Shown here piece by piece: positions 1-64,000 of a stretch of DNA of 64,000 bases. The translations under genes and the position numbers were made by a program. Under the pieces are notes generated by a model, which saw only the letters and a program-made list of their open reading frames with translations, did not search any database and was not told the origin of the DNA. Origin of the DNA: Ministeria vibrans ATCC 50519 (taxonomy: Eukaryota > Protista > Filasterea); the NCBI GenBank assembly GCA_943704425.1, contig CALSCP010001725.1, positions 1 through 64,000 of the forward strand. Direction: 5' to 3'. Within the stretch, counting starts at the first letter, position 1; each line of letters begins with the position of its first letter.

Positions 1-29
1 CTCTCTCTATCACTTTGTTTCTTTCTCCC

Positions 30-109
<80 letters not shown>
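1..109. repeat. (CT)n + TATCACTTTGTTTC compound repeat (TBC intron)
   Basis: Seen directly. Confidence 0.9.
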
Positions 110-111
<2 letters not shown>

Positions 112-689
112 CGTACAGCAGGAAGGAACTCGGCAAGGAGACGGTCGAGCTGGAAAAGAGCGCAGTCGAGTCCGCTCATCCCAGGTTTGTACAGCTCGCG
201 CATGTGCAGGTCGTACATGAGCGAAATTAAAACACAAAAGGCTTCTTCTTCCGGCATCTGCAGCACAAGTGCCCCCACAACAAACGGCAGTCCTGCGCAG
301 AAAAAGACGATGAAATCAAGATTCACAACAAAAACAAAGAATCACAACTATTATGAGGCGTTTTCTATCTAATATTACTACCTTGACAGTAGCTGACTTC
401 CGTGTCAAAGAGAGAGTACGCCTTGAGCACGTTGTACATTGACTCTTGGCCAACTCCTTCGCTGTCGGCGAAGTACTCGTGAAGCGGAAAGGTCCGTGTA
501 ATGTCGCGTCGAATAATCTTGTCTGAGGGCGCCTCTTGTTCCAGTAGCCCCACATACTGCGAGCGGTGCGGCGACGATATTGCCTTACTTGCATGTTGCC
601 ATACCAGTCCACGTAGCGGTGCGGGTACCCCTTGGCGAATGAGCGCCGCCAACTGCTTCCATTTCTTCTTCACCGCCGTCTACACACAC

Positions 690-741
<52 letters not shown>

Positions 742-1346
742 AAAGAGAAACACTGGTGGTGTTAGCAGTGTATCTTTTTCCGCAAAAAGAACTGGATAGC
801 GTCATAGACAAAGGGATGCAGTGGGCGTGTGCATGCGTGGGGGGGGCTGCTGCGCCGTGCCGTACCTCAATGTCGGCCATCATTTCGTTCCACTCGTCCC
901 ACTTTTGTGTGTCTGCCTCCGTCTGCGTCACAACCACAAGATCCTCGCCTGTGCCTTCGTCGACCACGCTCGTATTCATGTCATCTTGGACGCTCGCTGG
1001 CGTCGACAGAGGCGCTGCAAAAGGCACACAGTCAGCAGAAAGGACGACATTGGGTATTTTTAAACAGGAGAGAAAAAAAAAAAAAAAAGCACAACCAAAA
1101 AGCGCTCAATGAGCAACGTTGGACGATTCTATGACGATCTACAGGCAGCCAAGACGTCTACGCAGCGAGGCGGGCGCCACGCAGTGACGGCGTCTGCGTA
1201 CCTCGCATTGACTTTGCTGCTCGCATATCCCGCTCCAGTTCGCAATTCTTCTCTTCGAGTCTCGACAACAGCTCGACCGGCTCGTCTCTCTCCGAACCAC
1301 CCTCAACCGTTGCTTCAACAGCTGCCTTTCCCTGGTGCTCCGCCAT
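1..1346 (-). CDS. TBC-domain Rab GTPase-activating protein (EVI5/Gyp5-like), multi-exon, 3' end beyond window
   Basis: Spliced exons give IRQGVPAPLRGLVWQ, IRRDITRTFP (Arg finger), YCQG|LPF (Gln finger) and EEEAFCVL; GT-AG introns. Confidence 0.9.
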
Positions 1347-1638
1347 AAATATAAAAGAAAGTGGTCAAACTTGAAAGGAAAGGTGAAAGCGGTTTATTAT
1401 TGATACACACATCGCTTCACCATCGTTCCTCCATCGTTTTTCAGCTATCATCAGCGAAGTCACTGAAATAATCAATACTATCAAGTTGATCAACGATTCG
1501 ACCGATAGAGCACGTGTTAGTGTTTTTGTGGGGGGGTTTCACGCCCAATACATCACTTACGCAAAATCAATCAGAGTCAGATTATTTACTTTCTTCTTTC
1601 ACTTCACACAACTTTGAATCGACTGTACGTACGCGTGG

Positions 1639-2591
1639 ATGCTGAAAAGAAAACGACGAGAGAATTCAAAGAAGGAGAGGAGCGCCACGGGAAAGGACGA
1701 GGGGACAGTGAGCAGTCGAGGCTCATCGCGAGAGAAATCCGTTGCCGCGGACAACCCACATCACCAACAGAGTAAAAACGTCTCCATGGACGTCTCCGGC
1801 GATGCTTCCTTGGCCGAGGGCGATGCCATTGAGGTGTTCTTTCGTGGCATGTGGATGGACGGTTCGTACGTTGGCGTTTCCGAATGGTACGTCCGGTGCT
1901 TCGCGGAAGCAGAGAGAAGAGAAAAAAAAAGGAAAACGAAGAATTGAAATGTGCATGTAGGGGCGGCCTCAACGTTTACTACGCATACGGAGCACGTGAG
2001 ATGTGTCGGGTATCACCCAAGAGTGTCAGAAGACCCACGCGCGCGCGAGCCATCACGCCGCTCAGCTCGAGACGTCTGTCGGGCTCCTCGTCGTCTTCGG
2101 TGGGCTCTTCGTTTTACGACCGCGTCGCAGCAGTGGACGCGGACGACGTCGACGCCGAAGATCAGGCCTTGCAGGAAGACAGTACCAAAAACACATTGAC
2201 ACCATCAAGATCCAAGGGCGATAGTCGTCGAGCACTGGATGCCGAGGACATTGCCGAGCTGCTTCGCGACGACTCTACCGGCAGCAGACATAGTTCGGCG
2301 AGCGCTGCAGTCAATGCAGACGTCGTAGCAGCAACAGCTGTACATATACCATCCACCGGCCTACAGAACAGCAAAGCTGCAAGCTCAAGAGATCACCAAC
2401 AAGTGAAACGTGAGCATAAGCAGGTGTTGGCGACGTCGACGCGAAGTGCAGGGAGCAGCAGCAGTAGCAGTGACGGGGGCACAGTGATGGGCGATGGTAC
2501 AACAGGGAGTGACGAAGAGGCCGAAACGAAAAAGATCATTGATGAGACGGAAAAATGGGCCGTCGAGTCTCAGTTGTGCATAGTCATGTAG
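1639..2591 (+). CDS. Hypothetical protein with a Tudor/Agenet-like domain and Ser-rich tail (2 exons)
   Basis: One GT-AG intron joins LAEGDAIEVFFRGMWMDGSYVGVSEW to GGLNVYYAYGAREMCRVSPKSVRRP, a Tudor/SH3-barrel-like pattern; basic N-terminus. Confidence 0.5.
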
Positions 2592-2735
2592 AAGACTAGT
2601 AACACCACGAGTGTGAAATCAGACGTAACAAGTATTGCTATTATTGTACATTAAAAATAAGTATAATGCAAATTTTAATACAAACAACACAACAATGAAT
2701 TGAACAACAGTGACAGATGTTTGCTCTGTCGCCTC

Positions 2736-4049
2736 TCATTCGGGTTTTAAGACGGTAGGACGCCATATGTGGAGAGAGGTATCTGAGGCAGCGGAGACAA
2801 GAAGGGCGGAGTGGAGGGGGGGCAGCCAGGCGTGGGCGAGGAGGGCGAGGTGGGCGAGGGGTAGGCCCTTGGTGTCGGGAAAGTCATGGCCGCGGTGCGT
2901 GAAGAGCGACTGGAAGGGCTCGCTGGGCGTTGCCGTGGGGCTGGCTTGAAAGAGCTGAACGGCAGAGCCACGCGAGACGGAGATGAGCGATGGATTGGAG
3001 GGGGATAGGTGGACAAGTGAAGGACGGTCAAAGGCCCACTCGTCACCGTCGTTGTTGGGGTGGTCGTCGTCGCACGAAGACACGTCGTCGTCGTCGTCGC
3101 CGTTGTTGTTGTTGTTGTTGTTGTTGTCGTCGTTGCTGTCGTAGAAGCGGCTGGGATGGCAAGGGAATGCTTCGCGAGGGAGTACGCTCCATGATGAGTC
3201 ATTGTCGAGACGAGACCAGGCGAGCGCGCCGCTGTGTCGCAGTACAACAGCTGTGTGTTCAATGACATCGCATGCAATCACGGAAACCGATGACTTGCCA
3301 CCATCATGGTGTGGTACAGGATGTTTCAGCAAACACACGCTTGTGGTTCCGTCACGCCATTCGACCACTGTACCGTCCAGAAGTACAGCAACGACACGAG
3401 CGAGAGCGCTCTGGTGAAAGACGGCCACAGCGGGACAATGGAGCGACACACGCTCGCGCACACCCGACTGGAGATCGCATAGTGCAAGAGTAGCGTCGCT
3501 TTCGGCAACAATCACGCGCGAATCCATAGAGGCAACTGCACTGCGACAGCGCACGGCGACTCGGTCCAGCTGGATGGGGTCGCCCGCAATGTCAAGGCGG
3601 TGCAGACGACTGGGCGCTTCGGCGACGGGCGCAACACGCCAGAGCGAGAGGGCACCGGTCGAATCAACAACAACCAGTCGGGTGGGTTCTCCTTGCGCGT
3701 CCGAATCGAGACACACCAACTGGAGCACAAAGGCATTTGCCGAGCCGAGTGTGATCAGTCCCACCGGATCGACATCGAGATCGCCCGTCAGCGAGTCCAA
3801 GCGTCGAGTCTGCTCGCCAATAGTCTCGTCCACCGTGGCCAGACTGCTGCTACAGCCGTAGTCCCCCTCGATGATGTTGCGTGGCGCACACAGCTCGACA
3901 ATTTCGTCACGACACGCACACAAAAGTCGTGTTGGCGAGACGGGGCACAATGCCGAACAGGCCGTCGGTAACTCGTATACACCAAGCGTATCATAGTCCT
4001 TGACCGAAGCAAACAGCCAGGCGTCACCGCCACTACTCACAGTGCTCAT
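2736..4049 (-). CDS. WDR73: WD40 protein, WDR73-like (single exon)
   Basis: N-terminal GGDAWLFASVKDY and C-terminal LFTHRGH...HAW...LLVSAASDTSLHIW resemble both ends of animal WDR73. Confidence 0.75.
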   Translation of the reverse strand: MSTVSSGGDAWLFASVKDYDTLGVYELPTACSALCPVSPTRLLCACRDEIVELCAPRNIIEGDYGCSSSLATVDETIGEQTRRLDSLTGDLDVDPVGLITLGSANAFVLQLVCLDSDAQGEPTRLVVVDSTGALSLWRVAPVAEAPSRLHRLDIAGDPIQLDRVAVRCRSAVASMDSRVIVAESDATLALCDLQSGVRERVSLHCPAVAVFHQSALARVVAVLLDGTVVEWRDGTTSVCLLKHPVPHHDGGKSSVSVIACDVIEHTAVVLRHSGALAWSRLDNDSSWSVLPREAFPCHPSRFYDSNDDNNNNNNNNGDDDDDVSSCDDDHPNNDGDEWAFDRPSLVHLSPSNPSLISVSRGSAVQLFQASPTATPSEPFQSLFTHRGHDFPDTKGLPLAHLALLAHAWLPPLHSALLVSAASDTSLHIWRPTVLKPE

Positions 4050-4179
4050 CAAACAAAAATTGATTGATAATCGAATAAATCGCGATTGTCGCGACTGATT
4101 ATGAAATGATAACTCAAAGTTCAATCACTCAAACAGCCAAGCAAGTTTTTTTAAACGTGTTTGCTCACGCATCTATCAA

Positions 4180-5166
4180 ATGTCCATGGACTCCACGCCA
4201 ACATGCGAGCATTACAAACGCCATTGTGATCTACTGGTAGGGCACCAAAGTCGTCCTTAATGTTTCATGCAATCGCAGGTACTCACATTGATGGTTGCGT
4301 CCCCCCCGCCGCCCCTTGCAGGCTGTCTGCTGCAACGCCTACGTATCATGCCGGGTGTGTCACAACGACGAGAAAGACCACGAGATGGACCGGACGAAAG
4401 TGGTCGAAATTCGCTGTCGTTCTTGCTCGACCACTCAAACGGTACCTGGGAACACGCCAGCATGATGAATATCATTGGATGTTGCTCTGACAGCCTCAAT
4501 GCGTTGTTGTGTAAGGTTGCCGAGCGATGTGAAAGCTGCGACACACAGTTTGGAGTGTACTCTTGCTTGAAGTGTCGCTTGTTTGACGACGACACCACCA
4601 AGGGCCAGTTCCATTGCGACGGCTGCGGCGTCTGTCGCGTCGGCGGCAAAGACAACTTCTTCCACTGCGGCAAGTGCCGAGCGTGCATCGGTGTTGTCAC
4701 TCGAGATACGCACGTCTGCATTGAGGGGCTCCTGGAGCGCAACTGCCCGATTTGCCTCGAAAACATGGCCGACACCCGCCTTGATTTGCACCTGCTGCCG
4801 TGTGGACACGCACTGCATCGCAAGTGCTTTATTCAGTATTCGGAACACAGGTAACGACGCAAACCGAGTGACTGGTATCGATACCTACTAGTAGGCTGAC
4901 CGCCATCCATCTCTCTCAGTTTTGCGTGTCCCATGTGCAACAAAACAATGCACCACGACATGAAGGCAGTATGGGACAGAATAGATGACGAAGTAGCACA
5001 GACGCCCATGCCCTCCGACCTGCCCGACCGCACCGTCAGTATCCTGTGCAACGACTGTCAGCACAAGACAACGTTGCTCTACCACATCGTAGGTCACAAG
5101 TGCGCCGCGTGTGGCAGCTACAACACCGCTCAAATTGGCGAATCGAGCACGCTAGCCGATTCTTAA
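4180..5166 (+). CDS. RCHY1: CHY/CTCHY/RING-H2/zinc-ribbon E3 ligase Pirh2 (4 exons)
   Basis: CEHYKRHC, CRVCHND, QFHCDGCGVCRVGG, CPICLE..CGHALH..C, ILCNDC, HKCAACGSYNT. Confidence 0.95.
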
Positions 5167-5238
5167 TGTTATGATTGGTCACTTACACGTGAAACATATT
5201 ATTATAATTATTATATTAATTAGAAGAAGAAGAATACA

Positions 5239-5312
5239 ACCCATTTATTAATGATACAGTCACCACGCGAAGACACAGCCAGACCGCCTTGCAAACTCGA
5301 CCGAAACTCTAG
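5239..5312. repeat. 74-bp dispersed intergenic repeat, copy 1
   Basis: 71/74 identical to 34054-34127. Confidence 0.9.
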
Positions 5313-5439
5313 TAATTATATTATTATATTATATAAAATAAGAACAGGCGAGCGAACGGCAAGAACGTATGAATACGCTGTGTCTTTTAGTGCTTTAGAA
5401 GGATGTATCAAGAACAGAGGTTGTTAAGAGAATAGCAAG

Positions 5440-5443
<4 letters not shown>

Positions 5444-5529
<86 letters not shown>

Positions 5530-5592
5530 GGGAGAAAGAAACAAAGTGATCGCGAGAGAGAGACTATTAACAAAGTGATGGAGGGAGAGAAA
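5444..5592. repeat. (GA)n + GAAACAAAGTGAT compound repeat (intergenic)
   Basis: Seen directly. Confidence 0.9.
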
Positions 5593-5634
5593 GAGAGAGC
5601 ACGAGATTGTCACTGAAGATGAAAAATTTAAAAA

Positions 5635-5635
<1 letters not shown>

Positions 5636-5689
<54 letters not shown>

Positions 5690-5740
5690 TTATTATAATA
5701 ATAATAATAATAATTATTATTATTATTATTATTATTATTT
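5636..5740. repeat. (TAA)n/(TTA)n microsatellite, head-to-head
   Basis: Seen directly; similar tracts near 19900, 38370, 43400, 43630 and 44230. Confidence 0.9.
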
Positions 5741-5963
5741 ATACCTGTTATGACTGCCTTGTTTTGGCATTGAGTACAGCTCGCGATTATCATTTATCTC
5801 TTACTATTATTAATTTCCAATTTCCCTCTCCCACTCTCCCTCTCCCCTTTCTTCTCCGTAGCGACCGCACTTTCGATATTGTGTCCTCAAAGAACAATCA
5901 GACACATGGGCAAAAGACAAAAATAAAAAAGTGAAAATAAAAAGAACAGGAGTTGTATGGAAT

Positions 5964-8204
5964 TCAGATGGAAGTCTTGCGCGGAGTGGAATCGGCAGAA
6001 GGGCCGTCTGCCGAGGAGGCAGCGAGGCCAGAGACGGATTTAGCAGAAGCAGAGGCGCCGGGAGCAGACGACGACGACGACGACGCGGCAGCGGCGGCAG
6101 CAGCAGCAGTGGCAGCAGCAGAGGCAGAGGCGGCGGCAACGGCGGCGGGCGGAAGGGCGTACTGGCCCTCGCGAATGGGCGCAAAGTACGCATGTGCCAT
6201 AGCCTCCTGCGCCGTGAGTCGTTCCTGGTGATCGTATCGCAGCAGTTTGTCCAGAAAGTCAAGCGCCTCCACCGAGATGTACCGTTGGTTGTCGGCGTTT
6301 ACATAGCGGTTCCACGGTTTCTTAGTATGCCTAGAGACGCCAACGCAAAAAAAAAAAAAAAAAAAATAATAATAAAATAAGTGAGTGTGTGAGAGTGGCG
6401 GTGATAGGGCAAACAGACAAACACATTTGCATTATGTACCGTCCAAGGATTTCATCAAATGCGGGATCGAGGTCGATGCGATACTTGTCGATGTACTCGA
6501 AGAGCTTGTCGGTGCCGAGAACACGTGCAATCTTGACGAGCTGATCGTAGTTGTCGTGGCCATGGAAAAAGGGTTCCTTACGGTAGATCATGCTGGCAAA
6601 CATGCAGCCAAATGACCAAATGTCGAGCGAGTAATCGTACTGCTGAAAGTCGACGAGCAGCTCGGGTCCTTTGAAGTATCGCGACGCCACGCGCACATTG
6701 TACTCGTGACCCGGATGGTAGAACTCGGCCAGACCCCAGTCAATGAGGCGCAGCTGCCGCTTGGCATGGTCAATCATGACATTGTGTGGTTTAATGTCAC
6801 GGTGCATGATCCCATTGCTGTGGCAGAAGTCGAGTGCCTTGAGCAGCTCAAACATGTAGTACCGCACATCCATGTCTGTCAGTGTTGGGTACAGCGTCTG
6901 GAAAAGAAAAGGAGAAAGAGACAGACAGACACGGAGAAAAAATAAAACAAAGAGATAGATAGAGAGAGAGAGAAGTAAAGTGATAAAATGAGGTTTAAGC
7001 TGGTGGAAAAAGGTGCTTTGCTTTGCTTTATGCTTTTTACCTTGAAATCTAAAAATCGTGAACATCATCCAACAAAAAGGGTTTTCACAAAAATGTTAGT
7101 ATCAGAAATCATCGTACAGTCTCGTACCGGCGTTGTTTACAAACTCGAAAATGAGCGATGGAATGCGACTCTGAAGACGCGACACGAGTAGCAACAAAAA
7201 AACAGTAAGAACAAAAATCTAATACTAATTGGTGATAGGACGTACGTCGTTGTCGCGCACAATGTCAAGTAACTGGATGATGTTGGTGCCCCCATTGAGG
7301 TTCTGTAGAATCTACAAGTGAAAAAGCAATAGAGAGAGATATATTAGGAGAGAGAAACGGGTGACAGAGAGACGACAGAGAGAAAGAAAAGAGAGGGAGA
7401 GAGAGTAAAGAAACAAGCGACAGAGGGAGAGGGACAGAAGGAAAGTGGGGGAGAGGGAAAGAGAGAGAGAAGAAGAGTGAGAGAAAGGAAGAGAAACAAT
7501 GAAAGTGATGGCGGATGGTGAAGAGAGGCGCGTCACATGCACAGCTCTTGCAGGTACGCTTACTTTGATTTCACGCTTGATCTTCCTGTCAGAGAGGAAA
7601 GAAACGAGAGAAAGAGAAAGAGAAGAGTCAGGATAGAGTAACACCATGGGTGTGTGGGCGCGTGCGAGGGCGCAGTCGAAGGGGACAGCTGTCAACGGAC
7701 GTACTTTTTCTTCACAGGCTTGAGAATCTGCAATGTGGATTGTTTTGGACGTCAGTAGAGACAAACAGAGCACACGATGCGACAAACCTTGATGACTACT
7801 GGTGAACTGTTGGTTACATTGACGCCTTGGAAGACCTAGTGAGCGACAAGACAGCCGTGGCGGTGCGATGAGTGACGAAAAAGAACAGAGAAAAAAAAAA
7901 AAAAAAAAAAAAAGCGACTGCGCACGTTTCGCTACCCCAGGTAGACTCTAAAAAGAGAGAGAAAGACTCTGAAACGAAATACCTCTGAGTATTTGCCGCG
8001 GCCCAGTTTGCGTACGATTTCATAGTTGGACTGGTCACTGGAGGGGGAGGGAATGGGGTCAAGGGAGGGCTGCGCGAGAAAAGGATTCGTTTTGTACCCC
8101 CAATCGATGATCATGGACTCGTAATCCCAGTACTCACGCGCACGGTGCACATTCACGTCGGGGTACACGCGCGAGCGCGACACCACATTGGCAGCCGCTG
8201 TCAT
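5964..8204 (-). CDS. CSNK2A1: Casein kinase II catalytic alpha subunit (about 10 exons including microexons), Ala/Ser-rich tail
   Basis: [56 protein letters not shown]. Confidence 0.97.
7041..7048 (-). other. 8-nt microexon (ATTTCAAG) of CK2alpha
   Basis: ttttag|ATTTCAAG|gtaaaa supplies the conserved DFK between VNNA and TLYPTLTD and restores the frame. Confidence 0.85.
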
Positions 8205-8564
8205 GACGAGATTTAAAAGTGAAACTGTGACAGTGTAATAGTGAAGTAACTTAATCAGTTTCACACACACACAGTTTGATTTGGTATTGGCTTGATTCCC
8301 AGTTCCCTCGATAGTCGATGGAAGATTGTGAGAATACCAATCATTACTCAAATAACTCAATGCTCTCTTCATTTATTGATTATTGATTATTCCATCTCAA
8401 TAGGAACTCAATAGTAATAATAGAATAAGAAGAATACAACCCATATAAAGAATGATATCCCGATGGAGCACCCATAGACCCACAAACAAGCTCTCGTAGC
8501 AAAAATCTCAATAATAATAATTTAGTACGTCTTTCGTATCTTCTCGAATGATTACAGATTTTCT

Positions 8565-9872
8565 TTATTGTGTACGCTTCGGCGACTTCTGCAAGCCAAG
8601 AGCAGTCTCAAACGCATACCAGCCATTGACAAGGCTCATAATACCGGTAACGACAGGAGAGTCAATGTCATTTTGGGGCGCAGTCTCCGAGTCAATGGCG
8701 CCGCGAAGCTTGTCAAGGTTGCGCACGACAGTCGCCATGGTGGGTTCGGCCCGCACCATGGCGTCAAGCTCGGCGTGCCGCAGCGTCTGCAGCTCGATGG
8801 GCCCCTCTTCTTCCAGTGCCTTGGCCAGTTTAGCGGCATCATCAATGGCCAACTTGCCGGTCTCGAGCTGCACAAGGGGCATGGAGGTGTGGAGACTGTC
8901 GCCAATGCAAACAAGGGGCAGGTCGGAGGTGAGATCAAGGTCAGGTGTACACGTGTGCTGCAGGTAGGGGCGCACCGAAGCGGCGTCAAGCGCGTCAATG
9001 ACACGATGGTACTCGTCGCACCAACCGTCGCCCATGGCGTTACGCACGAACACACGGACCTTATTGAGGGCCTCGCTAGACGTCGCCATTGTCTTGGGCA
9101 AATCAAAGTCGTCGTGGAGAGCGTCAGACGAGTGCGCCGGAAAGGTGAAAAAGAAGGCAGCCTGGCCGTCGCGACCGTAGCGTTGGAGTGAAAACATTGT
9201 GGCGTGTGCGCCTGGCGCAATGAGCGAACCGGTGCCGAGCATGCGACTGAGCGAGGGCGGACAGGTCGTATCGACATTGTGGATGAGACCGTGTACATAC
9301 GAGAAGCCGGTGTACCACGTAGCGGGGTCCTCATATCTCACGCGCAGCTTGCGCAAGGGTGAGTGTGTCCCGCTTGTATCAACAACCACGTCGTACTCAC
9401 CGAGCACTTCGTCGCCTTGTTCAGCGATAACTTCCGCCACACCGTCTGCGCCCTTGCGAACTGTGCCGACAGGCGTCGAAAAGTGGACTGTGGTCGTCGG
9501 AGACTGTTTCAGGGCGTGCAAGAAGGCGTATTTCATCTCGTTGCGGTTGAGGTGGGCCGAGGGAGGGAAGAAGGGCCGAGCGAGGAAGGGGACGAAGAGA
9601 GCGACAAGCGCCGTCGGTTTGTGTGTGTGACATAGAAACTTCACGTCGGTCGAGTCGCTCAGGAACGCCTTGTAGTCGACGCCAGCTTGTGTGAGAGTCT
9701 GTAGAGCCTCAGGTGAGGCAGAGAGCGGTGTGTGATCGACGTGTTCGCGCGGATGTTTGTCAAAGATATCCACTTGAAAGAGACGTCGAGTGCTGCGGGC
9801 CAGGAGACCCGCCAGGGTCAACCCGCTGACTCCAGCGCCCACGATGCCTACTCTCAAGATGTCCTTTGACAT
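8565..9872 (-). CDS. Class A FAD-dependent monooxygenase (UbiH/TetX-like fold), single exon
   Basis: GIVGAGVSGL Rossmann motif, DVVVDTSGTHS (DG-type motif), VCIGDSLH (GD motif). Confidence 0.85.
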   Translation of the reverse strand: MSKDILRVGIVGAGVSGLTLAGLLARSTRRLFQVDIFDKHPREHVDHTPLSASPEALQTLTQAGVDYKAFLSDSTDVKFLCHTHKPTALVALFVPFLARPFFPPSAHLNRNEMKYAFLHALKQSPTTTVHFSTPVGTVRKGADGVAEVIAEQGDEVLGEYDVVVDTSGTHSPLRKLRVRYEDPATWYTGFSYVHGLIHNVDTTCPPSLSRMLGTGSLIAPGAHATMFSLQRYGRDGQAAFFFTFPAHSSDALHDDFDLPKTMATSSEALNKVRVFVRNAMGDGWCDEYHRVIDALDAASVRPYLQHTCTPDLDLTSDLPLVCIGDSLHTSMPLVQLETGKLAIDDAAKLAKALEEEGPIELQTLRHAELDAMVRAEPTMATVVRNLDKLRGAIDSETAPQNDIDSPVVTGIMSLVNGWYAFETALGLQKSPKRTQ

Positions 9873-10086
9873 ATCCAGCAAAGAGAGAGCGGGTGATAAA
9901 AAGAGAGACAACAAAAAAAAAAGTGTGTGTGTGTGAAAGTAAATTCACTGTTCTCATTGATCGAAATTCGAAAAAAATCATTTTTTTGGCATTGGTCGAC
10001 TGAATATTCGGCTTGTGAGTGTGACACAGTTTGTCTCTGTACCCCTCTTGCTGTGTATAATCAAAGAATATTTGAATCAGGAGAAA

Positions 10087-12332
10087 ATGGAACGAAAGGT
10101 TTGGCAGCGGACTGTCCTGTTTGGTGCTGACCATCCCTCTTGTTTTAGCGACCGCACGACGACGGCGGCGATGGAGGAGACTCGGTGGATCCTGGACGTG
10201 TACAGAGAAGGCGAACGGAACAGGAAGGTAAGAGAGAGGGGGCGGGAGGAGGAGGGAAGACGGGAGGACAGTGAGCGAAATGCGCGTGTTGTGTTGCAGA
10301 CGAGCTCAGCGAACAAGAGCGCCTCCTGCGCATGGTTGCCGAAGACGACGAGCAGGTGAGGACGTAAGAACACCCCTGAGCATGCTACTGACGGCGTCTT
10401 TGTGCAGCTGGACGCTCTTGATGCGACGGGACTGCGACGTTTGGTGTTCGCATTTGAAAAACGTCTCAGCAAGAACCAGGAGTTGCGCATCAAGTACCCC
10501 GACGATCCCCAAAAGTACGTCCGCGTCCACCTCTACGCACCCTTGCCTGCTAGCTCTGACTCTTATCATTTTATTTATTTATTTTTCCAGGTTTATGGAG
10601 AGTGAAATTGAATTGCACGCCGAAGTCAACAAACTTCATGTGATTGCGACCGTCCCCGAACTCTACGACGACTTCATCAAGACTGGATCGACAAAGTCGC
10701 TCATTGCTCTGCTTGCCCATGAGAACACGGGTAAGTCCGCGCGTGTACATCTCGAAAAAAAGGGCGAAGAGTCTTTCTCATGGATGTTGTGCATTCGTGC
10801 ATTTTTTGTAGACATATCCATTGCGGTAGTTGACTTTTTAAAGGAACTAACCGACGATGACGCGGCCGAGGATAACCGCGAGCCGGTATGTGCGCTTGTG
10901 GACTGTCTTGTGAGCGAACAGCTTCTGCCAGCACTTACGCACAACATGGCGCGCCTGAACGAGCAGGTGTCGGACGAGAGCGACGGCGTGCACACGACTT
11001 TGGGTGTCATTGAAAACATGGTTGAGCTGCGCCCGCCGGTAGCTACTGAGCTAGTGCGCTCCACGACGCTTGTGGATTGGCTACTGAAGCGACTGGGGCA
11101 GACACCAGGCGAGACGGACCAGAACCGAGCGTACGCCGCGGAGATGCTCGCCATTCTCATGCAAGTCAGCGAAGGTACGGCAACCAATCAAAGCAACGCA
11201 ACTTTTTTTGTCTTGGTATTGTCTCTCATGTTGCGTATAAATAGACTGCCGTGAGTTTGTGGCCAAGGGAGCGGGTCTGCTGGAGCGACTGCTTCGTATT
11301 GTGTCGTTCTATCGCAAAGTGACAGTGCTCGCGAGCGGATCGGACGCAGAGGAGATTATGGAGAACCTGTTTGACAGCATCTGCTCGCTCTTGATGAGCC
11401 CGACGACACGCAGAGCGTTTCTGGAAGTGGAAGGGATCGACTTGATGGTCTCCATTCTTAAGTGCAAGCAGAGTCGTGTGCGTGGCTGTGCGCTCAAGGT
11501 GCTCTCGTACGCCCTGGGCCCGCCCTCGGCACACGCGGCCGTCCTGGCCTTTGTCAATGCTCTCGGCCTCAAGTCCTTTTTTCCGGCCTTTCTCAAGAGC
11601 CCATCCAAGTCCGAATCCGAATACGAAGGTAAGACAACGTTGTGTTGTTTGTCACAGCATTCAAGTCTGAGCATGTATTGTGCATTTGTAGAACACCTGT
11701 GCTCTGTGCTGGTATCGCTGTTGAGTCACACAGTGGGCGAGGCGGACAAGGCAGTGCGTGCGCGCATTCTCAACAAGTTTGTTGAGAACGACTTTGCCAA
11801 GGTGGACCGTCTCATTGCCATCCACGACAAATACAGACAGCGGATGGATGCTTTTGATGTGGTGGTGACTGCTGAAGTTGAGGTGAGTCAAAGAGGGACA
11901 GCACACACAAGTGAGATGTCTCTGTGATTGGTGTTGATCATGGGGTGTAGGAAATGGAGGAGGCCGGTGAGGAAGTGGACGAGACGGTAAGGGACAACTT
12001 TTATGTTCGACGACTCGAGAAGGGACTGTCGACTCTTCAGTTGGCGGATGCGGCGGTGCTGCTGCTGATCACAGCGCATATTCCACCGGTACAACAAAAT
12101 GGGGAGGGAATCGGAATGACAGTGTCACTCATGCCTGGTGGGGGTGTAGATTACGGAGCGAGTGGTGTCGTTGCTTCACGTGCGCAGTGCTAGTCTGCGC
12201 GCAGTGTGTGCGACTGTGCGTGAGTATGTGGACAATCTGGACGCAGCTGTGTCGGGCGACATCAAGAGTGCCCTTGAGGCCGCTCTTGCCATTGCCGGGG
12301 TCGACAAGGGCGCGTCTTCGTCTTCTTCTTGA
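10087..12332 (+). CDS. CTNNBL1: Beta-catenin-like protein 1 (Prp19 complex), about 10 exons
   Basis: FEKRLSKNQELRIKYPDDPQKFMESEIEL, LLAHENTDISIAVV, EEIMENLFD, KFVENDFAKVDRL, FYVRRLEKGLSTLQ. Confidence 0.95.
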
Positions 12333-12446
12333 ACATAATAATTACAGTGGCCTTTATTTTCTCTCTATTACTGTGTTCTTTTCTCTCTCTCCCACACACA
12401 CACACACACAGTTTTTTTCTCTCGCTCACACATACACTCACACATA

Positions 12447-13640
12447 TCAGTCTTTTTTGATAAATGTCTTGACGCCCGCTCGCACATAGTAGAGTTTGGG
12501 AAGGACATGTGACTCAAAGAAGGAGCCTACGTCGGGTGACACCTCGAAGCGATGCTCAAGCTCGAAGACGGAGGGAGCGACGCAGACGGGCGCAACACAG
12601 CACAGGGGAAACCACAAGAGAGTGCGGCAACACGAGTTGGTATGAATGCAGTGACCCGTGACACTGTCGGGACGCACACGGATTTGGCCACCCGAAAAGA
12701 ACAACGACACGTCGAGCTGGCCGGTGTACTCGGAGCGGAGCAGGTGGCGCACCTTGTGGGCGAGCCATGGACCGTCCCAGGACAGTGTGTTGCGCACAAT
12801 GAGCTCGCGAGCACCGCAGCTCGCCGAGAGATACGCTTCAATGACCTCCTCGGTCGACTGAATTCGGTGGCTCGACGAAACCTGTGGGAAGATGGCGTTG
12901 GACGAGCGCACGTTAGGCACGGCGATCGAGTATGTAAAGTCCACCGAAGTCTTGGCCTTGGCGCCGCCTGTGACGAGAGCAACACGGCAGTGATGAGTCG
13001 ATCGACACTTTAAAAACAACTGTTCATACCTCGACCGCCGCGTCCGTGCATGAGATGCCAACCCGAAATCCTCAGTTCAACACTAGACAAGTTAAGACGA
13101 AAAAACGTAAACAAACTGAGCGCACGCAAGGCATTCGTACAAGGGCGGCTTCTCTGTGGTTTTCGACAAAATGTACGACATGATGGAGTCGACCGAGTTG
13201 AGGCGATCGCTCTCGACTATGGCGGCGACGGTGGGCGTTGTTTCGACGTCAATGGAGTCACGAAGACTCAGCCACAAATTCGCCGAAACATCGGCTGTGC
13301 TCTTCGCCGGCAACGACACGATTTCCAGAGTCACGTCGCGCCCCGCTTCATGTGCTCGTGTGAGCTGCTGTGAGACGAGGCCGCCCGATTTGCGCGGGTC
13401 TGTGGGCACGGAACGGCCGTCGACGGAAAGAAGCGAATCCCCGATGGAAATCTCGCCGCACGCGGCCGCTTCATCACCCAGCCGCACCACGCATAGCGGC
13501 AGACGAGCCGAGGCACGCTGGACACCCAGACCAAAGTCGGTGGACTTTGGCAGAGCCGAGTTCACTCGGAGTTTCACTCGTCGCACCGCTCGCTCAGAAA
13601 ATGCCCCCGACGAGCTCGCCACGTCCGGCAGTTCAGACAT
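12447..13640 (-). CDS. PDZ-domain protein with an uncharacterised C-terminal domain (3 exons)
   Basis: FGLGV...AAACGEISIGDSLLSVDG PDZ signature; Cys-rich hydrophobic segment near the C-terminus. Confidence 0.65.
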
Positions 13641-13785
13641 GACCAAAGAATGTGTGTTCGAGTTTAGAAGTGTACTCGTACTCAATAGTCGAAAATAATT
13701 GAAGAATTAAATTTGTTTGGAGTGAGACAGTGTGAGTGTGCTTCAGTTTCGTTTATTCAGTACAAGATCATCCTCTCCCAAGTGC

Positions 13786-14874
13786 ATGTCTCGACTGATA
13801 GAATGGGAGCCTTTGTTTGAAGATGCTCCCATTGAGCTGTTTGAATTTCCTGACACTGGTCGAGGAATGCGAGCGAAGCGACGCATCGAAATTGGTGATG
13901 TGATTGTGTGTGTGCCACACGCGCGACTCGTGCGCCCTCGTGACTTTAGCGCCTTGGTGAGCAGCGACACGTCTGATGAAGACGAAGAGCTACTTGCTGC
14001 GTGGCTTATTCGGGAGAGGAGAGTCATCGCGTCGCGTTGGCGACCCTACTTGGACAGTCTTCCGGTGGAGTATGACAATGCCGCGTACTTCACCAAGGAC
14101 GAGCTGTTGCAGCTGCCGCCCCGAGCATACAGAGAAGCAGTGGTCTTTCGTCGACGATTTGCCGCTCGCTTCAACGTTGTCCAACGGCTTCTCCAGGGCG
14201 ATGTGACGCCCGCTGAATTTCGGTGGGCAATGTGCACGGTGAACACACGATGTGTGCACGATGGAGTCAGTGGACCCTTGCTCGCGCCCTATCTTGACCT
14301 GTTAAACCACTCTTCAGCGGTCTCTGTTGAACGAAGACTCTGTGCGGAGACGGGCAATCTAGAGCTGGTGGCCGGAAGTGCCTTTGAGCAAGGGGAGCAG
14401 GTGTTCATCAGTTACGGGCCGCACGACAACACAACTCTTTTGATTGAATATGGCTTTATCTGCTGCGGGAATGTAAACGACACTGTGGAACTTGCTGGTG
14501 CTCTATGTGCTCTTCTCGACGAAAACTCGACGCTTGCCCAGGACCCCGAACGACTTGAAGCATGTCGTACGTACGCGCGCTCATCACCAGTGGGTGTCCA
14601 CACAGACACCCACGAATGGACCTGGTCCATGATGCTCTGCTGTCGCCTGGCGACGGCCGAGCGCTGTGCAGTAGACCGTTTGTTCACGGGTGCTGTGCTA
14701 TCGCCACAGTCCGAACAGCGTGCTCGGGCACTCCTTGTGCGTGTATGTGAGCGTGCCCTTGAAGACTACATGGCGCCCCATTGCAGTGAAAAGATATCCT
14801 ATCGCGCGTGCACTGCGTCAGCTCTGTACGCAACGGAGAAGCGCGTTCTTCAATACGTGGTCTCAAACGCATAG
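13786..14874 (+). CDS. SETD4: SET-domain lysine methyltransferase, SETD4/Rubisco-LSMT class (single exon)
   Basis: FPDTGRGMRA, WRPYLDSLP, WAMCTVNTRC, LAPYLDLLNHS, EQVFISYGPHDNTTLLIEYGF. Confidence 0.8.
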   Translation: MSRLIEWEPLFEDAPIELFEFPDTGRGMRAKRRIEIGDVIVCVPHARLVRPRDFSALVSSDTSDEDEELLAAWLIRERRVIASRWRPYLDSLPVEYDNAAYFTKDELLQLPPRAYREAVVFRRRFAARFNVVQRLLQGDVTPAEFRWAMCTVNTRCVHDGVSGPLLAPYLDLLNHSSAVSVERRLCAETGNLELVAGSAFEQGEQVFISYGPHDNTTLLIEYGFICCGNVNDTVELAGALCALLDENSTLAQDPERLEACRTYARSSPVGVHTDTHEWTWSMMLCCRLATAERCAVDRLFTGAVLSPQSEQRARALLVRVCERALEDYMAPHCSEKISYRACTASALYATEKRVLQYVVSNA

Positions 14875-15130
14875 AGGCAATACGAGAACGAGTGTGATCA
14901 GTTTCAAGTCGAGAAATCGGTCATTGCTCCATTGTAAGCACAAAGACACACACATATATTGTTGTACAGAATAGTAGTGGCATTCTTTTTTTTTTACCTC
15001 TTGATGATCTGTAGCTTAGAAAGCCGTTCTGAATTGTTGCTTTTCGCTTGTGATTGATAATTTTGATCTTTCCTGTTTCAAGTTCTGACTCTAAATTTTC
15101 TTCAATTTTTTGAATGATTGTTTTTGAAAA

Positions 15131-16001
15131 ATGAACCAAACTCTTGCTGAACGATGCCTCGAGGCCATTGGGCGAATCGTCGTCGAGCCACGCGGCCCGT
15201 GTCCCCTCAATTTGTCGTTGTTGACCAGTCGCGAAATCAACTCTCTCTTTCACTGGCTCGACGCTCACCATGCATTCATGTCGGTGCACGCCCCTAAAGT
15301 GTGCACGCCATCGTTGACCTGTGCGGAATTCACCGCGTCGTCGAGCGGCCAGATTCAGCCTGCGGTGCTCCGTTCGTTGGCGACCGTTTGCGTCCATCTC
15401 GACACATTGCGTCTTCCTGCGGCACTTCGCCAGGCCGATGCCGAGATGCTACGCGATGCTATTCGTCGAGTGTCGACACTGCGCTTTCCTCAGGTCGACG
15501 ACTCCTCGATGGGCGGACTGAGCGTCATTGCCAATTCGATTGGCGAGCGATTGCGTGAACTGGACCTCTCTGGACGCATCTCTGTCGGCGAGGAGCACCT
15601 CCTTGCCATGGCCAATGCGGTGCCCCCCCAGATGGAAATTGTTCTTTTGAACGGGACGCGCACCGATGCGTCGACGGTGCGAGCGCTTGTTCAACGTTGC
15701 GGACAGCACTTGCGTGTGTTACGACTCCACGCGTGCATTCGAATCACCAACAAAACCTTCTCGTTGCTCGGCAACGCCTGTCCTCGCTTGCACACTCTCG
15801 ATGTGGGGTAAGCTTTATTGTAATGTCAAGAGTGAGGAAGAACAGTTGTCTCTCCTTCACTTTCTCTCTTACTCTGGTCTTGTTTTTGCTCTTTTATTTT
15901 CCCTATCTCACTTTGTGTTTTCCTTCTCTTTTTTCTCTCTCTCTATCTCACTTTGTTCTTCCTTTATCTTTTTTCTCTCCCTCTTGTCTCTCTATCTCAC
16001 T

Positions 16002-16046
<45 letters not shown>

Positions 16047-16432
16047 CTTTTTTTTTTCTCTCTCTCTTTATCACTTTGTTTCTCTCTCTATCACTTTGTT
16101 CCTTCTCCTCTATCACTTTGTTTCCTTCTCCCGCCCTCCTCTCTCTCTCTCTCTGTTTATTTCTCTGTTGAACTAGTCTTCCGTTTCGTTGCAATGTCGA
16201 ACTCGATGTGTCGTCCATGGCCGTTGCATCGTTGTGTGGCCTTGGAGCAGCGAGTTCTCTTGAGAAGGTGAATCTGGCGTACCGCGGTGGTGTAGATGAG
16301 ATTAGTGTGCGCCACTTGATGACACGACTTCCTCGATTGCGCCAACTCACGCTCGTGGGAAGCCGAATGCTCTCTGTGCCTGTGCGCGAACGCCTTGCTC
16401 TGCTCAATCCTCAAGTGGACGTAGTGTTTTGA
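15131..16432 (+). CDS. Leucine-rich repeat protein (FBXL/AMN1-type LRRs), 2 exons
   Basis: LRELDLSG, LRVLRLHAC, CPRLHTLDVG, LEKVNLAY, LPRLRQLTLVG. Confidence 0.75.
15905..16155. repeat. (CT)n + TATCACTTTGTT compound repeat (LRR gene intron)
   Basis: Several motif copies. Confidence 0.9.
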
Positions 16433-16869
16433 AGGGGGGGAGCTCTTTGTGTGTGTGTGGCTTTCGACATCGCTCATGTTTCGACTGAAGCAGACTCAAG
16501 CAGACTCAAGCTCCCGCCGCAACGAATATGAAGAAAGTCGGTCTCACGGACTGCACGAACTGAGTCGCGGTGGGCTGAAGCCTTGAAATGCCAAACCAAA
16601 CAAAATCAGTTCACAGAGTTCAGTTGATCAGTGCAGGAAAAATGGAAAATCAATTGAAGAAGAAGAAGCCATTTCCAATTGAAAGTGCTTCTGAGCTGTT
16701 TGTGTTGTCGCTTTTCTTTTGTGATTGATAATAAATTGAAAATGCCTTCTTCTAAATTCTAATCTTCAGTGAGTTCTCAGTTCAGAGATCAGTCTGACAG
16801 TCTTCTTCTTCAAAATATTTTAATTATTAATCATAAGTTTTCAACTTCTACGTATCTATACACATTACG

Positions 16870-18247
16870 ATGGGTCGCAAACGACAGATGGAAGCGAGCG
16901 ACGCGGAGAAGGAGCAAATGAGAAAAAAGCAACATCGCGAAAAGGTCGAGGCGTTGCTTGAGGAGCTTGACGTTGAAGGTGAGCCTTGAGGCGCAGGACT
17001 GTGCTTTGTATACAGTCATGTACCCCCGCATGATCTTGCTTTTGAGCAAAACCGCTCTCAAAATTGCGACTTTTGGTCAAACCGAAAATTTGAAATTTCA
17101 CGTATTAAAAAAACCCCCTCATTTGCTCCAATCTCTGTGCTTGTAGTCAGCGCTCGCTGTGATAAAATGCGCAACAACCTTAATTTGCTAGCAAAGAGCA
17201 TGGAAGGGGTAAGCGCGCATCGAGACGTGACCTTGGCAGTGGGACATTTTTAAAAACGCTCTTTTTGTTTTTCAAATGGCAGACGCTCAAAACGCAGCTT
17301 CTTGCTTTGCCAAAAGACGTACAAGCCTGCCCTCTGATTGATTTTCTCTCCAACTATGACGGTGAAGTGAGAAAGTTCAACGCAAGCAAGGTACGCAATC
17401 GAGAGGAAAGCTTTGAAAACTCAGCTTGACAGTGTGTTGTTGCACTTTAGATCCCACAAAGCCTGATGGAGGCACCTCTGACAGCTATTCGCTCTGAAAA
17501 GTCCAGATCAGTGACGTCGGGTGCCTCGCGAACGGCAACCAAGTCGCGCAAGAGCACTGCCCGCACAGCATCCGTCTCCGCAACCGTGTCCAAACCCCTT
17601 CGTCGCGGCCGAGCACTCACCGACGATTCTACCTCCACGATGGACACGTCAACGTCGTCGTCGTCATCGAGACACGACGATTCGATGGATTCATCTTGTC
17701 TTGACTCGTCTGTCGCATCGGACGCGGGGGGCGAGCTGGGACGCACACGACGCATGACTCGCTCGCGACAGACATTGCTAGCGACGCAGTCGCAAGCACC
17801 ACTCGCGTCAGCCATGGCCACACCCAAGACGGCAGGCAAACGACGCACTACTAAATTGTCATTTGCTCCAATGGTGACCGAACACGAATTTGACAGTAGC
17901 AGCGCCAACGAGAGTGACTCGGACGACGACAACGCAAGCGCGCCGTGGGGCGCGACACCCGCCAAAACCCCAAAGTTCTCCTCACGACTCCCGGGAATGC
18001 GACCTTCCACCTCGGCACGTGCTCCAAGCATCATGGTTGTTGGAGACACCGGCAAGCCCGTCATTAAGCTAGCAAAAGGTCGAGGTGAGTGGAACAGTAT
18101 TATTTTGTATCATTTCTGACTCTTTGTACAGCACTTGGTGTTGGTATTCATGGAGACATGAGCGGTGTGGACAAGGCGGCCGCCGTCGAGCAACTCAGCG
18201 ACTTACAGCAACAGATTAATGCCTTACTCAAACAGTTTGGAAAGTAA
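16870..18247 (+). CDS. CDCA8: Borealin (chromosomal passenger complex subunit), 5 exons
   Basis: Spliced N-terminus KVEALLEELDVEVSARCDKMR...LLALPKDVQACPLIDFL fits the Nbl1/Borealin N domain; Ser/Thr-rich middle with TP sites; C-terminal helix. Confidence 0.7.
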
Positions 18248-18412
18248 ACAAAGCAAAAGAAATGTACCCTCTCCTCAGAAAGAGCGCATAGTTGGTGTGC
18301 TTAACTTTTGATCAACAATTCAACATTGACCATTGACCCTCTCATCTAAGTCATCGCAAAGTCTCTCGTTGAACTAAAGATTAAAACAATTTAACATTTT
18401 CACATTTTTCCT

Positions 18413-19501
18413 ATGGCCTCGATTCCTCACTTGCTCGCAGACCTGTCACAAACACATGCATGTGTAACCGAGGCTTTGCGAGAGACCCAACAGCAAGTGC
18501 GCGCTCTGGAACAGCTTTTGAAACCGTGGTCGCAAAAGTCACGGGCGCCAGCCAGACCGCCATCCAGCGCTGCAGAGAGACCACCACCCGAGACACCCGA
18601 TGACGCTGTGTCAACTCGTCTGTTGGACGAGGCTTTGGAAAAGGCACGGCGCGCCCGTGAGCCCGCCACGAAGCCGAAGAGAAACCCCACATCAACAACT
18701 GCGAAAAAGGCAAAGCTCCCCGCTACCATCGCGACTCGTCGCACCGCTCCAGCTTCCACTTCAAATACGACCCCTGTTCCAACTGTGACGACCGCCTCTG
18801 TTGTTGAGCGACCTTTTACTGTTGAGCAGGACGGAAGTCAGCTTTCCTTTCCCTCTGCCTTCCTGAAGGCTCATGCGTCGTATCTTCGACTTCGAAACGC
18901 CATCCATACTCCATCCGCAGCTCAGCAACAGGCTCGACAGACCTTTCTTGATGTATGCGACCATGCCTGCTCACCGGCATCGTCTGAAGAGTCCATCTCT
19001 GCTGCTGAGGCTCTATTGCGCCAACAGGGCACCACCATGACGCTTATGGTTGCTGTCGACGCCGAATACGCCGTCCTCGAACGGCTTACTACAGATTCAG
19101 CGTCTACTGCTGCCGCGCCGATGGACCCTGCGCGCATTGAGCATACCTACCGCGCAAGTTTACTCCTACAGGCACTACGTGAACACACCGCACAAGCGCA
19201 TAGCCAAGCTGAGCGTCTACTTGCCCAACTGCACCCTCTTGGCACGACGAGCGAGAGTCAGCCATCATCCCATCACCGTCGCATCCAACTTCAATCGCAC
19301 GCCAGTCTCACCAACGCCCTTGAGGACCGTCTGAGCACCCTAAGCGCACTTGTGACTCTCGCAGTAGAAACAGAAACGGCCGCGGCAGTTGCAGCGCCAC
19401 AAAACGCACACTCGTACCAGCGTTGGCACGCCCTTCTTAACGGCCAAGGGCGACGCCCGGCCATCATCGACACAGCCTCCCTTGCCCACTTTCAACACTG
19501 A
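18413..19501 (+). CDS. TEDC2: Tubulin epsilon and delta complex protein 2-like (single exon)
   Basis: LLKPW, LLDEALEKARRAR, PFTVEQDGSQLSFPSAFLKA and YQRWHALLNGQG parallel conserved blocks of animal TEDC2/C16orf59. Confidence 0.65.
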   Translation: MASIPHLLADLSQTHACVTEALRETQQQVRALEQLLKPWSQKSRAPARPPSSAAERPPPETPDDAVSTRLLDEALEKARRAREPATKPKRNPTSTTAKKAKLPATIATRRTAPASTSNTTPVPTVTTASVVERPFTVEQDGSQLSFPSAFLKAHASYLRLRNAIHTPSAAQQQARQTFLDVCDHACSPASSEESISAAEALLRQQGTTMTLMVAVDAEYAVLERLTTDSASTAAAPMDPARIEHTYRASLLLQALREHTAQAHSQAERLLAQLHPLGTTSESQPSSHHRRIQLQSHASLTNALEDRLSTLSALVTLAVETETAAAVAAPQNAHSYQRWHALLNGQGRRPAIIDTASLAHFQH

Positions 19502-19523
19502 AAATCAGTCTCTTTCACTGTCA

Positions 19524-19902
19524 CTACTTCTTCTTCTCTGGCGCTGGCTCATCGCCCCACCCATCGCTCTCATCTCCCGATCCGCTCCCGGCAATTCCAT
19601 CTTCATCCTTGGGTGCAACATAGCTCTGTCAAACCACAAGAAAGAAAAGAAAAGACAATGTGAGAGAGAGTTGAGACAGAAAAAAAGGGTGTTGTTGTGC
19701 TTACGGGATCCTGAGCAGCAAGGAAACGTCTGCGCGCACGGACGAGCCTGCGCCGTTTGGCATTGTACAGAGCCAGGGCGGCACTTGCTTCCAGACGATC
19801 CACCACGCGAAACTGCTCGTGCTTCAGACAGTATGCAAAGCCTTTGGGATCACCCTCACACGTGTCTGCAAAATAATACAATAATGATAAAATATAATAT
19901 TA

Positions 19903-19952
<50 letters not shown>

Positions 19953-21184
19953 AACAGACATTGTCACAGCGCGTGTGTTTGTGTGTTTTACCGCCTTTCT
20001 GTCCGGTCCGCACACACATGTAGCACTTGAAGAATGCAAAGTTGTCAATGGGCGATGGGCCCCAGGTGCGCTGGCGCGTCACTGTGTCTTTCGCTCCATG
20101 CCCATACATCTGCCAAATTACGAGATTTCAAACGAAATTTATAGAGTGAATACACCACTGAGAAGCGCCTCTTTGTATCTTCTACCTTGGCCAACTCGTC
20201 GTTGATGGCATCCTTCTTAAAAGGGATTCGCCGAATGGCCTGACCCGACTCTTGATAGCCATCATTCTACATACAAACAAAGACGTATAATAATAATAAT
20301 TTGACTCAATTCAGTGAGAGGGCGTGGGCTTCAGGCGTCGTATCGTACCTTGCCCTCAACGACACAAGGAATACTCCACCGACCGGTCGCATCGAGTTCA
20401 AAGGGCACTTTGCGCACCGACTCAATGTGTATTTCGTGTCGCCAGGGCTTGTCAGCACGACAGTCGTAGTCGTAGCAGAGCACGGGCGGGTCGCTCTTGG
20501 TGCCCCCAAACACACTTGTGTCTTCAACCACAGCCCCTGATACGCGGTATGCTCGCTCGTCAAACACTATCGCCAGCTGTCCAAAGTCTCGCCTATCAAA
20601 CGCGCCGTGTGACGACAGCAGACCATCCTTTGTGTGGCTCACCGAAAGGCCTGCACGTTTGCCTTCACCCCCTCGTCCTGTTGATGCGTGTTCTCCACAA
20701 ACACGGCCGTTCGGCTTTCAAATCGCCCCTTTTTCAACTCGTGAACACGCGTGGGGCCCTGCTTCTTCTTGCTGCGCACAGAGGTGAAAAGAAGAAAAGC
20801 GTTCAGAGTGTGACACAACCGCAAGAAACACAAATCGTACGTTTCCCCCTCATCGACTGTCTCCCAGCGAGCAAGCGAGGCATACTTCAAGGGAGAGATC
20901 TTATGGTACACGTGAAACGCATGATCAAGCTTCTCTTGCCACCCAAACGCTTTCTGCGGTGTTCAAGTTCATCGACAAGGTAATAATAATTATAATAATT
21001 ATAGATCGCTTATACTTACCGCAATCACAAGGTGCAGTTCATACATGGACATCTCACTGGGCACATCAATGACACGTACGCAGTCATTCTTCAGAGCAAT
21101 GCGGAGTCGATGCACTGATATCTAGAAGAGACAGTGTCACAGCAAAAAGGTTCCAGATAGTGAGATGACCTTCTTCGTTGCCAT
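19524..21184 (-). CDS. Plasmid pRiA4b ORF3-like (MM3350-like) domain protein, 9 exons
   Basis: Spliced: HRLRIAL..CVRVIDVPSEMSMYELHLVIAKAFGW...DERAYRVS...YDYDC..PWRHEIHIE...PCVVEG...FKKDAINDEL; all introns GT-AG. Confidence 0.7.
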
Positions 21185-21343
21185 GCCTCAAAACAGTTAG
21201 TGCGAAACAATGTACAGAATTCACAAACAATATTCCTTCGTCGGGAATGTTAGATGAATAGAAAATAAAAAAAAATGTTTTTTGATAAATTTTTAAATGA
21301 TGATCATTTACTTTTTCTACACTGTACAGAATCAAATAATATA

Positions 21344-23845
21344 TCAAAACCCACCACCAAACTTGGGCATGCCAGGCTGGTTGTGCATCCAGTCGACGGA
21401 GCGCTTCTTCTGGCGCTTGGAAATGTGTCGCATCTGACGACGCACGCGCGACGGGTCAAGCACAGCCTTGTGACGATGAAGGCGCTTCGGCGCGGGAGGC
21501 GCAGCCTTGAGCATCATGCCTCGCAGCCGGCGCCACAGATCCACATCGTCAATGTCAATGCAGCGCTCCTTGATCATGCGAATGGTCAGCGCCGCTCGCG
21601 GTGGCATCCCTTTGGCACACATAAAGCGCACAACTTTCTCCACTTCCTTCAGATGGTGTGACTGGGCAGCCAGTGTCACATAGTGATTGCACAAAATGAA
21701 GTCCGTCTACACCAAAATAAACCCAGTCAATTTTTTTCTCTCTCAGGTCTCGCTCCACTATACCTCTAAGTCAAGATAAGGTGTGTGGCTGGTGCGCAAC
21801 TGGCGATCGTCATCCTGATACACACCAAAGGAGGCTCGGCGCTCGGCTTTCTCGGCGACCTTGGACGTCAGGCGCTCGCCCAGGTTCACCTTGGCGGCGT
21901 GCTCGTGTTCTTCGCGCACCCCTCTCGTCTGCTTGGGCACATGCGGGTAGAGTGGGTCGCTCGGGTCAACCTCAGGCAGCTCCACCAGCGCCCGCTCACC
22001 GCCATCCGTTGCCACCAGCACATCGCGCCACACGCGCAGCCCATTGCGCCAGTCTACCGCACGCGCACACATCCCCATCAGAAACCGCATTGTCTGTCCA
22101 TTCGCAATCACTCCTCGCCGTTCAAACTCCTCCGAGTACACCCGCATCGCTCCCTCAATGTCCCCCACGTTCCCCAGTGCCGAGATGAGCGCATTCAGCG
22201 CAACCGGCGCCACCGCAATCCCCTGCGCATCCATCTCCCCTATCCGCTTTTCGACTTTGTTCAACAGCTCCCGTGCAGTCGCCACTTGGCCCTTCATATC
22301 CACCTGCAAACCAAAATGATAGAGTAAAAAGTACAAAAATGAGTAAGAATCCCAATCCTATTTGCCTTGCAAGTGTACGGGTTCTGCATCGCTGATAAAG
22401 GGCAGGTACTCTCGTTGGGGTTTGAGCTGCGGCTCAACTTTGTCTCGCACGTCAATGGGAACATAGCTGCGCGTGTACGCACGCAACAATGCATTAAACA
22501 TGCGCTGGTCAGGAGGAGTGCTATGAAAAGTAACGGAATAAGTACGCGAAGGTTACATATTCGACGCCTACGTCTTGGTGGCGAGTTCAAAGACGCGATC
22601 CGCTGCGACAATGTCTGAGACAGTGCTACACGAGAGTAACAACTCGACGTAGTGGTGCTTGTTTAAGGCCATGCCGTCCGTTTGCATCTCGTGCGCCAGA
22701 CGGAATGCATACTGAAAGTGATCCGGTCTGAAGAAAAAAGCAACAACAGTGAGATTAGACAACAGCCCCACTCTGTTATACATACAAAAACTCAATCGTA
22801 CCTTCGAGCACAGGCGGCGAGGAGACCGCCAAAGGCATGCGGGTCCATCTTGACGAGACCGCGCGTCGAGTTGAACAGCTTGATGGCGCGTTCGGGCTCT
22901 TGGGCGCGTGCACAGGCGTGCAACAACACTGTCACTGTGACGACGTCGGGTGCAATATCCATACGGAGACTCTCAAAGTACGTGGTCCACGCCAAGTTGA
23001 TGTGTCCCTCCTTGGCGAGGCCATTCACAATCGCCGTGAAACATGGCGCGGTGGGACGCAGCGACGCAAACTCGCGGTTCTTTGCCATGCGCATGAGTAG
23101 TTTGTGGCCGGCAACGGACTCCTCGCACTTGGCATACGTGTTCAAGAGGGCGCCATACACCTCAATAGTGCCCATCTCGCCGTATCGTCGCATCTCGCGC
23201 ACCGCTGTGAGTGCCGACATCAGATCACGCCGCACACCATAAAGCGCCACGAGAGCCGTCGTGAGTTTTGCCGTGGGCACACCTCCGTGGATCTCGGTGT
23301 ACTCTTTGAGGACTTGGTTGCACTCGTCGTCGTTGCGATAGGGCGACTCGGTGTGCTTGCGCAAGAACACCACGACGTAGTTCTCTTTCCACTTGTCGAT
23401 GCCGCTTTCGTTCACGCCAAAGTACTCGTCCATTTTAGGAGGCAATATGAGTTCGGCGGGCACGTGCGACACCTCCAGCTTCTCGGGTGCCTCCAGCATG
23501 ATGCGCTCGTACAAGTCAGTGTACTCAAGATCGCTCAGAATGAGACCGCGCGATCGCTTGCCCGCCTCCACCTCAAGCGGATTTCTGCTAGGATCTAGCA
23601 AGGCCAAACGCCTCGCATTCGCCTCTTGTACTTCCTGTGACAGAAGCTCCTGAGGAAACGCGAAAAAGTAGAAAACGTGAGCAACACTCGAAATTATTCG
23701 CACGGCGTACCATTGGTCTTGGCCTCGGACGACTGTCATAAGAACGAGACAACTTCGGTGGCGAACGTCGCGGCAACGGAGCCAACGACGAGTGGGCCCA
23801 GCGCACAGTGCGAATGAGAAGACGACGATCACAACGAAGAAACAT
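21344..23845 (-). CDS. Mitochondrial pentatricopeptide-repeat protein (6 exons)
   Basis: Repeats such as PDVVTVTVLLHACAR, PTAPCFTAIVNGLAK and ALNALISALGNVGD; Arg-rich, nearly acid-free N-terminus. Confidence 0.85.
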
Positions 23846-24006
23846 GGAGAATTAATTTCAACCCACGGTTCGCTGTGTCGTTCGATACAATCCAGTGATG
23901 CACAATGGAGTCACACCGAAAGGACAACAGTCGCCAAAATTTGAATAATTGGTTGAGATTAGATCGATGAACTTTCAATATCAACGTAAAGCTAAAAGCA
24001 ATCTTT

Positions 24007-25110
24007 ATGCTCTTTCGCCTCGCTTCTTCCCTCTGCTTACGATCCACCCGGTCATTGTCAGCTGTGACGCGGACTCCCAAAATGGCGGGAAGAGCAGAAT
24101 TTGTACTCAACGTCGCTGAAAAGCCCAGTGTTGCCAAAGGCATCAGCAACATCCTTGCCGGCGGCCATGCGCAGTCGGTACGCATCTAGCATCATTGTGT
24201 CTTGCGTGTGTACCATGTGTCGTCCGTCAAATGCGTCGTCATGAACACATTTTTAAACAAGTCGCAAACAGGTTTTTTTTTTTGTGAAACATTTTCTCAC
24301 TCTCCGCTTGTAGCGCAAGGGTCATTCCAAATACAACCTCATCTACAACTTTCAAATGACACTTGAGAACAAGCCTTGCGACATGGCATTCACCTCGGTG
24401 TCGGGCCATTTGAAGGTATGCTCAACGGATCCCACATCTGTGTCTCACTGTCCTAACCCCCACCACCACCGCCTTGTCCTCGTCCTAAAGGAGCTGAAGT
24501 TTGTCGACCGCTACAAGAGGTGGCAAGGGGTTCATCCGAGCGCGCTGTTCGAAGAGGCCGAGATTGTCAAGCAGGTGGCGCCGGACAAGTTGGCGTTGAA
24601 AACAACGCTGCGAACGGAAGCGCGCCGCGCCACTTGGCTCATCATTTGGACCGATTGTGATCGCGAGGGTGAAAACATTGGCTACGAAATCATTGAAGAG
24701 GTCCTCGCAGTCAAGCCTAATATTCGCGTGAGCCGTGCTCGCTTCAGTGCCGTCACACCCGTGTAAGTTGCCGAAAGCAAGACGTTTCTAGCTTTTTATG
24801 CTTGTTGCAACAACCAACCCCATCATGCATTTCTTTAGTGACATTCGACGTGCGTGTGCCAATCTCGTTGCACCCGATGCTCAACAATCGGCAGCTGTTG
24901 ATGCCCGTCAAGAGCTTGACTTGCGCATTGGCGCTGCCTTTACACGCTTCCAGACGCTGCTCTTGCAAAAGAGCTTCCCTGAGCTTGACAAGAACATCAT
25001 CAGCTATGGTCCCTGTCAGTTTCCCACTCTTGGCTTTATTGTTGATCGATACCGTCGCATTCGTGAGTTTGTCAGCGAGGACTTTTGGAAACTCGCTGTT
25101 GTCCACGAGC

Positions 25111-25141
<31 letters not shown>

Positions 25142-27953
25142 CCGAGAGGTGGAGGGAGCCTCTCGCTCGATTGCAAACTTTTCGTGGCGTCGTGTGCAAT
25201 TGTTTGATGAGGCACTCTGCACAACCCTTCATGAGATGTGTATGGAGAGCGGCGAGGCACTTGTGACGGCGGTGACAAGCAAGCCGCGCAGCAAGTGGCG
25301 TCCCAACCCCATGTCGACGGTGACACTTCAAAAGTTGGCGTCGCGCAAGTTGCGCATGCCGTCGCACCGCACCATGGAGGTTGCCGAGAAGCTGTACAAC
25401 CAAGGGTACGTGTCGTATCCGCGCACAGAGACGGAGCTCTTTGAGCCGACCATTGATCTGGCAGGCTTGGTGCAGCGACAGACACACGACCCGCGCTGGG
25501 GCGCGTTTGCTCAGGGCATTTTGGGCGGACGTGGACCGACGCCGCGTCAGGGCAAGAACAACGACAAGGCCCATCCACCGATTCACCCGACAAAAGCGGA
25601 CGGGGGCGCTCTTGAGAACGACGAACGTCGCCTCTACGAGATGATTACGCGGCACTTTTTGGCCACGTGCAGCGACGACGCGCGAGGCCAGGGTACCACT
25701 GTCGAGATTGATATTGCTGGCGAAGCCTTTACCGCGTCTGGTCTCATCATTACCGAGCGCAACTACCTCGATGTCTACCCCTACGATGCGTGGAGCGACA
25801 CGACACTGCCACACTACGAACGAGGTCAGCGATTCCGTCCAACAGCGATCAACATGACGGCGGGCGCCACGTCGCCGCCGTCGCTCCTCGCCGAAGCCGA
25901 CCTCATCTCGCTCATGGACCAACACGGCATTGGCACGGACGCCACCATGCACGAACACATTAAAAAGGTCCAGGAGCGCGAGTACGTCGAGCTAGTTGCC
26001 AACCACTTTCAGCCAACCACTCTGGGCATTGCGCTTGTCGAGGCTTACGACCGCATGGGCTACGACATGAGCAAGCCCTACATGCGCGCTCACATGGAAG
26101 CTCAACTGGCCCTCATTTGCGCGGGCACTCTCACTCGCGAAGCTCTTGTCGTGGAAATTGCTCAGCTTTACCACAACGTGTTTCGCGGCTCACTGCAGCG
26201 CACAGCTACCATCAATGCCGTCTTTGCGCAGTACTTTCAGCCGGCGCCCGGTCTTAACATTGACGCAAACCTTGCCCGCGGTGGGGGGGGTGATGGTGGA
26301 GGAGGAGGAGGAGGAGGAGGAGCGGGGGAAGCACTGATTGCAGAGGAGAATCCCTTAGGTCTGACGATTGTGGAGCGCAAGACAATGGGGCCGTGCAAGT
26401 GTGGTAAAAAGGGCGAGATGGGGCTGCGTTCCACGCGTGAAGGTGGTCACTTGATCAGTTGCTCGCAGTACCCGGCATGTCGACGTGCATTTTTCATGGA
26501 CACCAAAGGTACCGAAAGCATTGACGTCGCCCCCAACGCTGCCTCCTGCTCGACGTGTGGTCTCAAGATGCTAACCGTCAAATTCAAGAAGGATTCTGCC
26601 CCCCCTGGTATGCAGAATCTCACCGCTTGCATTGCTGGCTGCGGCCACAACGATATGCTTGCCGAGCTGCTCAGTGTCAAGTACAACGCGGGTGGGAGCA
26701 AACAGTCATCGGCATCGTTGTCATCATCATCATCAGCTTCCACACCCAAACCCTCGGCGGCAGCGGCAGCAGCAGCAGCGCCATTATCTGGTTCTGTCGC
26801 AGCCGTGTCGCCTTTCGCCACGTCAGCGTCGAGTGAGCCTCCTCGCAAAGTACAGCGCCACAACCATGATGCGGGCACGGAGATGCGGAGTTGCTCGTGC
26901 GGCACTCCCGCCAAATTGATGACTAGTGGCGAGAACGCCAAGAACAGTGGTCGCCAGTTTTTTACCTGCCCGTCGCGCCAGTGCAAGTTTTTCGAGTGGG
27001 CCGACGAACCCCCGCGAAATCGTACGTCTGCCGCCGTTGCCACCACCCCATACGCGGCCACATCTTCCTCGTCGACCGGACCTTACGCAGCGATAACGGC
27101 GACAGCTACGACGACGACGACGGACGAGAACGTCGTCCGTTGTAGCTGTGGGCAGCCGAGTGTGTTGCGCACGGTTGTGAAGGAATCAGTGAATAAGGGT
27201 CGACAGTTTCACGGGTGCGAGACACGCAATTGTGAATTTTTTGAGTGGGCCGATGTCGGTGGTGGTGGTGGAGGAGGAGGAGGCAGAGGAGGATTTAGTG
27301 GCGGCCATGGAGATTTTGGAGGGAACGGACTCTTTGGTGGAATGGCGACCGGCCAAGAGAACTCGGACACACCATTGTGCAGTTGCGAGTTGCGTACCAC
27401 TGTGCGCACATCGTCGAAGGAGAACTCCAGAGGAAAGCAGTTCTTTGTGTGCAGCAAGCCCCGTGGGTCTGGCTGCGACTTTTTCCTGTGGCTCGATCCG
27501 TCTCCTTCCGATGGCGGCGGCGGAGGAGGAGGAGGAGGAGGAGGAGGGTTTAGCGGCGGTGGTGGGGTTGGCAAGGGCAAGCGCGGAGGAAGAGGAGGCA
27601 GCCGTGGTGGAGGCGGTGGCGCTCGAGGCGGAGGTGGAGGAAGTAGTGGCAGTGGCAGTGGACTGTCATGTTTTAAGTGTGGTGAGGCAGGACACTTTGC
27701 CAATGCTTGTCCCAAAGGTAGTAGTGGAGGAGGAGGAGGAGGAGGGAGCTGGGGTGGATCAGCGGGCGGAGGACAAAAGTGTTTCAAGTGTGGCGAGTCA
27801 GGCCACTTTGCAAACGCATGTACAGGCGCAAAGGGTGGGGGAAGTGGAGGAGGCTTTGGTGTTGAGAAAAAGAAAAGGGCACCACCCAAGTGTGGGATGT
27901 GTTCACAAGTTGGTCACACGAAACGTGCGTGTCCTTTGCTGAAAATGGTGTAA
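24007..27953 (+). CDS. TOP3A: DNA topoisomerase III alpha with C4 zinc ribbon, 3 GRF zinc fingers and 3 CCHC knuckles (4 exons)
   Basis: [32 protein letters not shown], catalytic [17 protein letters not shown]; second in-frame ATG at 24082. Confidence 0.97.
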
Positions 27954-28297
27954 GAAGTATATTAAAAAGATTTATTGAAGGAGAAGAAGAAGAAGACAAA
28001 AGTCTCTCGCGGACTGGCTGCCAGTATAAGATCTGTGACAGTCTATCCGTTTACTGGTTGCTTTGCAAGCTTTTTTTGTGTTTCTTTCTCGCAGACAGTG
28101 GTCCCTTATTGTCTCCAATAGAATTAAAATAATAATCATAATACTAATAATTATTATTATGTATAATTATAATAATGTTATCATGTTCGGTTTGTAATTT
28201 TACGATGCATGTGTTAAGCATGCAAAATAGAAAGGCACGCATGGGCCCAGCCCACGATCGGGGAGAGGGGGGTAGACGTCAGGAGGTCAGGCGGGCA

Positions 28298-29407
28298 CTA
28301 AGACGGTTTGTCGTAGCAGCTGCGACACAGCGCAACGTACTTGTCGGATGAGCCAATCACAATCTCTTCCGTCTCGGGTCCAATGCGCTTTGAGAAGGCT
28401 GCTTCGCCATAGCATTTCATGCACACTGCACTCAATTTGACGACGTTTTCCGCCAGGGGAATCAATTTCAGAACATCCCCAAACGGCTGAGTAACAAAAC
28501 GAAATAGACGATTAGGGACAAATTGATGAAACATGAAATCGAACCTGTCTGGTGTGTGTCCCGTCCAAAGCCGCCACAATGACCGTCTTGCCAATGCTGG
28601 CCATATAATCGCAAAATTCAACCAAGTCCGGGAACTGTCAAGAGGGAGGAGGAACAACAAGCAGACATGTTTAGCAAAACAGTGCGTCTCGGTTGGTGCG
28701 TCTCAGCGTACAAACTGTCCTTCGTCAATCCCAATGACACAGTACTTTTCGTGCGATAGGTTATCGACCAAAGGTAAGAGGCTTTCGGTAGGAATAGCAG
28801 GAAAAGTTTGCCTGTCGAAGATGAGAGCAGAGAGGAAGTTGATGGGAGGAGGAAGGAGTCGATTGCAAAGGACGAACCTGTCATGACTGGCAACACTCGA
28901 CTCGCTGTACCGATTGTCGCTGTGGTACTTTACCATAGCACACCCACGGAGAGCAACCTGGTGGCGCTTCATCCGCCGCATGAGTTCGGTCCTAAGGATA
29001 TAGCGGATGAGTGCGATTTGTCATGCCTGCGGAGGGACGCTTGAGCGCAGCGTACGTCTTTCCCGAGAACATGGGTCCAAGGATCACCTGCAAAGAGAAC
29101 AGCATGGCCAAGACAAGGGCAGGTGAGTCATCGCTGGAGTGAAGGAAGCAGAGGAACGCCGCGAATGGGAGCGGACGCGAGTGCAGGGGAAGGGACATCG
29201 CACACTGTCATGCACACACAACACTTGTTGGAGCGCATCACGGTCAAGAGAGGAGCATAGACGCATGCGTACCTGAATATGACCCACTCCAGAAGCGGGC
29301 GGCTCCGCAGTGAAGCAGGCGGCGCTGCGGCAGGGCGTGGAGTGTGGAGTGACCCGGAGCGTGTGAGGACTGAGGATACGGCCAATGCTCCGTCTGGCAA
29401 TAAACAT
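28298..29407 (-). CDS. TK1: Thymidine kinase, TK1 type (6 exons)
   Basis: VILGPMFSGKTTELMRR, VIGIDEGQFF, VIVAALDGT, KLSAVCMKC, IGSSDKYVALCRSC. Confidence 0.95.
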
Positions 29408-29553
29408 ACGCCGCAGCGGGGTTGACGAACGGCGAAAGACGGATAGGAGACGAAATCGAACGTGACAGAGTGAGGAAAGTACAACTATTTATTGATTTTC
29501 GGTCATTGACTCATTGGTGAATGGTGATTGGACTCATTGCCGATTGATTTCTT

Positions 29554-31154
29554 TCATTTTGGAACCCACTCTTTCGAGACAGGCTTGAGAGTAGGCGGAA
29601 CCATCACACGCAAAAGAGAGGGCATCAATTCGACATGGAGAGGGGCAAGATCAACCTTTTCGCCATCCACATCAACAATGCCACGGTCCTAGGAGTGAAT
29701 TGAGTTAGCAAAGAGACACACACATTTGAGTTTGCATTGCTTTACCTCGAGTGGTTCGAGCGAGAATGCCTTGACGCGCATATAATGAATAAACGGCTGG
29801 GTGATTGAATTGCCGTTTTCAAGATCAAGAAACATCGAAATGAGCTGAAGAAGGGAGAGAACGAGAGAGACAGACAGACAGAGAGACGGAGAGACGGAGA
29901 GGAGAAAGAAACAAAGTGATGAGAGAGAGAGAGAGAGAGAGAGGAGAAAGAAACAAAGTGATAGAGGGAAAGGAGAAAAAAACAATAGAGAGAAAAAGTA
30001 CAGTGAGCGAGGGAGAAGGAGAAGAGTAGAATGATGAATACGCGTTTCTTGGTAAGCATGGGGTCGTCGCCATCGGCCCACACGAGGTGAATAGCGCCGT
30101 CGGCATGGCCGGCGTACGGAGCGAGCCACGAGTCGTTGCTGGCCCAGGCGACATTCATGGCGATGATGTGCGCAAAGGGACACTCAACGGTGCGCCATCC
30201 ATCGCGCGTGCGCTCGCTCGATGTGCGCCCGTTCAGGTGCCACTCGGGCCGCATTGAGATTGCTGTGCCGTACGAATCGGCTCTCTCGCGCGTCTCCTCC
30301 GAGGGACCCGCCTGATCACCATCAGCAACATCTGCAGTTGCACTCGCAGCAGTGACTGTCTTGGCGCCCCCTCTCTCGTCCTCATCAACTATATCGCACT
30401 GTGTCAGTCTTTCGTTTCATTTCTCCATCACTTTGTTTCCTCTCTCCCTATCACTTTGATTCTTTCTCTCCCTCTGTCTCTTTTTCCCTCCCCCATCTCT
30501 ATCACTTTGTTTCTCGCTCTCTCTATCACTTTGTTTCTCTCTCTCTATCACTTTGTTTCTCGCTCTCTCTATCACTTTGTTTCTCTCTCTCTCTATCACT
30601 TTGTTTCTCTCTCTCTCTATCACTTTGTTTCTCTCTCTCTCTATCACTTTGTTTCTCTCTCTCTCTATCACTTTGTCTCTCTCTCTCTCACTTTTTTNNN
30701 NNNNNNNNNNNNNNNNNNNNNNNNNNNNNNNNNNNNNNNNNNNNNNNNNNNNNNNNNNNNNNNNNNNNNNNNNNNNNNNNNNNNNNNNNNNNNNNNNNNN
30801 NNNNNNNNNNNNNNNNNNNNNNNNNNNNNNNNNNNNNNNNNNNNNNNNNNNNNNNNNNNNNNNNNNNNNNNNNNNNNNNNNNNNNNNNNNNNNNNNNNNN
30901 NNNNNNNNNNNNNNNNNNNNNNNNNNNNNNNNNNNNNNNNNNNNNNNNNNNNNNNNNNNNNNNNNNNNNNNNNNNNNNNNNNNNNNNNNNNNNNNNNNNN
31001 NNNNNNNNNNNNNNNNNNNNNNNNNNNNNNNNNNNNNNNNNNNNNNNNNNNNNNNNNNNNNNNNNNNNNNNNNNNNNNNNNNNNNNNNNNNNNNNNNNNN
31101 NNCAGCCCCCCCCCCATCCCACTCAATCACGATATACAATAAATAACCCCTTGC

Positions 31155-31186
<32 letters not shown>

Positions 31187-32098
31187 ATATTATATATAAA
31201 CGAGACCTGCGGGGATGAGTGCAATGGGCATGTTGACTGCGTCGCGCCAGTCGTCCCGGTCCAGCAGTCCGTTGATCAGCTCGTGCAAAAGTCCGTCCCC
31301 CGAGACCGTCACTGCCCCGTCGTACGCTGTCAAATCCATTTCTCGCCCAATTTCAGTAGCGTGCAGAGCATGTGTGGTCACTAAGACACAAATAATTGTC
31401 AAATAAAATAATATTGCAACTCCACGCATAACGTTTTTGGTGGTCCTTACACAGCACTGTCGTGTGAATGCGCGCACACTCGAAAAATCTCTGTACGTGT
31501 TTGGTGTAGATTGGTACAGCCTTGCGAGTGCCTCCAACAGGGTTCACGAGCACCAGTAATCTGCGTGGTGGCGGTGGGTCTGGCGTCGGTGTATGCAATG
31601 CAATGGAACCACAAAATCAGTGTTTGGCGCAATCTCTGCTGTTCGAAAACTCTCCCATTCACTTACGGCCAATAGGCACACCGCCAAGGACGGAGCGAAT
31701 GGCGCTCACCCACTGGTCCGCCTCGTCAGTGGTCGCCGTCACAAAACGCTGAACCACCTTCAGACGAACCAACGGTTTTTGTGGCTTCTGCACAAGTGCC
31801 TGCACAATAAAGCCGCACTCTTCGCCAAGACAGGCCATGTCGGTCCCATACACGTCGTACAGGAGGAGAGATCCCGCTGGAGAAGCAAGGGACGCAGTGA
31901 GAGGGTGGAAGCGAACACAAACTTGGGCTGTACCAGTGCCTCTTGGGCCGGCAACTTCCGGCTTCCACGTCAACGTGTCGGCAGTCAAGGTTAGAGTACA
32001 CGTGGTACGCTGGATAACCACGGCGCCTGTGAGAGGAAGAGAACGAGGAGAGAGAGAGAGATGAATACTTTTGCGACCCGCGACGTACTGCTAAACAT
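29554..32098 (-). CDS. SPHK: Sphingosine/long-chain-base kinase (DAGK family) with N-terminal PH-like region; spans an assembly gap, start approximate
   Basis: LLVLVNPVGG, VSGDGLLHELINGLL..DW, IALIPAG, VDGEK. Confidence 0.88.
29853..29990. repeat. (GA)n + GAAACAAAGTGAT compound repeat (SPHK intron)
   Basis: Two motif copies. Confidence 0.85.
30420..30697. repeat. Tandem array of TATCACTTTGTTT(CT)n, about 22-24 bp unit, running into a gap
   Basis: About ten motif copies. Confidence 0.95.
30698..31102. other. Assembly gap (others at 46481-46490, 59247-59676, 63111-63411)
   Basis: N runs, mostly flanked by simple repeats. Confidence 1.
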
Positions 32099-32244
32099 AG
32101 TGATTGATGCTGTTGCCCCCTGTCCCCTATCACTGCTACACTAGTACACCTTCCAAGACCCAAAAGGAAGAGCACGAATAATATGGAACTTTTATTCATT
32201 ATTGGTACATTAGCATAAATATCTGTCATTCCGTCACCATTTCG

Positions 32245-32742
32245 TCACTCAGTTGTGTACACTCGTCGCAAATCAGCACACGATCCCTTGTCAAACTCTC
32301 CGATGAATAGAATACCGTCGGGGTTGGTCATTTCGACGAGACCGTGAGGCTGATTCTCGCAGAAAGCTCCTTTGAGGCAAGTGCGGTCGGGCAGTCTCAG
32401 AACGCCCTCTTTAAACGTCCCTCCCTCAAAGCTACCCCTAAATTCGGCACCGTTGGCGAATGACAATACTCCCGAGCCTTGCATGGCGTCCATGGCCCAC
32501 TACGAGCAAGCGAGTTGAGTCGGAGACAGTCGCCATGACAACATATACAATTGTCCTACTTCGCCTTGGTACACGTCCCCACTTGCAAAAGTCATCACAC
32601 CCTCGCCGTGTCTCACGCGCCTTTCCACGTTGCAACCTTGGCTGGCGTCGTCGTGCGGCACGAGTTTCGTCTCGCCCCTGTACGTGTGTTGGTCGTTGTT
32701 GTCAAAGACGAAGCTCAACCTGGGCAGCCGCGACTCCGCCAT
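32245..32742 (-). CDS. MORN-repeat protein (2 exons)
   Basis: RHGEGVMTFASGDVYQGEW..DAMQGSGVLSFANGAEFRGSF. Confidence 0.85.
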
Positions 32743-32853
32743 TCTCACGCTGCCTCGTTGAACTAGCACCTTAATGTGTCAAAATGGACTTCACAAGCCA
32801 AAGACAGCGACCGCCCAAAGGGAGTCAAGAGAGAAAAGAAAGTGTACAATTGT

Positions 32854-33201
32854 TCATTTTGGAACACTCGTCCCCGACTCCTCGGACACTTGGGAGGGAT
32901 TTTGCGCCACAGGGCCCTCCTCCGAGTAGTATCGCTTCTTGAGAGTGCGGTACTTTCGTAGCATGTAGAGTGCTTCGATCTCACGGATGACAAATTCACC
33001 GCGGGCGATCAGAGCGGGAACTTCGTCGGGGCGTGCGTCGCGGTTGCTGAGAAATGCAGCTTTGCACTTTGCTCTGAAGTACGCATACCCTTTGGGGTAT
33101 GATCTGCCGAGATAGAGAAGCTGGGGAAAGTTGATGACAGAGGAAGAGACATTCAAACGTACATCGCGATAGAGCTCCCTCACAGTGCGCGGCCGACTCA
33201 T
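32854..33201 (-). CDS. ETFRF1: LYR-motif protein 5 / ETF regulatory factor 1 (2 exons)
   Basis: LYRD|LLYLGRSYPKG, RGEFVIREIEALYMLRKYRTLKKRY. Confidence 0.92.
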   Translation of the reverse strand: MSRPRTVRELYRDVRLNVSSSVINFPQLLYLGRSYPKGYAYFRAKCKAAFLSNRDARPDEVPALIARGEFVIREIEALYMLRKYRTLKKRYYSEEGPVAQNPSQVSEESGTSVPK

Positions 33202-34053
33202 TCCCAAGGAGTTGTAGCTGCCAATCACTCGATCAGCGGTCTTCTACTCTTGGCCGTTCAATAAGCAGAAAAATAAAATTGGGTTTATTGACGTGATTTA
33301 TTCATGTGAAAAAGTTTTATTCAAGCAAGGAGATAAATACAATGAACGCTTCCGCCATAGGCTAACCCCAAGATTCAAGAAGACGGAGCATCGCACCTAT
33401 AGACCATAGTCTGACAATAAATCCACAAATACGCAATTAGGATGTTAGTTGACCCACTAAGCTAACCTAATAACACACCAATAAAATAATAATTATTATT
33501 GAAATTATTGATAAGACGGAAAATGAATTATTAATGATCTTCGAGAATTCGGAGTATTAAGAAATTATTAATATTTATTTCCTCACTCTTCTCCCCCTCT
33601 CCTCCCCACCCTTGCTCTCTCCTCCCCCTCCTCTCTCTCTCCTCGCATTTTATCTTCCATGTCAGCCACAACGCAATGCCCTGACCGCCACGCGCATGCC
33701 CAAGATGCGGCCCTCCCGACCACATACCTCTCTCACAGCAGCACCTTGAGGCGCAGCAGCAAAGTGTCTGTCATACAACGACGCCCTCGGAACAATCAGA
33801 ATACTGGGTGTGCACCACTACGTGCCACCCCCCCTCCCCCCCTGACGGTGGTGGAGCTTGCTCTCACTCAGTGCCAGCCTTGTGCTGGGGTGTATCTGGT
33901 GCCTATCGCGTCACTTGGGTGGCCATCAGCCAACTTGTCTTTGCTCTCTCTCAATGCTCCTGTAGCTTCGAAAGCGGTTCAGAGCTGCTTGTGTTGTCGC
34001 TTTAAAATATTCTTCTTCTATTTACAAGGTGAATTCTCGACTCGCTGAGCACT

Positions 34054-34127
34054 ACCCATTTATTAATGATACAGTCACCACGCGAAAACACAGCCAGACC
34101 GCCTTGCAAACTCAACCAAAACTCTAG
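34054..34127. repeat. 74-bp dispersed intergenic repeat, copy 2
   Basis: 71/74 identical to 5239-5312. Confidence 0.9.
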
Positions 34128-34320
34128 AGGTAACATGGGAGAACAGTGGCAGGTCAGAGTGCTGTGGAAGAAGAAAAAGAATACAAACCATTTATGAATG
34201 ACACAATTATAAGAAAACGAAGAATATAATAAATTATGACGCAGTCTTATTATAATAATTAATTATAATTATTATTATTAATTTATTACAATACTAATTT
34301 TAATAAATGATACAATTAAT

Positions 34321-36306
34321 TTAGCTTAACCATATCACACTGGGAGCATTCTTGACTTGATTGTTAACGGTAAGTTTGCGCGAAAAAATTGGACTGTCAA
34401 AGGATTCGCTCAGGTGCAACGATTTAGAGTCGAGGTTCGCCTTTTCTTCTTCAGGCGGCTGGTAGGCAGGAAATCGAATGGTGTTGTACAGCATCGCTTC
34501 GATGGTGCTTGTTGCAACAAAGGCACACGTGCCAAGCTCGCCATACGAAAGCATGATTGTGTTGGGCGCGACCAACAGCACACCAGTACTGAACTCGGGC
34601 AGGTTGGATCTTCGCTGGTGGAAGCGGAAGAGACGCGATGCCGACAACAGTGACACCGTTGTGTTCTTAGCGGGGGTGTGCACAACACGCAACACGTAGA
34701 AAAAGTGCCAGTAGAATGCTACTGTGCGGTTCAGTTGCCACACCTTGAGATGCGCTGTGCCAAGGTAGAGACTTTCGTTCGTCGTAGCGTGTGTGCCATT
34801 CCCATTTGCGCCATGGGGCAGTAGTACGGTGACCATGTCACTTCCACCGCGCCACGCAGTTTCGTAGAGCGCCAGTCGAAGACACTCTGGCATGTCCAAG
34901 TGCCACAGAGGGTCTGCCGTAGCATTGATGTGCGCGGGTGCAATGGTGCATTCCGGCGTTAAGTCACTTGTCGGTCGACGCCCAAATGGTGGGTAGAGGT
35001 AGTCAAAGAGCGGTTCGCGATCGCCGAAATCGTTGCTGTGTTTGGCACTGGAGGACCAGTCAACGCAGTCTCGGACACTTTGAGGCGGGGCTGTGCCTGT
35101 TGAGCGCGTGAGTGCAGTGACGGGGCGCGTTTCCACAAGGCGCAGCGGAACCAGACGAGAGACACCCGCAGTCCCGATGGTGTGACGCCCACGAAGCGCA
35201 TGTAGACGTGATCGACGTGCCACATCAATATCACTGCCGTTGAGAGTAGTCGATCGGAGTGCAGTGAGCGGACACAAATGTCGAATAAAAATTAGGGAAG
35301 AATCGGCGTCGCCATGCGTGGAGGGCACAGGGAGCACCGCCCAGTTCTTCTCACGCTGAGACGGCAGGCGTTCGCGGAAAGGGTGGTAATGGTGATAATA
35401 TTGACTTGCATTATCATCAGGGTCCGACTGCTGAAAGCAAATGCGCTCGGCGACGTACGGCTGCTCATCTGGTTGAGGGGTCAAGATAAAATAACGCGGC
35501 TCAGCAAAGTTGACCCAGGCGCGCCACCTCAGCACCTTCCCCGTACTCGTCTCGCGCGCCATTGCGATGTGGAAAGGAACGAGCATTTCGCGTTCTTTCC
35601 CACACATACTTGTCGACACAAGATACAACTGGTTGCGCCACCAGAGCGGCCGGAGATCTTTTGTTTGTAAGCAATACGGCGACTCGATCACCAGGAAGGT
35701 GTGTCTCCCTCTCAGAAACGTCTCAAGGGTCTGATTGCGCTCGTGTGCATCCCTGTGGTAGAATCGATTCCATTGATGCTGATAAGGTCGAATCGCCGAA
35801 AATGGAACGTGATGGGGCACAAGAGAACCGCTGGTGGCATTGATGAGTGCCACTGCAATGTCATTTGGCCATCCATTTTCGCGCTTTTCAGAGTCAGGTT
35901 TCAATTTTGCAGATGACAGCCGAACGCGCCAAATCAATAACAAGAGATCACGAGCACCGGGGATTTTCATAAAAATTGGATTTAAGGGCTGTGCTGCAGG
36001 CGGTAGAGGGATTATTCGATCGCATTGTAGACGTTTCAGTCGCAGAAAAGGTGGCGCGTCTTCCAGCTTGTCACACCGCCTAGGCAAATCATTCAGAAGG
36101 GGTTGCTTGCTCATAATGACAGGCTCTAAGTGCTCTCGATGTGAAAGAATGTCGCGGGCGTCCCGGATCAGGACGTTTTCGGGAGTGAGAGCGATGAGTT
36201 TGACAGAAATTGACAGGATGAAAATCAACATCATTGACGTAGTCGCGAAGAGAATGCAAGACAGGCGACGAAAGCCAATTGAACGCCTTAATCGGACGCA
36301 TGGCAT
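34321..36306 (-). CDS. Type II membrane protein with putative 5-bladed beta-propeller carbohydrate-active domain (beta-mannosyltransferase/GH130-like), single exon
   Basis: Short basic N-terminus plus TM helix; motifs NPIF, KDLR, EKNW, RGGS, YLGTAH, EFSTG, LSYG; several N-glycosylation sequons. Confidence 0.55.
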   Translation of the reverse strand: MPCVRLRRSIGFRRLSCILFATTSMMLIFILSISVKLIALTPENVLIRDARDILSHREHLEPVIMSKQPLLNDLPRRCDKLEDAPPFLRLKRLQCDRIIPLPPAAQPLNPIFMKIPGARDLLLLIWRVRLSSAKLKPDSEKRENGWPNDIAVALINATSGSLVPHHVPFSAIRPYQHQWNRFYHRDAHERNQTLETFLRGRHTFLVIESPYCLQTKDLRPLWWRNQLYLVSTSMCGKEREMLVPFHIAMARETSTGKVLRWRAWVNFAEPRYFILTPQPDEQPYVAERICFQQSDPDDNASQYYHHYHPFRERLPSQREKNWAVLPVPSTHGDADSSLIFIRHLCPLTALRSTTLNGSDIDVARRSRLHALRGRHTIGTAGVSRLVPLRLVETRPVTALTRSTGTAPPQSVRDCVDWSSSAKHSNDFGDREPLFDYLYPPFGRRPTSDLTPECTIAPAHINATADPLWHLDMPECLRLALYETAWRGGSDMVTVLLPHGANGNGTHATTNESLYLGTAHLKVWQLNRTVAFYWHFFYVLRVVHTPAKNTTVSLLSASRLFRFHQRRSNLPEFSTGVLLVAPNTIMLSYGELGTCAFVATSTIEAMLYNTIRFPAYQPPEEEKANLDSKSLHLSESFDSPIFSRKLTVNNQVKNAPSVIWLS

Positions 36307-36372
36307 TGCACCAAAAGCAGATCACCGCCAGATCAGTGAAGAAAAGTGTGTGTGTGTGTGTGTGTGTGAAAG

Positions 36373-36384
36373 ATTGACGTCAAT
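36373..36384. promoter_or_regulatory. Palindromic CRE/bZIP-like site ATTGACGTCAAT in a bidirectional promoter
   Basis: Perfect 12-bp palindrome containing TGACGTCA between two divergent ATGs. Confidence 0.4.
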
Positions 36385-36469
36385 TCAGACGACAGAATAA
36401 TCGGTCACCTTTTTCAAAATTAATAATTAATCAAAATATTATTTTAATTCACACATACTTACCCAAAAC

Positions 36470-39400
36470 ATGGCTCTCACGGTACGTGCCACCACTACTT
36501 GCAATAGTATACAAAGTGCGCCAGTGCACTACGCGATCACCATACTCTAACGCAAATTAATTCAAAAAATAACGCGCAAAGTTCAAAATCCCCATTTTTT
36601 GCAGGAAAACATTGTCGACGTGTCTCCACTAGAACCGGCCAATGTTCTGCAGTGCCTCTTTGCGCGCTTTGACGCTGGTCACTGTTACACGCACGCTGGT
36701 CCCATGCTTGTGGCGATTAACCCGTTCGCTACGTCCAACGAGGCAACGGCAAACTTTCAAAATGATGCCGCCGCTTCGTACCAGCGCGCCGCAGCCAACG
36801 GCTTGCTTGCCAGTCTCCCTCCACACATATTTGCTGTAGCCGCTGCAGCAGCCAGTGCGGCGCTCCAAGGCGACCATCTCGACCAGTCTATCATCGTATC
36901 GGGCGAATCGGCAGCCGGCAAAACCTTTTCGACACGCCTCCTCCTCGCATACCTCACCACGGTCAGCTCCAGCACTGCCCGGCGCGACAGTCTCATTGCA
37001 CGCATTGAGGCATGCTCGCCTGTCCTCGAAGCATTCGGCAATGCGGCCACCACCATCAACCACAACAGTTCGCGCTTCGGCAAACTGATCCGCCTTGTCT
37101 TCGACTTGCACGGCTCCATTCAGTCGGCGTCCATCGACACCTACCTGCTCGAGCGTACGCGTATTACCAATACGCGCTCCGACGAACGCAACTTCCACAT
37201 CTTCTATCAGTTGATGGCAGGCGCCAGCGACACTGAGCGGGCTCAACTGCATCTCGAGCCCTCACGTCCCTTTGCCCTCCTTGGCAACTCATCTCGTCGC
37301 GGTGTCTGGGTGCCTACACCCGGAGATCCACTTATGACGGGAAAAGACGACAATGGACATTTGACAAGCGTGAATCTCGACGATCCCAACGCCCTGCTCT
37401 GGCACACTTATGGCGGTCAGTACGAGACGACGCGCAAAGCACTCGAATGTTTCGGCATCGACTGCGACAGTGTTGCCGCAGTGGTGGCCGCCATCTTACA
37501 CTTGGGTAACACCACTATTGTCAAGGGAGCGTCCCCTGCAACAGCTGCATCCAACAACGAAAACATCACCAACGACAACGAAGGCGAGGCTGCACGCAAC
37601 GCGGGCGCCTGTCTCACGGCAGCGAGTCGCGAGAGTGTCGTCTTTGCCGCCACTCTCCTCGGCCTTGATCCCGCAAAGCTCACCAGTAGCATCACCACAC
37701 GCGAGATGGTGGTTGCAGGCGAGCACGTGCTTATGCCTAGTCGCGTTACCGAGGCACAGACGACAGTCGACTCGCTGTGCACCCAGCTGTACGCATCACT
37801 CTTTGCCTATGTCGCCAGTGCCATTAACGGCACTCTCTCCGCCAGCGACCTCCCCTCGATGGCATCCCAATCATCCACTGTGGGTCTCCTTGACATCTTT
37901 GGCTTTGAGAACTTTGCCGTGAACACTCTCGAGCAACTCTGCATCAACTACGCCAACGAGAAACTCCAAGTATTAATACGTTTCTGAACAACTTAATAAT
38001 AATAATAATAAATTATTATTTATTATTTTACTTATTATTAATAAAATTTACTATTTCCCCTCTTTTAGTGTCTGTTTGTGGCGATGATGATTGAGCGGGA
38101 GCAGCAGGTGTACGAGGCGGAGGGCCTGGCCTGGCAGCACATTGCACACACGGACCGCGCGCGAGAGTGTCTCGCACTCATTGCAGGTCCGTCGGGAATC
38201 ATAGCATTGCTCCAGGAGGAGTGTCAGCTCGCACGCGACGCCGACGCAATGGCTGTCACACAGCGCATGCGTATGCAATTCAATGATAACCCTGCCTTTC
38301 CTTCTCTCCGCATTGCCACGACGGCCTTTGCCATTGCTCACTACGCACAAGAGTAAGCACCTCTACTGATATAATAATAATAATAATAATAATAGTAATA
38401 ATAGTAATAATAATTATTTTATTATTACATTCTTATCATTTTCTATGAATTCTTTTACGTTTTTCTATTTATTTCACATTATTATTATTATTATTCATTT
38501 TTATACTGCGTAGCGTTGTGTACGACAGCAGTCGAATGGCACAGGCAAACCGAGAGGCACGCGGTAGTGTCCTTGTACCGCTACTGCCGACCAGCACACT
38601 TTCCTTCGTCCGTTCTCTTGGCACGGTTACTACCGCCAATGATGACACAGTCACTGGCACTGGCACTTCTGCCCGTGCTGATGACGAGCGTCTCCAGCGC
38701 CAGCACCGCAGACTCATTGGCTCCCCCAAACGATCGTCGCGACGCCACAAGAAGCACGTTCCGACCGTGCTGACAGGGTTCAAGGTGAGTCCATCCAAAG
38801 CACTTGGTTAGGGGAGGGGTTGACGTGACGCTAATTCATAACTATTTTAGAACTCATTGGGAGAGCTCATGGGTGATCTCGAGAAGACGCAAGTGCACTT
38901 TATCCGGTGCATTCGGTCGAACAAACAAGCGCGAGGATGGACACTGGACCGAACGCTGGTTGGGGAGCAGGTGCGGGCGTGTGGGGTGCTAGAGGCGACA
39001 CAGGTGTGTGCTCAAGGGTATGCCAGCAAGCTGGGGCTGGAGGCTTTTGAGCAGCGCTATGGGGGACTGGTGGGAGGAATGAAGATGAAGGAAAAGGGTG
39101 AAGGGGGGGAGACCGAGATGAGAAGTGTGCGTGAGCGAGTGTGTGTGTTGGTGGAGAGACTCGGGGAGGATGCACTGGTGGGGCGCACTCGGGTGTTCTT
39201 GCGGGATGAGGCACGCCAGAGATTGGAGAGAATGCGGGTTGAACGATGGACGAGTGCTGCTGTGTGTGTGCAAGCGGTGTGGAAAGGGTGGATGGCACGG
39301 CGGAAGGTGGCACGGCGACGTTGGGCGCTGGTAGTGCTGCAGAGGCAATGGCGGAAGGTGCTGGTGAAGCGCAGGAGGAAGGAGGAAATGGAAGAGGCGC

Positions 39401-40020
39401 AGAGGAGGGCAGAGACAGAGCGACTGCGACAATTAATGATGAAAAAGAAGGAGAAGGAGGAGGAGGAGGAGGAGGCAAGGCGACGGGCAGAGAAAAAGAA
39501 AAAAGAGAAGAAGAGTATTGTTTTGGTGGAGACTATTGTACCCCCCTTGTCACCCAATGTGACCATTCGCTCACCACGACAGAGCAAACGAAGCCAGCCC
39601 ATTGGTAACAAATGAGAGTTGCCGTTGACGTGAAAGTGTTGAATTCGCTCATTAAATGTTGATGTCTTATTAGTGTTGTTTGACGAAGCGGCCGACACAA
39701 TGGCACAAGTGAACAGTGTGTGTGCTGCCGAGGTGACGGAGCAACGCCAACTGCATGTGCGGAGCGGCATTGTTAGTGTACGACACAGTGCACCTACTGG
39801 TCCCTTCCGCACTGCCCCTCCTCCACTACCCTACGCGGGTGTATCTCGAGCTGTACGTTTACTGTGTGTATATGTGTGTATGTTTGTGTTTTTTGTGTGT
39901 GGCATTGTGCTTTCGTATGTGTTTGTGTGTGTGGTGTGTTTGTTGTTGATAGTGTGTTGTTCTTTTTAGAATCAAGACAGTTCTTTGGCTGGTTTGCGTC
40001 TTCTGGCGTTTTGTTCATAA
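36470..40020 (+). CDS. Unconventional myosin with short tail, myosin XIX-like (7 exons)
   Basis: LVAINPF, P-loop GESAAGKT, NSSRFGK, ERNFHIFY, LDIFGFE, EQLCINYANEKLQ, HFIRCI, 2 IQ-like motifs. Confidence 0.9.
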
Positions 40021-40372
40021 AAATAAGAAGAAGAAGTATACTAATATATAGAATAAGAACAGTAATAATACAAATTAATACTATTTACACCAGAAAGTCT
40101 AACGTTCATTCTTCAGAGTATTTTTCCAACTTGGTCAAACTGAAACTATTGGATGTCTCACTTGCTCTCGACAGGAAGATTAGAGGTCAGATAAAAATTG
40201 ATGGATTTTGAATTGAAACCATCTTTGTTTGACAAGATGTTATCGCACATTTTGAGTAGAAGAAAAATGAGAACGGAGTCAATTAATTCTGATTAATATT
40301 TAGTGGTTCATTCATACCTCTGCACTCTGCAGTCGCCCGTCAGACTTTTTCTGTATTCAATTAGCACTTGAA

Positions 40373-41062
40373 ATGGCCCTGTCAATCGCAACCTGTATCG
40401 CGCCCGTCAACATCGCCGTGGTGAAATACTGGGGCAAATCCGAAGAGGGCGACATTCGTCTGATTCGCCCGATCAACTCGTCGCTCAGTGGAACTCTGGA
40501 CATGTCGATGCATTCCCGGACGACAGTCGCCGTTGGCTCTCAGCTGAGCTCCGATCGGCTCTGGCTCAACGGCAAAGAGGAAGACGTCGGATCGGATCGC
40601 GTGCAGAATTGCCTGAGAGGCGTCCGCCAATTGGCAGTCTCGCGCGGCGGACGCCCCGCCGAGCTCGCAAAGGTACTGCGCAAGACCACCCTGGTCTTGT
40701 TTGCACGGGTGCACGCCCCTGGACGACGCGTGTCGCTCGCAAGCGGTCTCTGCATGTGATTCTCAGAGGGATCTGACACTTTTGTTTCGTTGCAGTGCCA
40801 TCTCCATGTTGCAAGTGTAAACAACTTTCCCGTAAGTTTTCTTCTCATCCACTGGCACACCTACGCCGCGATCTGTGTACTCAATTGACGGATTATTCCC
40901 TGGCAGACGGCGGCGGGATTGGCGTCGTCGGCGGCAGGCTACGCTGCCCTTGTCTTTACATTGGCTCAGGCGCACGGCGTTGCCGATGACCCTTCTGCGC
41001 TCTCAGCCATTGCCCGCCAGGTAGGTTGGCGAGGAAGCGAGGAGAGGGAGATAGAAGCGACG

Positions 41063-41157
<95 letters not shown>

Positions 41158-42367
41158 CAAAATGATAGAGAGAGAGAGAGGCACAAAGTTGACAGCTCGG
41201 CTCAGCTCTCATTCATTCTTTTATTTCTTTCTCCAATGATAAATTTCATTGTGTAGGGAAGTGGCAGTGCTTGCAGATCACTCTACGGTGGATTTGTCAA
41301 GTGGAACAAGGGCACGCGACTGGACGGGCTTGACAGTGTTGCCGAGCAGGTGGTCAGCGAAGACCACTGGCCCGAAATGCAGGTGCTTGTGCTGGTCGTG
41401 AGTGACAAGAAGAAGACGACAAGTAGCACGGCTGGCATGCAAACTAGTGTGCGCACCAGCGAGCTCTTGAAGGTACACATACACACAGTACCTACGCATT
41501 GACACATGCGTATCTCTCTCCTTTCTCTTTCTCTCCGTCTTCTTCCTTTCTCCTCTCTCTAATGGTATAGTACCGTGCCGAGCACATTGTCGAGGGGCGC
41601 ATGGCGGAAATGGAAAAGGCGTTGCACGCACGCGACTTTGGCACATTTGCCAAAATCACAATGCAGGACAGCAACCAATTTCACGCGGTTCGCACAGAGA
41701 ATAAAATGGTTTTAGAGTGTGCTTATCGCCTGATGTAGATCTGTCTCGACACCTATCCGCCCATTTCGTACATGAACGATGTGTCGCGCGCCGTCATCAC
41801 CCTTATCACCCACTACAATGCCCAATTCTCCTCACCCAAGGTATCGACTTTCTCTCTCTCTCTATCACTTTGTTTCTCTCTCTCTGTGTGTCTCTATCAC
41901 TTCGTTTCTTTCCTCTCTCTCTCTCTCTCTGTCTCTCTCTTTCTCTATGTCTCTCTGTCTCTCTCTGTCTCTCTCTATCTCTTTCTTTCTCTTTCTCTAT
42001 ATTATGTATATATCGCTTAGTTTTTTTTTTCTAAATCTCCCTTACTTAGGCTGCGTATACGTTTGACGCTGGTCCCAACGCTGTCATCTATGCACTCAAG
42101 GACACCATGGCCGAGCTCATCCCGCTCGTTCACCACTTCTTCCCGTCTACAGATGATGCTCACGAGTACTACCACGGCAACCACTGCGTGTCCCTTGCTG
42201 CTGCCACCGCCACCAGCCCCCTCCAGGCGCCCCTTGAGGCTGCTCGCGTCGTCCCAGCCGAACCTGGCTCTCTTCGCTATATCCTACACACAGGCGTTGG
42301 CTGTGGTCCCAAGGTTGTCGACGATCCCGCAAAGTGTCTCCTGCGCGAAGACGGACAGCCCAAATAG
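40373..42367 (+). CDS. MVD: Diphosphomevalonate decarboxylase (7 exons)
   Basis: [61 protein letters not shown]. Confidence 0.97.
41062..41180. repeat. (GA)n tract with degenerate motif copies (MVD intron 3)
   Basis: Seen directly. Confidence 0.85.
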
Positions 42368-42436
42368 AAAGAAGAGGAGAAAGTACAAGAACAAGACGAA
42401 TAATTATCGTTTATAGTACACATAAGATGCTCATAA

Positions 42437-43412
42437 TTAGACCAGACTAAAGGAACGCGCCGTCTTGGGATACTGGTCGGGCGGGATGTGGATAGATTGC
42501 GACTGCGACAGGTCTACCACCACATCTCCACTGTGTGTGCGCGTCCGCTGTGGTGCCACACCTACTGCTCTGTCCTTGCCATCGTCCTCCTCCTCTTCGT
42601 CCTCTTCGCAAACCTCCATCAATGTCTTCGCGGGTTCTTCCAAGTGAAACGCGGGAGCCAGTGCCTCTTCAGACACCCATTTCATTTTTGGTTTGCTCTT
42701 GGACCTAAAAAAACAAACAAGTTTAATATTAAAAATAATACTAATAATAATAATAAATGTATTATGATTATTATTATCATTATTAATAATAATACTATTA
42801 ATATCACTGCTATTAAATTAAATATCATACTTGCGCTCCATCTGTCCTTGGTCCGTCTGAGTGCGTCTCACAGGCACATGTGACGCCACAGCCTGCTTCT
42901 TCTCCTTCTCGCGTCGCTTCTCTTCGGCATCGCGTGACGTCTTCATGATGGTCACAATGCGGTCAACAGGTAGCTCCCGCGGTCCACCCATCGCAACACG
43001 CGCTCTCTCGACGGCCGCATCTTCGCGATCAAGCAGTTCAGTGCTGCGCGAAATGTACCGATCAAGCAACTCGGCACTGTACGAGTACAGCTGCAGCAGC
43101 TGCGGTTGGTCCATTTCACCATACTCAATCAGCAACATGGGCATGTGGTTGTCCTCTTCGTCGTAGTCCCAGCTAATGTCGTCAAAATGAAACGCATGAA
43201 GCACGTCCTACAAAGCACGTGCAAGAACCCCTTAGCAGAGCGTTCCACTTCCCAGTGTTTCTCTTGACTTCTTACGTTGGTGGAACGTGACACAATCGTC
43301 AGCTGCTCTGCATTGATGTGCACTCGGCATTTCACAACAGGAGCCGACTAAACACAATCATACATTGTTGCTGTTATTCACGATGTAATCTCATAATAAA
43401 ATTATTATTATA

Positions 43413-43444
<32 letters not shown>

Positions 43445-46434
43445 ATTATTCTGTCGATTCAACGCGTTACCTGAAAGCGAGTGTCTTCCAAATACTCCAG
43501 CTCTGCAATGTACCGTGAAGATCCATAAAACGGAGACTGAGAAAAACACACGAAAAAAGGTAAGATGAATAATAATGCTCATTAGTGAATAACAATGAAA
43601 AATTTAATAATAATAATTATTATTCATTATTAATATTATAATTATAATAATAATAATAATAATTATTATTATTATTATAATATTATTGTTTTTGATTATA
43701 TTTGTGTTTCACCTGCCAGAGGTATTGAAGGTAGAGGAGCAAGAGAATGAGTGGGTCGCGCATCATGGAGAATTTGCTCTTGTGCATCTCGCAAATTTCA
43801 GTGTCCAAATCGCGAGGGGGCAGCGTGCGACCTTCAGCCGCGGCAAGGGTGGCGGCGCGCGAAGCAGCCACGTTCAAGTGGTGACGGGCCTTTTTGGAGA
43901 CGAGTCGTAGAGCCAAGGGCGAGCGGATCTTGGAGTAGATTTTGCCCGGCTGTCCGCTCTCAACGTTGATCACTTGCACGCGAATTGCACACAGGTAGAC
44001 GTAGTCGTCAAAGGAGAGCGGGTAGCGGTAGGTGCGCACATTGCGCTCCGCCTCAACGTACAACAGCGAGAGCACCATCGGATCGCGGTTGTGGCGCTCG
44101 TGGTGTTTTCTCACAAAGGGGCTGCGACGAAACATCAGAACAGGGCGACGCGGCTTAGTCTTGCCGGCATGCACTCCACAAATGTCCTTCCACTGCTGCT
44201 TGACGTAGTACGGTTGGAAATCGCCTTTCAGCGGAAGCTCTGCAAAAAAGATTATTATTATTATTATTAAATATTATCATTAATAAATTATGACGGTATA
44301 ATATAATAATCATTATTGTTATTATTTTATTAGTATTTTCTTACCCAGTTCTTTGCTGACCATCCAGAGGGTGAACATGGCTCGCCACTTACGAGGAATA
44401 CGATAGTAGGCGAAGATGTCTTTCAAGAGCATGTCGGTTGTTGTGTTGCGCCCATCTTCGTATCTCAGTTGAATAACATTGTCATCCATAGTAAACACCT
44501 TGAATGTAATAGGAATCTTGCATGTTTCTACAAAAACAATTATTATTATTATTTTTAATTATTATTATTAATAATTATTTATAATAATTATTTTTACCGA
44601 AATTCTCGTGCGATCGGAGAGCACCAACTCGGTCTGCCTCGGACTGGTCACTGAGCACGTCGGGTGGTCGTGCATTGGCGGCCAGTGTGGCAGCAGTAAG
44701 GGAGAGAGGAAGGGGCGCGGTGTCTGTGTCAGCAGCAAGCGCACGTTTATTGTGGGTGCGCTCGAGGGCTTCGCGGTTGAGGCGCGTGTAAGGCAGGTCG
44801 GAAGAGGTGCTCTCATTGCGCCCACGATAATCGCGCATTATGTCAACGCTGCTGTGATCATCGTCGCCTGCACTGTCCTCAAGGAAGTGGTCAAAGATTT
44901 CGCCCCACGATTGCTGTTTGGAGATGGTGCCCTCACTAGGCTGCGACACGATCTTGTCGATGGCGGCATGTGAGCCCTTGAGCGCGCTACGAAGGGGCGC
45001 GGCCGTTGGTGGCGCAGGTGTGCTCATGGCCATGGCACCCTCCTCAAGGAGGTCAATGTCCCGTGAGGCAAAGCCAACCAATGGCTTTAGGGGCGACGAG
45101 AAGGAGCGCGTCGCCTTGAGCTTGGCACTGCTTGTGTTGTCCGTGAGAGATAGTGACGAGTCGTCGCGCGTCACTTGTGGTCTCGCCGTCTCTGCAAAGC
45201 CAATCTTCTTCTTCTTGCCCGGATTCGAGACGGATCGGCGGGCAGGCGACCGCATTGGCGCCGACACGTCGGTGCTGGCAAAGGCAAGCATTTGCGAGAT
45301 TTCCCGCAACTTCCGTCGCGTCGCAGTGAGATCCCCTTGCGCTGGAGACCCAATGGGGGTCTCCGCGTCGTTGTCGTTGTCTGCACCCTTGCGCGTCTCG
45401 GGTGGTGACATACTCAGGGTGCGCCGTGCAACGGCTGCTGCGGCTGCGGCCAAACCTGGAGGCGTCTTCTTCTGAGGGTTCGTTTCAGTGGCTGCAGCGG
45501 ATGTGGCGACGTCGCCTTCTTCAGCAATGGATGCAACCAGACGCAACGAGGCAATCGCCTTTGAGGCAGTGGCACTTGCCTCGTCATCTTCCGACGTCTC
45601 GTACATGTCTTCGCTGTCCAGTCGATTCCGTTGGCCATTTGGAGCGTGTACAAGCGGACTAAAGTGGGGACGTGCGGTTGGCTCGGCGGTGTGCGTTGGG
45701 TGAGGCGAGCCCGACACGTCGTGAGAAGTAGCAGTACCCTTCAAGTGCGCGCTGCCAAGGTCGGTGCGCACTGAGCCAGTGATGACGGGCGCCTGCATTG
45801 GTGCCGTTGAGCTCCGTTGCGATGGTGTCGATGCGGCTGTCGACAGAGTCTCGGTGGAGAGCGCTCTGCTGGATGTTCTCGAAGCCGGCTTCTTGTCCCT
45901 GCGCAACGTCAGAGGCTCCGAACTACCGTCAGTTTCCTCAAACAGATACTTGGGATCGTCCTCTGCAGCAATAGAAGAAATGAAATGTACCGTGAGATAC
46001 GTGTAAGGAGAGGGGGGGAGACGCGCCGGTGATGGAGTATCACGTCAACAGAGGGGGTCGGTGAGAATGGTGAGAATTTGGTTTGGAATGTTGAGTTCGT
46101 GCCAGCGACACAAATGCGCGACAGGAGAAGAAGGGAAGGAGGAAAGGGCCTGGGACGCGCCCACGTCCCTTAGTACAGGAACACGGCGTCCAAGTGGAGC
46201 AGAGAAAGGGAGTTTTTCCCCAACAGTGACTCTGAATATGTGACAAGTGTGTGTGTGGTTTTTTTTTTGTGAAAGTGCAGAGCTCGCGACGAGTTCGAAT
46301 GAACCAGCCACAGAGCCGGAAGAGTCTCGTCTATGCGTGATTTTGATTGAAGGTGCTTGCATGTACGCAATAAGCAAGGTGGTCTGCGTGTTTCTGGTCT
46401 ATGGTCGATAACACGAACGCACTGGCAAACTTCA

Positions 46435-46480
<46 letters not shown>

Positions 46481-46627
46481 NNNNNNNNNNCGATTGTTCA
46501 CGTGTGCTCGCCCAAGCAACAACCACTCACCGTCCAACCCACTTCTTCGTCGTCACTGTGTGTTTTGCATTGTCCTACCCGAGTCCTCAAACTCGATGCG
46601 GCGTTGAAGCCCATCGAAGTGATCCAT
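42437..46627 (-). CDS. FRMD8: FERM-domain protein, FRMD8/iTAP-like, with long disordered N-terminus; 5' end uncertain
   Basis: FTLWMVSKELELPLK..QPY..QQW, PVLMFRR, LLYVEAERNV..RYP, PFYG, ISWD, LLQLYSYSAELL match the FRMD8 FERM layout. Confidence 0.75.
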
Positions 46628-46730
46628 TGCGAGGAACACACAGTCAAGAAATTTGTAATATTTTTTTTGGGTATTTTGGGAAAACAGAAGTTCGAAAGAC
46701 TGTTTTGGGAACAAATTGAAAATAGTTCTC

Positions 46731-47527
46731 TCATTCATTGCCCACATCCCCTTCGGTCTGGTAGTGCATGGTACGCAAGTCAAGCAGCGCAACACGGGCA
46801 CGCTCCAGCTGCGACTCCAGCTCAAGCACCTTGACATGCATCTCCATTTCCATCCGCTTCGCCTGATGCGCCGACAGCTTCTTGTTGTCCACCAAAGGTT
46901 TGTTCTCATTGGCAACCTATCAAAGTAATTATAATGATTATAATTCCTCTTTTGCTTTGCGTCTTTGATCTCGTACGCGATGACTTGCGTTCTGAGCGGC
47001 TGCCACAAGGTCCTTGGTGGCCGCCGTCACGTCCTTGCTTGCCGTCATGAGCTGTGGCTGACGCTCGCTGTTCGGGATGCTCTGCACAACACAGCATGTA
47101 ATTACCGCGCGACTACTAATACTATCAAGATCGCCATACCTTGACCTTGGACGCAGCGACAAGCTGAGCAGTCGACGCGGAGATCTCCTTGGACGCCACA
47201 ATAATCTCTTCAAACTTGAAATCGTCCTGCGTCACACACGCATCCGCAGACTGCACGAGCAGGCTCGCACCGAACCCAACAGCCTAAATTACAAAGAGCA
47301 ACAACACAACCAAAAACAGAAAATAGATTGTTGTTAGGCATTCTTTTTGATTGTTATTTTGTTACCTTTGCGGCGGAAAGAAGACCCTCCGTCCAACGGC
47401 TGTTCTTCTTGTAAAACTCGCTCGAGGACGCATTGCCTTGACCATTCTCCACAATTTCATCCTGCACAGCGCGCGCCCGGGCCACTAGCACGCGAATGCG
47501 GTCCATCAGGGTAGATGCCGCACCTGC

Positions 47528-47621
<94 letters not shown>

Positions 47622-50525
47622 GAAGAGAGAGGAGGGAGAAAGAACAAAGTGATAGAGAGAGAGAGGAGGAAGGGAGAAAAATACAAAGTGATAGAGAGAG
47701 AGAAACAAAGTGATAGACAGAAAGAGAGGAGGGAAAAACAAAGTGATAGAGAGAAAGAGAGGAGGGAGAAACAAAGTGATAGACAGAAAGAGAGGAGAAA
47801 GAAACAAAGTGATAGAGAGAGAGACAAAATGGATAGAGAGAGAGAGACAAAATGGATAGAGAGAGAGAGACAAAGTGACAGAGAAAGATATATTAATTAA
47901 GTAGCAAAACCACATCCAAAAACAAAACCGGTTCATACCGAGAATGCCTTTGTTGACGTCGAGCTTGGTGCCCTTGTTGGCTTCGTTGGCGGCAAGCATC
48001 TCGGCAATGCGGCGTGCGGCATCTTCAATAAGTTGCATGGCACGCTCCATCTCCGACTGCACGGCGTCTTGCAGGTCGCCTGCGTCGAGTTGGCGCGGAA
48101 TGAGCGACTCGACGACGCCCGACAGCGACTTCACGTCATCCTGGAAGGCACCCGCAGTGCTGTCAATGTTCTTGCCGGTCAGGTCCTGGTTCGCATCGAA
48201 AAACGAGTCGACCATGGCAAGTGCGGAAGTGGCTGCCTTGCGCGCACCTCCCAGAATACCCTCCGAGACGGCACTGTCCACGGCGAGACGCGTGACGCCT
48301 TTGCTTGCGCTGAGTGCCGCAGCGAGCTGTGAGGCAAAGTTGAGCGCGTTTGAGATGGTTAAGCCCTTGGCGTCGGCACCCTTGGTCTCGTCGTAGTGGT
48401 GAAGCGCCGCCGCGATGTCGTCGACGGGCGCAAGTGAGGCGGAGCACAGATCAACAGTCAAGTGAGGTGACGCCTCCGTGTTGCCCAGGTTGCTGGGGTC
48501 GTCGAGGTCGTCGAGTGCCTGCTGCAGCAGGCTGCGGCAGCGCATGAGAATGCCTTTGGCCAGATCACGTACGTTGCGCCGTCGCTCTAGCTCGGCCGCC
48601 GCTAGTTGCTTCTTGAAGCGCGATGCCTCCTGCTGCTTGCTCTTCTCGAGTTCGTCACGTTCAAGACGTGCCTGCTCCAGCTGCTTCTGCAATTGCTCGG
48701 CAACATCGCCCTTGGCGGCCGCCAAGGACGCGTTCTCGGCGCGCAGACGGTCCTGCTCTTGACGCATGGCCGCCACCTGTGCCATCACTTCGGCATGGTC
48801 TGTTTTGGCCTGCTCCGCCGTCGCCGCAGACGCCCGCTGTGCCGCCTCCAGCTCGCCTTTTCGCTTGAGCAGGGCCAAATGATCATTGCGCAGCTTGGAG
48901 TACATCCCAAACGCCTTCTGGTACTTGTCGTCGTTGGTCTTGGCCAGCACGGCGATGCGCTCCAGCTTTGCTTGCATCTCCTTCTGCTCTTCCTGCTGCT
49001 CCTCTGCGCCGCTCACCTCCTGCTGCATCTCAAACAGCTGCTCCTGAAGAGCACGGATCAGATCCGCATCCTTCTTCTTCTGTTGCTCAAGTTCCGAAAC
49101 GCGCTATTAAAAAGGCAGAAAAAGAAGAAAAAAAATCAGTATCTCTGGTTCTTTCCTTTCTCAAGATTGCATGATTATAAGTGATTGATTCTTACGGCAC
49201 GCAAACGGGCAATCTCGGCCTTGAGGGCGGCAATCTGCTTGTCACGGTCGTCGGGACCCGACTGGAAGGAGAAGGAGTCGGGAACATCGCCAAAGGCATC
49301 AAACTTGGCGTCAAAGGAAGGGACGGGCTCGGGTTCGGGAATGGATGCAGGAGCGGGGCGTGGAGGAATCTCAGGGGCACGCAGCCACATGGGTGGGTCG
49401 TCGGGCAGGAGAGGCACCGCAAACAGGTTGTTGAGGTACTTGAGCTGACGCGCGTCGAAGAAGTTCTGCTTGACCGTGTCGAAGACCACGCCAAAGCGCA
49501 CGCGGTGGCCCGACAGCTGCTGTGGGGGCATTAGGTCGTGAATGCGCTTCATGAGGTCCAGGGTCATTTCATAGAGCGCGACACTCTCAGTGAGCAGCGG
49601 CACAAATGCAGCGGCGCGACACTCATTGCGCTGCAGCTGTTCGTTTGGCGAGAGGGTGCCAAAGACGCGACCGGCGAGACGCATGGCCGCCTCCTGAAGC
49701 TCAAAGCAGCGCACGCACAACAGGAAGGCTGTCTGAGACTGCAGGGTCGACGAGAATGCGTGCCAATTGTCCATGTTGAGGTTGCCCGGCAGCGACGGAT
49801 AGTCATGGTGAAACTGCAGTTTGGTCTGAAGAAACTCGACAATGCCCACAATGAGGGGACCATAGCCATGCGACGAGGTGGCATTCTGCCATGTTTGCCC
49901 CAGCTGAGCCAAGCTCGAGCGGGTCTGGTTGAGTTCAGGCAGACAGTTGGGGTGGCCATCCTGCAACACTTTCCACAGCGTAATGAGCGCCTTCCAGCAC
50001 ATCAGGTGGCCCTTGCTGAGCGGCATTCGGCGCATTACAATCCACAGAATGCGGCTGCCCTGTTGGTCCCATGTCGCGACGATGGCACGTGCGGAGGGAA
50101 AGAGGGAAGAGAGAAGAAGAAGAGAAGAGAAAAGAAGGATAAGTTAAACGAGATGGATCGAGAGAGAGAGAGAAAGAGAGAGAGAGAGGGAGAGAACGCG
50201 CTGTGTGTGTGCGTGCGTAGAAAGAAGGTCGCATAAAGAGAGCGAGCATGCGAGAGAGAGGGGAGGGGAGGGAAAGGCGCAATACAAGATGAGAACAATT
50301 CGTATGAGGTGAAGTGGCTCGACAATGTTTTTTTTGTTTGGTGGGGCAACTTATTTCGTATGTGTTTCGACTTTGGCGCTGCTTCGTCGTTGGTGCACGC
50401 TTTCTTGAGGTGTTCTTCCATATCTTTGTCGAGTTTCTTTTCGACATCTGTCGAAAAGAAAGATAAGAAAGGTCAAAAATAAATCCAACGCCCTATTTCT
50501 CACTTGGATCGAGAGGAGCGCTCAT
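46731..50525 (-). CDS. HIP1: HIP1/HIP1R/Sla2 endocytic adaptor (ANTH, coiled coil, I/LWEQ), 8 exons
   Basis: KACTNDEAAPKSKHIR, WKALITLWKVLQDGHP, FYKKNSRWTEGLLSAAK, SKEISASTAQLV, EMEMHVKVLELE. Confidence 0.95.
47530..47890. repeat. (GA)n + tandem ACAAAGTGATAGA array (HIP1 intron)
   Basis: Multiple motif copies. Confidence 0.95.
50089..50354 (-). other. AT-AC intron (HIP1 intron 2, phase 1, 266 nt)
   Basis: CGA A|ataagt...ccctccgcac|GT GCC gives KHIR-S-AIVATWD; no GT-AG pair found that keeps this conserved motif. Confidence 0.8.
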
Positions 50526-50763
50526 GATGAGGACGATACAAAGCTACACGTGCTCAGCAATAAGTCACAAGAGAGAGCAGTTGGAAAATTGAGTGACGGA
50601 CTGACGCGTCACAGACTCTGAAATCAAATCATTCCATTCGATCCTGAGTGAATTCCTGACCAAGGGTAAACATTACTCCGTAGTCGTAAAGTAAATGAGT
50701 GAGTTATATTTTAGCTTAAACAATTTTACTTGATATCGACTTCTTTTTGTGGCCCTTTTCTTG

Positions 50764-52123
50764 ATGGACGCATCCTCAGACTCGGAGGACAGCCTGCACG
50801 GCATTGTAGGGTTCCACCGACCGACCGGCCAAGGAGCAACATCAAAGCAACGCACGTCGTCCTCGGGCTCTGCGGCACCCCCTACAACTTCCCTCAGTGC
50901 CACCACCACGACGGCAGTGACCACCGCTGCAAAAACGAGCGTGTCATCGAAAGGCATCAAGTCAAAGGCGCCACTTTCGAAAGTGGCCGTTGCACCTGTC
51001 AAAAAGTCGCAAACCGCTAACTCGGACACCAAGACTCCCGCAAACCGTTCCAAGGTGACTACCATGTGTGTATACGCGTGTGTGGAGTGAATACGAGCGC
51101 CTTGGGGTGCAGCGTGCGGGGCAAGCATCGAACTCTCAATAATATTGTGTGTTTTTTTTTGTGTGTGTGTGTGTGTGTTTTCGGCTGTAGAGGAAACAGC
51201 CGCCAGTCGGGTCGGACAGTGACGACGACGCAACGCGCGACCCTGTCTCCGAGGGACTGTTGACGAAGAGGAAGAAGGCGAAGAAGAAGAAGGCGAAGAG
51301 TGCGCGGGAGACGAGCGTAGACGACATTGCCAGTGCGACAGTTGAAACCGCGAGTGTTGATGAGGAAAAGCAAGACGAAGAGAAAAGCACGGGCGGTGGT
51401 CACACTGGAAGTTTTGCGACTACGACAATTGCAGCGACGACGACGGCGACGAGCGAAGCGGATGGGTTGATGGAGAGTGCCTTGTTGGCGAAGTTGAGAG
51501 GTGGTGGGGCTCGTTTTGATGATACAACAGAGGCCGGAGCAGCAGTAGCAGCAGCACCTGTTGGTGCGGTAACGGGCAAACAAAGCAAAGGGAGTAAGGA
51601 CAAACGAAAGATCAAGGGGGCGTCTCAGCCGCAGCAGCAACAACACCATCATGCGTACCAGAAGAAGCGCGTGGTGTACGGAGCGCCCAAGTACAAGTCT
51701 CTGGGCTGTCCCGAGTTTGCAAACGACTTGGAGCAGCATGTGCGGGAGTGGGCACACGAGCGGGGTGTAGCAGTATTGACCATGACAAATCGTGACGGGA
51801 GTCGGTTTGGTTCGGTAAAGTTTGAGTTTGGGCTGGTTGACGACGGACACGATCAGGACGACGATGCGACGGCGGTCGCACGGGCTCGCTGGGCACAGCT
51901 CTGCGGGCAGTTTCAGATGAAAGAGTCCGACTTTGGGCGTGTCATTAGCATTGACGATGTACCGTACACGCTGCGGGACATCAAGGACAACGCCCACAGC
52001 CGTGCGCCCATCATGCTGTTGGGCGAGAGTGGCAAGAAGAAGTGGATGAACGAGTACGACGTTATCATGCGGTTGGGCTCGGCACGTGCACAGGACGCAG
52101 TCAGGCGCATTGCTGTTCTGTGA
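50764..52123 (+). CDS. Hypothetical protein: low-complexity basic N-terminus plus about 130-aa globular C-terminal domain (2 exons)
   Basis: GT-AG intron joins two open frames; Lys-rich NLS-like segment KRKKAKKKKAK. Confidence 0.7.
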
Positions 52124-52260
52124 GTGAAAGACTTACTATAAGAGGGAGGGAGAGAAACAAAAAAAGTTTGAGAGAGAGAGAGAGGTAATAAATTTGAAGT
52201 TATATTTCCATGAAAAATAGAATAACAATAACAGTTGTACAATTAAGTTGTGTAATAATG

Positions 52261-53346
52261 CTACAGGTTGTGAAAGAGGCCAAAGCGCGTGGCAAGAAAG
52301 GCAAAAAGCTGCATGAAAAACCAGACGAGACGAAACGCGGGGGAGAGGTAGAGGGCGACAAAGGCAGCGGCAACGAGAAGCGTGAAGTAGAGGAGAGTGA
52401 GTGCGTAGTGTGCGCGAAGGTGGCGGGCGGGTGGTCGCACTGGCGTGCCCAGTGGCTCGGAGGGATTCTTGTAGAAGCGCAGGAGACGCGCTTCTTTCTC
52501 GCGCCAGCGGTCGCGACACCACTTTTCAAGTTGCGGACTGGTGCCGCTATCGAGGGCACTGCTCTCCTCGTTGTCGTCAAATGGCACTTGTGCGATGGGA
52601 GTGCGCTCCATATGAAAGTGAATTTTGCAGGGAAATCCGTGTTTGAGGACGTCACTCTCAGACTCAATCATGTGTCCCTCGGTGTAGGCGACGGTCACGT
52701 CCCAGATGGCGTCGATTTTGTGGCGAAGTCCATTTGCACACACAACGAAACCGCGGGTGCGCGGATGTAACACTTGCTCGTACGAGGGGAGACCCTCGCG
52801 CGCAGCAAACTTGTCGCTGCAGCCACGCGTATACTCGGTCAGATTGGTGCCCTCGGGAAAGATAAGCAGCTGGATGGGCTGGGAAGAGCGCACGTAGCTC
52901 TTGAGAAGTGCCTTCATTCGCGGCAGGTCATGTTCAAACGAACGCGACAGAAACATAAAACGCGCCAGCTCCATGGCCGAACCGGCCGCGGGGTACGATC
53001 GAAGAGCATCCTTGAGGACAATGACGTGGTTCTGAATGGAGCCCAGCTGCGTAATGTACGACCACAGCAACATCCAGTCGAGGCGCGTTCGATGATTCAA
53101 AATGATGAGTGCCGACTCGCCACGGTCGCGTGGAAGGTCCCCCGAGATAACCACGCGGGTGCCCATCATGAATTGCAGCATGGCCGGCGGAAGTGACAGC
53201 CACAGGCCGACGCCGAGGCCGACGAGGCGGTGGAAAAGGCTCTGACTGACAAGACGCACCAACACAAAGGGATACACTAATATGGCGTGGAACATGGCGC
53301 CCATAAACATGGCGAACACAAAGACGACGCCTCTTATGCTGAACAT
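52261..53346 (-). CDS. LCLAT1: Lysocardiolipin/lysophospholipid acyltransferase (single exon)
   Basis: NHRTRLDW, FLSR, LLIFPEGT, VLHPRTRGF, DAIWDVTVAY. Confidence 0.9.
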   Translation of the reverse strand: MFSIRGVVFVFAMFMGAMFHAILVYPFVLVRLVSQSLFHRLVGLGVGLWLSLPPAMLQFMMGTRVVISGDLPRDRGESALIILNHRTRLDWMLLWSYITQLGSIQNHVIVLKDALRSYPAAGSAMELARFMFLSRSFEHDLPRMKALLKSYVRSSQPIQLLIFPEGTNLTEYTRGCSDKFAAREGLPSYEQVLHPRTRGFVVCANGLRHKIDAIWDVTVAYTEGHMIESESDVLKHGFPCKIHFHMERTPIAQVPFDDNEESSALDSGTSPQLEKWCRDRWREKEARLLRFYKNPSEPLGTPVRPPARHLRAHYALTLLYFTLLVAAAFVALYLSPAFRLVWFFMQLFAFLATRFGLFHNL

Positions 53347-53456
53347 TGTCAGTGGAAAACAAATTTAACAATCGAAACTCGAAAGGTCGTAACGAAAGAC
53401 AGAAATATGAAAAGAATAATCAATAAATCAGCGGTTGAACTCGATTGAGAAGCGAC

Positions 53457-54541
<1,085 letters not shown>

Positions 54542-54671
54542 CTTGAAATCAAACAATTGTGTTTATAAATCTAAAATCTGTTGTAGGAAAAAAAATATTG
54601 GGAAGACGAACTGACGAATGACTGATCGGAAAGGGGTTTTCACTTAATCACTTTTCACTTTTGTCTCTTTG

Positions 54672-56258
54672 ATGTCGGACGGAAACGAAAGCGCCGCAAC
54701 GCTTGCTTCAACGACAGTTTTGGGGAATTTGATTGCCGAGAGGGAGGGATGGCTCGTCAAGCGTGGTCACGTCCGAAAGGTAACTCAATAAGAGAGAGAG
54801 AGAGGGAGAGAGAGAATGAAACAACACACGTCTCACCTTCACTGTTCGCCCACGGCGCCTCCCTTGTAGAACTGGAAGCGGCGCTACTTCATACTCAACC
54901 GACATCACCTGTACTACTTTTCCTCGCAAAGCTCGTCTGGCAAGCCCAAGGGTGTGGTCACACTCGACGGGTACATGGTAGGGCGGTCGGACGCACACCA
55001 CAGCCCACCAGACTAACCGCAACTGTGCGATCCTATCCCAACAGGTTCGACGCGCCTCGCCCGCAGAGGGTGCCAGTGTCCTACAGCGCTTCAATCGCGA
55101 CGAGCCGTGCCTGCTTATTCTCGATGGTGCCGGCAATCCGCAAAGACCCAATTTCTGTCTGTTGTGTGACGACGAACTCGAAATGATGCAGTGGATCAAC
55201 TCGATCAAGCTGTCGGTGGCACGCATGAACAACATCAAAGCCAACGACCTTGCTTCAAGACCGTCGTCCACCTCGGTAGGGGAAGGGCCGACCAGAAACA
55301 AACAAACGCATTTTTTTTTTTGACTTTCGTGTTTTTTGTGCTCTCTTTTCAGACTGGCGGAGTACGACGCATGAATGCTTCGTGTGCACGATGCAGTGAG
55401 AAGCTCAAGGGCAAGGTTGTGCAGGTGGGCGACTTGTTGTTACATTATGAGTGCTTTTCGTGCACCGACTGTGGGTGTCAGCTCGAAGGAGCATGCATCA
55501 CTGTGAAGAACCAGTCGTACTGCGACGCATGTGGACCACGGGCATTCCACCGTGAACAAGCACACCAGGGTGCAGCAAACGATGGGGATGGAGAGGATGA
55601 AGGCGCAGTGGGGAAGGTCACGCGAGCCATGTCGGATCTGATGGGAGACGGCGAGCGACGGGTGAGCTTGTCGGGTGGTGGCGGGGACGACAGTGTCTTC
55701 TACGAAGCGGATGACGACGAGTCGGGCGGCATTGCCAGTGGCGAGTCGGGGCGATCACAGTCGTACTCGGAGACGCCCGGCACGTCTGTCACGCCCTCTG
55801 CATCGCCCACGCGCGCAGCCGCCACTCCGAGCATCAGCACGACATTTGTGAGCGGCGAACAGGCGCCCGTCGCCGGCACCCAGCCGCCCACCAAAAAGAC
55901 AGCCAAGGACAAGCTGCTTGTGTGGTGTTCGCTCATGACACAGCGCTACGAGGATGTGACCATCCGCGACTTCAGCGAGTCGTGGCGCGATGGTCGCGCT
56001 CTCTGCGCTCTCCTCCATCGCTTTGTGCCTGACCTTATCGCATTTGACTCCACGGCTGAAGACGACGTAGACTGTGACGATCCAGCTGCGTCGCGTGCGC
56101 GTGCGCTCTTTCTGCGCGCTTTTCACACCGCCGAGTCCATTGGTATCCGCACTATCCTCGACATTGACGATCTTGCCCGCGCTGCCCCCGACCCCCAGCT
56201 CATGACACTCTATCTCGCTGATGTCTATCGTGTCTTCAAGTCTCGCTCATTAAAATAA
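54672..56258 (+). CDS. PH-LIM-calponin homology domain protein (4 exons)
   Basis: EGWLVKRGHVRKNWKRRYF...QWINSI (PH); CxxC..HxxCxxCxxC..CxxC (LIM); LLVWC..DFSESWRDGRALCALLH (type-2 CH). Confidence 0.85.
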
Positions 56259-56329
56259 TTCCAAAAAGGAACTGTACTGTAAAACAAACGACAACCCCTT
56301 CATCCCCGCTCGCTCTAAACTTCATTCTG

Positions 56330-57286
56330 TTACGTGTAATGGACAACGTCTCCAATAGCAATGGGGCCTTCGCGCGCCAGAGCCATCTGCAGTCCGAATG
56401 CGGGCGTCTTGTAACGCGCGTCGACGTGCGACTTGAGCCGGTACGTCTTTAGTGTTGCGGTGGGCTCGTGCTCGCCCATCACTGTGGCCGTCAGGGTGTC
56501 CAGGTTGATCATAGGACACCGCGTGCACAGTTTCACGCGACGCAGAGTGGCTGCTGTTGCGGTGTCGTCGCCAAAGACAGTCGTTTGCCAGTCATCTTCG
56601 GCGTGTGGCGCGCAGCCCGACACAACAACGTTGGGGCGGAACTGTTCGATGCGCGCCAAAGGTCGTCCCTGCGCTTTCAGCTTGGCATTGAGTGTGTCCA
56701 TAGCGGAGCTGCTGAGGACCATGTAGGAGGTGTTGTTCGCAAAGGCGCACTGGTCGTCGGGCGAGGCAAAGGTTCCCCAGTTCTTGTCGTTAGCAAGGAA
56801 GCGCCCAGACTTGTTGAGCATCAGCCGATGGCCCTCGACACCAATCGCCCGCGAGATCCAGGCAGCAGCAGCGTCGCCCAGATCAACGGCTCTTGCCGGC
56901 ACACGGTACACGTCCACCTCGGCGGTAGGAAGCGACGCGTCGGCCGCAGCCGCAGCCAGATCGATCGTGAGTGCCTCCGCCATGCTCTCCGCCGTGACAC
57001 GCAGTACCAGCGACTCAGAAATGGTGGGGCGCAACAGCAACAGCCGTTTGCACTTGTTGGCATTCACAAAGGCGCCGGTCGCATCGACCACGACGCAACA
57101 GCGGTCGCCACGTAGCCCCTGTGCCAGTGCCACTGTCTTTGTGACCGTCTCGCCCGCACACGATTTAATGGGATACACAATGAGGCGTTCGACCACCACG
57201 GGTGAGCTACGCCTTGCAAAGTATCGGTAGCCAACGTAGGCAACGGTTGCCGTAGCGAGCGTGAGAGCTGCAACTCGAGAATTCAT
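56330..57286 (-). CDS. MTARC: MOSC-domain molybdenum protein, mARC-like (single exon)
   Basis: N-terminal TM anchor, IVYPIKSC, DR, FRPNVVV, Moco-binding CTRC. Confidence 0.9.
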   Translation of the reverse strand: MNSRVAALTLATATVAYVGYRYFARRSSPVVVERLIVYPIKSCAGETVTKTVALAQGLRGDRCCVVVDATGAFVNANKCKRLLLLRPTISESLVLRVTAESMAEALTIDLAAAAADASLPTAEVDVYRVPARAVDLGDAAAAWISRAIGVEGHRLMLNKSGRFLANDKNWGTFASPDDQCAFANNTSYMVLSSSAMDTLNAKLKAQGRPLARIEQFRPNVVVSGCAPHAEDDWQTTVFGDDTATAATLRRVKLCTRCPMINLDTLTATVMGEHEPTATLKTYRLKSHVDARYKTPAFGLQMALAREGPIAIGDVVHYT

Positions 57287-57407
57287 ACAAGAAATATAAA
57301 TGTTTGACTTTTATGATCGATACAAATAAATTACACAGAAGACCGGCAAAAACCGACACCCAAGTGGGGCACGCGTCAGGAGCTCAGAGTAGCCAGAACC
57401 GAATGAC

Positions 57408-58194
57408 TCAGACCTTCTTAATCTGTACATTCGATTGTTGAATGATGGGACGAGGACGTGTCCGAAAGAGGATTTTGTTCCGCACCAGCGCAACTACCAC
57501 CATCTCAGTGGTGCCCTGCAAACACACAAAGAAATGGGTGTTGATAGGAAGACATGAAGCACAGCCGTGAACGTAAATCAGGAAATCGCGGACACCCACG
57601 GTGAGAGATGTGGCATGTTGAATGAGAGAGAGAGAGAGAGGGAAGAGGTCAATGACTCAAAAAAGGTCACATACGTGTGCTTGGCGAGTGTGAAAACCAA
57701 TCACGAGACTCTGCGCAGACTCACAGTGAGAGACAACACACGCAAACTCACATAAACGTACACATTCACACATTCATTCACATAAAATGGATTTGGCGCC
57801 TGAAACACAAAGGTCAACAGTGTCAGTCTCACCTTCAATTCGCCATCTGCTAGTACCACACCCGAACCAGTATCCGGCTGTTCATTGTGGGGGTCGTGAT
57901 GGACCGTCTTGAGGACAGCCAATGGCTTCTTAAGAGCGACGCGCGCACCGCTCATGACGTGCGACCCGACAACAATCATTGGATTGCCCTTGTCGTCCAC
58001 TCCAATGGTCCCCAGATGCTGGCCTGCTTGGATAGACACTCCTTTGGTGTCTAGCTCTCCCTGCAACTGCAACACGAAACAAGAAACAAGCGAGGGTTGG
58101 GTGGGCGAGTCGACACAGCGAGAACCGACACCTCAATGATTGTCCACTCATCCGGCTCATTCTCGCTTGCAAATCGAACAGGTATTGCTGTCAT
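57408..58194 (-). CDS. CHTF8: Chromosome transmission fidelity protein 8
   Basis: EWTIIELQGEL, MIVVGSHVMSG..VALKKPLAVL, KILFRTRPRPII. Confidence 0.9.
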
Positions 58195-58333
58195 CGCAAA
58201 GATGAAGTCAAAAAAAAAAGGTGGGCTGTAGCCTGTGAGTAGCAAGTTGGAAGTACTATGAAGAAATTGAGAATTGAGACCGAATAATGATCAACAATTT
58301 CACGATAAATACGATTCAATCTTTAATCGTCAC

Positions 58334-59185
58334 ATGCTCACGGCCTTCTGCCGACTACGATTGTATAATACGTTAACACTCCCGCTATCGACTGTACCAT
58401 CCAGCTTGCGACAGATGGCGACGAATGCAGACTACCGGGTGAGCATTCAAAAAGCACTCATGACCGCGAATGTGCTGTCTCTCTTAACAGCGTCGTTCTT
58501 CTTGATAAGGCCGCTGTGCGCGCTCTCAATTCACTTCAGAGCAATGCAGCGGATCTCAAGCGAGCGCGCGAGCTTGGCTCCGGACGTCCTTCCGACGCCG
58601 GCCTGGCAGACACCCGTGCCGCGTTGGCTGACTTGGCCATCACGCAAGAGCACCTCACCCGCCTGCGCGTGGTCCACTTGTCTGGCACCAAAGGCAAAGG
58701 ATCGACCTCTGCCATGGCTGAATCAATGCTTCGGACTTGTGGTGCGCGTACGGGTTTCTTCAGGTCTCTTCACGTTTCAAGCACCTTTCTGTTTTGATCC
58801 TTTCCCACCGTACATCATAGTTCACCGCATTTGATTGAGGTGCGCGAACGAATCCGCCTCAACGGCCGCCCAATTTCTCGTGAATTGTTTGCGCAACGCT
58901 TCTGGGAGACGTGGACTGGCCTGGGCGGCTCTCGCAGCGGCCAAAAGGCCCCCGACAGACCAATGCCACCCTATTTCCGTTTCCTTACTCTCATGGCGCT
59001 GCACACTTTTGTCGAAGAACGCGTACGATTGACAACAAATGTGTGCAGTTCCAATGTACTTTTGTGTGTTTCAGGTTGATGCAGTGGTGCTTGAAGTGGG
59101 ATTGGGTGGGCGCTACGACAGCACAAACATAATTGACTCACCCACAGGTAAGAAGGGAGCGACAGAGTGTGATGGTGTGTGTGAT

Positions 59186-59246
<61 letters not shown>

Positions 59247-61244
59247 NNNNNNNNNNNNNNNNNNNNNNNNNNNNNNNNNNNNNNNNNNNNNNNNNNNNNN
59301 NNNNNNNNNNNNNNNNNNNNNNNNNNNNNNNNNNNNNNNNNNNNNNNNNNNNNNNNNNNNNNNNNNNNNNNNNNNNNNNNNNNNNNNNNNNNNNNNNNNN
59401 NNNNNNNNNNNNNNNNNNNNNNNNNNNNNNNNNNNNNNNNNNNNNNNNNNNNNNNNNNNNNNNNNNNNNNNNNNNNNNNNNNNNNNNNNNNNNNNNNNNN
59501 NNNNNNNNNNNNNNNNNNNNNNNNNNNNNNNNNNNNNNNNNNNNNNNNNNNNNNNNNNNNNNNNNNNNNNNNNNNNNNNNNNNNNNNNNNNNNNNNNNNN
59601 NNNNNNNNNNNNNNNNNNNNNNNNNNNNNNNNNNNNNNNNNNNNNNNNNNNNNNNNNNNNNNNNNNNNNNNNNNNNTGCATGTGCGTGTGCGTGAGTGTG
59701 TGTCTTTGTGGTGCATCTGCGTGTGCGTGAGTGTGTGTCTTTGTGGTGCATGTGCGTGTGCGTGAGTGTGTGTCTTTGTGGTGCATGTGCGTGTGCGTGA
59801 GTGTGTGTCTTTGTGGTGCATGTGCGTGTGCGTGAGCGTGTGTCTTTGTGGTGTGTGTGTGTGTGTCAGTCTTTGTGGTGTATGTAAATATGTATGTCTG
59901 TGAATGAAACAGCTCATCAATTGCGTTTGCTCTACAGTGTGTGGCACATGTTCGCTGGGTCATGACCATGAAGCCATTCTTGGCGATACCATCTCCAAGA
60001 TTGCCCATCAAAAGGGCGGGATTTACAAGAGAAACGTACGAGCACAAAAAGTGTATACAATCTTTCTAACCTGATTGACGATTAGGTACCCTGTGTATCT
60101 GTGCCACAGCCTGAAGACGGATTTGCGGTGTTGATGGAGTGTGCGCGGGCGCAAGGGACTTCACTGATGGCCACACCTCCGCTTGAGGCATACGAGCAAC
60201 TTACACAACGACCAATCGCGCTGGGTAAAGTATATCATGTGCAAAAACGTCGCTTGAATATAATTCTGGTATAGGACTGAGCGGTACGTTCCAACGAGTG
60301 AATGCGGCTTTGGCACTTTCTGTTGTATCACTGTGGCTACAGCAGCACCACACTGCTGTGCCTGCACTAACGGAGTGGGCGCGCGACTTTGGGGCTACTC
60401 TGGCGCAGCACGCATCCTCCGACTCGTCTCCACCACTTACGTCGCCCCATTCGGCGGACCCTTCCACCTCAGCGGTCCCTGGTTGTTCCTATTCGCGCCC
60501 CTTTGTTGTCCCTTCGCCCCTGTGTGATGCGCTCAGAGATTGTCGCTGGCCTGGTCGTGCTCAAGTATGAGATGCTGCGCCCCAGTGCAACCCTACACCA
60601 TTGACTGTTCTTGTTAACGTAGACACTGAGTACGTTCGACTCGAGAGCCACTGTGTATCTTGACGGTGCACACACTCCCGAGAGCATTCAGGTGTGTGCC
60701 GACTGGTACGCACAAGTTGAACAGCAGCACACACACCCGGCCCAGCGCATTCTCTTGTTCAACTGCAGTGGGGATCGAGAGGTACCAGACATGTGTTTAG
60801 CATTCGACAACTCCCTTCTTACAGTTATTTTTCTTTGATATCAGTTTGGGCGACTTGTTGGGCCGCTTGCTCACTTTCAGTTTGACCAGGTGCTCTTTTG
60901 TCCCAACATCCAGTCGACTCAGCCTAGCGAAGATTCTGGTGCGACTTGCTTGCAGCCGTCTTTCTCTTTCGTAACACTCTCGTGCTGTAGACAACGCAAA
61001 CAACACAGTGGACTGGACAAAGATTGACAGTCGAACTGAAGAGATTGAGCAGACATTTCTGAGCGCGACGCACCACCCCACAATGACGCGCCGCTTTCGC
61101 TGCATTCAAGATGCAGTCGAGTACGTTGAGGCGCTGAGCAGGAACACAGTTGGTGGTGATGGTGAGGTTGTGCGAGTGCTTGTGACGGGCTCGTTGCATC
61201 TTGTGGGTGGTGTACTGACCGCACTCAACGTGGGCGTCCAGTAA
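58334..61244 (+). CDS. FPGS: Folylpolyglutamate synthase (about 10 exons; gap in an intron)
   Basis: ALNSLQSN, HLSGTKGKGST, SSPHL..VRERIRLNG, YFRFLTL, EVGLGGRYDSTN, WPGR, YLDGAHT, VLVTGSLHLVGG. Confidence 0.97.
59677..59851. repeat. 35-bp minisatellite TGCATGTGCGTGTGCGTGAGTGTGTGTCTTTGTGG, at least 5 copies, in FPGS intron next to a gap
   Basis: Units start at 59677, 59712, 59747, 59782 and 59817. Confidence 0.95.
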
Positions 61245-61438
61245 TGACGCGTACACACACACACGCACACACACACACACACCACACATACTGCATTGGT
61301 AGCACACTCAAACCAAACCCATAGTCACTTTAATGAATGGAATAAGAAAGAATAACTTAGATATATTATATGTGTACTAATTGTTAAGTTTGCAAGGAGT
61401 GGCGTTCACATTCAGCGCGCGACTTTATGTGTTTTTGC

Positions 61439-61753
61439 TTACTCCTTCTTCGGTTGCATTTTGTGGCGAGCCTCTTTGCGCATGTCCCACCACTCAAAAA
61501 AGTTGAGCATGAGAAAGCCGACTATGACAAGACCAAGGCCGCCCATGGCACGAGCGGGAAGGGAGAAGTGGTGGAGGAAGTGGTCGGCGACGACGGACGC
61601 AGGGATGGTCAACATGGTTCCAATGGCCATAAAGAGCGGGGACGACAGGAAGATGCCGATGAAGAGGAAGATTTGATAGCACGAGTCTGAGTACAGGATA
61701 CAAGGTAGGAGTGTGAGTGCGATCGGAGAGAGGGACAATTTCGAGTGCGATCA

Positions 61754-61832
<79 letters not shown>

Positions 61833-63676
61833 GGAAAAAGAAACAAAGTGATAGAGAGAGAGAAACAAACTGATAGAGAGTCATACAGAGAGAGAAACAA
61901 AGTGATAGAGAGAGAAACAAAGTGATATAAGACAAAGTGAGAAACAAAGTGCTAGAGAGAGATTGAATTGACAAAATACGATTGAAGTGAGCGAATCCCA
62001 ACAACTCTTACCAATGACAACGACAATGGCAAAATCAGTCAGAGCGGAACCCGTGGGAGGATTCCACACCTCAATGCCAGTGGAGTTGAGCATAAAGAAG
62101 AAGGGCCACAACAGAATGGTGTTCCACACGCCAATGGCACCAAGAAAGCGACATGTGTCGGCCGTCTGCATCAGCCGGTCGGGCGGGACCCCCTCACGCA
62201 GCTCAGGTTGCACCACAAAGCGTTGGAAGAGTACTTCGTACAGCGCATAGCCAATTGTGCTGAGGACCACCATGGCGTAGCCGAGTGCGTCGCCGTTGCT
62301 GCCTGACGCAGGCTGTTCGGGCGGCGGCGAGAATGCAATCAGAAACACCCCCGCGACACACACACACACTAAGCAAGTGTTTCATTCAGAAAAATCGACG
62401 GGAAACAATTCGTCTTCTGTACCTGCAATGACTTTGTTGAGCACAAGCTTTTCTTTGAGAATGGGAATGGCCAAGAGGTAGACAAAGACACACGAAGAGT
62501 TGTAGATGCCTGTGTTGGCGGAAACGCTCGTGCGCGGCAGCGACACATACCACGTCATTGAGATGCCTACGATGGGAATCAAACTCACTGCTGTGCACGG
62601 TTGTGCGCCTTTTCCGTACCCAGACACAGTAGGTTGTAGAAGAAGGTCAACACTAGGGTCCTCTTGGTCATCCACGGTCCCCATTCACGATCAGGGTTGG
62701 GATCGACCTGACGAGTGTTTTCATCAGACGCAATATCGTCGACTCTAATATAACAATGAATTTAGTAGGATGTCGCGAAGTAATAATAATATTTTTGGGT
62801 GAATGAGACTCGTTTAAGAAACACATCAAACCCATTCAACACGTACTGGATAGGTTGGTACGGGGGTGGCAGCAGCGCCCTCTTCCGAGCCTTGCGTTGG
62901 TCCCACAGTCGCATGCACACGTAGATGAGGCCAAACAAGGAGTAGCCGACGTGAATGAAGTAGGTCATGAAGTAGGGCTGCACGCGGATACAGCCGTCGC
63001 ACGGTTAGCACTGGGTGTCATAGACGACACTCCCACACAGATACTCACTCATCCACAGCTTGAACTCACACTCTCACCGATATGAATATGAGACGTTATG
63101 ACAAAAAAAANNNNNNNNNNNNNNNNNNNNNNNNNNNNNNNNNNNNNNNNNNNNNNNNNNNNNNNNNNNNNNNNNNNNNNNNNNNNNNNNNNNNNNNNNN
63201 NNNNNNNNNNNNNNNNNNNNNNNNNNNNNNNNNNNNNNNNNNNNNNNNNNNNNNNNNNNNNNNNNNNNNNNNNNNNNNNNNNNNNNNNNNNNNNNNNNNN
63301 NNNNNNNNNNNNNNNNNNNNNNNNNNNNNNNNNNNNNNNNNNNNNNNNNNNNNNNNNNNNNNNNNNNNNNNNNNNNNNNNNNNNNNNNNNNNNNNNNNNN
63401 NNNNNNNNNNNAAAAAAAATAGAGACAAAGGGCATCTGCGCAGCGCCCACGCTGAAGCCCACAGGCAGTGTCCACGGGGTGTTGACGGGCTTCTCTGGCG
63501 CTGGGGTTCCTCGACGCTCGAGCCGATCCGCTGTCGTCACTGCCCCGTCCGCTTCTCCCTGCTCTGCCGCCCCTCTCTCTCCCTCTCGCTCCCCCTTCCC
63601 CCCCGCCCGCCCCTCTCCCGCTCTCGTGCTCCCTTGATCCGCCCCTCCTTCTGCTCCCCGTGCCGCTGTCTGTCAT
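61439..63676 (-). CDS. EamA/DMT solute carrier, SLC35F3/F4-like; 5' end uncertain (gap)
   Basis: PYFMTY, SLPRTSVSANTGIYNSSCVFVYLL, ALYEVLF, GIFLSSPLFMAIGTMLTIPASVVAD. Confidence 0.85.
61756..61962. repeat. (GA)n + tandem GAAACAAAGTGATA array (SLC35F intron)
   Basis: Multiple motif copies. Confidence 0.95.
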
Positions 63677-64000
63677 CACACTGTTGGAGACGTTTCGCCG
63701 AAAAAAAAAAAGCTTTTCCTCATTTCGACACTTTTCCGGCTGTAAGCCATCATCCTTTTGCATGCCACGCCACACTCTTTTGTCTTAGTATCTATGGAGC
63801 ACCCGGTGCCCGAAGGAAAGTGGATGCAGCTATAGCAATTTCGAAAAAGCTTCGCTTTTTATTTTTCCTTTTTTTTTTTTGTCTTTTCGTGTCGCACTGC
63901 AATATGTTCACTTCCTGCCGCTACGCATGCGTCTCTGGCGCCCACTCTTTCGCGAGCCTCTTCCACACGCTGTGATGTGAAATGTTGGTCTTGGTGCGCG

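Follow-up and report, generated by a model that had tools for sequence, protein, structure and literature searches.

An AT-AC intron with major-spliceosome-type signals in the HIP1/Sla2 gene of Ministeria vibrans and its probable descent from a U12-type intron

The DNA analysed here, hereafter the window, is a stretch of 64,000 nucleotides from the filasterean Ministeria vibrans ATCC 50519 (contig CALSCP010001725.1), whose minus strand carries the endocytosis gene HIP1/Sla2, present as only one copy in the assembly. Homology searches were run with the exons singly, and exons were joined only for translating the junction discussed below. A Pfam search recovered an N-terminal ANTH domain (PF07651, E = 3e-38), which also matched the ANTH structures of HIP1R and Sla2 in the PDB (E = 1e-34 to 2.5e-23). 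The combination of this domain with a C-terminal I/LWEQ domain (Table 1) places the protein in the HIP1/HIP1R/Sla2 family, and its best named matches come from Filasterea, with an identity of 44-46%. Transcript contigs of the gene reach upstream to about position 50587.

Table 1. Features of the HIP1/Sla2 gene, numbered from the first letter of the window
Feature	Position	Strand	Description
Exon 1, coding part	50504..50525	-	ATG at 50525-50523; MSAPLDP plus 1 nt; RNA contig pieces end at 50504
Intron 1	50448..50503	-	56 nt, GTGAGA...GACAG, GT-AG, phase 1; joint 50447/50504 in X13, X9 and X20
Exon 2	50355..50447	-	93 nt; encodes (N)VEKKLDKDMEEHLKKACTNDEAAPKSKHIR and the first base (A) of a Ser codon
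Intron 2 (AT-AC)	50089..50354	-	266 nt, phase 1, ATAAGTTG...CTCCGCAC; RNA joint in three runs
5' splice site ATAAGT	50349..50354	-	differs from the U2 consensus GTAAGT by its A at +1; preceding exon bases GAA
Candidate branch region TTAACTTAT	50139..50147	-	two yUnAy matches, inferred from sequence
Polypyrimidine tract	50091..50138	-	about 50 nt, without AG
3' terminal AC	50089..50090	-	intron end CCGCAC; RNA joint
Exon 3	49196..50088	-	893 nt; most of the ANTH domain; GT GCC ATC = (S)AIVATWDQQ
Intron 3	49104..49195	-	92 nt, GTAAGA...AATAG, GT-AG; joint in X13, X9 and X20
I/LWEQ domain, part	46938..47213	-	C-terminal, talin-like, actin-binding; Pfam PF01608, E = 3e-6

The second intron of this gene is excised at AT...AC ends. 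One spliced contig from each of three public runs belonging to three studies (X13, X9 and X20, the last a polyA RNA-Seq library) joins position 50088 directly to 50355, skipping exactly the 266 nt that read AT..AC on the gene strand and GT..AT on the plus strand. The joint is unambiguous, with no bases shared across it, and its shorter flank measures 93 nt in X13, 93 nt in X9 and only 23 nt in X20. This RNA evidence consists of assembled contigs, in which minor isoforms and the efficiency of splicing are invisible. The same contigs have lost the introns on either side as GT-AG introns, as a preliminary description of this DNA had maintained for the other introns. On the minus strand exon 2 finishes with ...AAA CAC ATA CGA A and exon 3 begins with GT GCC ATC GTC GCG ACA TGG GAC, so that the spliced product reads KHIR-S-AIVATWD, in agreement across the junction with homologues that have KHIRSAVITTW, KHIRAAIITTW or KHIRTAIISTW. 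The contigs and the homologues thus bear out the earlier proposal that AT-AC splicing restores this ANTH motif.

That description had further held that the nearest GT-AG alternative would destroy the motif. Enumeration of all pairs yielded 43 GT/GC-AG combinations that keep the frame without a stop, and every one of them removes SAIVATWDQQ and with it the ANTH motif; none is present in the RNA contigs. Moreover, from the in-frame stop, which is the TAA of TTTAAC, to the conserved motif there is no AG. Unspliced contigs of X2, which comes from a study distinct from the likely source of the assembly, match it with 0 differences over 48000-50148 and 50229-50700, which rules out assembly errors in the terminal AT and AC.

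The 5' splice site follows the U2 consensus except for the A at +1, and /ATAAGT is the "very strong" consensus of U2-type AT-AC introns (PMC5029451; PMC1557818). Of 8 positions, ATAAGTTG shares only 4 with the U12 5' consensus ATATCCTT, and the site contains nothing of the TATCCTT core. As measured from the 3' end, the candidate branch adenosine would be the one at 50144 or the one at 50140, at distances of 55 and 51 nt respectively; the nearest TTTAAC likewise lies 55 nt away, and upstream of the pyrimidine tract there are no other adenosines. C and T make up about 90% of the final 62 intron nucleotides, and the final 50 nt are free of adenosine apart from that in the terminal AC. U12 branch points lie roughly 10-26 nt from the 3' end; given the want of adenosine in the final 50 nt, no branch point can sit at so short a distance, and the U12 branch site TCCTTAAC is absent from the stretch about 10-20 nt before the 3' end. 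Inside the intron no AG occurs nearer to the 3' end than 113 nt, and the first AG past the terminal AC, 28 nt into exon 3, is unused. With a pyrimidine tract leading up to the 3' end, no U12 branch consensus near it and a 5' site that fits the published consensus, the signals are of the major-spliceosome (U2) type, as the preliminary description had proposed.

An intron occupies the same position in the same phase (phase 1), after a KHxR motif and the base A, in the window, in fish HIP1, in a coral, in Capsaspora and in a fungal contig. The fish intron is a U12 AT-AC intron (AGG A/ATATCCTC...TCCTTGAC-N12-AC/), and that of the coral is a U12-type AT-AA intron (AGA A/ATATCCTTT...TTTCTTAAC-N9-AA/GT GCA) whose AT-AA ends were deduced from the reading frame and whose interrupted Ser codon, A/GT, is identical to that of the window. 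In Capsaspora and in the fungal contig we find U2 GT-AG introns (CGC A/GTAAGT...ACAG/ and CAC A/GTGCGT...CACAG/, respectively), while in Allomyces the site is without an intron. Minor introns are listed for mouse and human in both HIP1 (AT-AC subtype) and HIP1R (GT-AG subtype) by Olthof 2019 (PMC6717393), with the junctions, quoted as 12-mers from its supplement, GGA or GAA before ATATCCTTT in HIP1 and GGC before GTATCCTTG in HIP1R; an LNA against U12 affects the splicing of Hip1r (PMC8848931). The preliminary description had placed a U12 intron at about this position in animal HIP1/HIP1R, and this proves correct through this listing, the fish intron at the exact position and phase, and the U12-type intron of the coral. 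A first metagenome scan returned nothing and a second returned the fungal contig only; three sequences considered as genomic relatives (P0001, P0007 and P0008) proved to be intron-less transcript contigs. A separate, practical lesson is that gene finding restricted to GT-AG will break the conserved HIP1/Sla2 gene, as is already seen in the coral gene model.

As it lies at the very site of the fish and coral U12-type introns, intron 2 looks like a minor intron that has switched spliceosome while keeping its odd ends. We consider it likely that it is a U2-type AT-AC intron that descended from a U12-type AT-AC intron with its termini kept. The preliminary description had already suggested such a switch, and the states of the orthologous site across taxa make it well supported. 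Since only about 0.003-0.008% of introns are of the U2-type AT-AC kind (PMC1557818), it would be very unlikely for one to fall by chance on the animal AT-AC site. The nearest non-animal states, in Capsaspora and the fungus, are GT-AG U2 introns, and tree-blind parsimony alone forces no U12 ancestor; the argument for one draws on the shared AT-A(C/A) termini together with the accepted one-way conversion from U12 to U2. The ancestor would have been an ancient intron of opisthokonts in precisely this codon position, of the U12 type and with AT-AC ends as still found in animal HIP1, and in the lineage of the window U2 signals would have taken the place of its internal U12 signals without a change of the AT-AC termini.

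As to how such an intron might be removed, U1 and then U6 would recognise AUAAGU through positions +2 to +6, and U2 would pair with a remote branch site in or near UUAAC/CUUAU, 51-55 nt short of the 3' end, which the long AG-free pyrimidine tract seen in the sequence would follow. The terminal C may then be accepted in the second splicing step through a non-Watson-Crick contact with the A at +1, of the kind that G+1 and G-1 ordinarily make; in both yeast and human U2 introns a G-to-A change at position 1 is rescued by a G-to-C change at the last position (cited in PMC1557818). Such an A-C contact would explain why AC is used while the AG 28 nt downstream is ignored. A change at a single end would break the A-C match; this corresponds to the "trapped" state that Lin et al. 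2010 put forward.

A different history, to which we assign a low probability, would start from a GT-AG U2 ancestor and have the first G changed to A with a compensating change of the last G to C in this lineage, the likeness to the animal AT-AC U12 introns being a coincidence or the result of a U2-to-U12 conversion in animals. The Capsaspora intron at this site reads GTAAGT...AG, a single base away from ATAAGT, the fungal contig too is GT-AG, and splicing of the double mutant is established (PMC1557818). Against these points, the route would have to pass through a single mutant that splices poorly, in a gene for endocytosis that is essential and single-copy; about 1 in 10^4-10^5 introns is of the U2-type AT-AC kind, and to hit the very site that is AT-AC or AT-AA in fish, mammals and coral would be a striking coincidence; and U2-to-U12 conversion is considered exceptional (PMC2831892). 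Far more remote, and hardly to be credited, is that the junction is a false one, created by a processed paralogue, by template switching or by an error in the assembly or a contig. Contigs in place of raw reads and the CT repeats inside the intron leave some room for such an artefact. Nevertheless, the identical joint recurs in three studies, without the direct repeat that template switching requires; the neighbouring GT-AG introns are spliced out of the same contigs; the independent unspliced contig agrees at both intron ends; the gene is single-copy; and the product restores the conserved motif residue for residue.

It is also conceivable, though we regard it as very unlikely, that a divergent minor spliceosome still removes intron 2, its snRNAs having escaped our scans and its splice-site preferences having drifted. 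An Rfam scan of the genome found no U12, U11 or U4atac and only a 17-bit match for U6atac, and it missed the expected U1 as well, for which reason these negatives are not accepted as absence of the minor snRNAs. Furthermore, the only U6 gene of the genome is interrupted after ACAGAGA, so that snRNA genes here can be atypical, and candidate GTATCCTT donors have been noted at other sites of the genome. One locus (L001) corresponds to the 5' end of U6atac at 19 of 21 positions, but it lacks the conserved 3' stem-loop and was set aside, as was a U6atac-like match (L002) within GA-rich low-complexity sequence. Several observations speak against a surviving minor spliceosome acting on intron 2: none of the four minor snRNAs and none of the three scanned protein domains (PDCD7, zf-U11-48K and the Ubl domain of SNRNP25, in scans run without a eukaryotic positive control) was found in the genome; the strict U12-intron pattern occurs only once genome-wide, inside a P450-like coding exon on the opposite strand; and intron 2 itself has no TATCCTT core, a long pyrimidine tract and, terminal AC aside, no adenosine within 50 nt of its 3' end.

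Beyond the preferred descent of intron 2 from a U12-type AT-AC intron, we raise as a tentative and rather doubtful extension that the organism has lost or is losing its minor spliceosome, with "fossil" AT-AC introns (in HIP1/Sla2, possibly in ZNF593/BUD20, and others) now handled by the major one. ZNF593 is absent from the minor-intron tables of PMC6717393. Were this extension true, nature would have left across the whole genome a record of AT-AC U12 introns converting directly to AT-AC U2 introns.

The disappearance of minor (U12) introns by deletion and by conversion through a GT-AG stage is documented. Direct conversion that keeps the AT-AC ends has been argued only from sodium-channel paralogues (PMC2831892); in U12DB as of 2010, all 87 of 87 recorded conversions had ended in GT-AG, with no orthologous example of an AT-AC U12 intron becoming an AT-AC U2 intron. 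The single orthologous site described here displays every state, namely U12 AT-AC, AT-AA and GT-AG, U2-type AT-AC, U2 GT-AG and intron absence, so that the pathway becomes testable on one gene. The intron of the window thereby adds an evolutionarily informative member to a known rare class.

U2-type AT-AC introns, such as those of human SCN4A and SCN5A, were reportedly described by Wu and Krainer in 1997. Sheth et al. 2006 (PMC1557818) list U2-type ("type II") AT-AC introns in human SCN4A and SCN5A and in TAF2 of human and fly. Like these, the intron of the window is a rare AT-AC intron with /ATAAGT, a pyrimidine tract and no U12 5' or branch consensus; unlike them, it belongs to a unicellular relative of animals and to HIP1/Sla2, its candidate branch point would be unusually distant (more than 50 nt), and its dependence on U2 is predicted from the sequence. 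Closer in organism is the choanoflagellate Monosiga brevicollis, which is without U12 snRNAs and for which Table 2 of Bartschat & Samuelsson 2010 (PMC2846911) gives 10 "other AT-AC" introns, likewise non-U12-type AT-AC introns within a unicellular holozoan; in that table they are counted and not traced to U12 orthologues, unlike that of the window. Intron 1 of Capsaspora owczarzaki CAOG_06601 shares the orthologous position, the phase and a U2-type 5' site of the form xTAAGT, and differs in its GT-AG ends and its length of about 800 nt. With the U12 intron of animal HIP1 the present intron has in common the gene family, the codon position, phase 1, the preceding A and the AT...AC ends, and it is of the same gene family as HIP1R, which in animals has a U12 GT-AG intron. 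The animal HIP1 introns lack a pyrimidine tract and have ATATCCTY, with TCCTTGAC 13 nt before the 3' end, whereas the window has ATAAGT, a pyrimidine tract of about 50 nt and only a distant TTTAAC. Finally, while the descent of the SCN introns from U12 introns has been argued only from paralogues (PMC2831892), the orthologous site of the present intron is itself U12 AT-AC in animals.

The minus-strand gene is an orthologue of HIP1/HIP1R/Sla2, since its ANTH exon, whose product is closest among solved structures to the ANTH domains of HIP1R and Sla2, is accompanied downstream by an I/LWEQ segment. It occurs once in the 29.7-Mb assembly, and its nearest named relatives are those of Capsaspora and the EukProt entry 'Opistho-2' (44-46% identity). 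Exon 2 ends at 50355, reading ...AAA CAC ATA CGA A, with ATAAGT next; intron 2 closes with CCGCAC at 50089, and exon 3 opens GT GCC ATC GTC GCG ACA TGG GAC.

Features of the HIP1/Sla2 gene and of related loci
Feature	Location	Strand	Remarks
Intron 2 (AT-AC)	window 50089-50354	-	266 nt
Exon 3	window 49196-50088	-	ANTH domain, Pfam PF07651, E = 3e-38
I/LWEQ segment	window 46938-47213		domain search
Neighbouring intron	window 50448-50503	-	GT-AG, removed in spliced contigs
Neighbouring intron	window 49104-49195	-	GT-AG, removed in spliced contigs
ORF of 128 aa	window 50035-50421	-	exon 2 frame, open across all of intron 2
Intron-like gap between ORFs	window ~47460-47935		CT-rich minisatellite and (CT)n run
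Same repeat motif	L014 (G000:C2121) 1080-1450		beside P450-like gene
Assembly gap	window ~46470-46500		N run adjoining long A/T homopolymer, just 3' of the gene
Coral HIP1 locus	L011 8954-9938		Desmophyllum pertusum, GCA_029204205.1
Split U6 snRNA	L003 (G000:C648) ~1428-1566		...ataatACAGAGA, ~27-29 nt insert (aacccgcacgcctttgtgggaactgtc), then GAAGATTAGCATGGCCCC...
U6atac-like match	L001 (G000:C1494) 1501-1524	-	GTGTTGATCGAAAGGAGAGAA, 19/21 positions of U6atac 5' end, AAGGAGAGA box included

Contigs from four public sequencing runs were aligned to window positions 48000-50700. The runs X13, X9 and X20, the last a polyA RNA-Seq library, stem from three different studies, and each yields one spliced contig that joins 50355 to 50088; contigs of this kind cannot reveal rare isoforms. 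The joint skips exactly 266 nt, with ends GT..AT on the plus strand, that is AT..AC on the gene strand, and agrees to the base with the intron proposed in the preliminary description. As that description also held, the splice restores the motif KHIR-S-AIVATWD, comparable to KHIRSAVITTW, KHIRAAIITTW and KHIRTAIISTW in homologues, and its claim that the nearest frame-keeping GT-AG pair deletes the conserved IVxTWD extends to every candidate: a script enumerating all frame-keeping GT/GC...AG pairs for intron 2 returned 43 with an open frame, and SAIVATWDQQ is deleted by 43/43.

At the 5' site, ATAAGT differs from the U2 consensus GTAAGT solely by its A at +1, and it agrees with ATATCCTT, the U12 site, at only 4/8 positions. 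Pyrimidines make up 90% of the final 62 nt of the intron, and the last 50 nt contain no adenosine except that of the terminal AC; a branch point as close to the 3' end as U12 introns need is therefore unavailable. The yUnAy motifs closest to that end are TTAAC, whose A at 50144 is 55 nt away from it, and CTTAT, with its A at 50140. The intron's last AG precedes the 3' end by 113 nt, and the following AG comes 28 nt into exon 3. Judged from these signals, the architecture is that of a U2 intron with an AG-free zone and a branch point predicted to lie far upstream, and the major spliceosome is its predicted processor. Choice of AC over the downstream AG would fit the known need for matching first and last intron bases; in yeast and human U2 introns a G1-to-A change is rescued by G-to-C at the last base (cited in PMC1557818). 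Because the intron is so pyrimidine-rich, the exon 2 frame stays open through it, so that translation of a retained copy would run its full length and on into exon 3 in the wrong frame, ending only at 50035. A CT-rich repeat elsewhere in the gene recurs on a second contig and thus represents a dispersed family.

Exon 3 was searched against protein representatives, and genomic loci were taken for named homologues. Introns compared at this codon position are always phase 1, after K-H-x-R plus A (slashes mark junctions). Capsaspora has a U2 GT-AG intron of ~800 nt (CGC A/GTAAGT...GACAG/CG), a fungal-type metagenome contig reads CAC A/GTGCGT...CACAG/AA, and Allomyces has no intron at the site. Barramundi HIP1 carries a textbook U12 AT-AC intron (AGG A/ATATCCTC...TCCTTGAC, then AC/ 13 nt past the branch A). 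The coral Desmophyllum has a U12-type intron, AGA A/ATATCCTTT...TTTCTTAAC, then AA/GT GCA 10 nt on; its reading frame implies AT-AA ends, and the Ser codon A/GT across the junction is the same as in the window. The coral HIP1 model (P0313, named 'histidine permease') begins MPLPTQ and lacks its first exons, which sit upstream of this intron; evidently the annotation could not model the intron. Mouse and human minor introns tabulated by Olthof et al. include those of HIP1 (GGA or GAA before ATATCCTTT) and HIP1R (GGC before GTATCCTTG) (PMC6717393), the three exon bases being compatible with an Arg codon plus first base, and a U12 LNA lowers Hip1r splicing fourfold (PMC8848931). The animal U12 intron mentioned in the preliminary description is therefore real.

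An artefact behind the junction is very improbable: the X20 joint is weaker, with just 23 nt on one side, but no bases are shared across the joint ('both' = 0), and the same contigs excise both neighbouring GT-AG introns. Unspliced contigs of X2, whose study differs from the probable source study of the assembly, show 0 differences over 48000-50148 and 50229-50700, thus confirming both intron ends at template level. Removal by a divergent minor spliceosome is also improbable, if slightly less so. Rfam scans of the whole 29.7-Mb assembly detected U2 (100 bits) and U6 (57 bits, the 3' part only of a split gene) and U6atac fragments of only 17 bits, without U12, U11 or U4atac; Pfam models for PDCD7, the U11-48K zinc finger and the SNRNP25 ubiquitin-like domain gave no match. 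The minor-spliceosome search suggested earlier thus came back empty for these components, but U1 (RF00003) was likewise missed at E <= 0.01 in this intron-rich genome, being either divergent, interrupted or absent from the assembly. This miss, the insert directly after ACAGAGA in the sole U6 gene, and possible GTATCCTT donors in other genes count against reading the negative scans as absence of a minor spliceosome. Nothing like the U6atac 3' stem-loop follows the U6atac-like match, which is probably due to chance. A strict U12-intron pattern (RTATCCTT, then TTCCTTRAY, then AC/AG 6-16 nt further) matched once in 29.7 Mb, within a P450-like coding exon on the opposite strand. The class of the intron does not depend on whether the genome has a minor spliceosome.

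The main rival, in which a GT-AG U2 intron such as that of Capsaspora mutated independently at both ends, is unlikely, though it deserves more weight than either of these. U2-type AT-AC introns make up ~0.003-0.008% of animal introns (PMC1557818), and because so rare a type falls exactly on the animal AT-AC/AT-AA U12 site, its termini are best explained by common descent with that site. The shared site thus favors the spliceosome switch with retained ends envisaged earlier: an ancestral opisthokont U12 AT-AC intron likely had its internal signals replaced by U2 signals in the Ministeria vibrans lineage, the A...C pair being retained because a change of either end alone would be harmful. Capsaspora and fungi would represent complete conversion, and Allomyces loss. 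More speculatively, the distant TTTAAC might be a displaced remnant of the U12 branch site, pushed away from the 3' end by CT repeat expansion.

Neither an orthology series of intron states at one site nor such an intron in a single-celled relative of animals appeared in the literature searched. The history favored here is just the 'rare pathway', ending in a trapped state, that Lin et al. proposed from sodium-channel genes only, and 87/87 orthologous U12-to-U2 conversions in U12DB have GT-AG ends (PMC2831892). As a kind, U2-type AT-AC introns are already known: non-U12 AT-AC introns have been counted in Monosiga, a genome without U12 snRNAs (PMC2846911), and these resemble the present intron in having AT-AC ends without being of U12 type.
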